DNA from: a virus
Taxonomy: Duplodnaviria; Caudoviricetes
Direction: 5' to 3' (one strand)
Length of the DNA: 64,000 bases
IMG/VR virus record: IMGVR_UViG_3300011008_000999
Shown: one piece after another, positions 1 to 64,000 of the stretch
How positions within the stretch are numbered: the stretch's first letter is position 1
Layout of the letters: every line of letters starts with the position of its first letter
Notes under the pieces: model-generated
The model's input: the letters and a program-made list of their open reading frames with translations, nothing else
Database searches by the model: none
What the model was told of the DNA's origin: nothing
Translations under genes and position numbers: made by a program

Positions 1-144
1 GTCGATCTTACCATCACCAGCTCCAACATCTAAAATTTCAGATATATGGAACATATTTATGATAGTAGAGATCCACATACTAAGCTGAGACATTCGACGA
101 TCATAAATAAACCAATCATGAAAAGTGCTTAATAATGTTTTCAA
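1..144 (-). CDS. Class I SAM-dependent methyltransferase, 5' part (runs off window)
   Basis: Open frame from TTG at 144 (GGAG upstream) reading ...ISEILDVGAGDGKID, i.e. SAM motif I. Confidence 0.65.
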   Translation of the reverse strand, partial: MKTLLSTFHDWFIYDRRMSQLSMWISTIINMFHISEILDVGAGDGKID

Positions 145-526
145 TTGTCGTGCTCCATTCTATCATATATAAATAAATCATACATGCTATTTCTAATGAG
201 ACCATTAGACATAGTTTTTCTCGTTTACTTATTATAATTTGTATAAATACTGGGAATAGACACAGAATAGCCATAGAAGGTCTCAGGATGACCAAGGAGA
301 TACCTAAAGCTAAGATATAAATAATGTCTATTGGCTGATTTTTATATTTTAACAAGAATAACCCTAGAGTTCCAAAAAGTAGTATAGGATGTACTAATAA
401 GCAAAAGCTACTATAGTTTAAGATTACCAACCAAAATGGCATTTCATTCTTTTTGTAGTCAAAAACCATAATAGCAATTGCAGATAGTACAAATATTATA
501 CTACAGACAAGATTCGTCATGCTCAC
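116..526 (-). CDS. Hydrophobic membrane protein
   Basis: Several TM-like hydrophobic stretches. Confidence 0.6.
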   Translation of the reverse strand: MSMTNLVCSIIFVLSAIAIMVFDYKKNEMPFWLVILNYSSFCLLVHPILLFGTLGLFLLKYKNQPIDIIYILALGISLVILRPSMAILCLFPVFIQIIISKREKLCLMVSLEIACMIYLYMIEWSTTIENIIKHFS

Positions 527-1541
527 CGATATACACCTTAAGTGGAATCTTGCTCATCCAAATAGTATTATCATTCATAAGAGCTCTATACTTCTTAGCA
601 TCATCTGAAGTGAAATATCCTTCATCAGTGAATTCATACTCACGATTACGATTATCTCTCATAAAGCCTTTATAGAAAAGATCAATCTGTTGAGCAAGCT
701 TCTCTTCATTTTCCTTTGAATAATCAAGCTGTAAATATTTCTTAGAAGCGGAATTTCCAGGACAAATGAGATAACCTTTATTGATTGTAGTATTAAGCTC
801 ATTTTCCATTGCCCACTTATAAAGAATCATAGATCCAAGATAACCATTAAATGTTACTGCTTCATCAGTAGGATGACCAGTCTTATAGTCGAGAATAATT
901 ACATCATTTCCTCTATAATCAACACGGTCAGCAACATAAGATACTGCACAAGGAACTGTATATCCAATAGATTTTGCATAAAGATTTTCTGCTCTACCTC
1001 TATGTTCAGTTACACACTTAAGAGTCTTTTCATTAAGTTCAGATCTTGGATGAAGATAATCTTTAATGTCATAGTAACCAGTAATATATTCATCGAGCTT
1101 GGCTTTATCCATATCAGGATTTGTAGCTAACACTTGAGCTTCAAGTTCCCAAAGCTTATCACGAGTTCTCTCTTCACCAGGAAGAAGATAATAATCTTCA
1201 AGGACTTTATGGAATGCCGTACCAATTGCAGTAGCATCATTAGCACCTTCTTCAAAGAAGTTCTGCATTAAACTGAGGGCAGGATTTGTTTTATATCCTT
1301 TCATAAATGATGGTGAAAAATAGTCACCGCTATACCTATTTAACAAGGACTGCAGGTTAGACCCGTAGCCCTTGTAAATAGCAAGATTTTTAGTTTTATG
1401 TTTATTATTGTATGCCTTGATAATTTTAGCAACAGCTTCCTGTACATCAGTAAATAAAGCCTTAGCATCTATTGAGCTGTTATCAATCTTGGCAACGTAA
1501 GTGACTAAAAAGTCCTTACCATTTTCAGTAATGATTTCCAT
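501..1541 (-). CDS. PD-(D/E)XK nuclease, RecB/Cas4-like
   Basis: GTAFHKVLE and ADRVD...ILDYKTG motifs. Confidence 0.8.
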   Translation of the reverse strand: MEIITENGKDFLVTYVAKIDNSSIDAKALFTDVQEAVAKIIKAYNNKHKTKNLAIYKGYGSNLQSLLNRYSGDYFSPSFMKGYKTNPALSLMQNFFEEGANDATAIGTAFHKVLEDYYLLPGEERTRDKLWELEAQVLATNPDMDKAKLDEYITGYYDIKDYLHPRSELNEKTLKCVTEHRGRAENLYAKSIGYTVPCAVSYVADRVDYRGNDVIILDYKTGHPTDEAVTFNGYLGSMILYKWAMENELNTTINKGYLICPGNSASKKYLQLDYSKENEEKLAQQIDLFYKGFMRDNRNREYEFTDEGYFTSDDAKKYRALMNDNTIWMSKIPLKVYIGEHDESCL

Positions 1542-1554
1542 TGCTTACATCTCC

Positions 1555-2532
1555 TTAATATCTGTCGAAAGCAATTCTAGTCTTCATACTATTTGCTTCG
1601 AATGAATCAGCCAAAAGCAACTTAGTAAATGTACTTGTGCCAGGCTTATAAATAAACGCACCAAGTAAATCAGGCTGTCTAAGGAATGATGTCTGAAGCG
1701 CAGAAAACTGTCCATCACGCCATCTAGAAAGAAGAGCAACTTCATAAAATCTAGATTCTACACCTACATTTCCGATTGTATCAATGATCTCCTGAATTTT
1801 ATCTTTTGCAGCAATAATATCCTTAATATCAGGAATTTTCTGCTCAAGAGTAACATTAACCTTTTCAGCAGTACCTTTATTCATAGAGTCGAGAGATGCC
1901 TGAGTTGCGTGCTCAGTAATCATTAAGGTAGAATAAATACCAATATTCTTAGGTGTGAACTCAGTATCATATGAACGTCTATAAAGACCTGCACATTTCT
2001 TACAGAAATGTCTAATACCATGATTACATGAGAGGAAAGTTCTTACATGAATCTTACTTCTCTTAGGTAACTTCTGGATATCAGCATAATCTTCAACATA
2101 CTTATTAAGTTCCATAACCCAATGATTACGAACCTTATAGTTGAAAGTATCTTCATCAATATCTGATACCTTCATTTCAGTTCCTTCACTTCCACAATCA
2201 TCGATCTCAATAGTCATATCATCACATGAACTAATGAGTTTCTTATAGAAGTAACCTGATTCTGTAATATCAGTTACATTAGCGGCAATAACTGACTGCA
2301 TGAATTTCTTTGATTCCTGCTCAGAATAGTTATTATTACGTCTTGCAGCTGATTTCTTTATATCATCTGTATTCTTTGTAAAAGAAGTAATTTTTTCGAT
2401 CTTTGCCATAGCTTTGTCATCATTATCAACAAATGCTGAAGCAAAATCACCAACAGTAGGTACTACGCAGTGTTCAAACATTGCTTCACCTAACTTATGG
2501 TATTTCTTAACATACTCTTGTCTTGTTATCAT
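1555..2532 (-). CDS. rpoC: RNA polymerase beta' subunit, C-terminal part
   Basis: Bridge helix ITESGYFYKKL...DDCGS, Zn site C-x7-CKKC, trigger-loop region IGIYSTLMITEHATQ. Confidence 0.85.
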   Translation of the reverse strand: MITRQEYVKKYHKLGEAMFEHCVVPTVGDFASAFVDNDDKAMAKIEKITSFTKNTDDIKKSAARRNNNYSEQESKKFMQSVIAANVTDITESGYFYKKLISSCDDMTIEIDDCGSEGTEMKVSDIDEDTFNYKVRNHWVMELNKYVEDYADIQKLPKRSKIHVRTFLSCNHGIRHFCKKCAGLYRRSYDTEFTPKNIGIYSTLMITEHATQASLDSMNKGTAEKVNVTLEQKIPDIKDIIAAKDKIQEIIDTIGNVGVESRFYEVALLSRWRDGQFSALQTSFLRQPDLLGAFIYKPGTSTFTKLLLADSFEANSMKTRIAFDRY

Positions 2533-2981
2533 TATTTCTTCTCCTTAAGAACGATTTCTGATCCATCATCATAGATTAATGTTAAAGTATCATCTACAAT
2601 TAGGATATTAACATGAGTTTCAGTTTGCTCTCCAGTGAGTTCATCTTCTGATACGAAGTTTGCACTGAAGTTGTTGTCTATATCATCGTCTTTTATCTCT
2701 TCATACGTACCATCCTGAATAATTCGATCTTCACCAGCATCTATAGCAATATCAACTTTATTATTGCTATAGATTTCAACTGCGACAGTAAACTGTCCGT
2801 AGTCTTTGGTGTAGATTTTGCTAGTTGGTTTAGTAAGAAGAATAATGGTAAGAACAATAAGACCTACAATCATAACTACAAAGAAAATCACAGAAGGAGT
2901 ATCAATCTTACTGTTCTTTTTCTTTTTAGGCTTTGGTTTAGTATCTTTCTTTTCTTCCATTGTTTTACACCTCTTCACCAA
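2532..2981 (-). CDS. Single-TM protein between the two beta' halves
   Basis: Basic N-terminus, one TM helix, acidic beta-rich domain. Confidence 0.6.
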   Translation of the reverse strand: MVKRCKTMEEKKDTKPKPKKKKNSKIDTPSVIFFVVMIVGLIVLTIILLTKPTSKIYTKDYGQFTVAVEIYSNNKVDIAIDAGEDRIIQDGTYEEIKDDDIDNNFSANFVSEDELTGEQTETHVNILIVDDTLTLIYDDGSEIVLKEKK

Positions 2982-4200
2982 TCAACGTTGCAACATATTC
3001 GAACTCTTCAAGAATACCATTTCTGATACTTGAGTTAGAACCTTCAATATAGTTATTACTTGCAAGAAGTTTCTTAGCTTCCTCACATGCTTCTCTTGAA
3101 TAAAGAACAATTACATTAAGTGAGTCACCATCAACGTCTGCAGCAAGTCCATCGTATACGATAGGGTTTGCCTGAATAACGAACTGTTCCTGTTCTAACT
3201 TAGAGAATACAGGCTTCATAGCGATAATTGACTTAGCACCGATGGTAGGCTGTCTATTGAAGAGTACAAGATATTCTTCATCTTCAAGTTCCTGATTGAT
3301 TCCATCGATATCAGTCTTACCATTCTCATCTGTATACTTAGCAAACAGACTAGGATAAAGAGTAGGAATGAAATAATAACCGATCTTAAGAGTGTCTTCA
3401 TCAAGACCAAAGTTATTGGTCATAACTGCACGGATCATACCTGTTTCAGGCTGACCTTTAAGCTCTGCATCAATGATGTTTCTCTTATTCTTTGCAAGGA
3501 TCTGGAATAACTCGTGATAAAGCTTATCGAGTTCCTTACATACAATAAATCTAAGATTGATCTCGTTGAAGATAGTAAGCTTACTATTCTTCTGAAGGCT
3601 CTCATATCTATTGTTCTGACGAAGCATATTGATGTAGATAGTATTCAGATTACCAATGAAGTATTTATCACCCTGGAAAGTAATCTGTCTAAATGAAGTA
3701 TGAGGAATACTTACAAGTCTATACACGTTTTCATTGTACCAAGACTCAGAAACGCCAATACTCATAAGTGCTTCCTTACCGATAAGAATCTTTTTCTCAT
3801 CGTACTTAGAGAGATCTGCCTTAAGGTCGAATTCTACATATTCACCTTCATAAAGGAAACCTCTACTATTGAGAAGATTATCTACCATGACCTTATCATA
3901 AGATTCATAGTTGATAACTCTCTTAGGAAGATCAAAGTTGAACTTAATGTAAAAGTTAGGAATATTACGTTTGTTCAGTACTCTGCAGTTACATTCAGGA
4001 CAAATTCCAGGTTTTGTCTGCTTACCACAGTAGCATTTACCAAACTTACCAAAAATCTTTTCAGAGAAAATTCCATCTTCATGAAAGAGGTAACGATCAC
4101 CATCCTTGATCTTTCTTGCCTGAAACAACTTATCAGACGTTACCTGATTCATAGGATTCTCTACAATATGTACTGGTTTAATCGTCGCTCTCAGAGGCAT
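2965..4200 (-). CDS. rpoC: RNA polymerase beta' subunit, N-terminal/catalytic part
   Basis: DGIFSEKIFG, CYCGK..CPEC zinc finger, LFNRQPTI, catalytic AADVDGD. Confidence 0.9.
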   Translation of the reverse strand: MPLRATIKPVHIVENPMNQVTSDKLFQARKIKDGDRYLFHEDGIFSEKIFGKFGKCYCGKQTKPGICPECNCRVLNKRNIPNFYIKFNFDLPKRVINYESYDKVMVDNLLNSRGFLYEGEYVEFDLKADLSKYDEKKILIGKEALMSIGVSESWYNENVYRLVSIPHTSFRQITFQGDKYFIGNLNTIYINMLRQNNRYESLQKNSKLTIFNEINLRFIVCKELDKLYHELFQILAKNKRNIIDAELKGQPETGMIRAVMTNNFGLDEDTLKIGYYFIPTLYPSLFAKYTDENGKTDIDGINQELEDEEYLVLFNRQPTIGAKSIIAMKPVFSKLEQEQFVIQANPIVYDGLAADVDGDSLNVIVLYSREACEEAKKLLASNNYIEGSNSSIRNGILEEFEYVATLIGEEV

Positions 4201-6430
4201 TGTTATCTTTCTCCTTTTTGATTATACTATTGAAGTTATCTTCATCAAACTGATCATATACAGCTTCATCAGTTGTATCAATATCTTCGATCTCATCTTC
4301 AAGTGTAAGCACATATCCGATGGACTTAAGAATCTCAATAAACTGCATTGATAACTTCGGATTCTTAGGAAGAGTACGTTTCTCTTCAATATCAGTTACA
4401 AGCTTATGTGAACCAACATACTTAGTAATAGAACGAATACCAAGTTCCTTAAGAATGTTAGGACAATCATTAGCTACAAGGTTAAGTTTCTCCATCTCAC
4501 CAAAACGAAGAGTTCTAGTATAACCGTGATCAGCAGAAGAACAACTAACCTTTGTTGAAGCATGGTGATAAAGTCTCATGATATGGTTGATACCTACAGG
4601 AATGATGTTCTTAATTCCCTTGTACTCAATAATAGAGTTTTTAGAATAAGTAGCCATCTGTTTCTTATACTTCTCAATCATAATTGAGATATAATCTTCA
4701 CCATCAAACTTAATTCCTGATGCTCTGGCCCATGCTTCAAAGATCTGACCTAATGAACCACGTCTCATAGTTGAGAAACCTGAGATAACAACTTCAAGAG
4801 GACCTGCTTCCATATTACCAACTTTCTTGGTAAGTCTAGGCATCTGATCATCAGGAAGAATAAGACCTACAGTACCTTTAGCACCATGAAGATTAGTGAT
4901 TTTATCTCCAAGTCTGAAAGGAATTTCCCAAGTAATAAATACACGAACATTGTTTACATCAACATCATCAATCTTAGAGATCTTAACGTTTTCATAACCA
5001 AGTAAAATCGCATAGTTCTTAGTAGGGAAAATCAACTGAAGCGTATCTATATCAATTTCATTAGTGGAATTGTAGATCTTTTCAAGAGCAGTAAATACCT
5101 TGGACTTCTTGTTAAGATATAAGATTGTGCTGTCGTATGTTCTAAGTCTCTTTGCAAAAGATTCAGAAATAACGATTGAGTCAGCAGATGTATATCCTTC
5201 AAGATCAGTAAATCCAACTCTTGCTTCAATACGATGTGTAATATCATCGATCTCATCTGCAAGAGGCACTGCCTGAGAAGTCATCTTCGCATTCATCATG
5301 ATTCTCTTAGGTTTGTCGTTGTTACAGAAAGGTGACTCAGACAAACACGAAAGACGTTTAGTCTGAGGCATATCTACATATTCATACATATTATGCAGAT
5401 TACCCTTATCATCAACAATCCAAAGAAGACCGTCTTTAACTACTACATTATCGAGCAACAGTCTCTGACGACCTGCAGCTTTAGATGTAACAGTCTTAAA
5501 TGAATCGAAGAATCCATTTGTATCTTTGTATGTGAATGCAGGCTGGAAAGATCCGCCGCTATTATAGATATTTGCACAAGTTCTGAAGTTCTCAAGAGCG
5601 AAAATCTTACTTTCAGAACGAACGAGGCAACCTTCAAGGTGTTCACCAAGATCATTGTATCTCTTACTCTTACTTACAATGATTGTGTTTACTCCTAAGA
5701 GAATTCCTTTAGTAGGCTGTGCATATTTTCCAGATTTAAGAACTGCTTCCTCGAAGTATTCAAGTCTAGAAAACTTGTAGTTGAAAATACTATCTGAATC
5801 GAACATAGGAAGCTTTCTAAGAGCTTTAGTAAAGTTCTCAGTAGTTAACTTCTCACCGATAGTAGTTTCAAGAAGCATCTTCGATCTCTTAGAAAGATGA
5901 TTATTGAAGATCTCTTCAATGGTAGGCTCGAACTTGTACTCTTCTTTAGTAACTACACATTCGAATTTATCCTTACCAATATCGTATTTCCAACCTTCAC
6001 CTCTAACAGTTTCGAAGTCAAGCTTACCTACACAACTGTAATAATCCTTTACTGCTGTAACACGAGTTACATAATGTGATCTATTAATGATCCAACAAAG
6101 GTCAATGGAAGGTGTAGGCATAGCACCAATAAGGTACTGCTTTCCATTGTAATCTCCTAATATGTCGATACACATATTATGGAAATTAAGTCTCAGCTTA
6201 TAACTATTAGGTGTCTGTTTGTCGGCTTCTGCATTAAGAAGTCCTGTATTAAGATTTTTTGCCAGCTTACACGGCTCTGCGGTGTTCCAGTACTTTGCAC
6301 AATCGGCATCAATCTGCGCCTGAATTGTAGCAAAGTCATCTTCTTCATTGATTGGACTCACACCGAGAAACTTTTGATTTGCCTGTGTCCAATATACAAG
6401 CTCGTTTTGGTATAATTCCTGGATAATCAT
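4178..6430 (-). CDS. rpoB: RNA polymerase beta subunit (reduced)
   Basis: RIMMNAKMTSQAVPL, GDKITNLHGAKGTV, RFGEMEK motifs. Confidence 0.9.
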   Translation of the reverse strand: MIIQELYQNELVYWTQANQKFLGVSPINEEDDFATIQAQIDADCAKYWNTAEPCKLAKNLNTGLLNAEADKQTPNSYKLRLNFHNMCIDILGDYNGKQYLIGAMPTPSIDLCWIINRSHYVTRVTAVKDYYSCVGKLDFETVRGEGWKYDIGKDKFECVVTKEEYKFEPTIEEIFNNHLSKRSKMLLETTIGEKLTTENFTKALRKLPMFDSDSIFNYKFSRLEYFEEAVLKSGKYAQPTKGILLGVNTIIVSKSKRYNDLGEHLEGCLVRSESKIFALENFRTCANIYNSGGSFQPAFTYKDTNGFFDSFKTVTSKAAGRQRLLLDNVVVKDGLLWIVDDKGNLHNMYEYVDMPQTKRLSCLSESPFCNNDKPKRIMMNAKMTSQAVPLADEIDDITHRIEARVGFTDLEGYTSADSIVISESFAKRLRTYDSTILYLNKKSKVFTALEKIYNSTNEIDIDTLQLIFPTKNYAILLGYENVKISKIDDVDVNNVRVFITWEIPFRLGDKITNLHGAKGTVGLILPDDQMPRLTKKVGNMEAGPLEVVISGFSTMRRGSLGQIFEAWARASGIKFDGEDYISIMIEKYKKQMATYSKNSIIEYKGIKNIIPVGINHIMRLYHHASTKVSCSSADHGYTRTLRFGEMEKLNLVANDCPNILKELGIRSITKYVGSHKLVTDIEEKRTLPKNPKLSMQFIEILKSIGYVLTLEDEIEDIDTTDEAVYDQFDEDNFNSIIKKEKDNNASESDD

Positions 6431-6491
6431 TAGCTAAATCCTTTCATAATATTTTATATAGAAAGTGGATAATGGTGTCTCTTAATATTTT

Positions 6492-6507
6492 TTATATCTT
6501 ACAATTT
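6492..6507 (-). promoter_or_regulatory. Class II upstream motif AAATTGTAAGATATAA
   Basis: Identical 16-mer at 31187..31202; variants near 32032 and 9686. Confidence 0.55.
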
Positions 6508-6517
6508 AACTTAATAA

Positions 6518-7066
6518 TTACTGCTGATTTTCTGCAGCAGCCTGGCGCTCCGCCTCACACTGACGAACAATCGCGTTAACCATGTGAGGAAGATAACCAT
6601 TTACTGCGTCATGAGTAAAGATCATAAGTGAGCGGAACTTATCGATAGTCATACCAACACCGATCTTAAGATCTGGCGAACCATCAGGAGCAATTGCTCC
6701 AGTTTCAGTAATCTTACCTTTTCCGCGAGACATATTGATGAAGATCTTGTCCCCAGATCTGCCCAAAGAGAAGATGCGTGATTCCGGTGCACCATTATAA
6801 TTCTTAGAACTCTTTGAACCACCCATAGAGATAGTCTTCTGACCAGCTTCCAACTCTTTAATAAGACGTCCACTAGCTGCATCTGTTGCGAGCAATGCTA
6901 CCTCTTCAAAATCGAGATAACAATCAATGGACGTCTTATCTGTGTAGTTTGCATTCTGAAAACGCACCTTTTCGATTCCGAATGCATCATAATATACATT
7001 TGTAACTACCTTATTGGTACTAGCCTTGGTGATTTTAGATTTTTCAAATTTATCATTACGATTCAT
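6518..7066 (-). CDS. Hypothetical protein
   Basis: 182 aa ORF with RBS and own promoter. Confidence 0.7.
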   Translation of the reverse strand: MNRNDKFEKSKITKASTNKVVTNVYYDAFGIEKVRFQNANYTDKTSIDCYLDFEEVALLATDAASGRLIKELEAGQKTISMGGSKSSKNYNGAPESRIFSLGRSGDKIFINMSRGKGKITETGAIAPDGSPDLKIGVGMTIDKFRSLMIFTHDAVNGYLPHMVNAIVRQCEAERQAAAENQQ

Positions 7067-7105
7067 ATTTTCTCCTTAATCACCATTATCCACCACTATA
7101 TTACT

Positions 7106-7140
7106 ATTATATACTGTTTATCTAAATTTGTAAATAGTTT
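7106..7140 (-). promoter_or_regulatory. Class I sigmaA-like promoter AAACTA-TTTACA-N17-TATAAT (representative of about 18 copies)
   Basis: Exact 17-bp spacer checked here and at 13242, 15468 and 18057. Confidence 0.85.
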
Positions 7141-7200
7141 CTTGTTCAAAAAGAATAAAAATTTGCCAGAGTTAATTACTTAACCCTAGCAAACTTTATA

Positions 7201-8181
7201 TTAATCTACAACTGTGAAATTAGAATCAGGATGATTCTCTAAGTACTCAGCAAAAGCTGATTTTGTACTAATATGAAGTGTAACTGTATTACAATCTTTA
7301 AATAAAGTACTATATGCATCAACTTCTTCTCCAGAATTATCACTAGTTTCAACTACTGTTGCATCAAAATCCTTGTTAGCATAGAAATCTGTAAGTGCTG
7401 TACACTCTCTACACATTTCCTGATTTACAGATTCTACATTATTTATATCTAGATTAGTAAGATTAGCACATCTAAAGAATACAATTGAACCAAGTGTTTT
7501 GCAAGTATCTGGAAGCTTAACTTCAGTTACACCTGCTGCAAAGAACGCTGCGTCTCCAATACTTTCTACCTTAGTCCAAGTAAGATTATTGAGTCTTACA
7601 CAACCTTGGAAAGCATAACTCTTAATCTCAGTTACATTATTGAAATCAACTGAAGTGATTGAAGAACATCCAGAGAATGCACCATTACCAATAGAAGTAA
7701 TACCATCAGGAATAGTAATAACTCCCTTTTCACTACCAAAAGTAGTAAGTCGTGTACATCCATTGAACATATTATCAGGGATCTCAGTAAATGTGGTAGG
7801 GAAGTTCAAAATTTCCTCAACTCTAGAATTTGCAAAAGATACATTCTCGAGAACTACATCTGTATTCATAAAGTATACTGTATGAAGTAAAGATTCTGCA
7901 GGAACATATACATTTGAAATCTTAGTTACGTTCTCAGGAAAGATAAGATCCATTGCTGCTCTACCATTTTCAGATAAACCGATGATCTCAGTCTTATTTT
8001 CATTTCGATAAATGAAATCACCATCAGTTACTGGACTATCCTGCTCTTCAGCCTGTGCAATTACTTTCTCAGTTGGAGTAGGAGTAATATCTGTAGACTG
8101 CTCTACTTTTTCCTTTCCACATGCGGCTAACATAGTTGTCATTGCAACAAGACAAATTGTTACTAGTGTTCTTTTCTTCAT
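7201..8181 (-). CDS. BspA/TpLRR leucine-rich-repeat lipoprotein
   Basis: Lipobox LAAC; repeats such as IPDGITSIGNGAFSGCSSITSV. Confidence 0.85.
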   Translation of the reverse strand: MKKRTLVTICLVAMTTMLAACGKEKVEQSTDITPTPTEKVIAQAEEQDSPVTDGDFIYRNENKTEIIGLSENGRAAMDLIFPENVTKISNVYVPAESLLHTVYFMNTDVVLENVSFANSRVEEILNFPTTFTEIPDNMFNGCTRLTTFGSEKGVITIPDGITSIGNGAFSGCSSITSVDFNNVTEIKSYAFQGCVRLNNLTWTKVESIGDAAFFAAGVTEVKLPDTCKTLGSIVFFRCANLTNLDINNVESVNQEMCRECTALTDFYANKDFDATVVETSDNSGEEVDAYSTLFKDCNTVTLHISTKSAFAEYLENHPDSNFTVVD

Positions 8182-8202
8182 TTTATAATTTCCTTTCTTT
8201 AT

Positions 8203-9216
8203 TTAGACACCAAACTTACGCTTAATGCTGTCTACATCAAATGAAATATTTTTCTCTTTCTTAATCTGAGCTTTTGCTATTTCTGTAAGCATCTTAAGCG
8301 AAAGAGTGTTATCTTTACCTTTAACCCATTCATGTAAGATTTTATTAAGTTCACTTATATGAATAAGTTTAGTATTACTTTCATACCACTCATCTGTACG
8401 AATAATGTCTACTGGCATATCACCAACTATACATACATAACCATCAATAGAATCCAATTGAATTCCATTCGACTTCATTACTTCTTGCCAAATATGAGTA
8501 GATGGATGAACTTCAATGATCTCTTTACCTTTATCTGCATCAACTACACACCCATTCATGAGCATTAATGACTGACCTTGTTTGATCTTAAGATTCTTAG
8601 CATCTACTACTAAAAGATTATTTCCATATACTAATAGAGTATCAGTATCAGGTATATAGTCTTTTTCTGATTGTTTAGGTGGTTCATCTACACTTATTGA
8701 ATAATCTCTAATAACTTCACTTGCAGGACTACTTTCAATAAGTAGTTCATTACCAAAATAATCATTTGCACTTACATGAATAATCATTCCATTTGAGTAT
8801 TTCAGTAATACTTCATCACCATTTTGTTCTGTATTAGCTAAAGTTGCATTTTCAAGTGAATTAACAAATTTTGCTCTTTCTTTGTCTTCGAACCTATATG
8901 CAAGACTAGCAAATGCTACTAATCCGTTAAGTTCATCATCGTATTTAACTAGTCTAGTTAAAAATTCACAAAGATCTTCTTCACCTTTAATGCCGGCTTT
9001 TGTTTTAGATATTTGACCTTCAAGTTCAGGATCTTTCATTTCCCAATCAGTTTTGCCAAATTCTCTACTATCTCGTTTTTCTTCTAATTGTGCTAAGGTT
9101 TGTCTTAAACCTTCACCAGGATCTCCAATTACTCTATTACCAGCAACTAGATAGTTACGTACGTTAATAGCTAATTGTTTATCCTCAGGTCTTATACCAT
9201 CCTGATTTAGTTTCAT
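8203..9216 (-). CDS. NERD-like nuclease domain protein
   Basis: GIKGEE...DTDTLLV...VVDAKN pattern. Confidence 0.55.
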   Translation of the reverse strand: MKLNQDGIRPEDKQLAINVRNYLVAGNRVIGDPGEGLRQTLAQLEEKRDSREFGKTDWEMKDPELEGQISKTKAGIKGEEDLCEFLTRLVKYDDELNGLVAFASLAYRFEDKERAKFVNSLENATLANTEQNGDEVLLKYSNGMIIHVSANDYFGNELLIESSPASEVIRDYSISVDEPPKQSEKDYIPDTDTLLVYGNNLLVVDAKNLKIKQGQSLMLMNGCVVDADKGKEIIEVHPSTHIWQEVMKSNGIQLDSIDGYVCIVGDMPVDIIRTDEWYESNTKLIHISELNKILHEWVKGKDNTLSLKMLTEIAKAQIKKEKNISFDVDSIKRKFGV

Positions 9217-9229
9217 ACTTAACCTCCAA

Positions 9230-9673
9230 TTATAATATCTGACAAGCTATTTGCTCAATATTTTTTATTATATCTTCTAAATAATCATTGCGTGTTTTTA
9301 ATTCTCTAATCTGTTGTTCGAGCATAGCTATTTTTGTATTATCGCTACATTCAATATACGATTTATTACAAACTTTTCTATTTAGATCATTTTTAATTTC
9401 TGTATCAGATTTACTTTTTATTATATCCACAACAGAATTGTGTTCTGAATATAATAAGTCATTTTCACTACATTGTAAATAATTGCATAATAGACTTAAT
9501 TTTTGCCTATCTATAATACCAGTTTTTATTACACTATCTATATATGGTTTACGTTCTCCAATTGCATGTGCTATTGATGTTAACGTTAACTTATATACAT
9601 ACGCATAATATTTAATAACATGTATATTGATAGCAACTATATCTTTAGTTAAATCTGAATTATGTTTTGTCAT
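9230..9673 (-). CDS. HTH DNA-binding protein with coiled coil
   Basis: Xre-like helix pattern. Confidence 0.45.
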   Translation of the reverse strand: MTKHNSDLTKDIVAINIHVIKYYAYVYKLTLTSIAHAIGERKPYIDSVIKTGIIDRQKLSLLCNYLQCSENDLLYSEHNSVVDIIKSKSDTEIKNDLNRKVCNKSYIECSDNTKIAMLEQQIRELKTRNDYLEDIIKNIEQIACQIL

Positions 9674-9770
9674 TATTATTTTTTCTTATACTTACAAACA
9701 AGAATGCAATTGATCTAAATCAACTACATTCTTTTGCTTCTATAAACTTATAGAATTAAATAGCACTTCG

Positions 9771-10541
9771 TTAGCTATTCTTCGATGTAAGTTCATTGAG
9801 CTTAAGTTGTAGCTGACTAATCTGACTAAATGCAGAATCCATAAGATTAAGAAGATCACTAAGCTGATTATTAAGATCATCAAACTCTTCTTTATCAATA
9901 AGAAGCTTTACATGAGATTTACCTTCAGCATCAGTTATCACTAACTGAGAATAACCAACAGGAGTAACTTCTTTCTTTGCTACTTTAGGTTCGATCTCAG
10001 GCTTAAGTTCTTTCGTTTCTTCTTTAATTTTAGGCTTAACTGAAACTTTTGTTTTAGGTTTATCTGTCTTAGGCTTCGGTGTATATTCATATTTAATGAA
10101 CTTAGACTTACCGACACGAAGAATTTCACACATTTTGTTAAAAGATTCTTCGTTCATTTTACCAGTCTTTACACATGAACCTACGTAATTATAAGTATAA
10201 CCCATCTTAGTACTTAATGAATCCATAGAGAGTCTAATCTCTTTAAGATACTTTTTAAGGGCGGTACCTTTGATCTTTACTGTATTACCAATAGATACTT
10301 TAGTGCCTGTATGATACATATTCTTTTCATCATCAACAGTAAGAATATTATCATCTGTACCAAGTAAATTACACATAGTCTTGTAAGCATCAGCAGACAT
10401 CTTGCCGTTCTGCAAACAATTGTAAATGTAACCATCAGAATAACCAAGAAGCTTGGATAAAGAAGACATATTATATCCATTAAGCTCCATGTATTCTTTT
10501 ACCTTAGTGGTGTCTATATTAACGTACGTATAGGTTTCCAC
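9771..10541 (-). CDS. Tandem Xre-like HTH protein
   Basis: Two repeats of LS..xGY...Y+..C+..GKM. Confidence 0.6.
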   Translation of the reverse strand: METYTYVNIDTTKVKEYMELNGYNMSSLSKLLGYSDGYIYNCLQNGKMSADAYKTMCNLLGTDDNILTVDDEKNMYHTGTKVSIGNTVKIKGTALKKYLKEIRLSMDSLSTKMGYTYNYVGSCVKTGKMNEESFNKMCEILRVGKSKFIKYEYTPKPKTDKPKTKVSVKPKIKEETKELKPEIEPKVAKKEVTPVGYSQLVITDAEGKSHVKLLIDKEEFDDLNNQLSDLLNLMDSAFSQISQLQLKLNELTSKNS

Positions 10542-10558
10542 TAATTATCCCTCCTTTT

Positions 10559-11671
10559 CTATTGAGTCTCACGACTAATATATTCGAGTATCTCTGTTGA
10601 CATTTTAAGACCATCAACAAGTCTATTAAATTTATCTTCTTCGACAAGAACATAATTCTTTCTGTCGATTGAGATCTTAACTAAATCAATCTGTGCAGGA
10701 ACTATTTCATTAAAGAGGGGAATAATAGTCTTTGCTGATTCACTAAGATTTACTCCAGAATGATTATTCTTGTCACTTTCGGATGACATATTAAGTACTT
10801 TATTATCATCTGTTTTGGTATTCTTTGGTGACATTCTGGGAACTTCTGGAGTATCATCAATTACAGCATTTTCATTAATACTACTAAGCTGAATAATATA
10901 GTTTTCTACTTTATTATTAAGACGCTTTCCGTTAGACAAACAGTATGATACATAAGTGGGACCCATTCCACATTCAATAGAAATATCTTTAGAAGTCTTT
11001 CCTGTTTTCTTAATTAGATCTTTCATCTTAGCTTTATAATCAGCATCGCTAAGAATATTTTTATCTTCAGTCTCTGGAACAGTTATAACAGGTACAGAAT
11101 CGATCTTCTTTACTACCACTGGTCTTACATCATTAAGTACTTTCATAAGTTCATTATAAAATGACTCATGCATTCTACCAGTCTGCATACAAGAATTGAT
11201 ATAACCTGCACTCTTACCATGGTTAATACAAAACTCTGCTCTCTTAATATTAGACGCCTTTAACTTAGCCTGAAGTTCTACCTTATCAAATTCAACTATA
11301 CCAATAACTTCTCTTTTTCTTCCTGATTTTGTTTTAGGTTGATTTTCTTCATTATATTTAGGAACATTGATTTTTGTAGCAGTCAGAACATGCTCAACAT
11401 CCTGTGTGTTATTTTCATGATTCTGCGCAAATACATATTTACCATCAGTAGAGAATGTAGGATATAATACTCTAAAGAAATCACATAACATGATATATGT
11501 AGCCTTAGGCATTTTCTTCTCTGCTAAACACTTATCAATAAAACCTTCTTCTTTAAAGACAACTTTAGACTCAATATAATTATTATTAAGTCCAGCTGCA
11601 ATTATAGTCGCCTTAATTACATTTACATCAAGATTTACTAAATACTCACATTTTTCTTTTCCCATAATCAA
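10559..11671 (-). CDS. Multi-HTH repeat protein
   Basis: Three repeats related to those in 9771..10541. Confidence 0.55.
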   Translation of the reverse strand: MIMGKEKCEYLVNLDVNVIKATIIAAGLNNNYIESKVVFKEEGFIDKCLAEKKMPKATYIMLCDFFRVLYPTFSTDGKYVFAQNHENNTQDVEHVLTATKINVPKYNEENQPKTKSGRKREVIGIVEFDKVELQAKLKASNIKRAEFCINHGKSAGYINSCMQTGRMHESFYNELMKVLNDVRPVVVKKIDSVPVITVPETEDKNILSDADYKAKMKDLIKKTGKTSKDISIECGMGPTYVSYCLSNGKRLNNKVENYIIQLSSINENAVIDDTPEVPRMSPKNTKTDDNKVLNMSSESDKNNHSGVNLSESAKTIIPLFNEIVPAQIDLVKISIDRKNYVLVEEDKFNRLVDGLKMSTEILEYISRETQ

Positions 11672-11722
11672 TGTCCTTTTATAAAAATAAATATAAACGC
11701 TACAATAAACAGAGGCTAAGTC

Positions 11723-13210
11723 TTATGACTTAGTCTCTGCATAAAACATTTTTCTAAGAGTTACTGCATCTCTAGGAAGTAAGTCTCTCTTTTCAGCAGT
11801 ATTCTCATTATAGAGCTTCTTACAAAATTCATAGAACTTAAGCGCAAGCTCATCTTCAATAAGGTCTTCTCTCTTGTACTTTCCATACTTAAGAGTTCCC
11901 TGCGCAATAGATCTCATAAACTTCCAGAATTTATAGAATGCAAGCTTAACCTTAACCATATAACCATCAGCAGCTTCTACTACAAATCCTTCGATCTGAC
12001 GACCTTCGTATAAGTAATCATTTGCAGTAACAGTTTTGTACCAATCTACAAATTCTTCGTAAGTATCAATTACACACGCCTTAGTCTTATACTTAAGACC
12101 AAGATCCTTTGCTATATCTACAAGCTGCTCATAAGGAAGCTGTTCAAAGTCCATCTTATTCTTAATAATTGCTATCAAGAAAAGCTGATTTTCAGCATAA
12201 TCAATAATGTGAGGATCATTCTTCATATCTACATTTTCAAAGACAAAAGTAACATTCTCATTTTTAGAGAAGTTTTTCATCTTTTCAATGTTTTCAGAAG
12301 TCATATTTCTCTCAATTGCTTCTCTTAACCATACTGAGAAATCACCTTCAGGTGAAGACTTAGTAGTAACAAAAAGATCATCAGTCTCTTCATTATATGA
12401 AGCAAGACCAAGATAACCATTTTCCTTTACATAGCAAGTTACAGGAAACTTCATAGTCTTAAGGTTACCAAGCTGAGTAGATTCCATTTCACCGATATTA
12501 AAGAACTTATTAAAACCACGCGCAACGATCTTACCTAACTTAGTGTTAATGTAAAGACCTCTTGCAACTATAGTCTGATTATCCCATACACCAGAATAGA
12601 AAGCTTCTCTAGTAAAGTTAAATGATGAGATATTTCCATAAGACTTTTCAGCCACACAAGGATTAGATCTCATATTGTCAATAACTTCATCTATATCATC
12701 AAGCTTTACTTCTGATTTAACAGTAGAAATCTTATCAAATTCTTCAGGCTTAATAACCTTTACATATGAAGGAACTTCACACTGTTCAAAGTTATGATAC
12801 ATTCTATCAATAACTTCTTCAGGAACACGTCTAAATGCTTCACGAGATGCATTTCTTCTCTTGCACTCTTCAATAGGAAGATCAGTGAAATCAATCACAA
12901 ATGCATGATAATTGTATCTCTCAACAAGTGACTTATAAGAGTTAATTTCTCTAGTAGTTGAGTGAGTTGCGTCTATAATAGTATAAAGACCAAATGACAT
13001 ACGAAGTTCAAGTAACTGATTAAGATACTTGAATACCTTGCCATTATATTCCTGAGAAATTTCAGATACTTCAGTAGAACCTGAATAAGAGTACATAAAC
13101 TGAAGTCTAAGATCATCAGTTGAAATGGTATAAGGTTCTAACTTGTTGTTCTTTATGAAAGTTGATTTTCCGCAACCAGGTGCACCACGAAGAATTATTA
13201 ATGATCTCAT
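11723..13210 (-). CDS. Polynucleotide kinase (AAA_33) fused to Rnl1-like RNA ligase
   Basis: GAPGCGKST Walker A; KFFNIGE, KENG, EGFVV, KVK ligase motifs. Confidence 0.85.
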   Translation of the reverse strand: MRSLIILRGAPGCGKSTFIKNNKLEPYTISTDDLRLQFMYSYSGSTEVSEISQEYNGKVFKYLNQLLELRMSFGLYTIIDATHSTTREINSYKSLVERYNYHAFVIDFTDLPIEECKRRNASREAFRRVPEEVIDRMYHNFEQCEVPSYVKVIKPEEFDKISTVKSEVKLDDIDEVIDNMRSNPCVAEKSYGNISSFNFTREAFYSGVWDNQTIVARGLYINTKLGKIVARGFNKFFNIGEMESTQLGNLKTMKFPVTCYVKENGYLGLASYNEETDDLFVTTKSSPEGDFSVWLREAIERNMTSENIEKMKNFSKNENVTFVFENVDMKNDPHIIDYAENQLFLIAIIKNKMDFEQLPYEQLVDIAKDLGLKYKTKACVIDTYEEFVDWYKTVTANDYLYEGRQIEGFVVEAADGYMVKVKLAFYKFWKFMRSIAQGTLKYGKYKREDLIEDELALKFYEFCKKLYNENTAEKRDLLPRDAVTLRKMFYAETKS

Positions 13211-13276
13211 AATTAAGTATCTCCTTAAATATTATGAGTTTATTATAACATGATTAGTTTTATTTGTAAATAGTTT

Positions 13277-14002
13277 TTAGATACGTTCATATCTAGGCAT
13301 AAGACTTACTTTATGAAGATTAAGTCTATGTCTACGTTCAATATTCTCTTTCTTCTTAGGATCATCGATCTCACCAGTCTCAATATAATGATCAAGTTCT
13401 GCATAAGTGAAACCGAGATTATCTTCATCAGTCTTACCACAAAGACCATCAGAAGGTGTCTTATGTACAAGATCTTTCGGAAGTCCAAGAGCATCACCAA
13501 TCTTAAGCATATCCGTTACAGTGAACTCACAGCAAGGACTGAAATCACCTATGCTATCACCAAACTTTGTAGAATAACCTACATAATCTTCAGAGCAGTT
13601 GCAAGTATTACATACTCTACCACCATTAGGAAGAGACTGTGCAATTGCATAAAGTGCAGTCATTCTAAGTCGCGGAGCAATATTGATTTTAGTATCTTCA
13701 GATGGATTATCAAGCTGTCCCATAAGACCATTAAATGCATCTGCAATATTTACTGTATAACTCTTAATACCTAACAGATCAATAACTCTCTGACTATCTG
13801 AAATATCTTTCTGTTCTCCATTAGGCATCATAACACCAACTACTCGATCTTTACCGAGAGCATCTACAAGAAGTTTGGCAATTATGGTAGAATCTTTACC
13901 ACCGGAAATACCGATTACCGCACTTGCCTGCGGACCATTTGTCTTAAACCATTCTTTAATCCAGCTTTTAATTCCTTCAATTTCAAAATTTACATCAAAC
14001 AT
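13277..14002 (-). CDS. nadE: NH3-dependent NAD+ synthetase
   Basis: GISGGKDS, NIAPRLRM, GYSTKFGD, PSDGL. Confidence 0.95.
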   Translation of the reverse strand: MFDVNFEIEGIKSWIKEWFKTNGPQASAVIGISGGKDSTIIAKLLVDALGKDRVVGVMMPNGEQKDISDSQRVIDLLGIKSYTVNIADAFNGLMGQLDNPSEDTKINIAPRLRMTALYAIAQSLPNGGRVCNTCNCSEDYVGYSTKFGDSIGDFSPCCEFTVTDMLKIGDALGLPKDLVHKTPSDGLCGKTDEDNLGFTYAELDHYIETGEIDDPKKKENIERRHRLNLHKVSLMPRYERI

Positions 14003-14004
14003 AT

Positions 14005-14418
14005 TTAAGCCTCCTTAAAATGATGCTTTAGAATATCACATACTTGTTTTGATTGTTTATACCAAATATGGTTTTTACCATATCTAGATTCTATTTCATT
14101 TAATCTTTCTGCTATAGTGACTTCTTCGCCTGTAGGACTTGTAGTCATATCAGCAAGATTTATAATCAGCCATTCCATATCTACACTAGTTGGAATAGTT
14201 CCATGAGACCTAATGTAGTCAGCATGTCCCCAACCTTTTAATAGGTCAGCTCCAATTTCTTCATGCCATTCAGGATCAAATTCATAACCGATATCATGAT
14301 TCCATCCTAAAGCAAACATTTCTCGTGCATACTGCTCATCATAACCAAGGTCTATAGTTATTTTATATGCTTTACGCGCAACTCCTAAGATATGATGCAG
14401 TCTATTTTCTGTTATCAT
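14005..14418 (-). CDS. HD-domain phosphohydrolase (YqeK-like)
   Basis: RLHHILGVA...HDIG...H...LAD. Confidence 0.7.
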   Translation of the reverse strand: MITENRLHHILGVARKAYKITIDLGYDEQYAREMFALGWNHDIGYEFDPEWHEEIGADLLKGWGHADYIRSHGTIPTSVDMEWLIINLADMTTSPTGEEVTIAERLNEIESRYGKNHIWYKQSKQVCDILKHHFKEA

Positions 14419-14921
14419 AGTTTCTTACCTTTTAGATATTTGTAAAAATCTGCATCAATATACTTCTTATACTTATTAGGATCTTTACGTATCTTTGTAC
14501 CAGAAATATTGATCTTACTTCTATCTGCAATTATAAAATAGTGATATGGATATAACTCACTTAATTTACTTGCATAATGTTCTTCACCAGTATACCAACA
14601 ACAAGTATTTTCATTTGGATTTATATTTGCGTTAGTAAAAAGTTCTTTACACCAAGCTCTCCAAGCAGGAATATCAAACTTACCGGAAAGACCAATTTTC
14701 TTATCGTCAATAGGAACCACTATAATGTTAGGATTATCTTTATATTTAGTTTTCATTAACTCTATACGAGTTCTAAATGGAAGGAAGTCTTTTCCTCTAT
14801 CATCATCAAAGCCGCAAACGCCAATAATAACAGTACTATTTTCCTTAATAGCTCTATTTATTAGAGATAAGTGACCTTGATGAAGAGGAATAAAACAACC
14901 AAATACTATGCCTATTTGCAT
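14415..14921 (-). CDS. NadR/NadM-like (Na)MN adenylyltransferase
   Basis: GCFIPLHQGH (HxGH), ISGTKIR; NAD gene context. Confidence 0.75.
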   Translation of the reverse strand: MQIGIVFGCFIPLHQGHLSLINRAIKENSTVIIGVCGFDDDRGKDFLPFRTRIELMKTKYKDNPNIIVVPIDDKKIGLSGKFDIPAWRAWCKELFTNANINPNENTCCWYTGEEHYASKLSELYPYHYFIIADRSKINISGTKIRKDPNKYKKYIDADFYKYLKGKKL

Positions 14922-14929
14922 GTTACTCC

Positions 14930-15436
14930 TTAAACAATATCGACCTGGAAAGTCTTCATTGCTTCAATAGCGGTTTTATGAGTATCAGGAGTTACACAAG
15001 CACAAAGTCTCTCGATTACCTTAACAGTAGTTTCAGGACAAAATGCTTTAGCAAGTGCAACATTACTGATTACACAGATTCCTGTACATACGCCGCAAAA
15101 CTCAACATAGTCAAAACCATTGTTCTTGATATAGTTAGCAAGATCTACACTACCGAAAGTAGGCTTATTGAATATATTTGCTTTTGCAGGAACGTTGATT
15201 CCATCAACGATCTGCCATCCTTCAGTACTTTCAATACAGTGAACAACCGGAAGCTTGCTACCTTCCTGAGTCTCCATATAGTTAGGCTGGTGAGTATCTC
15301 TTGTAAAAACTACTTCTCCATCAAAAGTCTTTACATAGTCATTGATATCACCGACGATCTTCTGTGCTTCTGTATTTGCAAGAGTTCCAGTAACGAAGTC
15401 ATTCTGCATATCTACAACAACTAAAAGTTTCTTCAT
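14930..15436 (-). CDS. pncA: Nicotinamidase (isochorismatase family)
   Basis: VVDMQNDF, DTH, HC, K-TFGS, GVCTGICV. Confidence 0.85.
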   Translation of the reverse strand: MKKLLVVVDMQNDFVTGTLANTEAQKIVGDINDYVKTFDGEVVFTRDTHQPNYMETQEGSKLPVVHCIESTEGWQIVDGINVPAKANIFNKPTFGSVDLANYIKNNGFDYVEFCGVCTGICVISNVALAKAFCPETTVKVIERLCACVTPDTHKTAIEAMKTFQVDIV

Positions 15437-15505
15437 AAGATTTCTCCTTTATAAATTGATTTATTTTATTATAACATGAAAATTTTATGTTGTAAATAGT
15501 TTTTG

Positions 15506-15973
15506 TTATGCATTGTGCTCATCTATAAACTTTGCTGTATTGATAAAGATCTGTTTTAACTGATCATCAATCTGATAACGTTCAGCATTCTTAGTAATAG
15601 ACGTAAGAAGGTTACCATTATTTTGACGTTCTGACGAAGCCTTCCAATCTGCAAACATTTCTATAGTATCAATTAAATTCATATCATTGATACCTTTAGT
15701 AAAATGCTCAGGATGATGTCTATTCTTTGCATAATGTGACGGAAGAGCAGTAACTTTTAATTCTGCAAGTGATGCATTATATTCATCTGATCCATAAGTA
15801 AGACCACTAAGCTTATCATTAACTCTAGCAAACTCTTCTGCTTCAGGACTCTCAAGCTTACTTCTATCATGATCTATACCACGTTGAGTAAGTGCATCTG
15901 TAAATATCTTAATATACTTACGTACATTTTCGATATGTTTAATAGTGTCTAATTTGCTTTCAGCAAGTTTCAT
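15506..15973 (-). CDS. DUF5662-like HD-related protein
   Basis: HDRSKL, HYAKNRHHPEHF, EMFADW. Confidence 0.6.
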   Translation of the reverse strand: MKLAESKLDTIKHIENVRKYIKIFTDALTQRGIDHDRSKLESPEAEEFARVNDKLSGLTYGSDEYNASLAELKVTALPSHYAKNRHHPEHFTKGINDMNLIDTIEMFADWKASSERQNNGNLLTSITKNAERYQIDDQLKQIFINTAKFIDEHNA

Positions 15974-15993
15974 ATACTTTATCGTCCTTTCTA

Positions 15994-16305
15994 TTATTCC
16001 CAGCTATGTGAAATACCTGTTACTAATTCATCAAGTTCTGCGAAAAATTTTTCATGTGAATCTTCCCATTTATTTTCAAGCTGTTCTGAATATGTAGCAA
16101 CTTCACCACCACATTCATATTCTACATAAATATATACTTCACCACTGGTTTTTACTGCTACCCAGCCATAATAAAGATTTGAAAATCTAATACGCTTCTC
16201 AAAACAATTTCGAAGTTGACCTGTTACACTAGATCTTGTATATTTAAAACCATGCTCAGTAAGTATATTTTTTGATTGACTTAAATCTTCACTTAATATA
16301 CCCAT
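15994..16305 (-). CDS. Hypothetical protein
   Basis: ORF in operon. Confidence 0.6.
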   Translation of the reverse strand: MGILSEDLSQSKNILTEHGFKYTRSSVTGQLRNCFEKRIRFSNLYYGWVAVKTSGEVYIYVEYECGGEVATYSEQLENKWEDSHEKFFAELDELVTGISHSWE

Positions 16306-16481
16306 TAGTTTTCTTCCTCCTTTTTCATAATTTTACCACAAAATGGGCATTTATTTGGTCTTATTTCAGTTCCATGAGAATTTATAGGTGCATCCATTTT
16401 ACATGAGGCACATCTGTATCTATAAAACTCATTATCTCCAAAATTTTTACAGTACTCTTCCCAATAACTAGTATTTTCCAT
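16305..16481 (-). CDS. Small zinc-ribbon protein (below ORF-track cutoff)
   Basis: MENTSYWEEY...CASC...CPFCG with RBS. Confidence 0.55.
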   Translation of the reverse strand: MENTSYWEEYCKNFGDNEFYRYRCASCKMDAPINSHGTEIRPNKCPFCGKIMKKEEEN

Positions 16482-16557
16482 AATATCTCCTATTTATGTT
16501 TAGCATAAAATTCCTTAAATCGTTCAAAAGTACTATCCATACACATTAAGAACTTAA

Positions 16558-16764
16558 CTATATCTGGATCTGTCTTAACATGTGTAGCTCTAAAATGCAA
16601 ATATCAGGTTTACTATGTTCCCAAATACTTACTTCAAGTTCAAGTGGACCATCAATATAACCTGTACTACCTGTACCGTACGAATCAATTTCTACATCAT
16701 CAGGTAGATTTTTTAGAATTTCTTTTAACGCACCAACTGTAGTAATTGGATATATTGTTGTCAT
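16558..16764 (-). CDS. Hypothetical protein
   Basis: TVGALKEILKNLPDD, a common small phage protein start. Confidence 0.55.
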   Translation of the reverse strand: MTTIYPITTVGALKEILKNLPDDVEIDSYGTGSTGYIDGPLELEVSIWEHSKPDICILELHMLRQIQI

Positions 16765-16776
16765 TAAATCACCTTC

Positions 16777-18009
16777 TTAATAAATAACTACAACTGTTCC
16801 AACTTCAACTGCATCATATAATTCATAAGAAAAATCAAGTGGAAGGTTAATACATCCATGAGAACCATTTGTGATATAAGTCTCAGGATTTTCAAAATCT
16901 GATGCAGGTCTCCAAGTAGCGTCATGAAGTCCATGTCCGCGTTCAGTAAATCTCATCCAGTTCTTTCCAGAAAGACCACCATCAAATGCAATTCCATGAA
17001 ACATACTAGAAATCTGATATACGCCTATAGGTGTATCAGTTATATCAAGTTTTCCAGTAACTACTTTAGATTTAAGTTTAAGCTCTCCATCTACATAATA
17101 CCAAAGATACTGATCTTTAATAGATATCTCAATAAATGTATTAGGAATTTCAAACATATAAGGATGTGTGAACCTATACTCTTTGAATTCCTCTCTATTT
17201 ACAAATTCAGATTCATTATCTGCAAGAAGAATAGGTACTCTATTTGTTTCAGACTCAAGTGAGCAAATCTTATCTTTGATATAAAGATATTCTTTCTGAA
17301 AATCTACTCTATTTCCATAAGTACTTATACAATAGCAATCTTCAGCTGACTTTATATATATAAGACCATTAACTGGAGAGTTAAATTCCCAAGTATTATA
17401 ATAAGTATTGTACTTATCAGCCTTTTCTTTTACAAGTTCGATTACGTGATTATTAAACTCTTCAGAATCAAAATGAGTAGTAATAGTATTTGAACTTACA
17501 GTAACAAAATCTTTAAGATCATAAATATTGATATACTCGTTATTTGTATACTGAATTGTAAAGTTAATATAACGACTAAGAATACCAACAAGTCTATCAT
17601 ATTCCATAGAAGGTCCGTTATCAGACATAACAAAGTCTTTAACATCAATAGTAGACTTAGGCGCAGATTCTTTAATCTTATCATATAACTTATCTATATC
17701 AATAAGATTAGTTTCTACATACTCAGTTACTCTTAATCCTTTCTCATCCCAGACAAGAGTAGGATATGTATTATCATGTCTACCAGCATTTAGTGATTTT
17801 AGATATTCCTTAGTGACAGTATTCTTATCAATCTCAAGTATATTATTGTTACTAACTACAGATACGGTATTACAAATAGGTTCAGCAATAATTTCTTCTA
17901 TTTGACTGGCTTCTACATTCTTAGAACAAGCTGCTATAGTACAAACTCCAGTAATTGTTACAATTGCAAGTATAATAGGAAATGCAAGTTTAGTTAAATG
18001 TCTCATCAT
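16777..18009 (-). CDS. L,D-transpeptidase (YkuD domain), membrane anchored
   Basis: GLHDATWR...GSHGCINLP catalytic motif. Confidence 0.9.
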   Translation of the reverse strand: MMRHLTKLAFPIILAIVTITGVCTIAACSKNVEASQIEEIIAEPICNTVSVVSNNNILEIDKNTVTKEYLKSLNAGRHDNTYPTLVWDEKGLRVTEYVETNLIDIDKLYDKIKESAPKSTIDVKDFVMSDNGPSMEYDRLVGILSRYINFTIQYTNNEYINIYDLKDFVTVSSNTITTHFDSEEFNNHVIELVKEKADKYNTYYNTWEFNSPVNGLIYIKSAEDCYCISTYGNRVDFQKEYLYIKDKICSLESETNRVPILLADNESEFVNREEFKEYRFTHPYMFEIPNTFIEISIKDQYLWYYVDGELKLKSKVVTGKLDITDTPIGVYQISSMFHGIAFDGGLSGKNWMRFTERGHGLHDATWRPASDFENPETYITNGSHGCINLPLDFSYELYDAVEVGTVVVIY

Positions 18010-18091
18010 ATCTCCCTTAAGAATTAAATTCTCTTTTGATTTATATTTACGAATTTATTATAATATGCAAATGTTACCATGTAAATAGTTT

Positions 18092-18310
18092 TTATGCTCT
18101 AGCATTCCAACGTTTTAAAGCTTCACTAGTTACATATTCTCTAGCAGTTTTAAGTGTTTCTAAATCTATATCTTTAAGTACTTTAGAATTTATTGGACCT
18201 CTAGCATGACAGCTATTACATCTACCACTAGCTTTCATAGTATAGCAAGACTTAGTAACTTGAATTTTTACTTTATTACTTCCACAGAATGGACATGCTA
18301 ACTGATTCAT
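18092..18310 (-). CDS. Lar-like zinc-finger protein
   Basis: CPFCG...CNSCHARGP...WNAR. Confidence 0.65.
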   Translation of the reverse strand: MNQLACPFCGSNKVKIQVTKSCYTMKASGRCNSCHARGPINSKVLKDIDLETLKTAREYVTSEALKRWNARA

Positions 18311-18388
18311 TTATTTTTCTCCTTTTCCTAATTAAAATGGGCACCGAATACTCGGCACCCATTATGTAACTTTATGTTGATGAGTTAC

Positions 18389-19606
18389 TTACTTTTCATT
18401 AGCCATTCTCCAATCAATGGCTCTCTGAAGATACTCAACATACTCAGGATTCTTACACATTCCTTTACCAGGAGTATCAGAAATCTTTGCAACATCCTGT
18501 CCATTACAGAATGTAGTCTTCATTACAATGTTGAGTGCAGGTACATCAGTGTCATTTGCAAGGTAAGTACCAATACCAAATGCGACCTTTGCCTTTTCTC
18601 TAAAGTATCTGCAGATCTTATCAGCTCTCTCAAAGTTAAGACTATCAGAGAAGAGAAGAGTCTTTGTTTTAGGATCGATACCAAGCTTCTTGTAATGAGC
18701 AATCATCTTCTCACCCCATTCGATAGGATCACCAGAGTCATGACGAACACCACTGAACAGAGTAGCATAAGTAAGATCAAAGTCTTTAAGGAAGCAATCA
18801 GTTGTAATTGCATCTGTAAGAGCAGTTCCGTTAAGGATTCCATACTCATTTACCCATGCTCTAAGTGCATAATAGTTAGAGTATGCCGGATTGTGCTTAT
18901 GATCTCCCTGACCTACACACATGATCCACTCGTGTGCCATAGTACCGACCGGAATAACTCCAAATTTCTTTGCGAGATATACATTAGAAGTACCGATAAA
19001 TCTGCTTGCGCTATGCATCGTATCATTGAGATGACTGAACTTCTGAATTGCAAGTTCCTGCGCTTCTGCAGAAAGTCTACGTCTAAGACCAAATTCAGAG
19101 AATGTGCCAAGGTAATACTTACCATGCTTAACATCCTCGAACTTAGCATCGAGACGTTTCTTAAAGCTATCTATAAGCTCATTGTAATTGTACTGCATTC
19201 TGAAGTAAACTTCATTTACGATTGCCAATGTAGGGATCTCATACATAGAAGTATTTACCCAAGTTCCTTTAGTCTCAATAGAAAGACCGCACTCTGCATT
19301 AGTAGTGATCTCAAAATCTTCGAATCGAGGCTGCCAGATTCTAAGGAAATTGATATAGCTGCCCTTGAACCATTTGATCTGATCGAGATACTGAAGTTCA
19401 TCTTCAATGAATCTCAGCTGACAGTATGCCTTGATCTGTTCCTTGATCTCTTCTACCATCTCAGGAGTAAAATGAACATCTTTATTACGACACTTGAATG
19501 TCCAAGTAGTCATGTATTCAGGGAACTGATGATAAATTGCCTGACCCATAGAAAACTTATAAAGGTCAGTTTCCAAAAGACTGTTAATAATCTGATTGAG
19601 TTTCAT
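18389..19606 (-). CDS. pncB: Nicotinate phosphoribosyltransferase
   Basis: TDLYKFSM, EFGLRRR, GTMAHEW, GVRHDSGDP, AKISDTPGK. Confidence 0.95.
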   Translation of the reverse strand: MKLNQIINSLLETDLYKFSMGQAIYHQFPEYMTTWTFKCRNKDVHFTPEMVEEIKEQIKAYCQLRFIEDELQYLDQIKWFKGSYINFLRIWQPRFEDFEITTNAECGLSIETKGTWVNTSMYEIPTLAIVNEVYFRMQYNYNELIDSFKKRLDAKFEDVKHGKYYLGTFSEFGLRRRLSAEAQELAIQKFSHLNDTMHSASRFIGTSNVYLAKKFGVIPVGTMAHEWIMCVGQGDHKHNPAYSNYYALRAWVNEYGILNGTALTDAITTDCFLKDFDLTYATLFSGVRHDSGDPIEWGEKMIAHYKKLGIDPKTKTLLFSDSLNFERADKICRYFREKAKVAFGIGTYLANDTDVPALNIVMKTTFCNGQDVAKISDTPGKGMCKNPEYVEYLQRAIDWRMANEK

Positions 19607-19836
19607 GTTTGTAACTTCCTTTCTTATTTATTCTGTTCATTCATGAACTTTTCTGCAGCTTCTTTAGTATCAAATGATCGTTCACTGGGACCAAGTAGAC
19701 TAGTAGCATCTCCATATACTACCCAGTATTTATTACCTTCTTTATACATATATGCCTTCATATAAGTACCTCCATTTAATTTATAAATAAATTATAACAT
19801 GAAGACAACAAAAAGTAAATAGTTTTAGTAATTATT

Positions 19837-20286
19837 TTATGTAGTTAATTCTTTTTCGCGTTCTTTAATACTATCATGAAGATACTTCCAAGTAATTGTA
19901 AGATTTCTGTCTCCAGCTCTCTTAAAGAACTTGTATAAAGTAGGAAGATTAGTTTTTTCCTTTTCTCCAATCTCAGTACCTTTTATCTTTTCAGCAATTA
20001 TAGCACAATCTTTGCTTTCAAGAGTATAAGTCTTATTAGAAGTTAAGAACTCTACTATAGAAAGATCATAGTCAAAAAGAGCTAAATTGTTGTTAACTGC
20101 TTCCATAACATTATGCATAGCATCAGTCATAGAAACTACATTAAAATCATCAATCTTATCTATGTAGTTATTATATGATTCAAAGAACTCATCTCCATAT
20201 TTAGATGCGATCACTTTCCTGAGTTCGTTAAATTCTTCATCTGAATAATTATGTCCATTTCCTTTTGAATTATATAATGTAATCAT
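19837..20286 (-). CDS. Hypothetical protein
   Basis: ORF with class I promoter. Confidence 0.6.
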   Translation of the reverse strand: MITLYNSKGNGHNYSDEEFNELRKVIASKYGDEFFESYNNYIDKIDDFNVVSMTDAMHNVMEAVNNNLALFDYDLSIVEFLTSNKTYTLESKDCAIIAEKIKGTEIGEKEKTNLPTLYKFFKRAGDRNLTITWKYLHDSIKEREKELTT

Positions 20287-20411
20287 GATAATTTTACCCC
20301 CTCTATTGTAATAGTTAACTTTAAATAATTATAATATTATCATTTAAGTATGTAAATAGTTTTTACAAACAAAAGGAGACTAGTTTTTTCAACTAATCTC
20401 CTTATTGAATT

Positions 20412-21207
20412 TTACCAACTTACGTAAACATCAACTGTTCCGTAATCACAACCACAATCGTAAATCTTACCAGGTCTACCTAATGGCGTATCAATTACTG
20501 TACCATAAGCGATATAATTACCATCAGCCGCAAGACATATATAACCATTTTCATCACATACAAAACCATCTTCATCTACATGACGACCTGGAATATTAAG
20601 TCCACCACCAGGTAAAACTTTCTCACTATACCATGTCCAGCTAGAACCGCCCCAGCTAATACGTCCGTGATACATTAAATCATGTGGTGTATAAATAATA
20701 TCAGTAGATTCAATCTCAACAAATTCAGCTTCAGTTGTTTCAGGAACTTCAGGAGCAGTAATGTAGCTGCTTTTATTTCAACTATATTTTCGCTAAATCG
20801 TTCTTCTTCAGATACTTCAACTACTTCTTCAACTTCAGCTAATTCCATCTGAGTCACTTTAAGTTCATAGATTGAACTAGGCATGCCTGGAATATACTCA
20901 AATGAGTACTTACCTACATAAACTTTATTATCTGACTTAGGTCCGTAAAGTTCTTTATAGTAGTCCGCCATTGTAGTAGTAGGTACTTCTAATCTCTTAA
21001 CATCTAATGTAGGTACATCCGCTAAAGTATTAACAAATACAATCTGTCCTTGTTCAGCAGTTTCTACTGAATCATCTGGAATTTTTGCTTCAGCGTTTGC
21101 ACTAACAACGATTAACAAAATACTATATACCATCATACACAAAAACATGATAGTGATATTCTTTTTTCACGAATCGTATTCACGACTGTTTCTAAATTCT
21201 TCATCAT
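20412..21207 (-). pseudogene. Frameshifted secreted protein with C-terminal 3D-like domain
   Basis: Two single-A deficits (about 21165 and 20776) join three pieces; C-terminus CLAAD...GTVIDTP..GKIYDCG..VDVY. Confidence 0.6.
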
Positions 21208-21287
21208 CTTTCTTTGTCCTTTTTATAGTTATAGCACTCTTTTGAATTGTAAGCATGTCATTCTCCAGAGTGCTATTAACTCTTATT

Positions 21288-22220
21288 CTAGGCCATTAAA
21301 ATCATGGTGTAAGCCTGATCAACAAGTGCACTGCCGTGAGCAATATACATGTAGCGGTTGATATTACTGTTCTGAGTATTACGACCTTCAACATGATCTG
21401 CATAATCGGCAACTGCAGAAATGAACTTGTATCCGGTAGATCCAAATTCAAACAGGTCTGCTTTGTCAAGGTATACTGCAAGCAGCTGTTTTCTTCTGCG
21501 TTCCTGGTTCTCTTTCTGCTTATCAGACATATCATCATTGATAGGGAACAAACGATTGATAAACTGAGTAACCTGAGAACTAGAAATTTTGATAGACTGG
21601 AGAACTTCACATTCTCTGTTAAGCGCTTCCATGTAAGAAGAACCTGCAAGAAGAATCTGTCTTGCTTCATCGATCTTCTTCATAGGATCACCAGAGTGTA
21701 CACATCTCCAATGTCTAGACGGATCTCTTAACGGAATATTAAGTGCATTTGAGCACGCAATTCTTTCAGGGACGATCATACATTTGACTGATCCTGTACC
21801 ATCGTGTGAGTTCATAAAGATTAGATAACATTCAACATCATCACCAAGGATAGAATATTTACCAGTTATCTTTGCTTCAAGCCACGTAGAAGATCCACCA
21901 CGATAAGATCCACCACGGATGAACTCAATTTCTTTTGAGTTATAGATCGATTCAGTAAATGCAAAGGCATCTGCATTATTAACGATCTTATACTTATCGG
22001 AAACTATACCAAGAGGTTTTTCATCGGCTTCCCTAACAATAATGTTAGATCCAGGAACCTCGATCTGCTTACCATTAACTTCGGTATATACAGGATGTGC
22101 AGAAACAGTCCAATTAAGACCAGCCTGTACAAGAACATCATCATATGACTTAGCATCGATGATTTTTTCACCGAAACCTGTATGCAACTTTTCTTTCTGC
22201 AAAAAACTAAGATCTGCCAT
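21288..22220 (-). CDS. DUF932 / TIGR03299 phage-plasmid protein
   Basis: AGLNWTV, LGIVSDKYKIVNN, NSHDGTGS, R+ACSNAL. Confidence 0.85.
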   Translation of the reverse strand: MADLSFLQKEKLHTGFGEKIIDAKSYDDVLVQAGLNWTVSAHPVYTEVNGKQIEVPGSNIIVREADEKPLGIVSDKYKIVNNADAFAFTESIYNSKEIEFIRGGSYRGGSSTWLEAKITGKYSILGDDVECYLIFMNSHDGTGSVKCMIVPERIACSNALNIPLRDPSRHWRCVHSGDPMKKIDEARQILLAGSSYMEALNRECEVLQSIKISSSQVTQFINRLFPINDDMSDKQKENQERRRKQLLAVYLDKADLFEFGSTGYKFISAVADYADHVEGRNTQNSNINRYMYIAHGSALVDQAYTMILMA

Positions 22221-22319
22221 AACAATACCTCCATTAAATAAAATACACGTTGCTGTTTATTTATTATGGTTTTATTATAACACGATCTTAGATAAATGTA
22301 AATAGTTTTATTAAATTTT

Positions 22320-23258
22320 TTAAACTATCTTTGCAGATAAGAATTGTTCTTTAGTCATATCATTGACGTCTTTACAGTCACCATAGCATGAATAATCAAT
22401 TTCTTTTATAATTTTATTGGTGACATTTTTACGAAACTTTTCTCTAGCTTTTTTACCTGCGTCATCATTATCTGTAGCTAAAATTAAATATCTCAAGTCT
22501 GATTTTTTAATTAACTCATACTGACAACTAGATCCAGTTCCGTTCAACGCAATAGCGTATCTTCCATGAGACCATATAGCCAATGCATCTAACATTGACT
22601 CACATACGTATACCTCATTTATTTCTACACCTTTACGTCTTTCTCTATAGATTTCATACAAACCATATACTGGTTTATCTACACCTTCAGGATAGTGAAA
22701 GTATTTATTCTTGACATTACGTGTAGCAATAAAAAGAATATTGCCGAATTCGTCTTTATTTGGAAATGTGATACAGTCATGCTCTTTATCGTATCCAATG
22801 TCGAATTTACGAATAGTGTCTAAGTTCAATTTTCTTTCAAACATATATGGATGTGTGAACCTATACTCTTTAAGTATCTCTTTATCTACAAATTCTACCG
22901 TCTTCTTTTTTCTCGATGGCAGATTAAATTTGACTTTACGCTCTTCAATAGTGCTTCCATCAAAATTTTCTAATAACCATGATCGTCCGTTTACTTGTAA
23001 ACAATGAGACACTACATCTGCTAAGGAATGTGTTTCCTTGCAGCCGAAACAATAGAATAATCCGTCGGATTCTCTAAACTGAGCTGACGGATGATTCTCT
23101 TGTCCGAATTTATGATATGGACATTGAACGGACAAATATCCGTTTATTGTCTTATATCCTTTTGAAAAGTACTTAAACCCACCTTGATGACAGTCTAAGA
23201 TAAGTTTATCTATTATCTGTCGTGTAGTAGTATTTAAGTTTAGATCTCCAACTCTCAT
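22320..23258 (-). CDS. dnaG: DNA primase (CHC2 Zn finger + TOPRIM)
   Basis: CPYH..CFGC, CESMLDAL, ATDNDDAG, KDVND. Confidence 0.9.
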   Translation of the reverse strand: MRVGDLNLNTTTRQIIDKLILDCHQGGFKYFSKGYKTINGYLSVQCPYHKFGQENHPSAQFRESDGLFYCFGCKETHSLADVVSHCLQVNGRSWLLENFDGSTIEERKVKFNLPSRKKKTVEFVDKEILKEYRFTHPYMFERKLNLDTIRKFDIGYDKEHDCITFPNKDEFGNILFIATRNVKNKYFHYPEGVDKPVYGLYEIYRERRKGVEINEVYVCESMLDALAIWSHGRYAIALNGTGSSCQYELIKKSDLRYLILATDNDDAGKKAREKFRKNVTNKIIKEIDYSCYGDCKDVNDMTKEQFLSAKIV

Positions 23259-24586
23259 TAGATTGCATCTCCAGTGTCAGTGCTATATGCATCAGCATTT
23301 GCAGTAGTATCAATTGCAATTCCATCTTTAGGATTTGCAGTATATGTGAATTTACCAGTATTAATGTCATACTGATAGAACAGATGCTGACCTTTTTCAC
23401 CGTATCTATTTTTGCTAAGATAAAGTTTAATTACATCTTTTGCTTTATAAACTGAGATTGCTCTTGATGCATTATGTGAAATACCATCAGAACCACGAAT
23501 TGTATCAAGCTCAGGTGATTCTGTACTTACTTCACCATCTGAATCTCTTGCGCCAGTTCTGTTTGCCTGCATAACTGCAATAATAGGAATTTTCTTTTCC
23601 ATACTAAGAAGCATAAGATCTTCTGCAATATCAGTCAGATTTTCAGTAGTATTCTTACCTTTATGACCTCTTTCATTTGTGAGGTAAGTAAGACCGTCAA
23701 TTACTATCATCTGCAAATCGAGCGCTTCAATCCATCTTCTAAGTTCTGATATTGTAACTCGCTTTTCAGGAAAATCAAGTGGTGTTACTACATTAAATAC
23801 AGGTCTGTCCTTATTAGCAAGTGTATTTACATATTTCTTATATGGATCTGAATTGAAACTACCATCTGCTCCAGTAATTCCATGATTATCAAAGTTCTTA
23901 AACAAAGTATCAAAACGATAACCAATTTGTATAGCACTCATCTCAGGTGAGAAGAATCCAACATTTGCACCTTTACCTATAGGATTACCTTTAGCATCTC
24001 TAGGACCAGCCCAAACTTCAACCGCAAGTTTTTCAGCAATCCATGTTTTAGCATTATTGGTACGCGCATAAATAACTACTAATTCTTCTCCTCTTCTTAA
24101 ACCACCATTAAGAATCATATCTAATTCATTAAGGTTAGTACTAAAAAGATATGCGTCTCTATCATTTTGTTTCTCTAATAACTGATCATATCTTGTAGGA
24201 GCAGTCTTAATAATATCAACTCCATAAGTTCTATTAGGCGCCTGAATAGCAGATAGCTTTTGGATAATCATATCCTTAGTCTTAACTGCATCTTTTGCCC
24301 ATTCAGTTTCACTATTAGTAATAGTTTCTACACAATCATTATATACATATTCTTCATAAAGTCTACGTTCAAGATATGAAACTGACTCAGATACATCAAG
24401 TATAGTAAAATCCGGAAAAGCGTCAAGCATCGAAGCCGCATCAGGAATATTCTTGTATGTTCTAAAATGCTTCAGGATGTACTTGTATTGATCTGCATAA
24501 TTGAAATAATATTTATCATCAAACTTCGTAAGAAAGGCTTCATCCTTTTTACTGATGATATAGTTTAATGCCTGTAATTGTATCAT
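23258..24586 (-). CDS. DnaB-like replicative helicase
   Basis: ARTNNAKT, FFSPEM, IDGL, QANR, KNRYG. Confidence 0.9.
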   Translation of the reverse strand: MIQLQALNYIISKKDEAFLTKFDDKYYFNYADQYKYILKHFRTYKNIPDAASMLDAFPDFTILDVSESVSYLERRLYEEYVYNDCVETITNSETEWAKDAVKTKDMIIQKLSAIQAPNRTYGVDIIKTAPTRYDQLLEKQNDRDAYLFSTNLNELDMILNGGLRRGEELVVIYARTNNAKTWIAEKLAVEVWAGPRDAKGNPIGKGANVGFFSPEMSAIQIGYRFDTLFKNFDNHGITGADGSFNSDPYKKYVNTLANKDRPVFNVVTPLDFPEKRVTISELRRWIEALDLQMIVIDGLTYLTNERGHKGKNTTENLTDIAEDLMLLSMEKKIPIIAVMQANRTGARDSDGEVSTESPELDTIRGSDGISHNASRAISVYKAKDVIKLYLSKNRYGEKGQHLFYQYDINTGKFTYTANPKDGIAIDTTANADAYSTDTGDAI

Positions 24587-25278
24587 AATTTTCCTCCAGC
24601 TCTAAAGTCATCAGACTTAAACTCAATGACTTTCGAACCGTTAAAGATTCGACTCGCAAGTCGTCCACCAATTACACTCTTAAGAGTTTCATAGTCTGTA
24701 ATGTTACTTGTATAAATATTGCTTTTATCATTAGCAATTCTATAATCGATAAACTGAATGAGCTGTTCATGTTCATAATCAGTCAATCGCCCAAAAGCTA
24801 GATCATCCCAAATAACAAGATCTGCTTCTTTAAGTCGATCAATATACTCAGGAATATCTCCAAACTTCTTAATATCCAATAAGAATGTAGGAACATTTAC
24901 AAATACACCACGAGGAAAATCATAACTACCTTTCCATGTCTGATCAAAATAACGTAACATTATTTTTGCAGCCCATGTAGTTTTAGCATTACCGCATGTT
25001 GTGGAGCAGATATAAAGGTTTTTACCTTCTCTAACAAATTTAACTACTTCTTCACCTTTGTACTTATCTAGTTCATCATATTGTACTTCATCAGCATCAA
25101 CATGATATATCTGAAATGGCTTCTTATACATACTCGGAAGATTACTCATATCCAACTGATTGTTGAAAAATCTGTATCTTTCACAAGTAGCAGAACAAGG
25201 TGAAGTCTTACATACATTGCTGTGAAAACAATCTTTCATTCTTGGCATTTTAATAAGTTCCTTTCTTACCTTCTGCAT
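24583..25278 (-). CDS. DnaC/IstB-like helicase loader
   Basis: GNAKT, DLVIWDDL, YTSN, RLASRI. Confidence 0.85.
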   Translation of the reverse strand: MQKVRKELIKMPRMKDCFHSNVCKTSPCSATCERYRFFNNQLDMSNLPSMYKKPFQIYHVDADEVQYDELDKYKGEEVVKFVREGKNLYICSTTCGNAKTTWAAKIMLRYFDQTWKGSYDFPRGVFVNVPTFLLDIKKFGDIPEYIDRLKEADLVIWDDLAFGRLTDYEHEQLIQFIDYRIANDKSNIYTSNITDYETLKSVIGGRLASRIFNGSKVIEFKSDDFRAGGKL

Positions 25279-26026
25279 TTAATGCTTTAGCTTTTTCTTT
25301 AAGTTTCTGAATATCATCTTCAGTAAATGTACCACTAGTAATAGTAGTCTTATCAAAGTTTGCATGAGACGAAGTATTTACTTTCTGCTTAGGTCCAACA
25401 TTAGGCTGAGTACTAACTCTCTGATCGACAAACTTGAACCATTCTCTATCAATAGAGTTTTGAATACAGGTTATCATATCGTCATCACTCATCTTAAAGC
25501 TTACTAAGTCATTAATCTTAGCTCGAACTATATATCCATGAAGTGCATCTGCTTCAGCAAATCTTCCACGTCTATTCATCCAAGTTTCAAAATACTGAAT
25601 TAGCAAATTAGTAATCTTCTCATTGAAGTTATAACTATTAATAAGACCAATCATTTTCTCATAAGCATTAAGAACTTTAGGCTGTTCTTGAACAGTATTC
25701 TTAAATTCTTCTACCTGAGCCTCATTGATCTTTTTAGCAACAGTCTTTTCATTTTGAGTCTTAATAGCAAACTCAGCTTCACCCTTCTTGTTAATGGTAA
25801 TATAACCAATTTTAACAAGTTCATCGAAAAAGGCATCTAACTCTTCTTTCGTCGATGTAGATACCTCTGTAAGCTCTTCTAATGAAGAGATACTTGAAGA
25901 ACTGTAGTATAACTGTGCATAAAGACCTTTAGCACTAACTGATAAACGTTCATCTTCAAAAATTAGTGCTGGAAGTACCATAAAATCTCTATTCTTTGGT
26001 TTCTTAACAAAATCTTTTCGTGCCAT
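25250..26026 (-). CDS. Replication initiator (wHTH)
   Basis: DERLSVSAKGLY...ELVKIGYI; upstream of loader. Confidence 0.65.
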   Translation of the reverse strand: MARKDFVKKPKNRDFMVLPALIFEDERLSVSAKGLYAQLYYSSSSISSLEELTEVSTSTKEELDAFFDELVKIGYITINKKGEAEFAIKTQNEKTVAKKINEAQVEEFKNTVQEQPKVLNAYEKMIGLINSYNFNEKITNLLIQYFETWMNRRGRFAEADALHGYIVRAKINDLVSFKMSDDDMITCIQNSIDREWFKFVDQRVSTQPNVGPKQKVNTSSHANFDKTTITSGTFTEDDIQKLKEKAKALNAEGKKGTY

Positions 26027-26027
26027 A

Positions 26028-26375
26028 TTAGTTACTCCAATTCTTTAATTCTTGTGTAAGCTTTGATTTCTCACAGCCTGTAGGTGAAATATTTTCATTT
26101 CTGAGATTTCGTATAATTGTGCGATTTGTACTAACGTAATAAGTTTTGTTATTATAACTAGCGCAATACTTCAAATGATCCACATAGTACTTTATGAAAT
26201 TGTTGTTCATCTCATAATCGAAACTATCAACACAATCACAAAATATAGCATAACGATCGTTAATATCCTCGAAGATTTTATATCCACATCGGAAGACCCT
26301 ATGCCAAACATACATGTGGTCTCCGACTGATAACGCCTCGATGATATCAGCCTGGTCATTTGTATTCTTTTTCAT
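26028..26375 (-). CDS. Hypothetical, possible sigma region-2-like protein
   Basis: IFCDCVDSFDYEMNNNFIKYY loosely resembles sigma 2.2-2.3. Confidence 0.3.
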   Translation of the reverse strand: MKKNTNDQADIIEALSVGDHMYVWHRVFRCGYKIFEDINDRYAIFCDCVDSFDYEMNNNFIKYYVDHLKYCASYNNKTYYVSTNRTIIRNLRNENISPTGCEKSKLTQELKNWSN

Positions 26376-26460
26376 ACTATACTACTCTCCTTAAGTTCTT
26401 AAATAAACAATACAATCTTGAATTGTCTCCAAGACTGTATTGTGTTATTTTTAATTAGGG

Positions 26461-27444
26461 TTAACCCTGAGTAAGAATATGGATGCTACTACTCTCTGAC
26501 ATAGATACAAGATAGAATCTTGGTGATTTAAGGAACCAAATACTATTTCTTGTTTCTACCCACTCGAATCCATTTGGTGTCTCAGGTGGTTCCTGAGTAT
26601 TCATAAGTGTCAATGAACCATCATTTTCATCTAACTCATACTCATATACTTTGATGAAGTTAAATGCACTTCTAAAATCATTAGAAGCAAGAATTTCATC
26701 AATATATGTTGCATCTGTACTAACTAACTTAGACAAATGCTTGCTCTCTAACTTAGAGAATGCTGCAATCTTACGTCTTCCCATTGCCTCACTAATCATT
26801 TCCATCCAAAGATAACAAGGAACTGTTAGTGAAGTTTTCTCAGGATCTCCGATAACTGTCATATATGCAGCGATATGCTCAGTAGCAAATCTGAATAAAC
26901 CTAACTTCATTGGAATAATAGGAAGATTAAGTTCCATCTTATTACCAAACTGCTTAGGTGAAATTACAATTGCAATATAGTCATTATTAAACTTACTATC
27001 TTCTCCAGCGCCATTTACAATATATTCTCTATAATCAAGATCATTACCAGATCTCGATGCGCTTTCCTTAGCATACTGTAGAGCTGAATAAGAACGAATC
27101 TTATTAGTTCCCTTACCTTTACTTACATTCCAGTTAACAAGTGTTGCAAAGAATAAATCGCTTGCTGATACATTAATACTTGTCTTAGTAATATCACAAA
27201 TAGCATCTAAAAATGTAAGTGCAGTAGTAATCTTTCTAAGCTGATCATCATTGATGTCACCTTTAAAGATCATATCAATAATATCAGTTGTTGTATGAGG
27301 TGTCAAAAGAGCTTTTAATACTTTCTCTTTTAATGTATCATTACTTGAAAAATAAGAGAAATAGATATTATTGTCTTGATCACCAGATTGAACATGTGTA
27401 AGTTCAACCTTGCTTATATCATACTCGTATTTTCTTCTAGCCAT
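26461..27444 (-). CDS. Hypothetical protein
   Basis: 327 aa ORF with RBS. Confidence 0.7.
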   Translation of the reverse strand: MARRKYEYDISKVELTHVQSGDQDNNIYFSYFSSNDTLKEKVLKALLTPHTTTDIIDMIFKGDINDDQLRKITTALTFLDAICDITKTSINVSASDLFFATLVNWNVSKGKGTNKIRSYSALQYAKESASRSGNDLDYREYIVNGAGEDSKFNNDYIAIVISPKQFGNKMELNLPIIPMKLGLFRFATEHIAAYMTVIGDPEKTSLTVPCYLWMEMISEAMGRRKIAAFSKLESKHLSKLVSTDATYIDEILASNDFRSAFNFIKVYEYELDENDGSLTLMNTQEPPETPNGFEWVETRNSIWFLKSPRFYLVSMSESSSIHILTQG

Positions 27445-27485
27445 AATAGTCTCCTTTCAAATTTATGAACGGAATCTTTTACTTA

Positions 27486-27701
27486 TTAAAATCCGAGAAA
27501 ATCAAGAACCTGCTGACGATCTTCCTTCTCCTCTTCAGTAAGAGCTCCGGTCTCTACACGGTGGCGATACTGCTCAAGCTCTAAATCAGCCTGAAATGCA
27601 TTAACAGATTCGCTAACCTCTACATTAGCTTCATTGTTCTTAATTTCCTTGCTAGTGTCTGCCATAATAAATCTCCTTTTCTGTTTATCTGAAACCATCA
27701 T
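27486..27701 (-). CDS. Small acidic protein
   Basis: ORF; probable start MADTS with RBS. Confidence 0.55.
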   Translation of the reverse strand: MMVSDKQKRRFIMADTSKEIKNNEANVEVSESVNAFQADLELEQYRHRVETGALTEEEKEDRQQVLDFLGF

Positions 27702-28264
27702 TTCTTTTTGATAAATCCTGGCTCTATGGTATCATAAATCTGATCCAGGATCTTATAAGCAGATGTATTTCGTTCACTAATAGTTGCTTCATAATCTACA
27801 TCATAGATCGTATCAGCACGAGTACCAAACGTCCATTTAGACTTTCCAGTAAACATACTACAATTTAGCGCATTCACCCTATTAAAAATAAATAGCTCTT
27901 CATTATGCATGTAGATTATACGATCATAGAAGTTATTAGGTAGAAAAAGTTTCTCGTTTACTGTCTGTTTAATAACTCCAGTTAACTCTTTTAATCCAAG
28001 TACCATGTGATCAGCATGATAACCCTCTATATTGATTATATGATACTTTTTACCTTTTTCTTTATCTCCAACTATGTATACATGAATCTGTTTAGAGACA
28101 ATAACAATAAACTTAGGATCAAAAAAGTATTTCAAAAATGGGTATTCAGGATGACCTTTAGCTCCATATTTTCTTTCATCAGATATAATATGTGCAGCTC
28201 TAAATAAAGGTTCAACCTTAGGATTTATACTGAGAATAGCTTCAGTTACATCTTGAGCTGTCAT
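27698..28264 (-). CDS. Hypothetical protein
   Basis: ORF with class I promoter. Confidence 0.65.
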   Translation of the reverse strand: MTAQDVTEAILSINPKVEPLFRAAHIISDERKYGAKGHPEYPFLKYFFDPKFIVIVSKQIHVYIVGDKEKGKKYHIINIEGYHADHMVLGLKELTGVIKQTVNEKLFLPNNFYDRIIYMHNEELFIFNRVNALNCSMFTGKSKWTFGTRADTIYDVDYEATISERNTSAYKILDQIYDTIEPGFIKKK

Positions 28265-28321
28265 AATATAATCCTCACTTCCATATTTTATTATATCACA
28301 GGTTTAATACAAAGTAAATAG

Positions 28322-28795
28322 TTATTTACTCTTTAAGTAAATTAGTTTGACTGGTTTCATCTTTTCAGAGAAAAATTGTTCATTTTTAAAATACTGATAA
28401 AAGTAATCGACTGTAATGTCTATCTTTTCTGCCCAATCATGATTATATTCAGTTACATTATGTTTGTTTACTAAAGACTCATAAACTTTACTCGACATCA
28501 TTACAGACGACGAATCTGGTCGAACTAACTCAACATTCTTAATAATTTCATCATAAATGTCAGTTAGATATTTCTCTAGAAATTCAGAATCTACTATAGA
28601 ATTATTAGTCAAAAAGTTAAAATCTATGTTATTGATTGGTTCAGCTATAAAATATCCAGGTTTATAACCAATACACTTTTCATGTTTAACAAGTACTACA
28701 TTTCTTCCTTTATACGCATATTGAGTATCTTCCTTAGATGCTACAGTAATTCTATTGCAAAAAGGGCATTTAATGAACCTATAATCTGCAATCAT
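28322..28795 (-). CDS. Hypothetical zinc-binding protein
   Basis: CPFC...HEKC. Confidence 0.55.
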   Translation of the reverse strand: MIADYRFIKCPFCNRITVASKEDTQYAYKGRNVVLVKHEKCIGYKPGYFIAEPINNIDFNFLTNNSIVDSEFLEKYLTDIYDEIIKNVELVRPDSSSVMMSSKVYESLVNKHNVTEYNHDWAEKIDITVDYFYQYFKNEQFFSEKMKPVKLIYLKSK

Positions 28796-28797
28796 TA

Positions 28798-29250
28798 TTA
28801 TACCTCGTCTTCATCTCCATATCTATCTAGCAATTCCTTCATTCTCAAGAATGTAGGTTCATCTACTATATAATAGTTTTTGCTACTAGGACCAAAGCTA
28901 AATACTACTGCTGTGTGATCTTTCTTCATATAGATAGATTCTTCAAGATTTTTAGTAAACCAACCTTTCTTAACTGAAAAGCTTTCCTGATCCTTTACAC
29001 AAGTCTTACATTCAATAAGCCAATTAGAATCAGTTACATCACCTTTATTATAAGGAGTAGCACCACTATTTGCTACAGTTTTTCCACCAATAGCCGATGC
29101 GACAGCTGTTTCTTGTTTCTTAGAAAAATAACGAGTAGGTTTCTTTTCACCAGTATCTTTATGTTGTCTAAGAGCACTACTAGTAATAGTATCTTTATGC
29201 TGTCTAGACGAACTACTATTAGTACCTTCTTTTCGCTGTCTAAATTCCAT
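28798..29250 (-). CDS. Holliday junction resolvase-like PD-(D/E)XK nuclease
   Basis: E...NSGA..KGDV...LIECKT; near recA; 36-bp tandem duplication (RQHKDT x2) at N-terminus. Confidence 0.7.
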   Translation of the reverse strand: MEFRQRKEGTNSSSSRQHKDTITSSALRQHKDTGEKKPTRYFSKKQETAVASAIGGKTVANSGATPYNKGDVTDSNWLIECKTCVKDQESFSVKKGWFTKNLEESIYMKKDHTAVVFSFGPSSKNYYIVDEPTFLRMKELLDRYGDEDEV

Positions 29251-29252
29251 AA

Positions 29253-29717
29253 TTACTCCTCGATCTTTATTGCGTCTGGTGAAGGAATAAGAGTTACATT
29301 GTAATCTCTATACATACCTAACCAACTATATCTACGAACTTCAAGATGTGGTTCATCGTAGGTAATAGTAATAAGTGTATCTTCTGTAACTTCCTTACCA
29401 TCTTTCATAAATGTTACCGTCTGATTTACATCATCACAGCTAATAATTTCAGTAGTGCTTAAAACTTCAAACTTAGCGTTTTCATTTTCAGGTGACATAT
29501 TTTTATACGGAACAACAACAATTAATAGACTAATACAACTAACTACTACAAATATTATAGCAATAGCTGGTACAAGCGCAGCATTAGATAAAGCCATAAG
29601 CTTATCCTTGAATTTAATCATTAATGCCGTAGTACAAGCTATAAGCACTAATGTAAGAATAATAGGAAGATATATACTTACACTTGAATGAATATTTCCA
29701 TAAGAATAAGGTATCAT
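29253..29717 (-). CDS. Two-TM membrane protein
   Basis: Two hydrophobic helices. Confidence 0.6.
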   Translation of the reverse strand: MIPYSYGNIHSSVSIYLPIILTLVLIACTTALMIKFKDKLMALSNAALVPAIAIIFVVVSCISLLIVVVPYKNMSPENENAKFEVLSTTEIISCDDVNQTVTFMKDGKEVTEDTLITITYDEPHLEVRRYSWLGMYRDYNVTLIPSPDAIKIEE

Positions 29718-29821
29718 TTTTTGTTTAGGTCTCCTTTTTTATTATTGAAAAGTAGGAGGGGAATTGCACCCCTCAAGTTGTAGACTTCAGTGCTAAACTC
29801 ACTGCTACCAATTTATTTTAT

Positions 29822-31165
29822 TTAGAAATCGTCATTAGACTCATCTGAGTTAGTGACTGGCGCATAAGCAGTGTAGCTTACATCATTACCATCACCAAAG
29901 TCAGCATCTTCCTTTTCAGGCTTAGTCTCTTCCTTAACCTCTTCCGTAGTCTCTTCTTTTACTTCGTCCTTCTTTTCATTAGGAACATCATCTTCATTCT
30001 CAGGCTTTAAGTTGCTGATAGAAGCTTCAACACCTTTTTCTGCTTCAAGGATCTGAGCAAGATCATCATCATTGATGAGAGAAATATCCTTACCAGTCTT
30101 ATTGATATAAGCTGATACTGCCTTCTCATATTCTGCTCTAAACTCATCATGAGTCTTGATGTAATCGACCATCTTTCCTTTACCAGCAAACTGAAGTTCC
30201 TTACCATCTGCATCAGTATAAGGAGTATCAGTACCAGGAATTACCAGCTGCCAAGTAACTGATGAAAGTTTTTTAGCAATTTCATACTTAGTGATGATCT
30301 CAATAAGGTCGGTGATTGTGTCAAGTCCAGAAGCAAATCTAAAGATAATCTTTGCACCATTACGATTAAGAGCACCAAGTCTGTTCTTTGTAACAGAGAA
30401 TGTTGCTACAATACCATCAGTATCTGCATCAGTCTGAGATGCTGCAACATCAATATTATCTCCTTTAGTGAACTTACGATTTGCGAATCTTACCTTGATA
30501 CAAGGATAGAAGTTAAGTGCATATCCACAAGGCTCTGTATAGATCTTAGCACCAGTAAATGTAGTACCAGCTACACGGGTGTGGTTGATGATAAGAAGAG
30601 TGTTACCTGCCTTAGCAATTGCAGGAACCATAAATTTGAGGAACTTACCCATTGACTTAGCAATAGACGCTCTCTGACCATTATCCTTGGTAATATCATT
30701 ATCAATATCAGCCTGAGAAAGAAGCATAGGTGCTGAGTCAATAATAATCATACCAATATTGTCTGCTTCCTGAATCTTAATAATATCAGAGAAGATTTCT
30801 TCAGCAGATTTACCTGAGCAATCATATCTCATAAACTTATTAGGATCAAGATCAAGACCAGTCATCTTGACAAACCATTCTACCTGACCAACAAGGGTCT
30901 CCTCTGCGTCCACATAAATACAGGTTTTGTCAGGATGTTTCTTCTGGAACTGTGCCATAGCAAGACAAGCAAGTAATGACTTACAAGATCCAGATTCTCC
31001 AGCATAAACTACAAGCTTTCCTTCAGGAAGTCCACCATACAATGCGTAGTCTGCTGACATTGTTCCCATTGAAAATCTAGCACATTCCGGAATAACATCT
31101 CCTGGTGTAAGTACCTCAGATTTCCATGCTTTGTTAATTTGTTTTGCGATGTCTAATACATTCAT
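29822..31165 (-). CDS. recA: RecA/UvsX-like recombinase
   Basis: GGLPEGK...GESGSCKS, YVDAE, IIDS, KNR; acidic tail. Confidence 0.9.
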   Translation of the reverse strand: MNVLDIAKQINKAWKSEVLTPGDVIPECARFSMGTMSADYALYGGLPEGKLVVYAGESGSCKSLLACLAMAQFQKKHPDKTCIYVDAEETLVGQVEWFVKMTGLDLDPNKFMRYDCSGKSAEEIFSDIIKIQEADNIGMIIIDSAPMLLSQADIDNDITKDNGQRASIAKSMGKFLKFMVPAIAKAGNTLLIINHTRVAGTTFTGAKIYTEPCGYALNFYPCIKVRFANRKFTKGDNIDVAASQTDADTDGIVATFSVTKNRLGALNRNGAKIIFRFASGLDTITDLIEIITKYEIAKKLSSVTWQLVIPGTDTPYTDADGKELQFAGKGKMVDYIKTHDEFRAEYEKAVSAYINKTGKDISLINDDDLAQILEAEKGVEASISNLKPENEDDVPNEKKDEVKEETTEEVKEETKPEKEDADFGDGNDVSYTAYAPVTNSDESNDDF

Positions 31166-31208
31166 TTCTTTTTTACTCCTTTAATCTTATATCTTACAAT
31201 TTATATTG

Positions 31209-31526
31209 TCACCCAATACCAAAATTACTAGCGTGCGTTAATTCCGGTGGGGTTGCAATCTTTTCATAACTATTATTGGATTCATTCCATTTGTAAACAA
31301 CTCTAGCTAAATCAACAGTTAATATACCTGGTTCCATTGTCTCAATAATGGCATAATCATACATACCATCTCTCATGTCGCTGAAGTTGTTCTCTACTGC
31401 ACAGTTTGCTTCTTCGAAACAGTCAAACCAGCCCACGCATCTACGCTCACCAAAGTCGTAAATACTTGGACTGATGGGATTATGACTGATCTTCTGAAAC
31501 ACTGTTACGGTATAGATTCTCTCCAT
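31209..31526 (-). CDS. Hypothetical protein
   Basis: ORF in operon. Confidence 0.6.
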   Translation of the reverse strand: MERIYTVTVFQKISHNPISPSIYDFGERRCVGWFDCFEEANCAVENNFSDMRDGMYDYAIIETMEPGILTVDLARVVYKWNESNNSYEKIATPPELTHASNFGIG

Positions 31527-32016
31527 CCTCTCTAACTCCTTTCAGTTTATTTTCAGCGTTTTTACTAATAAGGACGTTAGAAAGTATGTTTACAATTCGA
31601 TGACCTTCATCTAATTTTGACTTCATACTATTGGCTACCGCGCTTTGGATCATTGTTACAACTTGCTTATCCATTGACTCAATTACCGCCTGATTACTTC
31701 GGACCGCCTGAGTTCCTGCTGTGCCGTTAAATATATCGGCTTGTGCGCCTTTAGAAACGGCAATCGCACATTCTTGCATAAGCAGAGACATATCCTTTCG
31801 TTCAGAAAAGTAATATAATTCAATAGAAAGCTGCAGCATATAATCCTGCAGCTCCTTATTAGTCAAAGTAGTTAAATTATTCTTGATCTTTGCAATAATT
31901 GCATCGATATCCTTTGTGTTTCTGTCAACAGTTTCCTTAACAATAGGCTTAAGAGCATTATAGATCTCAGAAACCTCTTTCTTTGCCTCATTTACTTTGT
32001 TAATATCAACCATCAC
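31480..32016 (-). CDS. Helical hypothetical protein (UvsY-like position upstream of recA)
   Basis: All-helical; position only. Confidence 0.5.
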   Translation of the reverse strand: MMVDINKVNEAKKEVSEIYNALKPIVKETVDRNTKDIDAIIAKIKNNLTTLTNKELQDYMLQLSIELYYFSERKDMSLLMQECAIAVSKGAQADIFNGTAGTQAVRSNQAVIESMDKQVVTMIQSAVANSMKSKLDEGHRIVNILSNVLISKNAENKLKGVREDGENLYRNSVSEDQS

Positions 32017-32168
32017 ATTCTCCTTGCTTCTTTATATCTTACACTATTTTTATACTCATTAAGCTGAAATACATTAGCATCAGTTTTGTTATCAAAATTA
32101 TTTATCATACACATCATTCTTTTGAATTTTTCATCTTTGAGTTCTTTCTTATACTTCTTCCAGTTATC

Positions 32169-32304
32169 TTGACACTCCCCATGCCTAAAGGCAGGGGATT
32201 CTTGTTTCAGCCACTACTGCGTTCCTAACAAGTAACCTTGTTGGCTCGTCTTACACAATGTCCACAAGCGTAAATTCCCGTATGCCCTACGGTATTTTTA
32301 TATG
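32169..32304 (-). ncRNA. omegaRNA scaffold of TnpB element 1
   Basis: Between tnpB stop and RE; similar to 59587..59733. Confidence 0.75.
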
Positions 32305-33396
32305 TTAGGCTACTGAAAGCCCTTTGTTTAAGATGTTTAGGCTTGCATTAGTGTCTCTATCGTGCTTTGTATGGCATTTAGGACACTCCCATTCTCTAAC
32401 AGAGAGGTTCTTTACAAGTGGATTTTTATATCCACAACAGCTACATGTTTGACTACTAGGATACATGGTCGGAACTTTAATTATTTCATTTCCATACCAA
32501 GTGGCTTTGTATTCAAGCATTGTAAAGAATTTAGACCATGAGCAGCTTGCTATGTGTTGCGCAAGCTTATGGTTGCGCACCATCCCCTTAATATTTAAGT
32601 CCTCTATACAGATAGTTTGGTTTTCGCTAACAAGTATAGTTGACTGTTTTTGAAGGAAATCGTTGCGCTGATTAGTTATCTTCTCATGGACTTTAGCTAC
32701 TTTAACACGCTGTTTATTGCGATTATTAGAACTTTTCTGCTTACGAGAAAGCCTGCGTTGTTCTCTGATAAGTTTACGCATAGATTTCTCTAAATACTTA
32801 GGGTTGTTGACAATATTGCCGTTGCTGTCGGAGTAAAATTCTTTAATACCGACATCAATGCCAATCACGCCGCCTGCATTTGGTCGATATTCGGGTTCAA
32901 AATCAACATTCAGCACTACAAAGTATTTACCTGTGGGAGTGTGTTCTATCGTAGCATTATTGATACGTCCCACTTTCATAGACTGTTTGACTTTGACATA
33001 TCCAAGCTTCGGGAGCTTAATATAATTCCCGACTATGCGAATGTTATCACCTTGGTTAATGGTCCTGTAGGACTGATGATTATTATGCTTACTCTTGAAC
33101 TGCGGATGTCTTGCACGTTTCTCAAAGAAATTTTTAAATCCACGGTCTAAATCTCTCAAAGATTGTTGAAGTGCAATAGAATCAACAACTTTCAAAAAAG
33201 CAAAATCATCAGACCTTTTTAATTCCGTAAGCATAGCAGATGTTTGATTGTATCCTATTTTTTGACCATTAACGTAGGCATTATTACGCATAGCAAGACC
33301 TTTGTTGTAGATGAGTCTGCAACAACCAAGTGTTTGATTTATTAAGTTTTGCTGCTCTTTATTAGGATATATCCTAAACTTAACACCTTTATTCAT
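32305..33396 (-). CDS. tnpB: RNA-guided endonuclease TnpB
   Basis: RuvC D (GIDVG), E (IEDL), D (DRDTNA); CxxC..CxxC. Confidence 0.95.
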   Translation of the reverse strand: MNKGVKFRIYPNKEQQNLINQTLGCCRLIYNKGLAMRNNAYVNGQKIGYNQTSAMLTELKRSDDFAFLKVVDSIALQQSLRDLDRGFKNFFEKRARHPQFKSKHNNHQSYRTINQGDNIRIVGNYIKLPKLGYVKVKQSMKVGRINNATIEHTPTGKYFVVLNVDFEPEYRPNAGGVIGIDVGIKEFYSDSNGNIVNNPKYLEKSMRKLIREQRRLSRKQKSSNNRNKQRVKVAKVHEKITNQRNDFLQKQSTILVSENQTICIEDLNIKGMVRNHKLAQHIASCSWSKFFTMLEYKATWYGNEIIKVPTMYPSSQTCSCCGYKNPLVKNLSVREWECPKCHTKHDRDTNASLNILNKGLSVA

Positions 33397-33856
33397 TGGC
33401 TAATCCTTTACATATTGGCTATTGTCGCTTATATCCCCATAGCTAAAGCTAGGGGTTTTACGCTCGTCTTGATAACTCTTAAGACCGTACCAATCAAACT
33501 CAAAAATACATTTAATATGCTCATTATCCTTAATTAGAAATCTTACTACAAACATTTCAATGAGCATAGAACTTCCTAACATTGCAATACATACCACACA
33601 TCCGATAAATGCGTTGTTACCATAAGGATCAGGGGCATCTACACCACTTGCGCAAAACAAAAATCCAGGAAGACTGAATACTAAAAATGCATACTTAACA
33701 AGTGAAAGCACAATTGCCAAACTACGTCTTGTCTTAGTTAAAAACTCCTTTGTAAAAATCTGTTCCAGCATGATAAATACCTCCTTAATAAATATTTATA
33801 GTTATATTATATCAAGGAGGTATTCATTTGTAAATAGTTTTTATACTAAAGTACTA

Positions 33857-34786
33857 TTAATTGTCATTCTTTTTATGACCTTCGGTCTTATTTACTGAAG
33901 TAGAATCTAACTCCTTATTGTTATCAGTTGTATCTTCTTCAAGAGTAGTCTCGTCTTCATCTGGAGTAGTAACTAAACCTTCTTCTTCGACCTCATACAT
34001 CTGCATGAAAGTATTCATTACATACTCTTCATAATCACCTTTTTCTGCACTAAGTACTTCATCAGGAATTATAACTCCATCAGTAGTAAGTGTCATGAAA
34101 AGGTAACCAGTCTCGACGTCAGACATCTCAGCAGAACCAGTCATTTCAGAACTTGCTGCGATAAAGTTAAGATCTTTATCAAAGTAATAAATTATTTCAG
34201 TCTGATTCTCATCAGTATCATTATAAATAGCTGCGATATAAGTGATTCCATTAAGATCTCTATCTTCGATTCTAGTATTTTCAGGGAAAGTCTGATCCTT
34301 TATAGAATCAGTTTCATCAGTCATGGTTAAACCACTATTATCTAAATCATAATCATCAGAAAACCACTTTTCCTGAGCTGTATCATAGTAGTAAATAGTA
34401 TCATCTACCATATATGCGTTAATATAATTTGCAATGTAAGTATAAGTTACTCCATCACCATCGCTCATTGCCATATAAAGATCATCTTCAGTATAAGATG
34501 TAACATCAGAAGATACATACATCTTCATTGTGAAGTTCTTCATATCTGCAAACTGATTCTGCATAGCTTCAGTAAGCTGTTCTGCTGTAGGATATTCTGC
34601 TACTTCTTCAGTAGGAGTAGGTTCTTTATCATCTACTACCTCTTTAGCCGTCTCAACCTCAGCAGTTACCTGCTTCTTACCTATAGTGGTATCAGTCTTT
34701 CCACAAGCTGCAAGCATTGATACGCATGAAAGAACTAAAAGTACACCAACTAATTTCTTTTTCATAACTTCTCCTTTAAATAACAC
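33857..34786 (-). CDS. Acidic lipoprotein
   Basis: Lipobox LAAC. Confidence 0.75.
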   Translation of the reverse strand: MLFKGEVMKKKLVGVLLVLSCVSMLAACGKTDTTIGKKQVTAEVETAKEVVDDKEPTPTEEVAEYPTAEQLTEAMQNQFADMKNFTMKMYVSSDVTSYTEDDLYMAMSDGDGVTYTYIANYINAYMVDDTIYYYDTAQEKWFSDDYDLDNSGLTMTDETDSIKDQTFPENTRIEDRDLNGITYIAAIYNDTDENQTEIIYYFDKDLNFIAASSEMTGSAEMSDVETGYLFMTLTTDGVIIPDEVLSAEKGDYEEYVMNTFMQMYEVEEEGLVTTPDEDETTLEEDTTDNNKELDSTSVNKTEGHKKNDN

Positions 34787-34874
34787 TATTTATATTCTAC
34801 GGAACTATTCCATGAATAAACTATAAAAAATTGGAGCTATATAAGACTATATAACTCCAATTACATAAATTATC

Positions 34875-35462
34875 TTATTTTGAAGACTTCTTAGATGTAG
34901 ATGACTTCGTACTAGAAGACTTCTTAGCTGTAGACTTGCTAGCAGTAGATTTACTTGCAGATTTAGAAGTAGACTTGCTAGAAGACTTCTTTGCTGGTGC
35001 CTTCTTAGGTGTTGTAGCTGTCTTTGTAGCAGGCTTAACTGTCTTTTTCTTGACAGTAGACTTAGTACGAGGGAAAACTTCCATAATCTCCTTCATATCT
35101 TCCTGATATACTTTATTGCCAAACACATACTTAAGAGCTGCGATAGCAAGACCTTTCTCATAATCAAATACATCATCTGGACCACACTTAGCAGTAGTCT
35201 TTGTTCCATCTTTCCAGAAGATAACAACTGCCGAATCCTGACAAATAACATTGTCAATGAAATTTGTGAGCTTAGGTGTAAAATTCTTTGCTCTATGACA
35301 AGCAGCACATTCCTTTACAGTTTCAGCTGCCTTCTTAGCCGTCTTTTCAGCAGTCTTAGCAGCAGATCTTCCAACAGTAACTACCTTTACAGGTACATCA
35401 GAAAGTGCTCCAAAAATACCACCAATTATTTCATCAATTAATTCTTCTTCGCGTTTAGACAT
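34875..35462 (-). CDS. Protein with histone H1-like Lys/Ser/Ala-rich tail
   Basis: WKDGTKT..C..DVFDYEKG domain plus basic low-complexity tail. Confidence 0.65.
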   Translation of the reverse strand: MSKREEELIDEIIGGIFGALSDVPVKVVTVGRSAAKTAEKTAKKAAETVKECAACHRAKNFTPKLTNFIDNVICQDSAVVIFWKDGTKTTAKCGPDDVFDYEKGLAIAALKYVFGNKVYQEDMKEIMEVFPRTKSTVKKKTVKPATKTATTPKKAPAKKSSSKSTSKSASKSTASKSTAKKSSSTKSSTSKKSSK

Positions 35463-35494
35463 GTCTATACCTCTTTTCTTAATATTTGAACATT

Positions 35495-35516
35495 TGTATA
35501 ATTAAATAGCTCTTCG
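35495..35516 (-). promoter_or_regulatory. Class III upstream motif AAGAGCTATTTAATTATACA
   Basis: 20-mer identical at 43702..43721; variants at 63838 and 9754. Confidence 0.55.
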
Positions 35517-35520
35517 CTAC

Positions 35521-35808
35521 TTAACGATCTTCAGGATGCTGATCTACCATAATAGTTCCATCAGCATTATATCTTACACATACTCCACAACCATTATATC
35601 CATCATATAACAAATAATGTACTCCGGTCTCTGGATCAACATAATCCATAATCTGATCATCATGCGCGTATGTAAGTTCCTTATAGTAATCTGCATCGTT
35701 TTTTACAATATTAGTAGTATCATCTGGTACACTACAACTAGATAAAAATAACGTACAAAATAGCATAGCAATAACTGCTATACTATTTCTAATTGAATGT
35801 ATTTTCAT
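35521..35808 (-). CDS. Small lipoprotein
   Basis: LSSC lipobox; VDPETGVHY...RYNADG. Confidence 0.7.
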   Translation of the reverse strand: MKIHSIRNSIAVIAMLFCTLFLSSCSVPDDTTNIVKNDADYYKELTYAHDDQIMDYVDPETGVHYLLYDGYNGCGVCVRYNADGTIMVDQHPEDR

Positions 35809-35830
35809 AATAATCTCCTTTTATAAGATA

Positions 35831-35946
35831 TAGAGCGAGTTGGATTCGAACCAACGATTGGCTGTTTCCCTTGAATTAGGTAGCGGTTAAAATCACAAAA
35901 ATGATTCATTTTTATGACAGCTGCCTTCCCACTTGGCTATCGCTCT
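35831..35946 (-). ncRNA. tRNA scaffold with handle insert replacing anticodon loop
   Basis: AGAGCGA/TCGCTCT acceptor, D and T arms; GCTGT/ACAGC stem encloses AATCAT-TTTT-GTGATT-TTAACCGCTA. Confidence 0.75.
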
Positions 35947-35948
35947 AA

Positions 35949-36021
35949 CTGGGGTAGCGGGACTCGAACCCACAAATAACGGAATCAAAATCCGTTGCCT
36001 TAACCATTTGGCGATACCCCA
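35949..36021 (-). tRNA. tRNA-Gln(TTG)
   Basis: Cloverleaf read by eye. Confidence 0.9.
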
Positions 36022-36024
36022 ATA

Positions 36025-36460
36025 TAATATCACGTTACGTCTAACGTTAACTACGTATCCGATTTTCATATATCAACTATACGTTTCATTGATATACTAG
36101 ATTGACCTTTTTACGTCCGTCGACAACCATTAAGGAAGGTATTGTTCAATCACTCCTCGAACCTGTACGGGCACCACCCCGTGGTCTGTTCATATCACGC
36201 CTCTGGTTATTACTGCAACCTACACAGTTCTCTCTCGATCCATCTGCTTGAGGCACTAATTTAAGGTTCCACATACTTTACAGAGCTTTTCCCATTACTC
36301 CGACCTTCTGCTTGGGTCTAACGTTATATCCTGTATAGATGAAAGGTGGTTTAATCCATTCACCGAGCTAATAGTCAACATTTCGTATAACTAATCGCTT
36401 CTGCTACCATACAGAATCGTATCCTACGGCCATCTTTTTGGTAAAGGTTCAGGCGACCTT
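36025..36460 (-). ncRNA. Unassigned large structured RNA
   Basis: ORF-free, GC-richer, hairpin-rich, between two tRNAs. Confidence 0.45.
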
Positions 36461-36462
36461 AA

Positions 36463-36538
36463 GGGTGACTGATGGGATTCGAACCCATGATCTCTGGAGC
36501 CACAATCCAGCGTTCTAACCAACTGAACTACAGCCACC
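36463..36538 (-). tRNA. tRNA-His(GTG)
   Basis: Cloverleaf with G-1. Confidence 0.9.
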
Positions 36539-36751
36539 ATATAGAACCTTTCGCTATACCGTCTTGTACTTTGGCAATATAGCTGCTAAGTGATTTGGTA
36601 GGTTCTTTATCCATGTTTATTCATGGTACCAAACCGTCTCTCTCGCCGTTTTTAATAGGTAGGCACCGCAGGAAACCACTCGCATCCTAAATCTTACTGC
36701 CTATTCAGTTTTGTCACTAAAGATTGATCAGATCTTCGTATGTAACAAAAT

Positions 36752-36878
36752 TAGATAACTACGGAATCGAACCGTCTCATAGCCATACTTCCAAAGTTTC
36801 CTTTGTCTGTAGACTCGAACCACTTTCAACCCTTCACCCGTCGGTACATCAGGTTCCTCGCCATTAAGGAGTTATCTA
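36752..36878 (-). ncRNA. Non-canonical tRNA-like RNA with two T-loops
   Basis: TAGATAAC/GTTATCTA ends; TTCGAGT and TTCGATT loops. Confidence 0.6.
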
Positions 36879-36880
36879 AG

Positions 36881-36979
36881 TGGATGGTTATGGAGTCGAA
36901 CCATTATTACTTGCATACCCTCAAAGTTACACGCTGTTAGTTGTCGACGTTTAACAGGTCGCCTTGTGTATACCATCCA
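36881..36979 (-). ncRNA. Non-canonical tRNA-like RNA
   Basis: TGGATGGT/ACCATCCA ends and T-arm; no anticodon arm. Confidence 0.55.
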
Positions 36980-37170
36980 TAATCTATAAGAGCTACTAAC
37001 TTATAGACAATTGAGAACGATTACCGTTTCTGTGTCGTTAAAGTATATATCATTTCAACTCTAACTGGTACTGTGTCCGGGGCTATTCTCGGTTCGGTAG
37101 ACTTATGCCGTGACTATTTTCATAATATGGCTCATCATTTCTGACTGTCTACTCAGCTTTTGTCATTATC

Positions 37171-37377
37171 TTATTCAATATCCTCTTCTTCAGGATGACG
37201 AAGATGATGAATAAATCTTTTTATTTTTTCAATAATATACCATACAATAGATACTATGATTATTAGTATTAATGCTGGTCCACCACCATTACTAATTACT
37301 TCTGTAATAAAACCTAAAAAAGCAATTATTCCTAAAGTCCATAGTAATAATGAAAGTCCATCAAAATCTTCATTCAT
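37171..37377 (-). CDS. Small two-TM protein
   Basis: RBS and class I promoter. Confidence 0.65.
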   Translation of the reverse strand: MNEDFDGLSLLLWTLGIIAFLGFITEVISNGGGPALILIIIVSIVWYIIEKIKRFIHHLRHPEEEDIE

Positions 37378-37498
37378 TTTTACTACCTCATTATTAATGG
37401 TTAGCTTACTTTATTATATTATCACATATTCTATTATAAGTAAATAGTTTTTTAAAATTTTTTTAATGTATAGGTCCCTAAAAAGAGACCTATACAAT

Positions 37499-40400
37499 TT
37501 ATAAATCATCTACAGTATAAGATAGTGTGGTAGATTCAACTGCATTAGTATCTGGATTAGTGTAAGTAATAGTACAAGTATATGTACCATTAGAAGTAAC
37601 ATCAATAGATGCAGAAGTAGATCCAGTTGACCATACATAAGATGCATTTATAGTAGATACTACTGACAGTGTAGCTTTACCAATTTCAGCAGTATTTCTA
37701 TTTAGTGTAAATGTAGCCTCAACATCATTATCACTATGACCACATCCAATCTTAGAAACCATTTCAGTATATGATTCTATATGAGAAACAGTTCTATTAC
37801 TAAAGTTACTTGGATTATTCATATCTTCTGCATAAGTACTAGGTGATGAATAAGTAGCATACGTAGATATCTTTTCATCTAATTCACCTGTAGCGTAGTT
37901 ATATCCATCATTATCTTCAAGCCATCCACCGCTCATTATAACAGGATTTTCTATTCTATCTAGTTGACCATTTACGAAAATAGAAACGTTAGAATATTGA
38001 TGGAAATATCCATTACTATTCATCTGACAATGAGGAGATGATCCTTTTGCTTGAATCATAACTACCCAGTCCTGATTCCAGTTACGTAACATACCATAAT
38101 ACTTATGATAAGGTGCATAAGGTAAACACTGATGTACACAAACATCATCATGTATTTCAGGAACCAGTACATAACAACTATCATTGTGTACATGTTTTAA
38201 TTCATACATAGATGTAGCATTTACTACATGATGTTCTGAACTAAGAATATTATTACAAGTTGTACACTTAGTTACAATATCATATGAACCTTTAGAATTA
38301 GGACTTGGAGCAATATTATTCTGAATTAAAGTAACTGTAGTATGACCTAAAGGACTAGTTTCAGAATCTGTATAAGAATCTCCACATCTATCACATTTAT
38401 GTATTGTATATCCAGCCTTAGTACATGTTGGATTAACTACAGTTTCCTTATAATCGTGTCCTAATGGATCAATATCTTCAGTCTTAGTTCTACTACAATA
38501 TTCACATGTATATGATACTGTTCCAGGTTCCAAACAAGTAGCTGTCTTAATAAATTTACCAGTTTTCCATTTATGTTCTACTATAGGCAATTCATCTGTA
38601 ATATATGAATCTCCACATCTAGAACATAGATGTTCAGTATGACCACCATGTTCACATGTAGGCTTAACTACTGTTTCTTTATAATCATGTCCTAAAGCAG
38701 GAACTTCGACAATTTCGTCTTTAGATATAGTTTGACAATATGTACAATATGTAATCTTATGATATATACCAGGTTTATCACATGTAGGAGCTTCTTCAGC
38801 TGATTGTGTAGTAAATTCAGTAAATTTACATCCACCTTGCTCATCATAGAATATTGCCTTATCTAAAGCTCTTAATGTATCTACTAGTTCTGTAAATGAC
38901 ATGTCGTTAGTAACCGTAATACCTGCTCTTTCGAGTGCAGCACTTTGTGTCGCTATAGCGGTTACTAACTTCTGTTTACCTATAGCTACACATTGAAAAT
39001 TTTCGTCAAGCTGCTGATGATATACATCCAAGTTATTTTTGTAAGCTTTAAGTAACTCTAATAATTCTTGATCATTTTCGTAGTTAGATAATGCTAATGT
39101 ATTATAATTAGTATCAATAGCACTACTTAATGTACTAAACTTAGTATTAAAGTTAGTAAAATTACTAGAAATTAACTCATTCACTGACCCAAACTGAGAA
39201 TTAATAATCTCATTCTGGTTAGCAATATTAGAATCTACTGCTGAAGTAATATTCTGACTTACTGTGTCCATTTTACTAGATAGTAAGTTATGATATTGTT
39301 CAACCTGATTACCTAAATCAGTAAACTGTAAAGAAATGTTATTGTCTAATGTAGAAATTAATCCTTGGTAAGTAGTCTGAAGATCATTTACCTTATTGAT
39401 TAACTTAGTATTGTTATCAATACTAGTAGTGGTTAATGCATTCTGTACATTAACAAGTTTTGTTATTGTATCATTAAACTCAGTTTTACTCTGATTTGAT
39501 AATGCTACAATTAAGCTATTAACATCTCCAATAGTTTCATCAAAATGAGTCTGAATATCATTTAATTCAGTCTGAATCTTATTAAACTCTAGTTGAACTT
39601 CTTCTAACTTCTTTTCATTTAAAGTATTAAGTAAGTTCTGAATGTCAGTATTAGCAGTATCTACTTCAGATGAAATATTATCTAATTCACCTATTAATAC
39701 CTCTTTAGCATCGGTAATACCTTGATTAATAGCTTCAAAATCTGTATCAAGAGTATCATATAAATCAGATGCAAATTCATCAATGTGATTATTAAGATCT
39801 ACTTTGAACTGTGTGATACTATTCTTTAAAGTTGTGTCATTTTCAGTTATAGTATTATTAAGTGTAGTAAGATCGTCATTAATAGTATCAAGTTTAGTGT
39901 TTACTTCAGTAAACTTGTCTAAAATATCTTTAGACTGCTCTTCATCTACTTTCTCAATAAGTTCAACAATAGTCTTAGTAGAATCAGATATCTGAGTAGA
40001 CAAATCATCTACACCAGTAGTCAAACTATCAGTAGAAGTAGTAATTTGTTCAGATAATTTAGTGAAATTTTCCTTAAGAAGTTCTTTGTTATCATCATTT
40101 GTCTTTGATAAATACTCATCTAACTTAGTAGAAAAGTCATTGATTTTCTTAATAGTATCATCATATTGTGTTTTATTATCTGATTTCAGAGTATCTAATT
40201 CTGAAGAAATAGAATTCAATTTAGCAACTAAATCATCATATTTCTTCTGTGCATCAGCTGTCTGACCTTCATTTACTAAGTTAATTACTTCAGTAAGAGT
40301 ATCTTTAGCTGATGTTATTTTATTTTGTAATTCCTTTGTATCAACTGTGAAAGTATTTATTGTAGTGTTTATATCCTGAGATAAATTATCAAAACTAGTA

Positions 40401-40666
40401 TCTATTGTATCTTCTTGCTTAACTACAATAGTACTAATTCCATTTATAGTATCTTTACTAGAATTTACATTGACTTTAACCGTATCTAACTGTGTTGCCA
40501 TATCAGTTAAATCTGCAGATATTTGTTTATTAGTTTTATCAAGTTCAGCCATAGCAATTGCGCGCTGATTCCAAATAGAAAAACCAATTATTGCAATTAG
40601 TAAAGATAAAATTACTACAGGAATAACTACTTTTACTGTTGAGCGTTTATCCTTATTCTTCTGCAT
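37499..40666 (-). CDS. Membrane-anchored coiled-coil protein with Cys/His repeats
   Basis: N-terminal TM, about 550 aa heptads, PTC..G.T.H.C..CG..LGH repeats, Ig-like end. Confidence 0.8.
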   Translation of the reverse strand: MQKNKDKRSTVKVVIPVVILSLLIAIIGFSIWNQRAIAMAELDKTNKQISADLTDMATQLDTVKVNVNSSKDTINGISTIVVKQEDTIDTSFDNLSQDINTTINTFTVDTKELQNKITSAKDTLTEVINLVNEGQTADAQKKYDDLVAKLNSISSELDTLKSDNKTQYDDTIKKINDFSTKLDEYLSKTNDDNKELLKENFTKLSEQITTSTDSLTTGVDDLSTQISDSTKTIVELIEKVDEEQSKDILDKFTEVNTKLDTINDDLTTLNNTITENDTTLKNSITQFKVDLNNHIDEFASDLYDTLDTDFEAINQGITDAKEVLIGELDNISSEVDTANTDIQNLLNTLNEKKLEEVQLEFNKIQTELNDIQTHFDETIGDVNSLIVALSNQSKTEFNDTITKLVNVQNALTTTSIDNNTKLINKVNDLQTTYQGLISTLDNNISLQFTDLGNQVEQYHNLLSSKMDTVSQNITSAVDSNIANQNEIINSQFGSVNELISSNFTNFNTKFSTLSSAIDTNYNTLALSNYENDQELLELLKAYKNNLDVYHQQLDENFQCVAIGKQKLVTAIATQSAALERAGITVTNDMSFTELVDTLRALDKAIFYDEQGGCKFTEFTTQSAEEAPTCDKPGIYHKITYCTYCQTISKDEIVEVPALGHDYKETVVKPTCEHGGHTEHLCSRCGDSYITDELPIVEHKWKTGKFIKTATCLEPGTVSYTCEYCSRTKTEDIDPLGHDYKETVVNPTCTKAGYTIHKCDRCGDSYTDSETSPLGHTTVTLIQNNIAPSPNSKGSYDIVTKCTTCNNILSSEHHVVNATSMYELKHVHNDSCYVLVPEIHDDVCVHQCLPYAPYHKYYGMLRNWNQDWVVMIQAKGSSPHCQMNSNGYFHQYSNVSIFVNGQLDRIENPVIMSGGWLEDNDGYNYATGELDEKISTYATYSSPSTYAEDMNNPSNFSNRTVSHIESYTEMVSKIGCGHSDNDVEATFTLNRNTAEIGKATLSVVSTINASYVWSTGSTSASIDVTSNGTYTCTITYTNPDTNAVESTTLSYTVDDL

Positions 40667-40720
40667 GATTATCTCTCCAAATAAATTCTGCCTGTATTTC
40701 TACAGGCAGAAATAAATAAG

Positions 40721-43663
40721 TTATTTTACATGTCCACATACGCCGCATTTATCATGAACTTGATATAATCTGAATGTACCATTTATTCCAGTTCCCGCAT
40801 TGACATTAGTCAATCCAGCTACTTCATTCATATATGTATCAGTAGTTCCTGGTAATCTATGAGAAGTAATCCAAGCAGGTGAACCTGCCCAACCACCTAA
40901 GAATATCATAGCGCTACCTTCTGTGTACCAAGTACCCTGTCCATTAATTGATACAGCAGTACCACTTCCAATATTACCATAATGCCAATATCCAGCTCCA
41001 GATGGACCTCTAGCATCTCCAGCATAACATGATAAATATATTTGAATAGATGGCTGTTGTAAATATACCTTAGCTGTTTGATTATATGTATGTTCAGCTA
41101 AAGGAATATCTTGGCTATCATAATGATATCCACATGCGCAAGTATAGGTATGTGTTCCTTTTACTGTACAGGTTGAATTAGTCTTTACTGTAGCAGTATA
41201 GGTATGATTTGTAGAAAATACTTGATGACATCTACTACACCAAGTATGAGCATTTGCTTGTCCAGCATATACTTCATTATGACCTAAAGCTGTAGTATAA
41301 TCAGTATTAGCTAGTTTATCTCCACATCTTGTACAAGTATGAGTTGTATATCCCTGTTCTGTACAAGTAGGAGCTACTACAACTGAATCATACTCATGTC
41401 CTAAAGCCGGAGTAACTCTTTGAGTAGATGATAATTTTGCATTACATCTATCACAATAAACTACTTCATTATGAATTCCAGTAAGAGTACATGTAGGTAA
41501 ACTTACAGGTTCATTTACAAATTCTCTAGGATCATGACCTAAAGCTGGAACTATATTATCGTCATAATAATAATCACAAGGTATTCCAGTATTAGGATCT
41601 ATATTAGTGCAATAATGTCTAGTACATCCTTGTTCAGTACATGTAGGTGGGATTACCGCTGTACTTAAATTATGTCCTGTTTTAGGTATAACTACCCAAA
41701 CATTTGTAGCATCTGCTTCACAAGTTAAACAATATTGAACATCATTGTAACCTCCATCTTCTTCACAGGTAGGTTCAATTCTATTTCTAACTTGTCTTTC
41801 AAGTACACAATACTTAGGATCTACTGGAATATGAATATCCAATTCTAGATTAACAATTCCATCAGCTAATTCGTCCCAAGTTTCTGTACCATCCCATCTT
41901 TGACCATCCGCTCTAACTGATCCTTTGTCGTTAAGTGCGGATGCTATGTCAGATTTGATCTTAACGACATTTTGAAAAGACTGTTCTGCATTAGTATTAT
42001 AAGAGTCAACAGATTGCTGATACTGTGTGATTAGTGCTGCAATTTCATCTTTATTTTCTTGTTCCTGCTGGCTCAAATTATTATAGTTAGTAGTTAACTG
42101 ATTACTAATAGAATTGAAGTCATTTTCAATATTTTGACTTTGTGTAGACAAGCTGCTATTAACATCATCAAACTTGCCGTTAATTGTAGAGGTCTGATTG
42201 TTAATACTCGTATTAACACTTTCAGTAATTTGAGTATTTACAGAGTCTAATTTCTCATTAATACTAGCATTACCATTAGATATAGTAGTAGATAAATCGG
42301 AAAAAGACTCATCTACACTAGTCTGTAATTCTGATATAGACTGTTCATATTCAGTTTTCATAGTATCTAACTTATTCTGAAGATCCGTTTTAGATGTATT
42401 ACTTACTTCAGTTAAATCAGTCTGAATACTAGTAAGTTTATCAATAGTATTGCTATATTCTGTAGCATTCTGCGTAGATAAATCGCTAATAAGAGTACTA
42501 ATACTTGCCAATGTACCGTCAAAATGTGTTGTTATAGTATCTAAGTGTGTCTGGATATCTTCAATCTTATTTGGCAAATCATCTGCATTATCTTCTTCAA
42601 TCTGATTGATTAAATCAGTAATTTCAGTTTTTGCTGTAGATATTTCTGTAGAAAGATTAGAGATATCTGTTTCTAAAGTAGATACAGAATTACTAATATT
42701 ATCATTTACTGTTCTGAATTCTACAGTTAATTTTTCATCAAGAAGACCTTCAAATTCATCTAAGTGATCATTGACCTCGGTAGTAAAGTTATTTATTTGC
42801 TCAGTAACCTCACTATGCTGTGTAGCAGTAGTCTCAGATAAGCTTAAAATAGAACTATTTACTGTATCAATATCTGTACTTAATGCTGTAAATTGTTCAT
42901 TTAAGTATTCTGGATTATTACTTTTAGTAGATTCAATTAGTGCTGTGATTGTCTCAGTAGATGTACTAACTGTTGTAGAAATAGAATTAAGATTTGCAGT
43001 TAATGTGGTTAAAGTAGTATCTACTTTTGTTGTCATTTCTGAAAAATTAGTTTTGATTGTCTCAGCTAATTCTTCATTAGACGTTTCTAAATATTTATTT
43101 AATTCAGTCTGAAAATTATTTAGCTTAGCAATGATCTTTTCATATGAATCTTTATTAGCTTTAGACATTTCATCTATCTGTCCGCTAATATCATTAAGCT
43201 TAGCTAAAATGGCTTCAAACTTCGTCATTATCTCTGCGTTCTGACCTTCGTTGATTTCCGTTATTAAAGTATTTATGTCAGTTTTTGTAGTTTCTACCTG
43301 TTTAGATAAATCAGACAAGTCAGTTGTCATCTGATTAAGAACTGTATCTATGTCCTCATTGACAGATGTAAAACTATAGTTTAATGTTTCACTTGTTTCA
43401 TTTATAGTAGTTTTAATATTCTCGACTTCACTTTGGTTAGTGTCGATAATACTACTCATACTATCAAGTGTCACTGACATAGTTTCTAACTGCTCTTTTA
43501 TTTGAGCTGTTGACGATAGTGGAGTAACGGTATCATCTATCGTCGTCATTGGTGGACGCTTATAAGCAGAGTATAAGCCTAGTCCAAGTAAAAGACATAT
43601 AATAAAAATAGAAAAAGCTATTAGTATTATACGCCTTTTTGGTGGATGAAATTTCTTATCCAT
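40721..43663 (-). CDS. Paralogous membrane-anchored coiled-coil protein with Cys/His repeats
   Basis: Same architecture as 37499..40666. Confidence 0.8.
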   Translation of the reverse strand: MDKKFHPPKRRIILIAFSIFIICLLLGLGLYSAYKRPPMTTIDDTVTPLSSTAQIKEQLETMSVTLDSMSSIIDTNQSEVENIKTTINETSETLNYSFTSVNEDIDTVLNQMTTDLSDLSKQVETTKTDINTLITEINEGQNAEIMTKFEAILAKLNDISGQIDEMSKANKDSYEKIIAKLNNFQTELNKYLETSNEELAETIKTNFSEMTTKVDTTLTTLTANLNSISTTVSTSTETITALIESTKSNNPEYLNEQFTALSTDIDTVNSSILSLSETTATQHSEVTEQINNFTTEVNDHLDEFEGLLDEKLTVEFRTVNDNISNSVSTLETDISNLSTEISTAKTEITDLINQIEEDNADDLPNKIEDIQTHLDTITTHFDGTLASISTLISDLSTQNATEYSNTIDKLTSIQTDLTEVSNTSKTDLQNKLDTMKTEYEQSISELQTSVDESFSDLSTTISNGNASINEKLDSVNTQITESVNTSINNQTSTINGKFDDVNSSLSTQSQNIENDFNSISNQLTTNYNNLSQQEQENKDEIAALITQYQQSVDSYNTNAEQSFQNVVKIKSDIASALNDKGSVRADGQRWDGTETWDELADGIVNLELDIHIPVDPKYCVLERQVRNRIEPTCEEDGGYNDVQYCLTCEADATNVWVVIPKTGHNLSTAVIPPTCTEQGCTRHYCTNIDPNTGIPCDYYYDDNIVPALGHDPREFVNEPVSLPTCTLTGIHNEVVYCDRCNAKLSSTQRVTPALGHEYDSVVVAPTCTEQGYTTHTCTRCGDKLANTDYTTALGHNEVYAGQANAHTWCSRCHQVFSTNHTYTATVKTNSTCTVKGTHTYTCACGYHYDSQDIPLAEHTYNQTAKVYLQQPSIQIYLSCYAGDARGPSGAGYWHYGNIGSGTAVSINGQGTWYTEGSAMIFLGGWAGSPAWITSHRLPGTTDTYMNEVAGLTNVNAGTGINGTFRLYQVHDKCGVCGHVK

Positions 43664-43800
43664 ATTGTTTTCCTCCAGTCATTACAACTTAGTCACACAG
43701 ATGTATAATTAAATAGCTCTTTATTTGACTAATATGCATAAAAATAGAACAAACTATTGTATAGTTTGTTTAATAAAGTTTTTATAATTATAAGATAGAA

Positions 43801-44235
43801 TTAAAATCGTTCCATCTCTCTTTTCATATCTTTTTCTTTAATTGATTGACGTTTGTCATAATTATGCTTACCTTTACATATACCGAGAAGAACTTTAACC
43901 TTATCATTCTTCATGTACATCTTTAAAGGAATAAGAGTAATTCCATTGTCAATTAACTTGTTCTTAAGGGACCTAATTTCCTGCTTATGAACAAGTAATC
44001 TTCTATTTCTTCTTTCTGCTACATCATAGTCCATAGCTTTATCATACTTAGCAATATGAGTGCCAATAAGAATAAGTTCATTATTTTCAATAGAAATATA
44101 TGAATCCTTAAGATTACATGAACCTTTCTTTATAGACTTAATTTCATGACCTTTGAGCTCAATACCACATTCAATGGTATCAAGCACAAAATAGTCATAA
44201 TAAGCTTTTCTATTTTCTATGTTAATAGAATTCAT
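43801..44235 (-). CDS. smpB: SsrA-binding protein
   Basis: NRKAYYDY, GIELKGHEIKS, RRLLVHK, GKHNYDKR. Confidence 0.95.
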   Translation of the reverse strand: MNSINIENRKAYYDYFVLDTIECGIELKGHEIKSIKKGSCNLKDSYISIENNELILIGTHIAKYDKAMDYDVAERRNRRLLVHKQEIRSLKNKLIDNGITLIPLKMYMKNDKVKVLLGICKGKHNYDKRQSIKEKDMKREMERF

Positions 44236-44402
44236 AATTGCTCCTTGATAGCGCTAATAGTCTGTTTTAATGGACATTCAAAATTCTCAGCTTCTTCATC
44301 AAATAACCAACATGCTTCGCATCCAGCAGGCTGATCTTCAATACACTCACAAAGTACTTCAGCATGATTGATAAGTTTCTTAATATCTTCAGGATTTACC
44401 AT
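44232..44402 (-). CDS. Small Cys-rich protein (below ORF-track cutoff)
   Basis: MVNPED...CEC...CEAC...CPL with RBS. Confidence 0.5.
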   Translation of the reverse strand: MVNPEDIKKLINHAEVLCECIEDQPAGCEACWLFDEEAENFECPLKQTISAIKEQL

Positions 44403-44468
44403 ATTATACTCCTTATTATTTTTCTTTATTAAGGCAAATAGTAGTTTACATAATTTCCTTTGGATTCA

Positions 44469-44888
44469 TCATCCTTCAATATACTGTCTTACTACTCCCT
44501 GAGCCATCTTACCATCAAGAGCACTACCGAACTGCGCCTTAAGAGTCTTCATACATACACCAATGTTCTTCTCAATATTGTTAGTATTGAGGTACTCAAG
44601 AATCTGTTCTTCAGTAACTGCCTGAGGAAGCAGTCCCTGACAATAACCTACCTTTTCAGCAATCTCAGTTGCTCTTACAGAATCATTCTTTACATACTCG
44701 TATAAATCATTAAGCTGCTTGATCTCATTCTTTGCTGCCTTAATGAAGTCATCATCAGTTACAGCACGATTACCATCATTCTTTGCGATCTTCTGAGCAT
44801 TCTCAAGAATAGATCTATATGTAAGCTTTGCAGCCTCATTCTTGTCTTTCATTGCATCTTTAATTAGCATTCTTACTCTTGCTTCCAT
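44469..44888 (-). CDS. GatB/YqeY-domain protein
   Basis: IKDAMKDK...LLPQ...IG.CMK.LK...DGK. Confidence 0.8.
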   Translation of the reverse strand: MEARVRMLIKDAMKDKNEAAKLTYRSILENAQKIAKNDGNRAVTDDDFIKAAKNEIKQLNDLYEYVKNDSVRATEIAEKVGYCQGLLPQAVTEEQILEYLNTNNIEKNIGVCMKTLKAQFGSALDGKMAQGVVRQYIEG

Positions 44889-44910
44889 TTCTTTTATCTC
44901 CTTTTTATTA

Positions 44911-45468
44911 TTATACTAAGAAGCTTATACACTTCTTAATTTCATTCATAATATCATTATAGATTTCATCCATTGAGACAGGACCATTATTATGAGCATC
45001 TACTGCTACATTATATATATAAGGTCTATCTTCAAGGAACTTCTGCTTGCTATGCGTATGACCAAAAAGATTAAATACACAAGTCTTAGGATTACTGTTC
45101 AAATCTGCGGTAAGTGTAGGATAGTGACTAATATAGAACTTTCGTCCCTTATATTCGATCTGCTTAGCTAAACAAATCTCAATAATCTTATCACATCGCT
45201 TATATACTTCGATCTTAGCAGGAGTATCGTGATTACCAAGAATAAGAATAATCTTACCCTTGAGTATTTTCAATGTATTCTCTACAAACTCAATATCTGA
45301 GCCAAAAAAGAAGTCGCCATCTACAATAACAGTATCTTCATCAGTTACAATATTATTCCAATTTCTGATAAGAGTTTCATTTGATTCCTTACAAGACTTA
45401 AAGCCTCTTGGACCCCAAATAAACTCTCTATCATGATTAAAATGTAAATCAGACGTTAAATAAAGCAT
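44911..45468 (-). CDS. Calcineurin-like metallophosphoesterase
   Basis: SDLHFNH, GD, GNHD, SHYP, GHTH. Confidence 0.9.
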   Translation of the reverse strand: MLYLTSDLHFNHDREFIWGPRGFKSCKESNETLIRNWNNIVTDEDTVIVDGDFFFGSDIEFVENTLKILKGKIILILGNHDTPAKIEVYKRCDKIIEICLAKQIEYKGRKFYISHYPTLTADLNSNPKTCVFNLFGHTHSKQKFLEDRPYIYNVAVDAHNNGPVSMDEIYNDIMNEIKKCISFLV

Positions 45469-45469
45469 T

Positions 45470-45940
45470 TTATTTATTCTCCATTATAAAATCAAATATC
45501 TCTTTAGGTACATATTTAGATATGTCTTTCTTGTGTTTAAGAAGTTCTCTTACCATACTAGAACTTACATGACCAAGCTGTCCAGCTCTAATATAAATTG
45601 TGTCAACTCCTGTAACTTCTTCATTAACTGATGCAAGGTTTTCTTCATATTCATAATCCATACCATTACGAATACCACGAACTAATACATCACAGTTATA
45701 CTCAATAGCTGCATCTACACCTAAACCTGTAAATACAACTACTTTTGTATTTGTTATACCTTCTCTTTCAAGAACGTCTTTAATTAAAAGTGCCATTGTA
45801 CTTTGATTATATTTTCTTGTTTTAGCTGGATTAACTCCAACACCAATTACAAGACGATCAAATAGCTTAGATGCTCTTTTAATTACATGTAAATGTCCAT
45901 TTGTAAATGGATCAAAACTACCAGCATAAAAACCGTTCAT
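45470..45940 (-). CDS. coaD: Phosphopantetheine adenylyltransferase
   Basis: GSFDPFTNGHL, RGIR, YE, VSSSMVREL. Confidence 0.9.
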   Translation of the reverse strand: MNGFYAGSFDPFTNGHLHVIKRASKLFDRLVIGVGVNPAKTRKYNQSTMALLIKDVLEREGITNTKVVVFTGLGVDAAIEYNCDVLVRGIRNGMDYEYEENLASVNEEVTGVDTIYIRAGQLGHVSSSMVRELLKHKKDISKYVPKEIFDFIMENK

Positions 45941-45949
45941 ATATTCTCC

Positions 45950-46354
45950 TTAACAATATTTTTCTTTATATTCGTTATACAGTTTTTTAATTTGATCTCT
46001 AGCATCATCTTCATTATCTGCCTTAATATTGAGCACTCTATATCTAATGCTAGTAAAAGCTGCCGCAGTACTTAATTCAGTATGACCTTCAACACCAATG
46101 TGTTTATCAAGATGTACAGCGTTAAATGCACCTTTCTTAAGATCAGCCATATCGTAGTATGCCTTATAATAAGTAAATAACTTATACTCATTAGGATCAT
46201 ACATACCATCTGCAGTTTCCTGTTCATCTATAGTACAAGAATGTAACTCAGCATAAATCTGAGCTTGAACTTTATCAGTAAAAACTTTTTCTATTCCAGA
46301 TTCATCAAAGTCATGCCATACACACACATAAATTTTCATATTATATGCCTCCAA
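45950..46354 (-). CDS. Hypothetical protein
   Basis: ORF in operon. Confidence 0.6.
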   Translation of the reverse strand: MEAYNMKIYVCVWHDFDESGIEKVFTDKVQAQIYAELHSCTIDEQETADGMYDPNEYKLFTYYKAYYDMADLKKGAFNAVHLDKHIGVEGHTELSTAAAFTSIRYRVLNIKADNEDDARDQIKKLYNEYKEKYC

Positions 46355-46807
46355 TTAAGTTAAAGTAGTTGTACATGTACCTTTATGATCAGGACCAGTA
46401 AGTGCATCCAAAATATCGGCAAAGATCTTTTCTTTATCAGTATTAACGAATGTATTGCATGTGCAATATGTCATAAGACTTGTAGGTTCTTCTGTAAACT
46501 GTACTACAATTATACGTTTATGATTAGCAAACGCATAACCTTGTTCCCAGTTAGTTCCGGCAGAACCAATTCTACCAGGTGTAATCATAAGGAATATATC
46601 TGCTTTATCAATGGCTTTTTTATCAGCTTCAAATACTAGCTGTGCCCAATCTTCTTGAGAATAATCCCAAGCATTTTCGATTTTAAGTTCAAATGGACAA
46701 TATATTTCATATCCATTCTTTCTTAAATGTTTTGCTATATTTACCATTAAAGTTCTCTGTTCAGATGAACAACTACCTGCTAAATAAATCATATACATAC
46801 CTCTCAT
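46355..46807 (-). CDS. Nucleoside 2-deoxyribosyltransferase-like protein
   Basis: IYLAG...D..AIDKAD...GTNWEQGYA. Confidence 0.8.
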   Translation of the reverse strand: MRGMYMIYLAGSCSSEQRTLMVNIAKHLRKNGYEIYCPFELKIENAWDYSQEDWAQLVFEADKKAIDKADIFLMITPGRIGSAGTNWEQGYAFANHKRIIVVQFTEEPTSLMTYCTCNTFVNTDKEKIFADILDALTGPDHKGTCTTTLT

Positions 46808-46904
46808 ATATTTATTATGAGTCTATTATAACATGAATTTTTAGTAACGTAAATAGTTTTGATAAAAGAAAAATGGACATGAGATTTTTCTCACATCCAT
46901 TTGA

Positions 46905-47405
46905 TGGGGATATTGAGGATTCGAACACTCGAAGCCGCATTACTCCACGTTCGTCATTGATGTTGCGCATCCATCAATCTAGAATCATATTACACTCGAG
47001 TTTATATGATTCACGTTTTGTCTTTTTTGGCACGTACTCTCCGCACGCCACTTTGTCCACTTGTATATCACCCCATGATAAGCAGTCTCCCCAGGAGTCG
47101 AACCTAGGACCTTTGTAGCGTCGTACCCCATCCGGTAACCTTTCTTGCGGAAAGATCTGCATGCATTTACTTTAGGGTACCGGGCCCGCATTACTCTACT
47201 TGTAGTGTCAGTTAGCTAGACTGTCTTTCAAATATTTCACTGCCCTTCATCAAGACCATATTAATTAGTATAGGCTGTTCGTCAAACTCCAGTTAGCAAT
47301 TCAAACCCAACTTAGACTTACCGGCTAAGAGCGCTTCTAGCTTGCACAGGGCAATTTACACGCCGCGTCTTAACTCCACTCTGCAGCAGTATCTAAGAAT
47401 TACAG
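46905..47405 (-). ncRNA. Structured RNA region with two oversized tRNA-like units
   Basis: T-loops near 46920 and 47095; three GTRGAGT..A..GCGG repeats. Confidence 0.5.
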
Positions 47406-47417
47406 TTTGCACCTAAA

Positions 47418-47489
47418 AGTCGACGGTGGGAGTCGAACCCACGATACTGGTTTTGCAGACCAAGGCCTTAACCACTTGGCTACGTCGAC
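47418..47489 (-). tRNA. tRNA-Cys(GCA)
   Basis: Cloverleaf. Confidence 0.9.
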
Positions 47490-47638
47490 AAACATAATTT
47501 ATAGAAAGTTTTATTTAGTATACATAGCTCGACAATACATTTTTCTTATTGTACTAAATCTAATTACCTGATCTCGCTTACCTTTAGTCATTTCATAATT
47601 CTAAGGCTGCACCTTTTGTTTCATAAATCGTTTTCATT

Positions 47639-48484
47639 TTATTTCTCAGTAATCTTAGATGCAGTTTTCTTAATAGCTGTAGTCTTTTTCTTCTTAAGCT
47701 GTTCTGTCAACCTAGCACACTCAGCTTTAAGTCTTGCATTCTCATCACGTTCTTTCTTTAATTCTTCTTCATATATATTAATCAATGTTTCAGTACATTC
47801 TGTCAAACTAACAATTTTAGCTTTAAGAATAGTAAATCCATCACTAAGTTCAGGATAGTTTGCTTTTCCGTAAGTAGTAAGTGGATAGATCCAAGTTCTA
47901 GTTTCATTTACATATTTATGAAGCTTTTCAGGTTTCATAACATAGAGATCTTCTACATTATGTGATCTATCTGCCAACTTAATAAGAATAGCATACTTAT
48001 TTCTCTTAATCTGGTTGAAATAATCATCAAGTTCTTCTTCTGTTGCACCAGATCTCTTACTTACTAACTTAACTGCTTCCAATACTTTAGGTGAAAAATG
48101 ATATTCATTAACTAGTTCATTTCCACCCTTAGGAAAGTATTCTGAACAATCTTCTAAACTATCATGTAATAAAGCTGCTGCAAGAAGATTATCAAGTTCA
48201 TCAACTTTTAAAGGAAGTCTTAATGAAATAAGTGTAGAGCAAACTTTTAATACGTGAAGTACATAAGGTAATCTATAAGATTGACCGTTAACAATTACTT
48301 CGCCTTTTCTATATTGACCATTGTGGAAACGTCTTACTAAAGGTAACGCTCTTAAAGTCTGTGGAAGTCGAAGCGCAGTCGCATAACCTTTGATAAACAA
48401 ATAAGTTTTATCATATAGAAAAGCTTCTTCTACGTTAAATGATTCAACTATTTTCTGTGACATACACTTCACCACCTTTCTCAC
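47639..48484 (-). CDS. RelA/SpoT-type HD hydrolase (small alarmone hydrolase-like)
   Basis: H.GQYRK, PYVLH, AALLHDSLED, IKLADRSHN. Confidence 0.8.
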   Translation of the reverse strand: MRKVVKCMSQKIVESFNVEEAFLYDKTYLFIKGYATALRLPQTLRALPLVRRFHNGQYRKGEVIVNGQSYRLPYVLHVLKVCSTLISLRLPLKVDELDNLLAAALLHDSLEDCSEYFPKGGNELVNEYHFSPKVLEAVKLVSKRSGATEEELDDYFNQIKRNKYAILIKLADRSHNVEDLYVMKPEKLHKYVNETRTWIYPLTTYGKANYPELSDGFTILKAKIVSLTECTETLINIYEEELKKERDENARLKAECARLTEQLKKKKTTAIKKTASKITEK

Positions 48485-48826
48485 TCTTTGGACTGAAGTT
48501 CCATTACTCTCTGGTAAGCTTCTTCTCCAATAACATCCATTACGGCATTACCATGTTCTGGTGACTTTTTACAAATTTCCCAAATATCTTTAGCTACTTC
48601 AATTTCGATCTTTTCCATAATAGCATCCTTTCTTTTTATTAAGGAACCATCGCTGCTATCTTTCACTCCTACGATAGTGCACCTAACAGAAGATGTAGCA
48701 TTTACCGGCGCTCAACCTTTACTGTGCTATGAACGACTTTGCTCCAAGTTGAGCCGAGGCGGCTGGAACCATGAAACAAAACTTGTAGAATCCAAAATGA
48801 ATAAAATGACAAATCACTTTGGAAAG

Positions 48827-49185
48827 TGGAGATGAGGGGAATCGAACCCCTGTCCGAAATACTTACTCAGAGCTTTCTACACGTTTATCTTGCTTTTAAT
48901 AAGTTATCTAACCATCTAAACAGGCGAACTGATTAGCAACTAACTATTGTGGTCTTATGTATGAATACTTTTGTCATCCTCTTCATACAGCAGCGATCAT
49001 CTTTGGCCATAAGAGATACGACCGCAATACTCTTATGACTTAACTCTCCGAAGAGAGGTTGCTGCGATTAGGCAGCTGCGTAACCGTAGTTAGCGTTTAT
49101 TGTTTGGTGTCGGATTCAAGAGGTGTCCACCATCCTCTACGTGCTTTTCTCGTTGCTTGTACCCCGTCGAAACCTTTACATCCCC
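48827..49185 (-). ncRNA. ssrA: tmRNA; tag (A)ANYGYAAA*
   Basis: 5' GGGGATGTAAAGGTTTCGAC, 3' GGTTCGATTCCCCTCATCTCCA; ATAAAC-GCT AAC TAC GGT TAC GCA GCT GCC TAA. Confidence 0.95.
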
Positions 49186-49262
49186 AGGGTAAGATTAAGA
49201 ATTGCAACTATTTCTTAATCATATAAACATTATATCATGAACAATTTTATTTGTAAATAGTT

Positions 49263-49502
49263 TTATTCTACAATATAATCTTTAATTGCTTCCTTAAATG
49301 TGTCAAAAGCAGTACCATCTTCAGTGTGAACACGAAGTTCGATAGGCTTAGAAAGATCGAGCGAAAAAATACCCATAATAGACTTAGCGTCAATAACATA
49401 TCTGCTGCTTACAAGATCAGCATCAAAAATCTGCTTAGTCATTATATTAACGAATCCTTTTACTTTCTCAATTGAATTGAGAGATATTACTGTAGTAAAC
49501 AT
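49263..49502 (-). CDS. HPr-like protein lacking His15
   Basis: IDAKSIMGIFSL (Ser46 motif). Confidence 0.8.
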   Translation of the reverse strand: MFTTVISLNSIEKVKGFVNIMTKQIFDADLVSSRYVIDAKSIMGIFSLDLSKPIELRVHTEDGTAFDTFKEAIKDYIVE

Positions 49503-49726
49503 ATTACTGCCTCCTTAAGTGTAAATAGTTAGTACGACGACTAACTATTTTAAAACGAACTATGTTAATTGTAAAAGACCACTCCTAAGGTTGCAACTAG
49601 AGGCATCATCACCGCTTATAAAGTGTCTATGAATAAATCTAGAATCATCATAGGCAAGCAATATAAGGAAGGTACTTCTTACAGCCGCTAAACTGTTGTA
49701 ATTCCTCTACTTAAGAGTGGTCAAAT

Positions 49727-49860
49727 AGAGATGGTAGGAATCGAACCTACAATTCTACACTATATACACATACATTCGACTTACTAGTATATCAAATATA
49801 TGTTTTTGATGTATATAGAACGAGATCACATCCGGCGTCTTCCTATTCCGCCACATCTCT
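49727..49860 (-). ncRNA. Non-canonical tRNA-like RNA (Leu-type D arm, long hairpin)
   Basis: AGAGATG/CATCTCT, GGCGGAATAGGAAGACGC, T-arm. Confidence 0.65.
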
Positions 49861-49864
49861 AAAC

Positions 49865-49956
49865 TAGTCAGATAAGTTTCGAACTTATGTCTCCCTACGT
49901 CTAGGTTGTTTTGACCAAGGATTTACTTTTTGGCACCTTATCTAAACTACTGACTA
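49865..49956 (-). ncRNA. tRNA-like RNA with D-loop insert and 4-nt anticodon loop
   Basis: TAGTCAG/CTGACTA; CCTA-GACG-TAGG. Confidence 0.6.
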
Positions 49957-50110
49957 ATAATCCGAGGTAGGATTCCATTATGGCCCCTTTGATACGCATG
50001 CTTTTATCATACTCACCATAACCGCCACCTACATGTTCTGCAGGTTCGTCTGCTACGTCTTTCGTCCTTATTCGAATTCGGACTTGTTAGTGATTAAACG
50101 ACTCGGACAA

Positions 50111-50183
50111 TGGAACCGAAGAGATTTGAACTCTCGACCCCCTGCTTGCAAGGCAGGTGCTCTCCCAACTGAGCTACGGCCCA
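50111..50183 (-). tRNA. tRNA-Ala(TGC)
   Basis: Cloverleaf with G3-U70; first pair mismatched. Confidence 0.85.
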
Positions 50184-50308
50184 TATATGAGGGAAACATG
50201 GCCTTAAAAACCCTCTCTGCTACTCTCGGACTAAGGTTTTGCTGATTACCCATTATCCTACCCTTGCAGTTAACTTCAGCAAATTATTCTGTCATCATGT
50301 TTTTTAAG

Positions 50309-50383
50309 CGACTCGAACGGGACTTGAACCCGTGACCTCCGCCGTGACAGGGCGGCACTACCAGCCAGCTGAGCTATCGAGCC
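50309..50383 (-). tRNA. tRNA-Asp(GTC)
   Basis: Cloverleaf. Confidence 0.85.
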
Positions 50384-50513
50384 ATAATTACTATTTGTCT
50401 AAGTAACTCTAATCTATTGCAAGTCAATTAGAGGACTACGTACGATTTTTCGACTTAAGATACTTACCACATCGATGACGTAATAAATATCAAGGTTATA
50501 GTTAACCTTATAA

Positions 50514-50597
50514 TGGGCCGAGGTGGACTCGAACCACCGATGTTTCTAATGTAACGGATTTACAGTCCGCCGCCCTCGCCGCTAGGCATACCGACCC
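50514..50597 (-). tRNA. tRNA-Tyr(GTA)
   Basis: Cloverleaf, long variable arm. Confidence 0.9.
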
Positions 50598-50603
50598 AAA
50601 TTA

Positions 50604-50813
50604 TTATCTAGATTCTTTATACTTAGATACTAATCGAACCTTATTAGCTTTATAAACTTTTTTCATTTTTATAGAATCATAAACTACACACCATGGAGTG
50701 GAATTATACATTCCTACACCAATTGCTTCAACTGATTCCTTATAAATAAAAGGATCATGTACAGTTTCTGCAAATTTTTTAGCTTTTGATTCTGAAGGAA
50801 AATATTTTTTCAT
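50604..50813 (-). CDS. Small hypothetical protein
   Basis: ORF between tRNAs. Confidence 0.4.
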   Translation of the reverse strand: MKKYFPSESKAKKFAETVHDPFIYKESVEAIGVGMYNSTPWCVVYDSIKMKKVYKANKVRLVSKYKESR

Positions 50814-50816
50814 AAG

Positions 50817-50890
50817 TGGATCAGCAGGGACTCGAACCCCGGACCGGCTGGTTATGAGCCAGCTGCTCTAACCAACTGAGCTACTGATCC
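50817..50890 (-). tRNA. tRNA(CAT), Ile2- or Met-type
   Basis: Cloverleaf. Confidence 0.85.
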
Positions 50891-51065
50891 ATATAAGAGA
50901 GTGTACTAATCCTCAGCTTCGAGTATGGCTAACCCTTAGGGAGTCGAACCCACCGATAAGATACAGAATAGTAATCAGCACATCTGTTTTAACTAGGTGA
51001 TTAAGCTAGCGACTTATCTGGACTTTAGATCATCTTGCAAAACAATCTGTCGTCTACACTCTAAA

Positions 51066-51189
51066 GAAGGATGGTAGGACTCGAACCTACAGTGTACCGG
51101 CTCCCTAAGCATTAGAATTTTGGTTGCTGTCTTTATCACGAAAATGATAGTGTCAAAACGGCGCGTCTGCCAATTCCGCCACATCCTTC
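51066..51189 (-). ncRNA. Leu-type tRNA scaffold with handle insert in anticodon arm
   Basis: TATCAT-TTTC-GTGATA-AAGACAGCAA inside the arm. Confidence 0.75.
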
Positions 51190-51191
51190 AA

Positions 51192-51315
51192 CGACTGAGG
51201 AAGGAATCGAACCTTCACCTTTTCCGTGACAGGGAAATTTATTTAAGTTTGTTTGCTGTCTAAATCACGGTGATGATTCTGAAATATAAATATGCTTCCA
51301 TTACACCACTCGGCC
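51192..51315 (-). ncRNA. tRNA-Asp(GTC) with about 50-nt handle insert between D arm and anticodon stem
   Basis: AATCAT-CACC-GTGATT-TAGACAGCAA, then intact TTTCC-CTGTCAC-GGAAA. Confidence 0.75.
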
Positions 51316-51360
51316 AAATTTTATTTAATTGTCAAGTTGCTGCTGAATAATTCAGCGAAT

Positions 51361-51472
51361 TGCAGGAAATGGAATCGAACCATTGTCTCGTCCTATATGT
51401 GTGGAATATAAGATAGCTGTTAAAATCACGAAAATGATTCATTTTACGCGCTCTACCACTAAGCTATCCTGC
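51361..51472 (-). ncRNA. tRNA scaffold with handle insert replacing anticodon loop
   Basis: AATCAT-TTTC-GTGATT-TTAACAGCTA. Confidence 0.75.
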
Positions 51473-51473
51473 G

Positions 51474-51546
51474 AGCTCCCGATCGGACTCGAACCGATAA
51501 CCTGCTGATTACAAATCAGCTGCTCTGCCAATTGAGCCACGGAAGC
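51474..51546 (-). tRNA. tRNA-Thr(TGT)
   Basis: Cloverleaf. Confidence 0.9.
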
Positions 51547-51589
51547 ATGGGGAGTCCTTATTTTAAGTGGCGACTCCCACCACTATTAA

Positions 51590-51712
51590 CATGGTGGAAG
51601 GATTCGAACCTTCGACGACTTTAAATTGTGCATAATCTAAAGTTTGTATGTAGCAACCCACTTAAGAAATCTACTTGATGCACCAAATAGAATTTCCGCA
51701 GCTACCACCACG
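51590..51712 (-). ncRNA. Non-canonical tRNA-like RNA
   Basis: CGTGGTG/CACCATG plus T-arm; first RNA after promoter near 51750. Confidence 0.55.
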
Positions 51713-51763
51713 ATATATATATATTATATCAAGGTAAATATAATTTGTAAATAGTTTTTTAAG

Positions 51764-51836
51764 AGCAGGTGAAGGGAATCGAACCCTCATCTCTTGGTTG
51801 GAAGCCAAACATACGAATCCATTATACTACACCTGC
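51764..51836 (-). tRNA. tRNA-Gly(TCC)
   Basis: Cloverleaf. Confidence 0.85.
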
Positions 51837-52020
51837 AAAACATGCAATCCAAGGAAGTATTAAAAATGCTAAACCAAAGAAAGCAAATGCTGAAATTTCT
51901 GGACCATCGATTGTATCACTTTCTTTAATTCCAGATCCATACAAAATCGTATTAAAAATTAGTATAATTCCGATAAGTTCGGATAATAAAAACCATTTCA
52001 TATTATATTTTTCCCTCAAG

Positions 52021-52094
52021 CACCTGATACGGGATTCGAACCCATGACTCCGGCTTGAGAGGCTGACGACTTAAACCAACTTGTCTAATCAGGC
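52021..52094 (-). tRNA. tRNA-Glu(CTC)
   Basis: Cloverleaf. Confidence 0.85.
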
Positions 52095-52097
52095 ATA

Positions 52098-52231
52098 AGA
52101 ACTAATTAAGGATTCGAACCTTAAACAACTGGATCACTACTCCATTTTTTGTATCACAGACCTTAGTGTTAGGTTGTATGTCATTCTCATACTTATGCTG
52201 TGAATACACTTGCCTCGTGCGTATTAGTTCT
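52098..52231 (-). ncRNA. Non-canonical tRNA-like RNA with extra arms
   Basis: AGAACTAA/TTAGTTCT plus T-arm. Confidence 0.55.
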
Positions 52232-52234
52232 AAA

Positions 52235-52309
52235 AACCAGTATAAGGAATCGAACCTTTAATTTCTAGGCCTATCGCCCAGCACACTTACCAAAGTACTT
52301 TTACTGGTT
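52235..52309 (-). ncRNA. tRNA-like RNA with atypical anticodon loop (CGATAGG)
   Basis: AACCAGT/ACTGGTT, T-arm; no U33. Confidence 0.5.
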
Positions 52310-52320
52310 CCAAAGCAACC

Positions 52321-52378
52321 ATCGACTAGACTCGAACTAGTATCACCTTTCGGTATGTTTCCATATTAACACTACGAT
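52321..52378 (-). ncRNA. Mini tRNA-like RNA with GAAA tetraloop in place of anticodon arm
   Basis: D arm, ACC-GAAA-GGT, T arm. Confidence 0.55.
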
Positions 52379-52590
52379 TTATTGTTACTTTGTAGATGGA
52401 CTCCATTTTTTACAAGGAAAAATGGATAAAACCCAATTCTGCTTGTCGTCTAATTTAAACAGAATTAACTGACTAATACCATCATTTTAATCAGTTTTCA
52501 TGTTTAATAATTAGTTTTGTAAATAATTAGTTTTTTAAAATAATGTTTTTAATAATTAATATACTATAATACTCAATAACCTTTTGTTAA

Positions 52591-52659
52591 GCGCATACTC
52601 GATTCGAACGAGCATCTTGATCTTCAAAGGATCATTATTCTACCATTAAACTAATGCAA
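52591..52659 (-). tRNA. Degenerate tRNA (TTG loop, weak acceptor)
   Basis: TGATC-CTTTGAA-GATCA. Confidence 0.5.
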
Positions 52660-52912
52660 GGTATATTGAGAGGAGTCTCCATTTTATTCACAGCTAAAAT
52701 GGATAAAAACTGGCCTCTGCTCGATAGAAAAACTATTTTTCTATCTTCAGAGATCTTTGTCGTCCAAATACTCCCATATTGGAGACCATGATCTAAATTT
52801 AAAATTTATATTATAATCACTTAAATTCCCATCGGTGTCTGCGTGTCATTCAATCTGTAGTAGGGTTACAGGTGAACTGGCATGGCTCCTTTCTTTTATG
52901 AATAAACTGCAG

Positions 52913-52985
52913 TGACCTCAACGGGATTCGAACCCGTGACTCCGGCGTGAAGGGCCGACGACTTAAACCACTTGTCGATGAGGCC
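52913..52985 (-). tRNA. tRNA-Glu(TTC), C at position 33
   Basis: Cloverleaf. Confidence 0.85.
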
Positions 52986-52992
52986 ATATAAC

Positions 52993-53160
52993 TTAATCTG
53001 AATACATTCTACCGTCAACTGTTGGTTGACTTAAAAGTATAGCAGCAACTTCATTTATTGTTTCATTGCTCAATATTTTATTGAACTCTTCAGCTATATG
53101 ATCAGTATGATAAGTATCTTTCTCTGATGAATCATCTGATACTATAATTACTTTAGACAT
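52993..53160 (-). CDS. Small acidic protein (55 aa, below ORF-track cutoff)
   Basis: MSKVIIVSDD...MYSD* with AAGGA RBS. Confidence 0.45.
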   Translation of the reverse strand: MSKVIIVSDDSSEKDTYHTDHIAEEFNKILSNETINEVAAILLSQPTVDGRMYSD

Positions 53161-53210
53161 ATTATTTCCTTGATGTAATTAAAACTAGTTGTTGAATTTC
53201 AATGTCTTAA

Positions 53211-53284
53211 TGTGCTTGAAGGGATTCGAACCCTCGACTGACGGATTAAAAGTCCGCTACTCTAGCCAGCTGAGTTACAAGCAC
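53211..53284 (-). tRNA. tRNA-Lys(TTT)
   Basis: Cloverleaf. Confidence 0.9.
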
Positions 53285-53351
53285 GTGTACGTCTGTTTTC
53301 GTACTTTACGTTTTCGCTTCATATCATTTATCTCCTTTGTTTAATTTTTAA

Positions 53352-53424
53352 TGAACCATGCGGGGCTCGAACCCGCGACACCATGATTAAAAGTCATGTG
53401 CTCTACCAGCTGAGCTAATGATTC
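53352..53424 (-). tRNA. tRNA-Lys(TTT)
   Basis: Cloverleaf. Confidence 0.9.
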
Positions 53425-53653
53425 ATATAAGGTGAATTAACTTTCGCAAACCTCCCTCAACGTATGGCCGCGCCAAAGGAAATCTCTACTTATTGAAGCA
53501 CCTCATAAATTAAATTATCAAGTATCTGTTTGATTATGATTTTATTATATCAAGCAAAATTACAAATGTAAATAGTTTTTCTAAAAATTTTTTATTTTTT
53601 GTTTGATTTATTGTATTGATATAATATCATATATCTATATGTTTGTAAATAGT

Positions 53654-53941
53654 TTATCTGAAATATTTATCAGAGTTATTTTTAAGAACTCTTCTTACAC
53701 AACCATATAAATCATAACTTAAACGTCGAAGTGGTTTTTGGAAGTCTCTAGATAATTGACTTCTAGATCTACCTACATTTCTAGATAATTCTCTTAAACT
53801 CCAATTTTGATCTACTAATAACTTAGCATTATCAAGAATTTCTTTTTCAAGATCAGTTAAATCATAACTACATACATCATCTAGCATATAACCATTATAG
53901 TACATATATTCTGATGTATCATATGAATCGTATCCCCACAT
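53654..53941 (-). CDS. SpoIIID-like HTH regulator
   Basis: SLRELSRNVGRSRSQLSRDF...L...LY..VRRVL..N matches SpoIIID pattern. Confidence 0.7.
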   Translation of the reverse strand: MWGYDSYDTSEYMYYNGYMLDDVCSYDLTDLEKEILDNAKLLVDQNWSLRELSRNVGRSRSQLSRDFQKPLRRLSYDLYGCVRRVLKNNSDKYFR

Positions 53942-53962
53942 AAATATCCTTTCTTAAGCCAG

Positions 53963-54042
53963 TAGGCGAGATGGGACTCGAACCCACACGATTTCTCGCT
54001 AGATTTTGAGTCTAGTGCGTCTGCCAATTCCGCCACTCGCCC
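53963..54042 (-). tRNA. tRNA-Leu(CAA)
   Basis: Cloverleaf. Confidence 0.9.
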
Positions 54043-54044
54043 AT

Positions 54045-54440
54045 TTATTTTTCAATATATGTTATCCATGCATGTTTCTTATTGTGTACAAATCTACATT
54101 TATACGTACCTTTTGAAATATTTCCATAAGCTCCGCATAATTTATAAATTTTACTATTAGTATCAGTTACATTATTCATATATTTAGTATTTTCTGCAAA
54201 TGATACAGTTCCGTTTTCTTCAATATTGTTCTTATACAATCGCTTAACTATATGTTTTCTTATTTGTGTTATAATAAATACTGGAAGTACACCAATCAAT
54301 ACACCTATAGTAAATAAGATTAGAGCTGTATATTTATTACTTATCATAGCAATAATTACTGGTGGAATAGATAATACACAAAGTACAATAATCCATATTC
54401 CATCATAGAACTTTTTATGGTGCATCAGATTGTATTCCAT
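54045..54440 (-). CDS. Two-TM membrane protein (start corrected to MEYNL)
   Basis: AAGGAG RBS; the longer ORF start lies inside a tRNA. Confidence 0.65.
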   Translation of the reverse strand: MEYNLMHHKKFYDGIWIIVLCVLSIPPVIIAMISNKYTALILFTIGVLIGVLPVFIITQIRKHIVKRLYKNNIEENGTVSFAENTKYMNNVTDTNSKIYKLCGAYGNISKGTYKCRFVHNKKHAWITYIEK

Positions 54441-54478
54441 ATTAATTACTCCTTCATATAAGACTTTATTTGAAGTAG

Positions 54479-54561
54479 TGCGCCTGGCGGGACTCGAACC
54501 CGCACGCTGTTTCCAGCCTGGATCCTTAGTCCAGTGTGTATGCCAATTCCACCACAGGCGC
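54479..54561 (-). tRNA. tRNA-Leu(AAG)
   Basis: CTGGA-CTAAGGA-TCCAG. Confidence 0.9.
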
Positions 54562-54571
54562 ATATAAGAAA

Positions 54572-54695
54572 ATATGTAGGTAAAGGACTCTCACCTTTAC
54601 ACGAATAGAATTACTGTCAGTAGCCGAGTCAAACTTATATATCTTTTTCCTATCTATTCATACGACCTACGCGTCTATCTTCCGCCACTACATAT
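54572..54695 (-). ncRNA. Non-canonical tRNA-like RNA (Leu-type D arm)
   Basis: ATATGTAG/CTACATAT; degenerate T-loop. Confidence 0.5.
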
Positions 54696-54699
54696 TTAA

Positions 54700-55194
54700 T
54701 TACTTACTGATTCTATCAGCAATACTACTTGATGTATAAGACTCAGGCTTTACCTTACAGTCATATCCGCAGGCTTTGATCCAACCAACGAGCATTGGAA
54801 TAAGTTCCTTTGTCTTACCCTTATCGCTCCAACCTGCGTCTACATGAATAGCCAAACTTGAGTTTTCTCTAAGTTCGCCGTACTCAGACTTTTCCAAAAT
54901 TTCTACAAGTTCAGTCATTGTGTTTAGACTTCTTGTAGTCTCTTCAGTAAGCTTCATACGAACATCAGAGATCTTTTTGATGTTTGAAACTTCATAGAAG
55001 AAGATTCCACCATGTCCTTCACAGGTTACCGCGATAACAGTTACGATCTTAGTAGTTGAGAAATTATTCTGTGAATCAGTACCTACAGTGATTAGTAATG
55101 GAACATCATAATGCTTCATTTTCTCAAAGTAGTCTAGAATCTTACTTGGAATTTCTTGCAACTCTAGTTTTCCGTACGTGTTACTCTTGTACAT
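54700..55194 (-). CDS. RNase H-like YkuK/DUF458 protein
   Basis: VGTDSQ, HGGIFFY, ET..S, IHVDAG, KPES. Confidence 0.85.
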   Translation of the reverse strand: MYKSNTYGKLELQEIPSKILDYFEKMKHYDVPLLITVGTDSQNNFSTTKIVTVIAVTCEGHGGIFFYEVSNIKKISDVRMKLTEETTRSLNTMTELVEILEKSEYGELRENSSLAIHVDAGWSDKGKTKELIPMLVGWIKACGYDCKVKPESYTSSSIADRISK

Positions 55195-55235
55195 TTCGAT
55201 AACCTTCTTTCATAATATTTACCTTTTTCAGGTAG

Positions 55236-55315
55236 TACCGGTGACAGGACTTGAACCTGCATGCTTTCGCGCTAGATCCTAAATCTAGTGTGTCTGCCAA
55301 TTCCACCACACCGGC
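55236..55315 (-). tRNA. tRNA-Leu(TAG)
   Basis: Cloverleaf. Confidence 0.9.
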
Positions 55316-55329
55316 ATGCATATATTTAA

Positions 55330-55402
55330 TCACCTGTACGGGACTCGAACCCATGTCTCCAGATTGAGAGTCTGACGGCGTAACCAGCTTGCCTAACAGG
55401 CG
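55330..55402 (-). tRNA. tRNA-Glu(CTC)
   Basis: Cloverleaf. Confidence 0.8.
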
Positions 55403-55408
55403 ATTTAG

Positions 55409-55482
55409 TACCTAAGGGCGGACTTGAACCGCCGACCTTCTCCTTATGAGGGAGCTACTCTAGCCAGCTGAGCTACTCAGGC
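55409..55482 (-). tRNA. tRNA-Met(CAT)
   Basis: Cloverleaf. Confidence 0.85.
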
Positions 55483-55485
55483 ATA

Positions 55486-55592
55486 TTAGGTTTAGGTAAG
55501 CTTTCACCTCCAGAAGGATTCGAACCCTCGTCTCTCAGTTTCCTAAGTGTTCTACCTCTAAACTACCGAGGTTACTAACTTACCATGCCTAA
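55486..55592 (-). ncRNA. Anticodon-less tRNA (GAAA loop) on an outer stem
   Basis: Core 55506..55572 with CTTAG-GAAA-CTGAG; flanks TTAGG..GGTAAG / CTTACC..CCTAA. Confidence 0.7.
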
Positions 55593-55667
55593 AGCTGGTA
55601 AAGGGACTCGAACCCATAACCGACTGATTACAAATCAGTTGCCCTAATCCAATTGGGCCACACCAGC
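55593..55667 (-). tRNA. tRNA-Thr(TGT)
   Basis: Cloverleaf. Confidence 0.85.
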
Positions 55668-55802
55668 ATTTTTAAGGAAAATAAAGTATAAGCTTAAGTC
55701 ATTATACTTTATCTGTCAGTTACTCATTAATCTTTTGTCGTGGCTTACATTACCCCTGTACACTGAATAATGCAGTTTCACTCATTTTCGCTTAATCCTT
55801 AG

Positions 55803-55874
55803 AGCAAATGACGGGAGTCGAACCCGCGTTCCTTGCTTGGCAAGCAAGTGTACTAGCCATTGTACTACATCTGC
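55803..55874 (-). tRNA. tRNA-Gly(GCC)
   Basis: Cloverleaf. Confidence 0.9.
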
Positions 55875-55983
55875 ATGAACGGGAGACAGCTTTTATCGAA
55901 GATGATCAGTCAACGTGAATACTTTGGCTTTCAGTCATGACTCCTTCCACCATTTTTCCAAACTATCTATATTTTATCCCTAG

Positions 55984-56058
55984 TGATTCCAGCGGGACTC
56001 GAACCCAGCATTTCAGGCTTGAAAGGCCTGTGAACTCATCCAGTTATTCGATGGAACC
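55984..56058 (-). tRNA. tRNA-Glu(TTC)
   Basis: Cloverleaf. Confidence 0.85.
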
Positions 56059-56063
56059 ATAAA

Positions 56064-56137
56064 TGCACGTAGAGAGGATCGAACTCCCGGCCTACTGCTT
56101 GTAAGGCAGCCTCTCATCCCAGCTGAGCTATACGTGC
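56064..56137 (-). tRNA. tRNA-Val(TAC)
   Basis: Cloverleaf. Confidence 0.9.
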
Positions 56138-56254
56138 ATATTTGCCTACCTCCAAAATTTTAACTCTCGGCACTGTGATAACAGTGTGAATACAATGTAT
56201 TCATAGGCATGTTTTATATACCTCGCGCGTAATATATAAAACAGAGTTATTACG

Positions 56255-56330
56255 TGGACCTTATGGGAATTGAACCCATCTGCTTTCCTGCTTGCAAGGC
56301 AGGCGACCACTCCATGCAGTCCCAAAGCCC
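56255..56330 (-). tRNA. tRNA-Ala(TGC)
   Basis: Cloverleaf, atypical D arm. Confidence 0.8.
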
Positions 56331-56410
56331 ATAATTCTCTAATCAGTGATATACGATGTTTGTATCTCGCTTACGCTCACATTAGTCCATATATGTAATT
56401 AGAGTTAAAA

Positions 56411-56481
56411 TATGTTGGAAGGACTCGAACCTTCAACCTCCGGCTCCGACGCCGGTACTCTGCCAACTGAGCTACAACACC
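56411..56481 (-). ncRNA. tRNA-like RNA with 6-nt anticodon loop (GTCGGA)
   Basis: Otherwise canonical arms. Confidence 0.65.
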
Positions 56482-56582
56482 TTCTACCTACTTATTCAAT
56501 TTTTAGATTGTACTTCTCTACATATCCTGTTCGGTAGGACGCTCAATTAAGAATTGTACTTTTTCTCATTGAAACGAATTAA

Positions 56583-56670
56583 CGACCTAAAGAGGAATCG
56601 AACCTCTACCAGCTTTAAGACTTAATGCCGTTCTACGCGCTTAAAATATCTTCCATTAAACTATTAGGCC
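56583..56670 (-). ncRNA. tRNA-like RNA with 20-nt anticodon loop
   Basis: GGCCTAA/TTAGGTC; TTTAAG[20 nt]CTTAAA. Confidence 0.65.
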
Positions 56671-56672
56671 AG

Positions 56673-56744
56673 CGACCCTAGTGGGACTCGAACCCACGCT
56701 ACCTGATAGACAGTCAGGCGTGTTAACCGCTACACTATAGAGCC
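56673..56744 (-). tRNA. tRNA-Asp(GTC)
   Basis: Cloverleaf. Confidence 0.9.
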
Positions 56745-56758
56745 ATATTTAATTTTAA

Positions 56759-56840
56759 TGGGAAAGGAGGGATTCGAACCCCCCGAACCTAACGGAACTG
56801 ATTTACAGTCAGCCGGCTTTAACCACTTGCATACTCGCCC
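56759..56840 (-). tRNA. tRNA-Tyr(GTA)
   Basis: Cloverleaf. Confidence 0.85.
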
Positions 56841-56844
56841 ATAA

Positions 56845-56925
56845 TGCGCCGCTCTGGACTCGAACCAGAAATGCCTAAGCCACGATTTTACAGACCGCTG
56901 CGATACCAATTCCGCTCACCGACGC
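56845..56925 (-). tRNA. tRNA-Tyr(GTA)
   Basis: Cloverleaf. Confidence 0.8.
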
Positions 56926-57012
56926 ATATTTCGATAGTAATAATAATACTCGCCTTCCATAATTTTTTATCTCCTTATAGTTAATTTCATTTAATACAGA
57001 TTTCTCTGTTAG

Positions 57013-57085
57013 TGCCTCGTGTTGGTGTCGAACCAACCTCTCTTGTTCTTCAGACAAGCGCTATCACCGGTTCAGCTGACGGGGC
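57013..57085 (-). tRNA. tRNA-Phe(GAA)
   Basis: Cloverleaf. Confidence 0.8.
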
Positions 57086-57186
57086 TTGGTAAAGTCAGAT
57101 TCTTTACCAGTACTAAATCGCTTCATAGTATTTTTCTCCTTTTTATTTGATTACATCAAACTACTTACTAATTGTAAATAGTTTAG

Positions 57187-57258
57187 CTGGCAAGGTGGGG
57201 TTCGAACCCACGACCTTTCGGTTAACAGTCGACTGCTCTACCGCTGAGCTACATGCTA
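57187..57258 (-). tRNA. tRNA-Asn(GTT)
   Basis: Cloverleaf. Confidence 0.85.
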
Positions 57259-57266
57259 ATAATTAT

Positions 57267-57350
57267 AGGACGCATTGTTTACGGATTTGAACCGTGTGAT
57301 TTGAGTTGCAGTCAAATATTTTACCAAAATTAGTTTGCTGTGAACGTCCC
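57267..57350 (-). ncRNA. D/anticodon(GCA)/T arms mounted on an ACAGCAA handle instead of an acceptor stem
   Basis: GGGACGT-TCACAGCAA...TTTGA-CTGCAAC-TCAAA...ACGG-TTCAAAT-CCGT...GCGTCCT. Confidence 0.7.
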
Positions 57351-57353
57351 AAG

Positions 57354-57438
57354 CGCCGTAGATAGGATTCGAACCTACATACCTTTTTGAGGCTGGCGGT
57401 TTTCAAGACCGCTGCTCCACCAACTGAGCGACTACGGC
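57354..57438 (-). tRNA. tRNA-Ser(TGA)
   Basis: Cloverleaf, long variable arm. Confidence 0.85.
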
Positions 57439-57592
57439 ATATTATACACATTACCTATTCTCAAATGTGGATATCAATAGGCTTGTCATCTATCAGAGGG
57501 AGTCGAACCATACTGTTGCATCAGTATTTCTCACTATCCACATCTTGATCCTCATCTTAGATGTACACAATAATGCAAGTTTAATGTGTAAG

Positions 57593-57676
57593 CGGTGCAC
57601 ACGAGATTCGAACTCGCAAGCCACTAATGCGACCAACTGCTTAGCAGGCAGCTCCCTAACCATTCGGATATGCACC
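57593..57676 (-). tRNA. tRNA-Ser(GCT)
   Basis: Cloverleaf, long variable arm. Confidence 0.85.
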
Positions 57677-57780
57677 ATATTTTATTGACGTTATACCAGA
57701 TTGACTCTGGATAAACTCTAAATCTTAAGCTATATATTTATATTAATTAAAATTAAGGTTCACAGAATGTCATTATGTAA

Positions 57781-57852
57781 TGCTCCTGGCGAGATTCGAA
57801 CTCACAATATTCGGTTCGTAGCCGAGTAGTTTATCCATTAGCTTACAAGAGC
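57781..57852 (-). tRNA. tRNA-Arg(ACG)
   Basis: Cloverleaf. Confidence 0.85.
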
Positions 57853-57859
57853 ATTTTAG

Positions 57860-57931
57860 CTGGCCGTGAAGGACTTGAACCTTCAATCTCCTGAGTCAGA
57901 GTCAGGCGCCTTACCGTTTGGCTAACGGCCA
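57860..57931 (-). tRNA. tRNA-Gln(CTG)
   Basis: Cloverleaf. Confidence 0.9.
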
Positions 57932-57940
57932 ATATTTTAA

Positions 57941-58040
57941 CAGGTATGGAAGGATTCGAACCTATATCGCATGAGTTTGGTTTCTCATGTATTCTAACCA
58001 AAGTATGAAGCGCTTAGACATACATTAAACTAAATTCCTA
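57941..58040 (-). ncRNA. tRNA-like RNA with hairpin inserted in D loop and 8-nt AAACCAAA loop
   Basis: GTATG..CATAC insert; CATGAG/CTCATG stem; T-loop. Confidence 0.55.
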
Positions 58041-58041
58041 G

Positions 58042-58115
58042 TGCACACTCGGAGACTCGAACTCCGGACCGCTCGGTTATCAGCCGAGTACTCTAACCAA
58101 CTGAGCTAAGTGTGC
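58042..58115 (-). tRNA. tRNA-Ile(GAT)
   Basis: Cloverleaf. Confidence 0.9.
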
Positions 58116-58230
58116 ATGCTTGCTAGAATAATTATTACTCTAGCAAGTGGTTGTACAAATAACTGTTCAACCATCACTTAAGAAAGGTGGTATGCGAGAC
58201 ATAATATTTTAAGACATTATATCTTGCAAG

Positions 58231-58303
58231 AGCTGATATAGAGACTTGAACTCTAAACCTACGGATTACTAAACCATTGCTCTGCCAATTGAGCTATACC
58301 AGC
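58231..58303 (-). tRNA. tRNA-Thr(AGT)
   Basis: ATGGT-TTAGTAA-TCCGT; GCTGGTA acceptor like the other Thr tRNA. Confidence 0.85.
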
Positions 58304-58377
58304 AAGTAGGATAAAAAATAAGCAGTTATCCAAGTAGATTTGGGTAACTGCTTTGAATGATATTTCACATTTTCATT

Positions 58378-58647
58378 CTACGTGCAGTTCTCCCGTGTCT
58401 TCAAAATATTATAAATACGATCTCTATCATTTGTAGATACTTCAATTGACTCAGAAATGTCAAATCCATTATCTGCAAAAATACTCATGGTTCCTTCAGT
58501 ATTAACATCAACACTAATCCAATAACTAACTGTGACATTAGACACTTCATTAGTTTTAAGCTGCTTAGCAAGATCCTTGATGCGTACAGCAAGGCTAACG
58601 TTAATATCTTCGAGTTCTTTAAGTGTTATACTCTGTATATTTGTCAT
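58378..58647 (-). CDS. Hypothetical protein
   Basis: AAAGGAG RBS. Confidence 0.6.
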   Translation of the reverse strand: MTNIQSITLKELEDINVSLAVRIKDLAKQLKTNEVSNVTVSYWISVDVNTEGTMSIFADNGFDISESIEVSTNDRDRIYNILKTRENCT

Positions 58648-58728
58648 GTTAGTTATCTCCTTTCATTAGTATTGATAAGTGCGGATAACGAGACTCGAAC
58701 TCGTATGAGGTTGCCCCCGAGGGATTTT

Positions 58729-59420
58729 CTTACCACTATAACTTTCATTACCGTCTCAAACAAAACGTTTGTGGTCTGGACTAGTTCTTCACCATATCAT
58801 TTCTGACTTAGGTGCGACGTGTATAGTCTCTACACATTTAGGTTACTAAACCATTTAGCTCGCCATTCCCATACAGCTTTAACTATCTGTAAGGCTTTGT
58901 GATTTAGCGCCGTTCTCATCTAGGAGTTTCCTACCTAGTGACTCATTTGTCTTTCCTCTTCTAAAACGATAAGTTTTAGTTAAAGCATGGCAATTTGGAC
59001 AAATTAACCTTAGATTTTCTAATCTATGATCAGTTGGATTGCCATTTATGTGATCTAATTCACAAGGTGTATATGTTGCACCTTCTGGTTTTTTATTCCA
59101 ACCACATAATTGACATTTGTCCTCAAAATATCCTTCATTTATAAGTCTAATTTTTAACTTATATGTTTGATAATGAGGATATTTACCAGCTAGTATATCA
59201 GAGGTTTCAATGTGTCTAGAAGATAACTTTTTAGTACCTTTTCCACCTTGATTTTTAATTTTGTGGAATATACCTAACGCCTTTGCTTTCGCAATATACG
59301 TTCGATATGACATACCGCATAATTTACTAGCTTGAGCCACGGTTTGACAGTTTTCAGTGATTTTTATGAACTCTTCATCAGTAATACCAGATTTGTTCAT
59401 ATTATCACCTACTTTCTTTT
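58729..59420 (-). ncRNA. Group I intron in anticodon (U^AA)
   Basis: Splice after U, terminal G; P1 GACUU|A...UGAGUC with U-G pair; P7 elements GTAGAGACTA and GAAGAACTAGTCC. Confidence 0.9.
58879..59400 (-). CDS. Intron-encoded HNH homing endonuclease
   Basis: CQLC...ELDHING..DHRLENLRLICPNCHA. Confidence 0.9.
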   Translation of the reverse strand: MNKSGITDEEFIKITENCQTVAQASKLCGMSYRTYIAKAKALGIFHKIKNQGGKGTKKLSSRHIETSDILAGKYPHYQTYKLKIRLINEGYFEDKCQLCGWNKKPEGATYTPCELDHINGNPTDHRLENLRLICPNCHALTKTYRFRRGKTNESLGRKLLDENGAKSQSLTDS

Positions 59421-59492
59421 AAGTCCCTTGTGTCTGCCAATTCCACCATATCCGCATTTGTATGGGCTAGGGTTACTAACCCATACTTATGT

Positions 59493-59586
59493 TTAAGCAG
59501 CTACAGTAACTGCTGCATAACGATCACTACAGATCACATCAAGCATTGCTTCGAGAGGTGTCTTATTCATTCCCTGAACTAAGTTC
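59493..59586 (-). pseudogene. C-terminal remnant of a DUF2828/vWA (Ro60/TROVE-like) gene
   Basis: NLVQGMNKTPLEAMLDVICSDRYAAVTVAA* followed by hairpin; family recognised from memory of the TP..ML....S.RY ending. Confidence 0.55.
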
Positions 59587-59733
59587 GTGAACTACTCGGC
59601 AACAAGTTACCGAGCTTCTTGCTTCAACCACTACTGCTAGGCTACACGTAACCGTGTTGGCTAGTCTTACACAGTGTCCACAAGCGTATAAGTTCGGGCA
59701 GTTCCTGCCCTACTATAAGAATAAGAGATGGAT

Positions 59734-60858
59734 TTAGGCTACTTGTAGTAATCTGAGTCCTTCATTTTTTATGTTGATAGCTGCATTGTAGTCTCTATCT
59801 ATAGTTAGACCACAATCACATTTATATATTCTATCAGCAAGGGTAAGCTTTCTTTGGCTTCCGCAACAGCTACATAGCTGTGAGGAAGGATACCATTTAT
59901 CTACTTTGATAAAGTATTTTCCTCTATCAAAAAGCTTGTACTCTAGCATATTTAGAAATAATCCATAGTCGTTATCTAAAGTAGCCTTTCCATTTCCAAA
60001 GCCCTTATTAGACATAGCTCTCATATCAAGGCTTTCTACACATACAACGTCATACTGATTGGCTATCTCAGTAGAGAGTTTATGTAAATTATCTAGTCTT
60101 TGGTTAGTGATGTGTCTATGGATTTTATTTACTTTCTTTAATTGTTTTAGATAGTTATTGGATTTCTTTTCATTCTTTTTAGAACCTATTTTACGAGAAA
60201 GTTTACGTTGTTCTTTAGCGAGCTTTTTATGACTTTCTCGATAGTATTTATGATTGGAACCTATATTTCCATTACTATCCATATACAAACCATCAGATTT
60301 ATAATCTAAGCCGATTGCATTATCTGATTTAGTAACTTTAGTAATAACTCTGTCAAATTCAAAGAGAATAGAAATATAAAAACTACCATCACTTTCTTGA
60401 GATACAGTAGCAGACTTGATTATCCAGTCAGCCTCTGGCTGTCTATGGATAACTGCCTTCACCTTACCTATCTTAGGTAACTTGATGTACTTATCATCTA
60501 TGATTGCCACCGTACCTTTTTGATTATTAGTAGTATAGGACTTTCTAGTATGCTTTCTTGACTTGAATTTAGGAAAGCCATTACGTTTTTTACGTTTCTT
60601 GTCAAAGAAAGCCTTATAGGAAGACTGTAAGTTGATTTGTACATTGGCGAGAGCCAAAGAATCAACTTCCTTCAAGAATGTATAGTCTTTCTTGTACTGT
60701 GCAGGCGTAGTCTGAAAACTCTCGCCTGTAGCTTTGTAATAAGCAATCTTATCTACGAGCATAAGATTCCACACCTTACGGCAACAGCCGAAGGTCTGTG
60801 CAAACTTATCAGCTTGTTCAGTTGTAGGATATACTCGATACTTGATTGCTTTATTCAT
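59734..60858 (-). CDS. tnpB: RNA-guided endonuclease TnpB
   Basis: GLDY, VESL, DRDYNAA; Zn finger. Confidence 0.95.
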   Translation of the reverse strand: MNKAIKYRVYPTTEQADKFAQTFGCCRKVWNLMLVDKIAYYKATGESFQTTPAQYKKDYTFLKEVDSLALANVQINLQSSYKAFFDKKRKKRNGFPKFKSRKHTRKSYTTNNQKGTVAIIDDKYIKLPKIGKVKAVIHRQPEADWIIKSATVSQESDGSFYISILFEFDRVITKVTKSDNAIGLDYKSDGLYMDSNGNIGSNHKYYRESHKKLAKEQRKLSRKIGSKKNEKKSNNYLKQLKKVNKIHRHITNQRLDNLHKLSTEIANQYDVVCVESLDMRAMSNKGFGNGKATLDNDYGLFLNMLEYKLFDRGKYFIKVDKWYPSSQLCSCCGSQRKLTLADRIYKCDCGLTIDRDYNAAINIKNEGLRLLQVA

Positions 60859-61268
60859 AGCTGTACATTCTTTTGCCTTTCTATATATTTTAGGATGTTT
60901 TCCTCAGAGGTGGAGCCTATGGTTTCACAGAAGTAAGAGCCATTCCAAAGTTGACCTTTCCAAAGCATAGTTCTAATCTCAGGAAACTCTTTGAGTAATG
61001 TATTCCCACTAATGCCTTTGAGATACTTTACTATTTGAGTAACTGAAATCTTTGGTGGAGCAGATACAAAACAATGAACGTGGTCGCTTTCACCAACTTT
61101 GCAATCTACCACAGTAAAGCCTTTCTCAATACCTATCTCTTTTACTAACTCATAGAGTCTTTCAGCTATCTCAGGTTTGAGAACTTTCCTTCTGTATTTG
61201 ACACACCATACGATGTGATAATTGATATTGTAGACGCAGGTGCGTCCGTGAGTGTACTTGTTATTCAT
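60855..61268 (-). CDS. tnpA: Y1 HUH transposase
   Basis: YHIVWCVKYRR, DHVH, LKG.S, YIERQ. Confidence 0.95.
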   Translation of the reverse strand: MNNKYTHGRTCVYNINYHIVWCVKYRRKVLKPEIAERLYELVKEIGIEKGFTVVDCKVGESDHVHCFVSAPPKISVTQIVKYLKGISGNTLLKEFPEIRTMLWKGQLWNGSYFCETIGSTSEENILKYIERQKNVQL

Positions 61269-61416
61269 ACATATAGTATATATCTAATGTGTATCAATGT
61301 TAATATTTATGCTATTAGCTAATCATACATATAGTATAATAATTTAGGTTGAGAAAAACGGGCTTTCATCTCGGATACAAGTAACCGAGAATTCCCGCCC
61401 GAATTCTTAAAGGTGT

Positions 61417-62136
61417 TTGCTGTTTGAGTCACATGTATTTTGAGTCGTCCACTAAAGTAGGACCTCTCTAATTAAATGATTGACAAGATCTGTTAATAGG
61501 ATTTTTCGACGATCTTTATACTCGATTTCCTCGTACGTTGTGGACGTACAAACCAGACTTTACAGTCATCATCGTTAACATTTGATAATGTTTGCTGTAG
61601 TCAATCACAAAATGCAATTGTAAAGGTACGATACCTAAATGACGAGTTTAACAAGATAATTTTTTCGCATAAATTTTCTGTTGTTAATGTTTTGCAGTAA
61701 TCGTCACAAATAGGTGAGTTACTAAATGACTGACAAGGAACGTTTAATGGGATTTTTTGGTCGTTACCTATGCTACACCGTTTCCCGACATGTTAGGTAC
61801 ATGCCAACCTAATTTTTATTTACCTAAAATAAAATTAAGAAGATTTGCAATTGTATTGCTGTTAAGTCAGTCACGACTTGTAAAAAATATGATTGTCACG
61901 GACTCTTTCTCGGATTTTCTGGTGGCATACCGCTCTTTACCGTTTCCGGATAGATCATTTGAATCGGATCTTTTGGCTGATACTATCATGTTCCATTTCC
62001 GGATAGGTCGTTAGTCAGATTTTTAGTGACCTATCAGTATACATTTTCTGGATTGTTAAACAATCAGCTTTGGCACCTTTATCGTGCACATACTGTTATC
62101 ATCTTTAATAGAATGATTTGCTGTTAAGACAATCAC
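61417..62136 (-). repeat. Array of five handle-RNA units (one truncated)
   Basis: 61889..62136, 61726..61874, 61639..61707, 61476..61608, 61417..61432; covarying terminal helices plus AC(A/T)GCAA. Confidence 0.8.
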
Positions 62137-62159
62137 AAATTTAAGTGTTTCCACTTAAG

Positions 62160-62232
62160 CTCCCTCAGTAGGACTCGAACCTACGACCCTGCGGTTAACA
62201 GCCGCATGCTCTACCAACTGAGCTATAAAGGA
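62160..62232 (-). tRNA. tRNA-Asn(GTT)
   Basis: Cloverleaf. Confidence 0.9.
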
Positions 62233-62488
62233 ATAATTTGACCCGTTGTTTTTCGGAATATAATTCCTAGTCAAGGAAAGTGGAATCATACTTTCAGTAA
62301 TAAGTTATGTATAAACCTGACACATTATACATAACTAGACTTCCGTCTACTCCACCACCTGATATTTCAATCAGGAATGTAAAATAACTTACATTTAAGA
62401 TGCGGTATAACAGAGTAAACTCTGCACGATACTTGATGCTACTAAATGCATTTATAAGCTTTGTAGTCATTCTATATCTATACCGCAA

Positions 62489-62564
62489 TTGCGGAGCCTG
62501 GGAGTCGAACCCAGTATCTCACAGGTTATGAGCCTGGAATGGTATTCCGTTCCACTCGCCCGCG
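62489..62564 (-). tRNA. Initiator-like tRNA-Met(CAT)
   Basis: C1:A72 mismatch; only two of the three G-C anticodon-stem pairs. Confidence 0.8.
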
Positions 62565-62730
62565 ATGAGAAGTATTAGGTCTTGATCCCAACGAGCTCGC
62601 CCACCTGCGAGTACTTCCCAGCGTATGAAGACTAATATATAATATTGGAGGTATTATAACAAGCTTCACTGACAAAAAGTAGCGCAATCGCTCTTCATAC
62701 GCAAACATCAATTTTTATCCTTTCGGATAG

Positions 62731-62805
62731 TCGGAATGACAGGACTCGAACCTGCGACCTCGTGATCCCAAATCACGCATTCTAGCCAAACTGAACTACA
62801 TCCCG
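62731..62805 (-). tRNA. tRNA-Pro(TGG)
   Basis: Cloverleaf. Confidence 0.9.
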
Positions 62806-62843
62806 AAACTATTACCTCCGAAGAGGTAAAAGGTTTACAAAAT

Positions 62844-63727
62844 ACGCTGAGATAATTGGCGTTTGTACATAGCATCTATAGTCGTTGGAGACTATTTATC
62901 ACACAGTCGATTAGACTGTAGCTATGAATGGCACTAATCTTGAGAAGATTAGCAGACACTTACCAGAAGCTTTATAGATTTCATTTTGTCACATTCTTCC
63001 TTGCGGGATTCACAGCTTGCGGGCTGTTAGAGTTGCAACTACTCTTACTTCTCTCATGTATCACCTTGCGAGTTTTACATGCCACCATATTGCAGATGGA
63101 TAAGCCATTTTTCAGCTTTCTGGTCGGATGCACTTTTGCGATTTTTAATCAAATAATTTGGTTATTATATTAACTGTATAATCCAAATCCTATGAGGATA
63201 ATGTTTTCCATTCCATTGAACTACGAGGCATCCGTTTGGACACCAATACCTTTTGAGTACTGTCCATCCATCGTAATTCTGCTTGTCTTGTGTCGACTTA
63301 CTCGATTATTCTGAACCGCTCTTTCGATTAGAACCATCACATCCAATTCAATCCACCGAAGTGAATATCCTCTTCAGTCTCCGGAACTTCTCTTTCAAGT
63401 TGGATCCATCATAAAAGTAAATTTAGCACTTATTATATCCCTATAACTTGCACCAAAGATCTAACTACTGAGCTCTATTATTTCTAATAAAGAGAACATT
63501 TTCCATTGCTCTGTTTGCTTCGACCTCTCAATCACTTGACCGTTGAGGTTACGTTCAAACTAAGTAGTTTAGGTTTTCCGCTGTACTGTATTACTACAGT
63601 CGAGAAAGGTTTGGCTCCTTACTCTTTATCCCTGTTACCAGGTTTATCTAACGACCCGAAACCGACCGGTTATATTAAACAATCAAATTTTAGGGCCAGA
63701 ACCGAAGTTCTAGTTCAACTTGATTGA
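62844..63727 (-). ncRNA. GOLLD-like giant structured RNA
   Basis: About 880 nt without a credible ORF; many GCAA/GAAA/TTCG hairpins, CTCAAAAGG, 3' ACGCC..ATCTCAGCGT; beside tRNA genes. Confidence 0.7.
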
Positions 63728-63763
63728 TTAACACCTTAATTTGTCAAGGTTCAATTAAATTCA

Positions 63764-63822
63764 ATGACTCGTTATATTTTTCACCCAATTGAAAATTTTT
63801 TAGTATTTGCTGACTAAGTCAC
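63764..63822 (-). ncRNA. Stand-alone handle RNA unit
   Basis: GTGACTT-AGTCAGCAA...TTTTCA-ATTGGG-TGAAAA...GAGTCAT. Confidence 0.7.
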
Positions 63823-64000
63823 ATTTGAATTTATTAATAATAAATAGCTCTTCGTTCTCATTTTCGATGAATATCAATCATATCTGATATAATCAATATT
63901 CATTACTCATTCGAATCGATATTGTTATCTTATCACAGTGTTTTTTGTTTGTAAATAGTTTTTTGAAAATTTTTTAATTTTTTCGAAGTTCTATATCAAA

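What the first reader, a model, noticed from the sequence alone, without database searches (positions are those of the whole stretch)
57267..57350. Third topology: tRNA D, anticodon and T arms mounted on an ACAGCAA handle in place of the acceptor stem
Seen: GGGACGT-TCACAGCAA-ACT, then a D-like arm, a perfect Cys anticodon arm (TTTGA-CTGCAAC-TCAAA), a T arm and closure by GCGTCCT. The helix sequence differs from GTGA/TCAT but the ACAGCAA next to the helix is kept. Inference: a non-chargeable anticodon-presenting decoy, which suggests ACAGCAA is the recognised determinant.
Basis: partly seen in the sequence, partly recalled or inferred. Interest (0 to 1): 0.75.

Follow-up and report, generated by a model that had tools for sequence, protein, structure and literature searches.

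The report
Acceptor-less tRNA mimic on Ro60-type handle
This 84-base stretch of a giant gut-phage tRNA gene cluster is not a decaying cysteine tRNA. It is a conserved small RNA that shows a tRNA-like body on a short "handle", and in related phages and gut bacteria that handle lies beside a Ro60-like ring protein and RNA-repair enzymes, although this phage has lost the protein gene to a jumping element.

Summary
On the minus strand, 57350-57267 reads as a 7-bp helix, UC, ACAGCAA, a GG-containing D region, an anticodon arm with a tRNA-Cys loop (CUGCAAC), a T arm, AAACAAU, then the closing strand. No acceptor stem adjoins the T stem.

It is not a pseudogene. I found eight other distinct homologues (ten aligned rows, one of them a sibling handle unit). 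All keep ACAGCAA. The outer helix (100% paired) and the anticodon stem (96%) covary, and the T arm is invariant.

In five homologous loci the RNA sits directly 5' of a DUF2828+vWA gene. A model of that protein matches only Ro60/TROVE rings over its full length. In 80 bacterial loci the helix-plus-ACAGCAA handle tracks this gene on its strand (216 units against 4), inside WYL-DUF2828-RtcB-RlaP operons.

Best reading: an uncatalogued Y-RNA-like partner RNA displaying a tRNA-Cys-type body, linked to tRNA damage and repair. In this phage an IS200/IS605 element has replaced the protein gene, and no RNA ligase or RlaP is present. The RNA is therefore an orphan that either uses a host protein or is a recent relic.

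The decoy idea is untested. The "third topology" has the same connectivity as the neighbouring closed units. This scan has reported the handle family many times on other DNA.

The parts
57267..57350 (-). Whole element: an 84-nt small-RNA gene made of the handle plus an acceptor-less tRNA-like body. It lies 3 nt after tRNA-Ser(UGA) and 8 nt before tRNA-Asn(GUU).
   Evidence: Model R1 scores 107.9 bits. The independent handle model R2 returns it as the top hit of the window with these exact ends.
57344..57350 (-). 5' strand of the handle helix, GGGACGU. It fits the family pattern NNGRYRC.
   Evidence: It pairs with 57267-57273. In alignment A6 the helix is 100% paired and 5 of 7 pairs change on both sides. 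The family helix consensus is AAGRYRC.
57335..57341 (-). ACAGCAA motif, 2 nt (UC) after the helix strand.
   Evidence: It is invariant in 10 of 10 aligned rows. In 80 DUF2828-anchored loci it occurs 279 times on the gene strand and 55 times on the other strand.
57318..57332 (-). UA plus the D-like arm AUUU-UGGUA-AAAU, an all-A-U stem with a short loop holding GG.
   Evidence: Rfam tRNA alignment. The stem is kept only in the window, G001 and L036. The GG loop is kept in all subfamily members.
57300..57316 (-). Anticodon-type stem-loop UUUGA-CUGCAAC-UCAAA, with GCA at 57307-57309.
   Evidence: The stem is 96% paired and 5 of 5 pairs change on both sides. The loop is CUGCAAA/C or CUACAAA in 7 of 9 subfamily members. 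The phage's true tRNA-Cys has the loop CUGCAAA.
57281..57295 (-). T arm ACGG-UUCAAAU-CCGU.
   Evidence: The stem is invariant in all 9 subfamily members.
57274..57280 (-). A-rich 3' linker AAACAAU, lying opposite the ACAGCAA side of the junction.
   Evidence: It is identical in G001 and L036, and ...CAAU is kept in all members. In the bacterial units the commonest endings of the 3' linker are A-rich.
57267..57273 (-). 3' strand of the handle helix, GCGUCCU.
59517..59591 (-). C-terminal remnant (25 codons) of the DUF2828 Ro60-like gene. No other copy exists in the 331,944-bp genome.
   Evidence: tblastn gives 76% identity to residues 456-480 of the G001 protein. There is no PF11443 or PF05731 match in the genome. 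Synteny break.
59734..61268 (-). IS200/IS605 element: tnpB at 59734-60858 and tnpA at 60855-61268. It occupies the place of the DUF2828 gene and cuts the last handle unit, which begins with GUGACUC at 61433 (ACAGCAA at 61417-61423).
   Evidence: Pfam and synteny with G001.
61476..62136 (-). Sibling handle units closed by their own ends: 61889-62136, 61726-61874, 61639-61707 (variant ACTGCAA) and 61476-61608.
51064..51315 (-). Two tRNA genes that carry the handle as an internal hairpin (UCAU-loop-GUGA-NNN-ACAGCAA).

Best explanation
The element is a gene for a small RNA of about 84-95 nt. It belongs to an uncatalogued family defined by a 7-bp helix that joins the RNA's two ends, followed after 2 nt by ACAGCAA.

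**Release from the transcript (inferred).** It is freed from the long tRNA-array transcript when the flanking tRNA-Ser and tRNA-Asn are processed.

**What the handle does (inferred from association and fold).** The handle docks on a Ro60-like ring protein (DUF2828 + vWA), much as the terminal stem of a Y RNA docks on Ro60.

**What the cargo is.** The cargo is a tRNA body without an acceptor stem: a GG D loop, an anticodon stem-loop copying the tRNA-Cys loop, and an invariant T arm that can still form the tRNA elbow. It is held out to engage factors that recognise tRNA.

**Likely purpose (inferred).** The protein gene travels with RtcB or Rnl RNA ligases, the RlaP nucleotidyltransferase and WYL regulators. 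The particle most likely takes part in sensing, absorbing or repairing damage to tRNA anticodon loops during phage-host conflict.

**State in this phage.** An IS200/IS605 element has replaced the protein gene, and no ligase or RlaP is encoded. The RNA is therefore an orphan. It either works with a DUF2828-RtcB system of the Clostridia-type host or is a recent, still intact relic.

**Shown:** sequence, structure conservation, family membership, gene association, protein fold class and gene loss.
**Inferred:** expression, processing, protein binding and function.
For: **The element and its homologues.**
- A syntenic homologue in the 394-kb phage G001 keeps UC-ACAGCAA, the GCA loop and AAACAAU. 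Pair 6 of its helix changes G-C to A-U.
- Seven more homologues from IMG/VR and metagenomes score 33-58 bits with model R1.
- Over ten rows (nine subfamily members plus one sibling handle unit) the outer helix is 100% paired with 5 of 7 pairs changed on both sides. The anticodon stem is 96% paired with 5 of 5 changed. The T stem is invariant. No shuffle out of 500 reaches these values, and slid controls reach only 33-46% paired.
- RNAalifold recovers three of the four helices on its own.

**Link to the protein gene.**
- In L030, L031, L033, L034 and L035 the homologue is the unit directly 5' of a DUF2828 gene, on the same strand.
- G001 encodes DUF2828+DUF7788 about 3.3 kb from its copy.
- In 80 DUF2828 loci from species-representative genomes, 216 of 279 ACAGCAA on the gene strand have the 7-bp helix in register. 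On the other strand the figure is 4 of 55, and in reversed sequence 5 of 50. Units occur on the gene strand in 73 of 80 loci; of the 145 units in full-length loci, 142 lie upstream of the gene.
- All 20 R1 hits in those loci are on the gene strand and upstream. Several are a handle plus an acceptor-less tRNA body.
- Model R2, built only from 44 bacterial units, finds this element with its exact ends as the best hit of the window.

**The protein and its neighbours.**
- The DUF2828 model (pLDDT 79.8, pTM 0.70) has Ro60/TROVE rings as all its matches at E <= 0.001, over the full length: 9l5y, 9kop, 2nvo, 1yvr, 9nen, with E from 2e-6 to 4e-4.
- The neighbouring genes are WYL, WYL/WCX, RtcB and RlaP.
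- The three phages with DUF2828 (G001, G004, G006) each also have RlaP and a ligase. The two without it (G000, G005) have neither.

**Precedents.** Published parallels are the rsr-yrlBA-rtcBA operon (PMC7790460), tRNA-like Y RNAs (PMC4201824) and a phage Ro60 that binds phage-encoded Y-like RNAs (PMC12135203).
Against: - There is no expression, processing or binding evidence for any member.
- This phage has no DUF2828, TROVE, RtcB, RlaP or RNA-ligase gene, so the proposed partner is absent here.
- Sibling units show possible erosion: one is cut by the IS, one reads ACTGCAA, and one G001 unit has no counterpart.
- Identity between G000 and G001 is no higher in the element (0.82) than in the spacers (0.83-0.88), so that pair alone shows no selection.
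- The independent handle model gives only E 0.023.
- The handle lacks the GNCGAA motif of known Y RNAs, and the protein is not a Pfam TROVE member.
- The homologue alignment was fitted to the model structure, which favours pairing counts.
Confidence: 0.65

Rival explanations
1. A member of the family by descent, but dead in this phage. After the IS destroyed the DUF2828 gene, the RNA lost its function and merely has not yet decayed.
For: - The protein gene is reduced to 25 codons, and there is no ligase or RlaP.
- A sibling unit is truncated, another carries ACTGCAA, and one G001 unit is missing.
- Conservation between G000 and G001 does not exceed that of the spacers.
- G005, which also lacks DUF2828, shows no convincing handles in its 20-kb array locus.
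Against: - The element itself is fully intact: helix, motif, all arms and both linkers.
- Most sibling units are intact too.
- DUF2828-RtcB operons are common in gut Clostridia, the likely host group, so a host protein could serve.
Confidence: 0.25
2. A free-standing decoy. The RNA soaks up a host anticodon nuclease aimed at tRNA-Cys and so protects the real tRNA-Cys. ACAGCAA would be read by the nuclease or by a protective factor, with no need for a Ro60-like protein.
For: - A tRNA-Cys-type loop is conserved in 7 of 9 subfamily members across covarying stems.
- Other handle units carry bare Lys(UUU)-type or Asn(GUU)-type anticodon hairpins.
- The element persists without the protein gene.
Against: - The handle tracks the DUF2828 gene, not any nuclease.
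- Many handle cargos have no anticodon-like loop (139 of 216).
- No nuclease is identified and no cleavage data exist.
- A decoy role and a Ro60-like carrier do not exclude each other.
Confidence: 0.12
3. A cis-acting leader or operator-like RNA site, through which the DUF2828 protein controls its own operon, rather than a trans-acting partner RNA.
For: - 142 of 145 units in the full-length bacterial loci lie just upstream of the gene on its strand.
- In five phage loci this subfamily directly precedes the start codon.
Against: - In G000, G001, L032 and L036 the element lies inside tRNA arrays between tRNA genes, kilobases from any DUF2828 gene or with none present.
- Loci hold up to 8 units with varied cargos.
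- A tRNA-like body is not needed for a leader.
Confidence: 0.07
4. A decaying tRNA-Cys pseudogene, or an odd but chargeable tRNA-Cys whose outer helix serves as the acceptor stem with two junction bulges.
For: - The body scores 28.6 bits with the tRNA model.
- The outer helix is 7 bp long.
- In G001 the base after the helix is U, the tRNA-Cys discriminator.
Against: - The inserts (11 nt on the 5' side, 7 nt on the 3' side) are conserved, not random.
- ACAGCAA is invariant and the stems covary.
- The same handle closes units with no tRNA parts at all.
- Real tRNA-Cys genes coexist with it (window 47418-47489; L032).
- In the window the base after the helix is A.
- ARAGORN makes no call.
Confidence: 0.03

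Closest known systems
Bacterial and phage Y RNAs with Ro60/Rsr: YrlA, and Yrn1 of Deinococcus (Rfam RF02553; Chen et al. 2014, PMC4201824)
   Same: - A small RNA whose 5' and 3' ends form the protein-binding stem.
- The second module mimics tRNA (T arm and D-loop features). In Yrn1 the terminal stem takes the place of the acceptor stem and an anticodon-like arm is present, as it is here.
- It is encoded next to a ring protein with a vWA domain.
- It is genetically linked to RtcB (rsr-yrlBA-rtcBA, PMC7790460).
   Different: - The handle motif is ACAGCAA after a 7-bp NNGRYRC helix, not the GNCGAAN0-1G bulged stem.
- RF02553 scores 14.7 bits against a gathering score of 69.
- The protein is DUF2828/DUF7788, with no Pfam TROVE match. 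It resembles Ro60 by fold only, at 12-17% identity.
- Units occur in arrays of up to 8 with exchangeable cargos.
Thermus phage phiLo Ro60 with phage-encoded Yrl1 and Yrl2 (PMC12135203; PDB 9KOP, 9L5Y)
   Same: - A phage-encoded Ro60-type ring, with its own small RNAs encoded just upstream of the gene.
- It is one of the two best structural matches of the DUF2828 model (9kop and 9l5y, both E 2.1e-6).
   Different: - Those RNAs were found through the CGAA motif and are not tRNA bodies on an ACAGCAA handle.
- The proposed role there is recruitment of host PNPase, not ligase-linked repair.
Class I RNAs of dictyostelid amoebae (Rfam RF01414; Kjellin et al. 2021, PMC7919456)
   Same: - A short covarying stem joins the 5' and 3' ends.
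- An 11-nt motif ending in ACAGCAA lies next to the 5' stem half with the same spacing.
[quoted passage not shown]
- RF01414 weakly hits a sibling unit (21.6 bits).
   Different: - They are eukaryotic, 42-65 nt long, with a DUSE promoter.
- No tRNA-like cargo has been described.
- RF01414 does not hit this element at E <= 10, and the sibling hit is below the gathering score of 41.5.
- No protein of the Ro60 type is linked to them in that paper.
Canonical tRNA-Cys (Rfam RF00005)
   Same: - Anticodon loop CUGCAA(A/C).
- T loop UUCAAAU.
- GG in the D loop.
- It sits in a tRNA array, on the same strand, with tRNA-like spacing.
   Different: - No acceptor stem adjoins the T stem.
- Conserved 11-nt and 7-nt junction inserts are present.
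- The match is local only (model positions 8-63, 28.6 bits against 29).
- ARAGORN does not call it.
- Apart from the loop it is unrelated in sequence to the phage's real tRNA-Cys.

Membership tests
Helix + ACAGCAA handle RNAs found beside DUF2828 genes (uncatalogued; defined here from 80 bacterial and 7 viral loci) | [quoted passage not shown] | tested here: met
   100% paired over 10 rows, with 5 of 7 pairs changed on both sides.
Helix + ACAGCAA handle RNAs found beside DUF2828 genes (uncatalogued; defined here from 80 bacterial and 7 viral loci) | ACAGCAA begins 9-10 nt after the first base of the helix (7 bp plus 2-3 nt). | tested here: met
   GGGACGU-UC-ACAGCAA, which matches the geometry of the family's 216 units.
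Helix + ACAGCAA handle RNAs found beside DUF2828 genes (uncatalogued; defined here from 80 bacterial and 7 viral loci) | Helix positions 3-7 follow the pattern G-R-Y-R-C. | tested here: met
   The window has G-A-C-G-U, with position 7 as a U.G pair. G001 has G-A-C-A-C.
Helix + ACAGCAA handle RNAs found beside DUF2828 genes (uncatalogued; defined here from 80 bacterial and 7 viral loci) | It is recognised by a covariance model built without it or its phage relatives. | tested here: met
   R2 (44 bacterial units) gives it as the top hit of the window with exact ends, at 18 bits and E 0.023. This is a modest score.
Helix + ACAGCAA handle RNAs found beside DUF2828 genes (uncatalogued; defined here from 80 bacterial and 7 viral loci) | It lies on the same strand as, and near, a DUF2828 gene. 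| tested here: not met
   This genome holds only a 25-codon remnant at 59517-59591, about 2.2 kb away on the same strand. The feature is met in the homologues: G001 at about 3.3 kb, and five loci directly adjacent.
tRNA (RF00005) | A full cloverleaf, with a 7-bp acceptor stem contiguous with the T stem, scoring above the gathering threshold. | tested here: not met
   Local match to positions 8-63 only, at 28.6 bits against 29. It is absent from the gathering-threshold list and from ARAGORN.
tRNA (RF00005) | It can be aminoacylated. | not testable with these tools
   This needs a CysRS charging assay.
YrlA / Y RNA (RF02553) | A match to the family model and the GNCGAAN0-1G motif in the Ro60-binding stem. 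| tested here: not met
   14.7 bits against a gathering score of 69, and the alignment runs into the neighbouring tRNA. The element contains no CGAA.
YrlA / Y RNA (RF02553) | It is encoded beside a TROVE-domain (PF05731) Ro60 gene. | tested here: not met
   There is no PF05731 match in the genome. The associated protein family in relatives is DUF2828, which is Ro60-like by fold only.
YrlA / Y RNA (RF02553) | It has a tRNA-like module with a T arm and D-loop features. | tested here: met
Dictyostelium Class I RNA (RF01414) | A match to the family model above the gathering score of 41.5 bits. | tested here: not met
   There is no hit on this element at E <= 10. A sibling unit scores 21.6 bits.

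The most novel reading that the evidence does not exclude
Handle RNAs are bait or sentinel copies of tRNA anticodon arms, held on a Ro60-like ring next to an RNA ligase. This one would be the tRNA-Cys bait.

An anticodon nuclease cuts the displayed loop. The particle then either absorbs the attack, or the cut RNA signals damage to the WYL regulators and is resealed by RtcB or Rnl.

A phage that has lost its own protein, like this one, would keep the baits because they load onto the host's DUF2828-RtcB system. The phage would thereby borrow or jam a host tRNA-repair pathway.
Probability: 0.12. Interest if true: 0.85.

Novelty: new variant of a known kind. Interest (0 to 1): 0.6.

Why it matters
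**For annotation.** It turns an apparent junk tRNA into a member of a large, uncatalogued RNA family. The family has no Rfam model, and I found no paper on DUF2828 function or on this motif outside Dictyostelium.

**For Ro60 biology.** The family looks like the missing RNA partner of a widespread Ro60-like protein in gut bacteria, jumbo phages and their RNA-repair operons. This extends the Ro60/Y-RNA principle to a second protein family with a different RNA code.

**For mechanism.** The RNAs present specific anticodon loops, so they offer a direct handle on how cells and phages sense or counter tRNA cleavage.

**For this phage.** This copy is a natural experiment: the RNAs are retained after loss of the protein. 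That makes dependence on a host protein testable.

**For Dictyostelium.** The shared motif also gives a candidate lead on the unexplained Class I RNAs.

Tried and rejected
- Megablast of 56000-59000 against INPHARED phages gave no match.
- An exact-pattern scan of IMG/VR for ACAGCAA plus this anticodon arm and T loop gave 0 hits.
- A second pattern gave G001 plus three chance hits in what looks like coding DNA.
- The genome search with model R1 on G006-G009 returned nothing. Yet cmsearch on the fetched G006 locus gives a 48-bit hit. I treat that empty answer as a miss by the tool's first-look filter.
- A sequence-only PDB search with a two-sequence DUF2828 profile found nothing meaningful. The fold search was needed.
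- Single-genome descriptor scans for helix+ACAGCAA are not specific in this AT-rich genome: under loose geometry 10 of 35 sense and 6 of 15 antisense motifs have some 7-bp helix. I rejected them as evidence.
- Per-feature identity between G000 and G001 does not separate the element from the spacers. It is not usable as a test of selection.
- Minimum-free-energy stability of the single sequence is unremarkable (z -1.48).
- Burroughs and Aravind 2016 (NAR 44:8525) is not held in the library. From memory, it treats Rot/TROVE modules with Y RNAs, and RlaP, in RNA-repair systems. I could not check whether it covers DUF2828.
- Recent duplication of the phage's tRNA-Cys is rejected. Only the loop is shared.
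- A DNA-level terminal inverted repeat (MITE-like element) is rejected. G.U pairs work only on the sense RNA strand, and the units are strongly strand-specific.

Full report
**Setting.** The window is part of a complete 331,944-bp virus record with direct terminal repeats. It is AT-rich. On the minus strand it holds 40 tRNA genes and a tmRNA gene (41 ARAGORN calls). The finding lies between tRNA-Ser(UGA) at 57353-57438 and tRNA-Asn(GUU) at 57186-57258, leaving 3-nt and 8-nt spacers.

**Observation.** Read on the minus strand, the RNA is GGGACGU-UC-ACAGCAA-AC-UA-[AUUU UGGUA AAAU]-A-[UUUGA CUGCAAC UCAAA]-UCAC-[ACGG UUCAAAU CCGU]-AAACAAU-GCGUCCU.
- Rfam's tRNA model aligns only positions 8-63, at 28.6 bits against a gathering score of 29.
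- ARAGORN makes no call.
- The seven bases on either side of the tRNA body, where an acceptor stem should be, cannot pair.
- A 7-bp helix farther out closes the molecule, and the minimum-free-energy fold shows exactly this.
- Neither the fold energy (z -1.48) nor a simple helix+ACAGCAA descriptor is significant in one AT-rich genome. The case therefore rests on comparison.

**Homologues.**
- A 394-kb phage (G001), found through a shared HD-domain protein, has the element at the same place between the same two tRNAs.
- UC-ACAGCAA, the GCA loop and AAACAAU are kept there. Helix pair 6 changes G-C to A-U and pair 7 changes U.G to C-G.
- A covariance model of the two sequences (R1) and one metagenome pattern scan gave seven further homologues at 33-58 bits.
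- On the ten-row alignment (nine subfamily members and one sibling handle unit), ACAGCAA is invariant.
- The outer helix is 100% paired with five of seven pairs changed on both sides. The anticodon-type stem is 96% paired with all five pairs changed. The T stem is invariant.
- No shuffle out of 500 reaches the observed values. Sliding the partners drops pairing to 33-46%.
- RNAalifold recovers the outer helix, the anticodon stem and the T stem on its own, but not the D stem. The D stem is present only in three members; the others keep the GG loop.
- The 7-nt loop is CUGCAAA or CUGCAAC in five members and CUACAAA in two. The phage's real tRNA-Cys (47418-47489) has CUGCAAA but shares nothing else with the element.
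The element is under structural selection as a family.

**The handle family and its protein.**
- Other units in the window share the design. The helix here, GGGAC/GUCCU, is the siblings' GUGAC/GUCAU with one compensated pair.
- In five homologous loci the Cys-type element is the unit directly 5' of a DUF2828+DUF7788 (vWA-like) gene on the same strand. G001 encodes this protein about 3.3 kb from its copy.
- As an independent test I fetched 80 DUF2828 loci from species-representative genomes. They are mostly gut and rumen Clostridia.
- ACAGCAA occurs there 279 times on the gene strand and 55 times on the other strand.
- 216 against 4 of these have a 7-bp helix in register. A reversed-sequence control gives 5 of 50.
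- 73 of 80 loci have a unit on the gene strand. Of the 145 units in full-length loci, 142 lie upstream of the gene.
- The helix follows AAGRYRC with purine-purine and pyrimidine-pyrimidine exchanges.
- All 20 R1 hits in these loci are upstream on the gene strand. Several are a handle plus an acceptor-less tRNA body with other anticodon loops, for example CUGAAAA. The "third topology" is therefore a recurrent cargo type, not a new connectivity.
- A model built only from 44 bacterial units (R2) returns this element, with its exact ends, as the best hit in the 64-kb window (18 bits, E 0.023).

**What the protein is.** A nine-sequence alignment gave a model with pLDDT 79.8 and pTM 0.70. All its Foldseek matches at E <= 0.001 are full-length Ro60/TROVE rings: Thermus phage phiLo Ro60, Deinococcus Rsr, and frog and human Ro60, with E from 2e-6 to 4e-4 and TM 0.39-0.57. 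After them come only vWA domains. A sequence search of the PDB had found nothing, and Pfam TROVE does not match.

**Gene neighbourhood.**
- In bacteria the order is WYL, WYL/WCX, handle RNAs, DUF2828, RtcB, RlaP. One Treponema MAG has an Rnl-type ligase instead.
- Among the five related phages, the three with DUF2828 each also have RlaP and a ligase. The two without it have neither.
- This mirrors the rsr-yrlBA-rtcBA operon (PMC7790460) and tRNA-like Y RNAs (PMC4201824). It also fits the remark that some jumbo phages carry a ROT/TROVE protein acting with a tRNA-like partner in RNA repair (PMC7824862).

**This phage has lost the partner.**
- The genome has no PF11443 or PF05731 match.
- Synteny with G001 breaks exactly where G001 has the gene. 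The window has an IS200/IS605 element there: tnpA at 60855-61268 and tnpB at 59734-60858.
- Only 25 codons of the C-terminus remain, at 59517-59591.
- The last handle unit is cut by the IS. One sibling unit reads ACTGCAA. A Lys-type unit and an RNA-ligase gene of G001 have no counterpart here.

**Mechanism.** I commit to the following reading.
- The RNA is released by processing of the flanking tRNAs.
- The handle is the docking site for the Ro60-like ring.
- The tRNA-Cys-like body is displayed to tRNA-recognising factors in a ligase-linked response to tRNA damage.
- Here the RNA is an orphan, either served by a host DUF2828 protein or a recent relic.
- Family membership, gene association, protein fold class and gene loss are shown. 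Expression, binding and function are inferred.
- A pure decoy role is possible but untested. A leader role fits poorly with copies inside tRNA arrays. The pseudogene and chargeable-tRNA readings are very unlikely.

**Novelty.**
- No Rfam family other than the partial tRNA match hits the element.
- Full-text searches found no paper on DUF2828 function or on this motif with tRNAs.
- The nearest published things are YrlA/Yrn1, phiLo Yrl RNAs and Dictyostelium Class I RNAs, which share the stem-plus-ACAGCAA signature (weak RF01414 hit on a sibling unit).
- Earlier notes of this scan describe the same handle family in many other genomes. I used them as leads and re-tested the main claims here.
- New for this locus are the conserved Cys-type subfamily, its position directly before the DUF2828 gene, and the loss of the protein, ligase and RlaP in this phage.

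Noticed in passing
window 59517-61415: An IS200/IS605 element (tnpA at 60855-61268, tnpB at 59734-60858) has replaced the DUF2828 Ro60-like gene, leaving a 25-codon C-terminal remnant at 59517-59591. It also truncates the last handle unit, which begins with GUGACUC at 61433 (ACAGCAA at 61417-61423).
   Followed up: yes
G001:C1:119065-119520 (L006/L019), against window 57677-57779: The sister phage G001 has a 226-aa RNA ligase ORF (PF09414) between tRNA-Ser(GCU) and tRNA-Arg(ACG), about 400 nt from its copy of the element. The window has only about 100 nt there and no ligase, RtcB or RlaP anywhere in the genome.
   Followed up: partly
L039-L118 (80 GTDB loci), e.g. L092, L096, L046, L051: A conserved operon in gut and rumen Clostridia: WYL regulator, WYL/WCX regulator, 1-8 handle RNAs, DUF2828, RtcB, RlaP. 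A Treponema MAG (L049) has an Rnl-type ligase instead of RtcB.
   Followed up: partly
window 57439-57591 (-): The 153-nt spacer between the two tRNA-Ser genes is 88% identical to G001. It folds with a 9-bp terminal helix (z -1.95) and contains a T-loop-like GGUUCGACUCC. It has no ACAGCAA and matches no Rfam family, so it may be another tRNA-derived small RNA.
   Followed up: partly
window 57012-57676 against G001: The tRNA-Ser(GCU), tRNA-Ser(UGA) and tRNA-Phe genes are only 69-72% identical between the two phages. The spacers between them are 83-88% identical. tRNA genes therefore seem to be exchanged, or to evolve, faster than their surroundings.
   Followed up: no
window 61639-61707 (-): This handle unit reads ACTGCAA where the G001 orthologue reads ACAGCAA. 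The change falls in a motif that is otherwise near-invariant and may be a sign of erosion after loss of the protein.
   Followed up: partly
L019:8417-8479 (-), L022:5592-5658, L034:2071-2137, L036:472-532, L031:1953-2015 (-): Minimal handle units of 61-67 nt carry only an anticodon-type hairpin. The loop is CUUUUAA (Lys UUU type) in four phage lineages and CUGUUAA (Asn GUU type) in one.
   Followed up: partly
A second TnpB (OrfB_IS605 + Cas12f1-like TNB) gene lies at 32305-33396.
   Followed up: no
window 56409-56482, 56582-56671, 52235-52308 (-): ARAGORN reports two tRNA-like genes with two-base 'anticodons' (tRNA-???) and a tRNA-Tyr with anticodon AUA. These are further aberrant tRNA-like genes in the array.
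   Followed up: no

What the first reader, a model, noticed from the sequence alone, without database searches (positions are those of the whole stretch)
59493..61432. Remnant of the likely protein partner (DUF2828/Ro60-like), deleted at the handle motif and hit by an IS
Seen: removing the IS (59587..61406) joins ...CAGCAAACACCTTTAA|GAACTTAG..., reading ANTFKNLVQGMNKTPLEAMLDVICSDRYAAVTVAA* followed by a terminator-like hairpin. It is fused directly to the last handle unit, whose 3' strand is missing. From memory this resembles the C-terminus of DUF2828/vWA proteins, which have a TROVE/Ro60-like architecture. Inference: the gene lay just downstream of the RNA array and most of it was deleted through CAGCAAAC microhomology. 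The RNAs may now be orphaned or use another copy (elsewhere in the genome or host).
Basis: partly seen in the sequence, partly recalled or inferred. Interest (0 to 1): 0.72.

Follow-up and report, generated by a model that had tools for sequence, protein, structure and literature searches.

The report
Ro60-like gene stump split by IS
A giant rumen phage has lost all but the last 33 or so codons of its Ro60-shaped (DUF2828) protein gene to a 1.6-kb deletion and a jumping gene, yet it keeps the small RNAs that sit beside the intact gene in related phages.

Summary

- **The IS.** Window 59587-61406 (-) is a complete IS200/IS605 element with tnpA, tnpB and end hairpins. Its ends and its TTTAA target are fixed by bacterial copies and rumen contigs.
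- **The stump.** Removing the IS restores a 39-codon frame. Its last 34 residues match 33/34 the C-terminus of a 486-aa DUF2828 protein (P0016) from related giant phages.
- **The intact locus.** A syntenic 394-kb phage (L002) carries, at this exact place: RNA units A-D, a complete fifth unit, tRNA-Asp, a strong promoter and an intact 487-aa DUF2828 gene. The same hairpin and intron-split tRNA-Leu follow.
- **What was lost.** About 1,619 bp: the 3' half of unit E, tRNA-Asp, the promoter and codons 1-454.
- **No other copy.** The 332-kb genome has no other DUF2828, DUF7788 or TROVE match.
- **Fold.** The AlphaFold model of the intact relative matches Ro60 structures.

Not settled: the order of the two events, and the proposed CAGCAAAC microhomology, which could be 0-8 nt. 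The hairpin after the stop is not a canonical terminator.

This scan has already noted the DUF2828 plus ACAGCAA-RNA pairing on other genomes. Here it is seen as a natural knockout of the protein.

The parts
61433..62158 (-). Context: array of four complete helix + (A)CAGCAA RNA units (A-D) between tRNA-Asn and the stump
   Evidence: The closing helices differ between units (GTGATTGTC/GACAATCAT, GTGACTGAC/GTCAGTCAT, GTGACGA/TCGTCAT, GTGATTGAC/GTCAATCAT), as read. The region aligns to the L002 array at 88% overall; units A-C look nearly identical by eye and the cargo of unit D diverges. No Rfam family matches.
61415..61432 (-). Truncated fifth unit (E): 5' helix strand GTGACTCA, spacer AA, CAGCAAAC. 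The deletion junction lies in or just after GCAAAC (61415-61420)
   Evidence: L002 has a complete unit here, GTGATGCT-TA-CAGCAAAC...AGCATCAT, which folds with a 9-bp closing helix. The window piece has no partner strand.
61407..61414 (-). ACCTTTAA: DUF2828 codons 455, 456 and the first two bases of 457 (T-F-K). TTTAA (61407-61411) is the IS target, which is also the presumed TAM
   Evidence: It aligns to L002 ACA TTC AAG and to P0016 ...ATTFKN.... TTTAA precedes the left end in three bacterial copies.
59587..61406 (-). IS200/IS605-family insertion sequence, 1,820 bp, no target duplication
   Evidence: family assignment; ends; near-identical copies in other contexts in bovine gut runs.
61369..61390 (-). 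Left-end subterminal hairpin TCTCGG-N10-CCGAGA
   Evidence: Read; conserved in the bacterial copies.
60855..61268 (-). tnpA, 137 aa, Y1 (HUH) transposase
   Evidence: PF01797 at 2.6e-40; NF033573 at 144 bits against a cut-off of 55. A promoter-like site lies at 61303-61275.
59734..60858 (-). tnpB, 374 aa, RNA-guided endonuclease family
   Evidence: NF040570 at 304 bits against a cut-off of 100; PF07282, PF12323 and PF01385 also match. It is 87% identical to the Lachnospira multipara ATCC 19207 copy.
59587..59733 (-). Right end with its hairpin (about 59595-59614); presumed omega-RNA scaffold, ending ...GAGTAGTTCAC
   Evidence: The end is conserved in a second phage copy and in bacterial copies. 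Fold. The omega-RNA role is inferred from the family (10.1101/2023.03.14.532601).
59496..59586 (-). Right part of the stump: third base of codon 457 plus codons 458-487 of DUF2828. The first 16 nt (59571-59586) would be the TnpB guide-matching sequence
59493..59495 (-). TAA stop of the former DUF2828 gene
   Evidence: same position as in L002.
59460..59486 (-). Conserved 11-bp hairpin between the stop and the 5' half of tRNA-Leu(UAA); not a canonical terminator
   Evidence: Identical in L002. Energy -16.8 kcal/mol, z -4.3. No T run and not called by the scan.

Best explanation
This is the dead stump of the phage's single DUF2828 gene, which encodes a Ro60-shaped protein (HEAT-repeat ring plus vWA/MIDAS domain). 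In the ancestor, as in living relatives, the tRNA/small-RNA operon ran: RNA units A-E, tRNA-Asp, own promoter, a gene of about 487 codons, hairpin, intron-containing tRNA-Leu(UAA).

Two lesions remain. First, an IS200/IS605 element (tnpA plus tnpB) inserted 3' of TTTAA inside codon 457. Second, about 1.6 kb was deleted from just after the CAGCAAAC of unit E to codon 455. This removed the 3' half of unit E, tRNA-Asp, the promoter and codons 1-454.

Most likely the IS came first and killed the gene. The neighbouring deletion then followed, either by replication slippage or template switching at the short GCAA(A)C similarity, or during TnpB-provoked break repair. The deletion nearly offsets the 1.8 kb the IS added.

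Shown: the stump, the IS and its ends, the intact locus in a relative, the absence of another copy, and the Ro60-like fold of the relative's protein. Inferred: the order of events, the mechanism of deletion, that the RNAs bind this protein, and that they are now orphaned or served by a host copy.
For: - The stump matches DUF2828 C-termini. All 30 listed rows of the tblastn hits lie under one gene, named DUF2828 or RNA-binding protein in most, and in Izhevsk the match is at the extreme end of the CDS. P0002 hits only here in the genome, residues 453-487, E 1.3e-10. The stump is 33/34 identical to P0016.
- The syntenic relative L002 has the same tRNA order, the same units A-D, the same downstream hairpin and HNH intron, and an intact 487-aa ORF (PF11443 6e-39, PF25043 1.8e-36).
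- In L002 coordinates the missing segment is 9071-7453, which is 1,619 nt.
- IS family and ends. The L002 phage has no copy of this IS. Copies about 99% identical sit in other flanks in bovine gut runs.
- The genome has no PF11443, PF25043 or PF05731 match anywhere.
- Ro60-like fold: pLDDT 90.7. 1yvr scores E 1.1e-8 with TM 0.61/0.58; 9l5y (phage phiLo Ro60) and 2nvo (Rsr) also hit. The MIDAS residues D294, S296 and S298 are invariant in 47 relatives.
- Helix + CAGCAA units lie just upstream of DUF2828 in Bacillus phage Izhevsk and in 3 of 6 Lachnospiraceae loci, against about 0 in shuffles.
- The genome holds 1,751 TTTAA sites, so an IS landing within 14 nt of an unrelated junction by chance is unlikely. 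This favours linked events.
Against: - The DNA of the closest intact relative (P0016) could not be fetched, so the ancestral sequence at the junction is unknown.
- With L002's codons (GCA ACT ACA) the join CAGCAAAC|ACC has no exact microhomology.
- L002's unit E has TATAA in the same register as the window's TTTAA, so the left flank could be native RNA-unit sequence instead of gene sequence.
- The stump alone hits no Pfam model.
- RNA-protein binding is inferred from synteny only.
- The bridging contig probably comes from the same sample as the assembly, so it is not independent.
Confidence: 0.87

Rival explanations
1. Two-copy IS recombination. The IS sat in the gene at codon 457 and a second copy inserted at a TTTAA inside unit E. 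Homologous recombination between the two copies removed everything between them. In this reading the junction is the IS itself, the left flank (ACCTTTAA) is native RNA-unit sequence, and no microhomology was involved.
For: L002's unit E reads CAGCAAAC-TAT-TATAA, so a near-target sits in the same register as the window's CAGCAAAC-ACC-TTTAA. This reading explains without further assumption why the 'junction' abuts the IS. The phage carries two other TnpB-type elements.
Against: The left flank reads in frame A-N-T-F-K against A-T-T-F-K in P0016 and L002. GC and AC matching at the right codon positions outside the forced TTTAA is unlikely by chance; my rough estimate is below 1 in 1,000. The model also needs two insertions 1.6 kb apart among 1,751 TTTAA sites.
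Confidence: 0.09
2. Assembly artefact. The IS, which is common in rumen bacteria, and the deletion were created by mis-joining metagenomic reads, and the real phage has an intact gene.
For: Near-identical IS copies occur in other contexts in rumen metagenomes, which invites chimeric joins. No run other than the probable source sample covers the array.
Against: A Logan contig (a different assembler) covers 61299-61551 with no differences, across both the IS left end and the deletion junction. The IS sits precisely 3' of its TTTAA target, and removing it restores the reading frame. The record is a closed 332-kb genome with terminal repeats.
Confidence: 0.03
3. Not a remnant. The short frame is an ancestral small gene or a chance similarity, and relatives gained the long gene later.
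For: After IS removal a 39-codon frame with a GTG start exists.
Against: The frame is 33/34 identical to the end of a 486-aa protein. Unit E is cut in mid-structure. DUF2828 genes lie next to tRNA arrays and CAGCAA units in phages as distant as the Bacillus Tsamsa-like phages. The frame is currently split by the IS.
Confidence: 0.01

Closest known systems
Phage and bacterial Ro60 (Rsr) with Y RNA-like RNAs encoded next to the gene: Thermus phage phiLo phiRo60 with Yrl1/Yrl2 (PMC12135203; PDB 9KOP, 9L5Y), and YrlA in bacteria and mycobacteriophages (PMC4201824)
   Same: The intact relative's protein has the Ro60 architecture of a helical ring plus a vWA domain with MIDAS residues. Small structured RNAs closed by a terminal helix lie directly upstream of the gene, amid tRNAs.
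   Different: The Pfam scan of P0002 returned DUF2828 and DUF7788 but no TROVE match at E <= 1. The RNAs match neither Rfam YrlA nor Y_RNA. Their fixed element is CAGCAA 2-4 nt after the 5' strand, not the Ro60 bulged helix or the CGAA motif. In this window the protein gene is destroyed.
IS200/IS605 elements with TnpA and TnpB (IS605 type); TnpB as a guide-RNA homing nuclease (10.1101/2023.03.14.532601)
   Same: The element has a Y1 transposase plus TnpB and subterminal hairpins. It inserts 3' of a fixed pentanucleotide (TTTAA) without target duplication. Its right end is conserved up to a sharp boundary.
   Different: It resides in a 332-kb phage genome inside a tRNA/small-RNA operon. Transposition and TnpB cleavage were not tested. 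The adjacent 1.6-kb deletion is not a standard outcome of this family.
DUF2828 genes beside tRNA arrays of Bacillus Tsamsa-like phages (for example Izhevsk QIW89909.1; annotated 'RNA-binding protein' in RefSeq for Tsamsa)
   Same: The gene order is the same: tRNA array, about 600 nt holding three helix + CAGCAA units, then the DUF2828 gene. The C-terminal motif is the same: KTPxExMLDV...RYAxVTV.
   Different: Identity to the stump is only 50-57%. Those genes are intact and carry no IS.

Membership tests
DUF2828 / DUF7788 (PF11443 + PF25043) | Significant match of the sequence itself to the Pfam models | tested here: not met
   The 30-aa stump hits no Pfam family at E <= 10, and the genome-wide HMM searches find nothing. 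This is expected: in P0002 the best PF25043 stretch ends at residue 461 and the stump is residues 455-487.
DUF2828 / DUF7788 (PF11443 + PF25043) | Homology to the C-terminal tail of proteins that do pass the models | tested here: met
   P0002 (PF11443 6e-39, PF25043 1.8e-36) matches the stump at E 1.3e-10. The stump is 33/34 identical to P0016. All 30 listed tblastn rows lie under one gene, named DUF2828 or RNA-binding protein in most, and the match is C-terminal where checked.
DUF2828 / DUF7788 (PF11443 + PF25043) | Same genomic position as an intact family member in a syntenic relative | tested here: met
   L002 has the same tRNA order, RNA units, hairpin and tRNA-Leu intron on both sides of an intact 487-aa gene.
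Ro60 / TROVE | Match to the TROVE sequence model (PF05731) | tested here: not met
   The Pfam scan of P0002 and P0001 at E <= 1 lists no TROVE. The genome has no PF05731 match.
Ro60 / TROVE | Ring of helical repeats followed by a vWA domain with a MIDAS motif | tested here: met
   This holds for the intact relative only. The AlphaFold model has pLDDT 90.7 and pTM 0.91. Its top 12 Foldseek hits are all Ro60/TROVE, aligned over the full length. D294, S296 and S298 are invariant.
Ro60 / TROVE | Binds Y-type RNAs through their closing helix | not testable with these tools
   There is only co-location of helix + CAGCAA units with the gene.
IS200/IS605 | Y1 HUH transposase TnpA | tested here: met
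   PF01797 at 2.6e-40; NF033573 at 144 bits against a cut-off of 55.
IS200/IS605 | TnpB accessory nuclease gene | tested here: met
   NF040570 at 304 bits against a cut-off of 100. It stays under the stricter NF038281 cut-off (316 bits against 425).
IS200/IS605 | Subterminal hairpins, fixed target 5' of the left end, no target duplication | tested here: met
   Hairpins at both ends. TTTAA precedes the left end in the window and in three bacterial copies. The flanks join without duplication and restore the frame.
Y RNA / YrlA (Rfam RF00019, RF02553) | Match to the covariance models | tested here: not met
   No Y_RNA or YrlA match in 59300-62300 at E <= 10. In L001 the only YrlA match is a 19-bit one over tRNAs.

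The most novel reading that the evidence does not exclude
The IS acts as an RNA-guided gene drive among co-infecting giant phages. Its TnpB would be guided by the 16 nt after the right end (GAACTTAGTTCAGGGA, which is DUF2828 codons 457-463) with TAM TTTAA. It would cut intact DUF2828 alleles of sibling phages and copy itself in, and faulty break repair produced the abutting 1.6-kb deletion. The surviving helix + CAGCAA RNAs are then not junk. They work with a host-encoded DUF2828, which 24 of 201 sampled Lachnospiraceae genomes carry, or they act as decoys for it.
Probability: 0.12. Interest if true: 0.7.

Novelty: new member of a known kind. Interest (0 to 1): 0.45.

Why it matters
On its own this is an ordinary event: a gene killed by an insertion sequence and trimmed by a deletion. 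Its value lies in what it says about its surroundings.

- **It ties the RNAs to the protein by position.** The intact Ro60-shaped gene sits exactly here in relatives, directly behind the same helix + CAGCAA RNA array.
- **It is a natural knockout.** A complete 332-kb phage keeps at least four such RNAs in this array, and more elsewhere, with no DUF2828 or Ro60-type gene detected. One can therefore ask whether the RNAs need the protein. One of the four already has a changed core, ACTGCAA.
- **It hints at the host.** An active-looking TnpA/TnpB element is shared between a giant phage and rumen Lachnospiraceae.
- **It gives a defined TnpB guide/target pair** lying in a phage gene.

The literature search found no paper on DUF2828 in phages or on its RNAs.

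Tried and rejected
- Pfam on the 30-aa peptide gave nothing; it is too short.
- Megablast of 58300-62300, and a distant blastn of the L002 locus, against GenBank phages found no relative. Only tRNA-Asp hits appeared, plus one weak match within the gene (11% of the query, 72.8% identity) in an unannotated fecal contig.
P0016 in viral contigs returned only L002's contig. The first metagenome scan found nothing. The second found three chance matches in unrelated coding DNA. A viral-contig scan for the 5' part of unit E found nothing.
- P0002 by sequence against PDB chains gave no meaningful hit; only the fold search showed Ro60.
- My first genome-wide scan for a 7-bp helix + CAGCAA was unspecific, with about half of all CAGCAA sites passing, and was dropped. 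The stricter 8-bp version was used instead.
- Global MAFFT of the whole locus misplaced the upstream half, so that half was realigned separately.
- Runs X1, X2 and X4 cover only the IS and tRNA pieces, not the array. They say nothing about the phage's presence there. The X4 joint 59461>62166 (side 22) is a tRNA-to-tRNA look-alike.
- Lachnospira multipara (closest TnpB) has no DUF2828, so it gives no support for a host copy in that species.
Full report
**Setting.** The window is the minus strand of 143027-207026 of a 331,944-bp virus record with terminal repeats, rated complete. On the window's minus strand runs a long array of about 40 tRNA genes and a tmRNA. The finding lies inside this array, between tRNA-Asn (62159-62232) and an intron-split tRNA-Leu(UAA) whose 5' half starts at 59455.

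**The insertion sequence.**
- ORF 60855-61268 (-) is an IS200-type Y1 transposase (PF01797 2.6e-40; NF033573 144 bits).
- ORF 59734-60858 (-) is a TnpB (PF07282, PF12323, PF01385; NF040570 304 bits).
  - A diverged second copy in the same phage, and copies in Lachnospiraceae, Agathobacter and Bulleidia genomes, all end ...GAGTAGTTCAC and then diverge.
  - Three bacterial copies begin GAAT... immediately after TTTAA.
  - Contigs from bovine gut runs carry the element at about 99% identity, lose likeness to the window exactly at 59587, and go on into other sequence.
- So this is a complete 1,820-bp element. It has hairpins at both ends, a TTTAA target and no target duplication, and it is currently shared with rumen organisms.
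- The closest TnpB is in Lachnospira multipara ATCC 19207 (87% aa). This points weakly to a Lachnospiraceae host.

**The stump.**
- Removing 59587-61406 joins ...CAGCAAACACCTTTAA to GAACTTAG... and gives a 39-codon frame ending at 59493.
- The 30 residues to the right of the IS hit 70 phage records by tblastn.
  - Each hit is weak on its own (E 0.03-1).
  - All 30 listed rows lie under one gene, named DUF2828 or 'RNA-binding protein' in most and 'hypothetical protein' or unannotated in the rest.
  - In Bacillus phage Izhevsk the match is the last 27 residues of a 480-aa DUF2828 protein.

**The intact locus in a relative.** A degenerate DNA pattern for KTPLEAMLDV found one IMG/VR contig of 394,266 bp (L002). 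It is syntenic. It has the same tRNA order, the same downstream 84/89-aa ORF, the same HNH-bearing intron in tRNA-Leu and the same hairpin. Between them lies an intact 487-codon ORF (P0002) that passes PF11443 (6e-39) and PF25043 (1.8e-36).

**No other copy, and the closest relative.**
- Searching the window's whole genome with P0002 finds only the stump (residues 453-487, E 1.3e-10).
- PF11443, PF25043 and TROVE find nothing.
- Among 6,566 database relatives, P0016 (486 aa, longest contig 377,947 bp) ends ...SATTFKNLVQGMNKTPLEAMLDVICSDRYAAVTVAA.
- That matches the window in 33 of the last 34 residues. The one difference (T to N) lies next to the junction.

**What was deleted.**
- Upstream of its gene, L002 carries the same four RNA units as window 62150-61440. 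The region is 88% identical overall; units A-C look nearly identical by eye and the cargo of unit D diverges.
- Then comes a complete fifth unit (GTGATGCT-TA-CAGCAAAC...AGCATCAT, closing helix 9 bp).
- After it lie tRNA-Asp (9015-8940), a strong promoter (TTTACA-17-TG-TATAAT, 11/12) and the gene.
- The window keeps only the 5' strand and CAGCAAAC of its own fifth unit (61415-61432), followed at once by ACC TTT AA (codons 455-457).
- In L002 coordinates the missing stretch is 9071-7453, or 1,619 nt: the rest of unit E, tRNA-Asp, the promoter and codons 1-454.
- Other tRNA-Asp genes remain in the window.

**The junction and the order of events.**
L002's gene reads TCT GCA ACT ACA TTC AAG. With that sequence only GCAA is shared, and the join CAGCAAAC|ACC is nearly blunt.
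- The position after Ala varies in the family (T, S, N, G). An ancestor reading GCA AAC would therefore give 6-8 nt of microhomology. This cannot be settled without the DNA of a closer relative.
- The deletion end lies only 8-14 nt from the IS left end. The genome has 1,751 TTTAA sites, so an independent landing there is unlikely and the two events are probably linked.
- I favour this order: the IS first, killing the gene at codon 457, then an abutting deletion that nearly cancels the 1.8 kb gained. The deletion could have arisen by slippage near the left-end hairpin or during repair of a TnpB-made break.
- In IS605-type elements TnpB is guided by the sequence just beyond the right end and cuts vacant sites (10.1101/2023.03.14.532601). 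Here that sequence is GAACTTAGTTCAGGGA, inside DUF2828. This is inference; nothing was assayed.
- A rival is recombination between two IS copies, one sitting in unit E. L002 has TATAA in the same register there. The in-frame A-x-T-F-K match argues against it.
- L002's phage has no copy of the IS.

**Is the protein Ro60-like, and is it the RNAs' partner?**
- The AlphaFold model of P0002, built with 47 relatives, has pLDDT 90.7 and pTM 0.91.
- Its 12 best Foldseek matches are all Ro60/TROVE structures aligned over the whole length: 1yvr (E 1.1e-8, TM 0.61/0.58), phage phiLo Ro60 (9kop, 9l5y) and Deinococcus Rsr (2nvo). Isolated vWA domains come next.
- The MIDAS residues D294, S296 and S298 are invariant.
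- By sequence it is not a TROVE member.
- For the RNAs I have only position.
  - Three helix + CAGCAA units fill the 620-nt gap before the Izhevsk gene.
  - Units with helices of at least 8 bp lie just upstream, on the same strand, of DUF2828 in 3 of 6 Lachnospiraceae loci, against about 0 in shuffles.
- No Rfam family matches, and the literature search found nothing on DUF2828 in phages.
- Known analogues are Ro60 with Y RNA-like RNAs encoded upstream in Thermus phage phiLo (PMC12135203) and YrlA (PMC4201824). ROT/TROVE proteins are noted in a few jumbo phages (PMC7824862).
- Earlier notes of this scan report the same DUF2828 + ACAGCAA pairing on other genomes. They are leads and are not counted as evidence here.

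**Are the RNAs orphaned?**
- No second gene exists in this complete genome.
- Of 201 sampled genomes of the Lachnospira family, 24 carry DUF2828. A host copy is therefore possible but far from general, and Lachnospira multipara has none.
- In the window, units A, B and D keep helix and core unchanged relative to L002. Unit C reads ACTGCAA where L002 has ACAGCAA. That is a single change, too little to call decay.

**Assembly.** A Logan contig from run X3, a 2015 gut metagenome and probably the source sample, covers 61299-61551 without a difference. It bridges the IS left end and the deletion junction. It comes from a different assembler but probably not from independent reads.

**Small corrections.** The hairpin after the stop is strong and identical in L002. 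It lacks a U tract and is not called as a terminator. It sits 4 nt before tRNA-Leu and may be a processing element.

**Verdict.** The stump is real and its identity, the IS and the loss of the only copy are well supported. As a thing in itself it is an ordinary gene loss. It matters as positional evidence for, and a natural knockout of, the DUF2828/CAGCAA-RNA pairing.

Noticed in passing
window 32305-33396 (-), with a right-end-like 73 nt at about 32199-32272; also contig C1:11427-12681 (outside the window, L006:1495-2749): The phage carries two further TnpB-type genes. One scores 507 bits on NF038281, and no transposase was recognised beside it. The other is a 72%-identical tnpB + right end preceded by a 135-aa ORF. 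So the phage holds three TnpB elements in all.
   Followed up: partly
window 58680-59455 (-); L002 6560-7320: tRNA-Leu(UAA) is split by an intron carrying an HNH endonuclease ORF (58879-59400, PF01844). By eye, the intron and its flanks align to L002 with far fewer differences than the neighbouring sequence does. This pattern would fit co-conversion during intron homing.
   Followed up: partly
window 61691-61707 (-), unit C: The otherwise fixed core ACAGCAA reads ACTGCAA in this protein-less phage, whereas the relative with the protein has ACAGCAA. It is a single change and may or may not reflect relaxed constraint.
   Followed up: no
L001 (Bacillus phage Izhevsk) 2095-2560: Three unannotated helix + CAGCAA units (GACAC.../GTGTC..., GGCTC.../GAGCC...) fill the gap between the last tRNA and the DUF2828 gene.
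   Followed up: partly
L035 2571 and 2747 (-); L036 837 (+); L040 788 (+): Short hairpins of the form helix-NN-CAGCAAT-loop-helix lie directly upstream of chromosomal DUF2828 genes in Lachnospiraceae genomes.
   Followed up: partly
window 61444-61470 (-): A small conserved hairpin (GTCC-TACTTTAGT-GGAC) lies between unit D and unit E. It is kept in L002. Its role is unknown.
   Followed up: no
window 62159-62232 versus L002 9830-9869: The tRNA-Asn that directly precedes unit A in the window is not at that place in L002, so the array's upstream neighbour differs between the two phages.
   Followed up: no

What the first reader, a model, noticed from the sequence alone, without database searches (positions are those of the whole stretch)
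61417..62136. Array of RNAs sharing a covarying helix + ACAGCAA handle with variable cargo: candidate Y-RNA-like system
Seen (minus strand): units of form 5'-GTGAY(N)-N1-3-ACAGCAA-[about 35-220 nt variable cargo]-(N')RTCAT-3'. The terminal helices are GTGATTGTC/GACAATCAT (61889..62136), GTGACTGAC/GTCAGTCAT (61726..61874), GTGACGA/TCGTCAT (61639..61707, ACTGCAA), GTGATTGAC/GTCAATCAT (61476..61608) and GTGACTT/GAGTCAT (63764..63822, GTCAGCAA), plus a truncated unit at 61417..61432. Inner bases differ but stay paired, and each helix ends in G-U, pointing to selection on RNA structure. Known: bacterial Ro60/Rsr binds the end-paired stem of Y RNAs, whose other domain varies and is often tRNA-like. 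Inference: the handle is a protein-binding site that docks different cargo RNAs onto one protein.
Basis: partly seen in the sequence, partly recalled or inferred. Interest (0 to 1): 0.92.

Follow-up and report, generated by a model that had tools for sequence, protein, structure and literature searches.

The report
Orphaned Y-like RNA array in phage
A giant gut phage carries a row of small folded RNA genes that share one "handle", and in related phages this handle sits next to a gene for a Ro60-shaped RNA-binding protein; here a mobile element has deleted that gene, so this is an undescribed Y-RNA-like particle caught just after losing its protein.

Summary
On the minus strand, 61407-62136 holds four complete units and one cut unit. 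Each has a terminal helix of 7-9 bp that opens with a G-U pair, then 0-3 nt, ACAGCAA (ACUGCAA in u3), and 35-220 nt of cargo. A sixth unit lies at 63764-63822.

The family is real. It is strand-specific, its helix covaries, and a covariance model built only from distant phages finds u3 and the 63764 unit significantly and u4 only weakly (E 0.33). It misses the 248-nt u1 and gives only a partial weak match inside u2.

The Y-RNA-like reading is supported. In 159 other phage and Lachnospiraceae loci the handle lies just upstream of a DUF2828/vWA gene, on the same strand. The predicted fold of that protein matches Ro60 over its whole length (Z 19.9).

A sister phage 98.7% identical to this one has the complete fifth unit, a tRNA-Asp, a promoter and the intact gene. 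In the window an IS605 element replaces those 1600 bp, and only the last 32 codons remain. The complete genome has no other DUF2828 or TROVE gene.

The RNAs match no Rfam family at threshold and lack the Y-RNA Ro-binding motif. Their handle resembles Dictyostelium Class I RNAs but scores below threshold.

Binding is inferred, not shown. This scan has already found the same system in at least 83 other genomes, and I found no published description.

The parts
63764..63822 (-). Unit u0. 59-nt handle RNA with helix GUGACUU/GAGUCAU and core UCAGCAA. It is the first element after the candidate promoter.
   Evidence: Sequence. Model R1, built from distant phages only, scores 18.7 bits, E 0.007. Orthologues are found in L004, L165 and L168.
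61889..62136 (-). Unit u1. 248 nt, with a 9-bp terminal helix and CUUAACAGCAA. The cargo holds two copies of a clade-specific module (NGGAAA-hairpin-AAAAGAUCCN').
   Evidence: The orthologue in L165-L167 has a double compensatory change in the helix. The first module is invariant in four orthologues. R1 does not detect this unit, because the cargo is long.
61726..61874 (-). Unit u2. 149 nt, with a 9-bp terminal helix, CUUAACAGCAA and one copy of the cargo module.
   Evidence: (fold z -3.7).
61639..61707 (-). Unit u3. 69-nt mini unit with a 7-bp helix and core ACUGCAA.
   Evidence: R1 scores 32.1 bits, E 1.2e-6, with exact ends. Orthologues carry ACAGCAA and the helix GUGACGAA/UUCGUCAU.
61476..61608 (-). 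Unit u4. 133 nt, with a 9-bp helix, ACAGCAA and one cargo module. A helix near the 3' end covaries.
   Evidence: R1 scores 12.6 bits, E 0.33, with exact ends. Three internal pairs change on both sides among four orthologues.
61407..61432 (-). The first 26 nt of unit u5 (GUGACUCAA-ACAGCAA...). It is cut off at the IS junction.
   Evidence: The sister phage has the whole 66-nt unit, L168:3737-3802, with helix GUGACUCA/UGAGUCAU (R1 33.5 bits). Homology ends at window 61407.
59592..61406 (-). IS200/IS605-family element with TnpA (60855-61268) and TnpB (59734-60858). It occupies the place of 1600 bp of the sister phage.
   Evidence: Pfam Y1_Tnp 2.6e-40. OrfB_IS605, HTH_OrfB_IS605 and Cas12f1-like TNB domains also match. 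The junctions come from blastn against L168.
59493..59591 (-). Remnant of the DUF2828/Ro60-like gene: its last 32 codons and the stop codon.
   Evidence: tblastn of P0015 residues 455-479 is 96% identical and is the only match in the genome. The C-terminus is the same as in P0001.
57267..57350 (-). It has the second handle type (GGGACGU.../...GCGUCCU) and ACAGCAA, and its cargo has an anticodon-arm-like hairpin and a T arm.
   Evidence: It is the best R1 hit in the window: 33.7 bits, E 4e-7.
51124..51429 (-). Three permuted (hairpin) handles set inside tRNA-shaped RNAs. The motifs lie at 51124-51139, 51253-51268 and 51414-51429.
   Evidence: The form is RUCAU-loop-GUGAY-N-ACAGCAA, or ACAGCUA at the third site.
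63927..63955 (-). Candidate promoter (TTTACA, 17 nt, TG-TAAGAT) for the long noncoding operon: u0, GOLLD-like RNA, tRNAs and the array.
   Evidence: Consensus scan only. Such sites are not enriched over shuffles, and no terminator-like site lies inside the array.

Best explanation
The array is a row of genes for small structured RNAs of one family.

Anatomy. The 5' and 3' ends of each RNA pair in a 7-9 bp helix that opens with an invariant G-U pair. Positions 2-4 of the helix are nearly fixed (GUGA/UCAU here, GGGA/UCCU elsewhere), and the inner pairs covary. The helix is followed by the single-stranded motif (CUU)ACAGCAA. Together these form a common handle, and the rest of each RNA is a free cargo domain.

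Expression. The units probably lie in one long noncoding transcript with a GOLLD-like RNA and tRNAs, and are cut out of it.

Partner. The handle is most likely the binding site of the phage's Ro60-like ring protein (DUF2828 + vWA). Normally its gene follows the array. The particle would work like Ro60 with Y RNAs: one protein, several RNAs, and cargoes that recruit or mimic other RNAs or proteins. In other phages the cargoes are anticodon arms and T arms. Here three long units (u1, u2, u4) carry a clade-specific module and u3 has a short cargo without it.

State in this phage. The protein gene, the 3' part of unit 5, a tRNA-Asp and a promoter were recently replaced by an IS605 element. The RNAs are therefore orphans, unless a DUF2828 protein from the host or a prophage serves them.

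Shown: the anatomy, covariation, strand specificity, the genomic association, the Ro60 fold and the deletion. Inferred: binding, processing and biological role.
For: - Motif enrichment in the window.
- Association with DUF2828 genes. There are 180 motifs on the gene strand and 0 on the other in 79 viral loci, all within 1.3 kb upstream, and 73 against 1 in 80 Lachnospiraceae genome loci. A unit finder gives 483 forward against 25 reverse.
- Helix. 78% of open-type motifs have a partner against 2.1% in shuffles. Covariation is 0.416 against 0.18, with 0 of 500 shuffles reaching it. Orthologues show compensatory changes.
- Independent model. R1 holds no sequence of this phage clade. It finds u3 (E 1e-6), u0 (E 0.007), 57267-57350 (E 4e-7) and, weakly, u4 with exact ends. 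In three related jumbo phages it gives 16 hits on the gene strand and 1 weak hit on the other.
- Genome scale. In about 450 Mb of 151 genomes, all 5 hits lie directly upstream of a DUF2828 gene, and none of 132 DUF2828-negative genomes has a hit.
- Protein. Pfam finds DUF2828 + DUF7788/vWA. The model has pLDDT 85.7. The top 13 Foldseek hits are all Ro60. VIA gives Z 19.9-12.7 for Ro60 chains, against 8.6 for the next fold.
- Synteny and deletion.
- Precedent. Y-like RNA genes lie directly upstream of the Ro60 gene in Thermus phage phiLo (PMC12135203) and near Ro60 in more than 250 bacteria and phages (PMC4201824).
Against: - No binding or expression data exist.
- The long-cargo units score poorly with the model: u1 is not found, u2 gives only a partial weak match (E 3.2), and u4 has E 0.33.
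- Single helices in the window are not individually significant.
- Only 3 of 19 DUF2828-positive genomes in the sample had model hits under strict filters. Many family members may therefore use other RNAs, or none.
- In Sarcina sp. DSM 11001, units sit in tRNA arrays on contigs with no DUF2828 gene within 10 kb.
- This complete phage genome has no partner gene, no RtcB and no RNA ligase of family PF09414. The RNAs may therefore be dispensable or work without the protein.
- There is no sequence likeness to the known Ro-binding motifs.
Confidence: 0.65

Rival explanations
1. The units are cis-acting processing or stability elements of phage tRNA operons. Host RNases would recognise them, or they would act as insulating structures between tRNAs, with no dedicated protein partner. 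On this reading the nearness to DUF2828 only reflects that this gene sits at the edge of tRNA arrays.
For: The units lie inside tRNA arrays here and in Sarcina sp. DSM 11001, where no DUF2828 gene lies within 10 kb. The window phage is complete without the protein.
Against: An invariant single-stranded ACAGCAA and fixed end pairs point to sequence-specific recognition. Hits lie directly upstream of DUF2828 in bacterial genomes and nowhere else in about 450 Mb. The same handle is inserted as a hairpin inside tRNA-shaped RNAs, which makes little sense for a spacer.
Confidence: 0.1
2. The handle is mainly an autoregulatory leader. The DUF2828 protein would bind a handle in its own 5' UTR to control its translation, and the other copies would be duplicates.
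For: In many loci the last unit ends 15-250 nt before the start codon, and sometimes it abuts the ribosome-binding site.
Against: In this clade a tRNA-Asp, a hairpin followed by a T run, and a promoter-like site separate the array from the gene. There are five to eight copies with conserved and different cargoes, some downstream of the gene. This reading still requires the protein to bind the handle, so it adds to the main explanation more than it competes with it.
Confidence: 0.07
3. The RNAs act on their own as decoys or sponges for host tRNA-directed enzymes, for example anticodon nucleases or modification enzymes. The handle would only give stability.
For: Mini units in other phages carry anticodon-arm look-alikes with 7-nt loops CUNNNAA (GUU, GCU, UUU, UCU, GAA) and T arms. 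The unit at 57267-57350 has both.
Against: The four units of this array have no T loop and no anticodon-like arm. This reading does not explain the tie to the Ro60-like gene.
Confidence: 0.1
4. In this particular phage the array is a functionless relic. The units have not yet decayed because the partner gene was lost very recently.
For: The window is 98.7% identical to the sister phage, which keeps the gene. A second deletion removed another unit together with a tRNA. There are no differences in handle helices or cores, but only 34 differences in 2594 nt in all, so there has been too little time for decay to show.
Against: DUF2828 genes are common in Lachnospiraceae genomes (19 of 151), so a host or prophage copy could serve the RNAs. 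This concerns the present state of the array, not what the elements are.
Confidence: 0.3

Closest known systems
Ro60/Rsr with Y RNAs: metazoan Y RNA (Rfam RF00019), bacterial and phage YrlA/YrlB (RF02553; Chen et al. 2014, PMC4201824), and Thermus phage phiLo Ro60 with Yrl1/Yrl2 (PMC12135203)
   Same: - A ring protein with the TROVE-plus-vWA architecture (fold match).
- Several small RNA genes next to its gene on the same strand.
- RNAs closed by pairing of their 5' and 3' ends, with a conserved protein-side module and a variable module that is often tRNA-like.
- Occurrence in phages with tRNA arrays.
   Different: - Pfam files the protein under DUF2828/DUF7788, not TROVE (no PF05731 hit). It has 10-17% identity to solved Ro60 chains.
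- The RNA has neither GGUCCGA nor GNCGAAN0-1G, and it does not match the Rfam Y-RNA models.
- The stem is short (7-9 bp) and opens with G-U. The conserved element is a single-stranded ACAGCAA beside it.
- Cargo length ranges from 35 to 220 nt.
Class I RNAs of dictyostelid social amoebae (Rfam RF01414; Kjellin et al. 2021, PMC7919456)
   Same: - An invariant 5' G.
- A short end-to-end stem whose sequence covaries.
- Directly after the stem, the motif CUUACAGCAA. This is the consensus shown in the RF01414 alignments.
- A variable remainder, about 60 nt for mini units, and many differing copies per genome.
   Different: - Scores are below Rfam's threshold: 21.6 and 22.9 bits against 41.5. A whole-genome search is not significant.
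- The phage stem opens with G-U rather than G-C.
- Three of the units here are 133-248 nt long.
- The gene context is bacterial-virus, with no DUSE promoter.
- The only shown direct binder in Dictyostelium is the RRM protein Rnp1A, not a Ro60-like protein.
tRNA-like domains and tRNA mimics in phage tRNA arrays
   Same: They lie among phage tRNA genes. Other family members carry T arms and anticodon-arm look-alikes, and three copies in this window sit inside tRNA-shaped RNAs.
   Different: The four array units are not called as tRNA by ARAGORN or Rfam and have no T loop.

Membership tests
Y RNA (Rfam RF00019 / YrlA RF02553) | Encoded next to a Ro60/TROVE gene | tested here: met
   The sister phage L168 and relatives L001 and L165 have the array directly upstream of a gene for a protein with the Ro60 fold. 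In the window itself that gene is deleted. The protein is DUF2828-type, not Pfam TROVE.
Y RNA (Rfam RF00019 / YrlA RF02553) | 5' and 3' ends pair in a stem | tested here: met
   7-9 bp terminal helices, with family-level covariation.
Y RNA (Rfam RF00019 / YrlA RF02553) | Ro60-binding motif GGUCCGA or GNCGAAN0-1G (PMC4201824) | tested here: not met
   Neither motif is present in u0-u4.
Y RNA (Rfam RF00019 / YrlA RF02553) | Match to the Rfam covariance models | tested here: not met
   No Y_RNA or YrlA hit, even at E up to 10.
Y RNA (Rfam RF00019 / YrlA RF02553) | Physical association with the Ro60-type protein | not testable with these tools
   Needs RIP or EMSA.
Dictyostelium Class I RNA (RF01414) | Conserved 5' G and a short covarying stem joining the ends | tested here: met
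   G1 is invariant in 38 of 38 distant units, and 6 of 9 pairs covary.
Dictyostelium Class I RNA (RF01414) | Conserved motif next to the 5' strand (model consensus CUUACAGCAA) | tested here: met
   u1 and u2 have CUUAACAGCAA. Mini units in other phages have CUUACAGCAA.
Dictyostelium Class I RNA (RF01414) | Score at or above Rfam's gathering threshold (41.5 bits) | tested here: not met
   21.6 bits (u1) and 22.9 bits (L024:4893-4969). The genome-wide search has a best E of 0.08, at another site.
Dictyostelium Class I RNA (RF01414) | Length 42-65 nt | tested here: inconclusive
   u0 is 59 nt and u3 is 69 nt, but u4, u2 and u1 are 133, 149 and 248 nt.
Ro60 / TROVE protein (partner in the sister phage) | Match to Pfam TROVE (PF05731) | tested here: not met
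   Only PF11443, PF25043 and a weak VWA_2 match at E up to 0.1. No PDB sequence match.
Ro60 / TROVE protein (partner in the sister phage) | Helical-repeat ring plus C-terminal vWA domain | tested here: met
   AlphaFold2 pLDDT 85.7. Foldseek 1yvr E 4e-7. VIA 2i91_A Z 19.9, 414 residues aligned, rmsd 4.6.
IS200/IS605 | Y1 transposase TnpA plus TnpB | tested here: met
   Pfam Y1_Tnp 2.6e-40. OrfB_IS605 and TNB domains also match.

The most novel reading that the evidence does not exclude
The phage handle RNAs and the Dictyostelium Class I RNAs are one ancient RNA family, and DUF2828-type Ro60-like proteins are their shared, so far unrecognised protein partner. This would define a third branch of Ro60/Y-RNA particles that spans phages, giant viruses and amoebae, and it would give a function to an enigmatic eukaryotic RNA class. 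[quoted passage not shown]
Probability: 0.12. Interest if true: 0.92.

Novelty: new variant of a known kind. Interest (0 to 1): 0.72.

Why it matters
Ro60 and its Y RNAs are a classic RNA quality-control particle. Its bacterial and phage forms are known only for proteins recognisable as TROVE. Here a large protein family labelled "unknown function" (more than 6500 relatives in one search) turns out to have the Ro60 shape. It travels with its own RNA family, which is in no RNA database and whose cargo domains range from tRNA pieces to new modules. That widens the Ro60/Y-RNA principle and points to an RNA-based function in the tRNA islands of gut phages.

This window adds a natural experiment. 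Two phages are 98.7% identical, and only one has the protein gene, so the role of the particle can be tested directly.

Tried and rejected
- Rfam at gathering and at E up to 10 gave no family for the units. It gave only a sub-threshold Class I RNA hit, plus chance snoRNA-like hits.
- A GenBank phage search with the region found only tRNA matches.
- The exact 19-mer scan of IMG/VR gave one true relative and two chance hits in capsid-like coding DNA.
- My first helix searches with G-U allowed were too permissive. I replaced them with a Watson-Crick test against shuffles.
- The positions 1-7 table is circular, because pairing there was required by the finder. I do not use it.
- The long-cargo module (NGGAAA...AAAAGAUCCN') was not found outside the jumbo-phage clade.
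- Genes next to DUF2828 in smaller phages (PP2C phosphatase, protein kinase, portal) gave no common functional theme.
- RtcB and PF09414 RNA ligase are absent from this genome, so I dropped an RNA-repair reading for this phage.
- The promoter and terminator scan was no better than shuffles.
- A coding reading was rejected. The small ORFs over the units are not conserved, while helices and modules are.
- A DNA-level reading (operator or att site) was rejected, because the invariant G-U would be an A-C mismatch on the other strand.
- I could not test whether Dictyostelium has a DUF2828 protein. No tool here holds named eukaryotic proteins.

Full report
SETTING. The window is the reverse complement of 143027-207026 of a complete 331,944-bp phage genome with direct terminal repeats. 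It carries about 41 tRNA genes and a tmRNA on the minus strand. Relatives of its DUF2828-type protein gene lie in Lachnospiraceae genomes and gut or rumen viromes.

OBSERVATION.
- u1, 61889-62136, 248 nt
- u2, 61726-61874, 149 nt
- u3, 61639-61707, 69 nt
- u4, 61476-61608, 133 nt
- a stub starting at 61432
- u0, 63764-63822, 59 nt

Each unit begins with GUGAY and ends with RUCAU. The ends pair over 7-9 bp, and the first pair is G-U. After 0-3 nt comes ACAGCAA (ACUGCAA in u3, UCAGCAA in u0). The pattern occurs 6 times in the window against 0.14 expected. In the whole genome it is found only here, in three hairpin-permuted copies inside tRNA-shaped RNAs at 51124-51429, and at one likely chance site. 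Taken one at a time the helices are not rare by chance if G-U pairs are allowed, so I tested pairing on relatives.

RELATIVES AND THE LOST GENE. An exact scan of IMG/VR found a 394-kb phage (L001) with the same array, followed by a tRNA-Asp, a promoter-like site and a 487-codon gene. That protein (P0001) is Pfam DUF2828 + DUF7788/vWA.

A closer sister (L168, from a 378-kb contig) is 98.7% identical to window 64000-61407. It has a complete fifth unit (66 nt, GUGACUCA/UGAGUCAU), the tRNA-Asp, the promoter and the intact gene. In the window these 1600 bp are replaced by an IS200/IS605 element at 59592-61406 with TnpA and TnpB. Homology resumes at 59591. Only the last 32 codons and the stop of the gene remain (59591-59493). 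This is the only DUF2828 match in the genome, and there is no TROVE gene either.

A second segment of the sister, holding a tRNA and one more mini unit, is also missing from the window. The 34 differences between the two phages over 2594 nt spare all handle helices and cores, but they are too few to show selection.

ASSOCIATION WITH THE PROTEIN GENE.
- I fetched 79 IMG/VR loci and 80 genome loci (Lachnospiraceae and allies) through an alignment of DUF2828 proteins only about 50-54% identical to P0001. The strict motif occurs 180 times on the gene strand and never on the other strand in the viral loci, always within 1.3 kb upstream. In the genome loci the counts are 73 and 1.
- A finder for whole units gives 483 on the gene strand and 25 on the other.
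- In 151 sampled genomes of one family, a covariance model of the unit (R1) hits 3 genomes. All 5 hits are within 600 nt upstream of a DUF2828 gene. 19 genomes have the gene, and none of the 132 without it has a hit.
- Sensitivity is low, at 3 of 19. In one genome, units sit in tRNA arrays on contigs without the gene. The tie is therefore strong but not absolute.

RNA STRUCTURE.
- Of 187 distinct open-type 5' motifs, 78% have a Watson-Crick partner of 7 bp or more (first pair G-U) within 300 nt, against 2.1% in shuffles. For 9 bp the figures are 18% and 0.1%.
- On a MAFFT alignment of 38 mini units from distant loci, six of nine helix pairs change on both sides. Pair 2 is U-A 21 against G-C 17, and pair 5 is C-G 27 against U-A 11. 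The covariation score is 0.416 against 0.18 in shuffles (0 of 500 reach it) and at most 0.144 when the partner is slid. These units were chosen for pairing, so the percentage paired is circular, but the pattern of pair types is not.
- G1-U is invariant, which places the selection on this RNA strand.
- Orthologues of u1 differ by a double compensatory change in the helix. Orthologues of u4 show three compensatory pairs in an internal helix. A module UCGGAAAUGG...CCAAAAGAUCCGA is invariant in four otherwise diverged u1 orthologues.
- Model R1, built without any sequence of this clade, finds 57267-57350 (33.7 bits), u3 (32.1 bits), u0 (18.7 bits) and u4 with exact ends (12.6 bits, E 0.33). It misses the 248-nt u1 and gives only a partial weak match inside u2 (61801-61874, E 3.2). 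In three related jumbo phages it gives 16 hits on the gene strand and one weak hit on the other.

CARGO. In smaller phages the cargo is often an anticodon-arm look-alike with a 7-nt loop CUNNNAA, with various anticodons, and/or a T arm. The long units here (u1, u2, u4) instead carry one or two copies of a module found only in this clade. They have no T loop.

THE PROTEIN. An AlphaFold2 model of P0001 from 24 aligned relatives has mean pLDDT 85.7. The 13 best Foldseek matches in the PDB are all Ro60 structures, from frog, human, Deinococcus and Thermus phage phiLo, with E from 4e-7 to 1e-4. VIA-align gives Z 19.9 to 12.7 over 385-415 residues for Ro60 chains. The next fold, vWA alone, reaches 8.6. 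By sequence there is no TROVE or PDB match.

WHAT IS KNOWN.
[quoted passage not shown] Their Ro-binding element is GNCGAAN0-1G or GGUCCGA (PMC4201824).
- Thermus phage phiLo has two Y-like RNA genes directly upstream of its Ro60 gene, and the protein binds them (PMC12135203).
- A review of jumbo phages notes TROVE proteins in a few of them (PMC7824862).
- "DUF2828" gave five papers, all eukaryote genome or omics studies (four on plants, one on a tardigrade); by title and abstract none concerns phages or protein function. No Rfam family matches the units.
- Following a lead from earlier notes of this scan, I compared the units with Dictyostelium Class I RNAs. The Rfam model's consensus is a 6-bp end stem followed by CUUACAGCAA. 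u1 and a mini unit align to it at 21.6 and 22.9 bits, below the threshold of 41.5. A genome-wide search is not significant.
- The published definition of Class I RNAs fits the mini units in design: an invariant 5' G, a short covarying stem, an adjacent conserved motif, a variable rest and about 60 nt (PMC7919456). Homology is not shown.

MECHANISM. I consider it most likely (about 0.65) that these are the partner RNAs of the Ro60-like protein and are bound through the handle. What the particle does is open. This genome has no RtcB or RNA ligase, and the neighbours of the gene in other phages share no theme. The tRNA-piece cargoes elsewhere suggest a link to tRNA metabolism or to host tRNA-targeting defences, but that is inference. 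In this phage the RNAs are orphans, either relics of a very recent loss or served by a DUF2828 protein of the host or a prophage. Such genes are present in 19 of 151 sampled genomes.

STATUS. The same system has been noted many times in this scan on other DNA: 103 notes in at least 83 genomes. It was also noted at 51066-51473 of this genome. I found no published description. Particular to this window are the long-cargo units, the position of the array in an operon headed by a GOLLD-like RNA, and the natural knock-out of the protein gene.

Noticed in passing
window 62844-63279 (-), probably extending to about 63727: GOLLD-like RNA. It matches Rfam RF02032 over the full model at 93.1 bits, E 4.9e-24, below the gathering score of 150. 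It lies between u0 and tRNA-Pro, and no terminator-like site lies before the array, so it may head the same noncoding transcript.
   Followed up: partly
window 58729-59416 (-): A 688-nt insert with an HNH endonuclease ORF (58879-59400) sits inside a tRNA-Leu gene. It is absent from the 98.7%-identical sister phage L168, where the flanks are contiguous, so this is a recent gain or loss.
   Followed up: partly
L168:6347-6802, against the window junction near 57914-57946: The sister phage has 456 nt that the window lacks. They hold a tRNA and a 66-nt mini handle unit (L168:6406-6471, R1 38.3 bits) whose hairpin looks like a Lys(UUU) anticodon arm. This is a second loss in the window phage that touches the same RNA family.
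   Followed up: partly
window 62233-62729 (-): The stretch between tRNA-Pro and tRNA-Asn has no gene call. It carries 16 of the 34 differences from the sister phage and contains a T-arm-like GGTTCGACTCCC. It may be a fast-evolving tRNA-like RNA.
   Followed up: no
window 35831-35946, 49726-49860, 51066-51188 (-): The Rfam tRNA model matches with inserts of 45-65 nt, giving tRNA-shaped RNAs of 116-135 nt. The 51066-51188 match carries a hairpin-form handle, as does the neighbouring tRNA-model match at 51192-51266.
   Followed up: partly
L006-L164, for example L024:4821-4880, L120:2897-2952, L116:2762-2833: Mini units in smaller phages carry 5-bp hairpins with 7-nt loops of the form CU-NNN-AA, with different 'anticodons' (GCU, GUU, UUU, UCU, GAA). 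Others carry a T arm. They look like modular displays of tRNA pieces on the handle.
   Followed up: partly
G002 (Sarcina sp. DSM 11001), loci L171-L173: Seven model hits lie inside three arrays of 12-28 tRNA genes on contigs with no DUF2828 gene within 10 kb. The genome has two DUF2828 genes on other contigs.
   Followed up: partly
L001:4358-5002 (-): The 394-kb relative has an RNA ligase gene (Pfam PF09414, 6.7e-28) inside its tRNA array, 2.3 kb downstream of the DUF2828 gene. The window phage has no such gene.
   Followed up: partly
literature: bioRxiv 10.1101/2020.04.05.026054, section 16: [quoted passage not shown] Whether it is DUF2828/Ro60-like could not be checked here.
   Followed up: no
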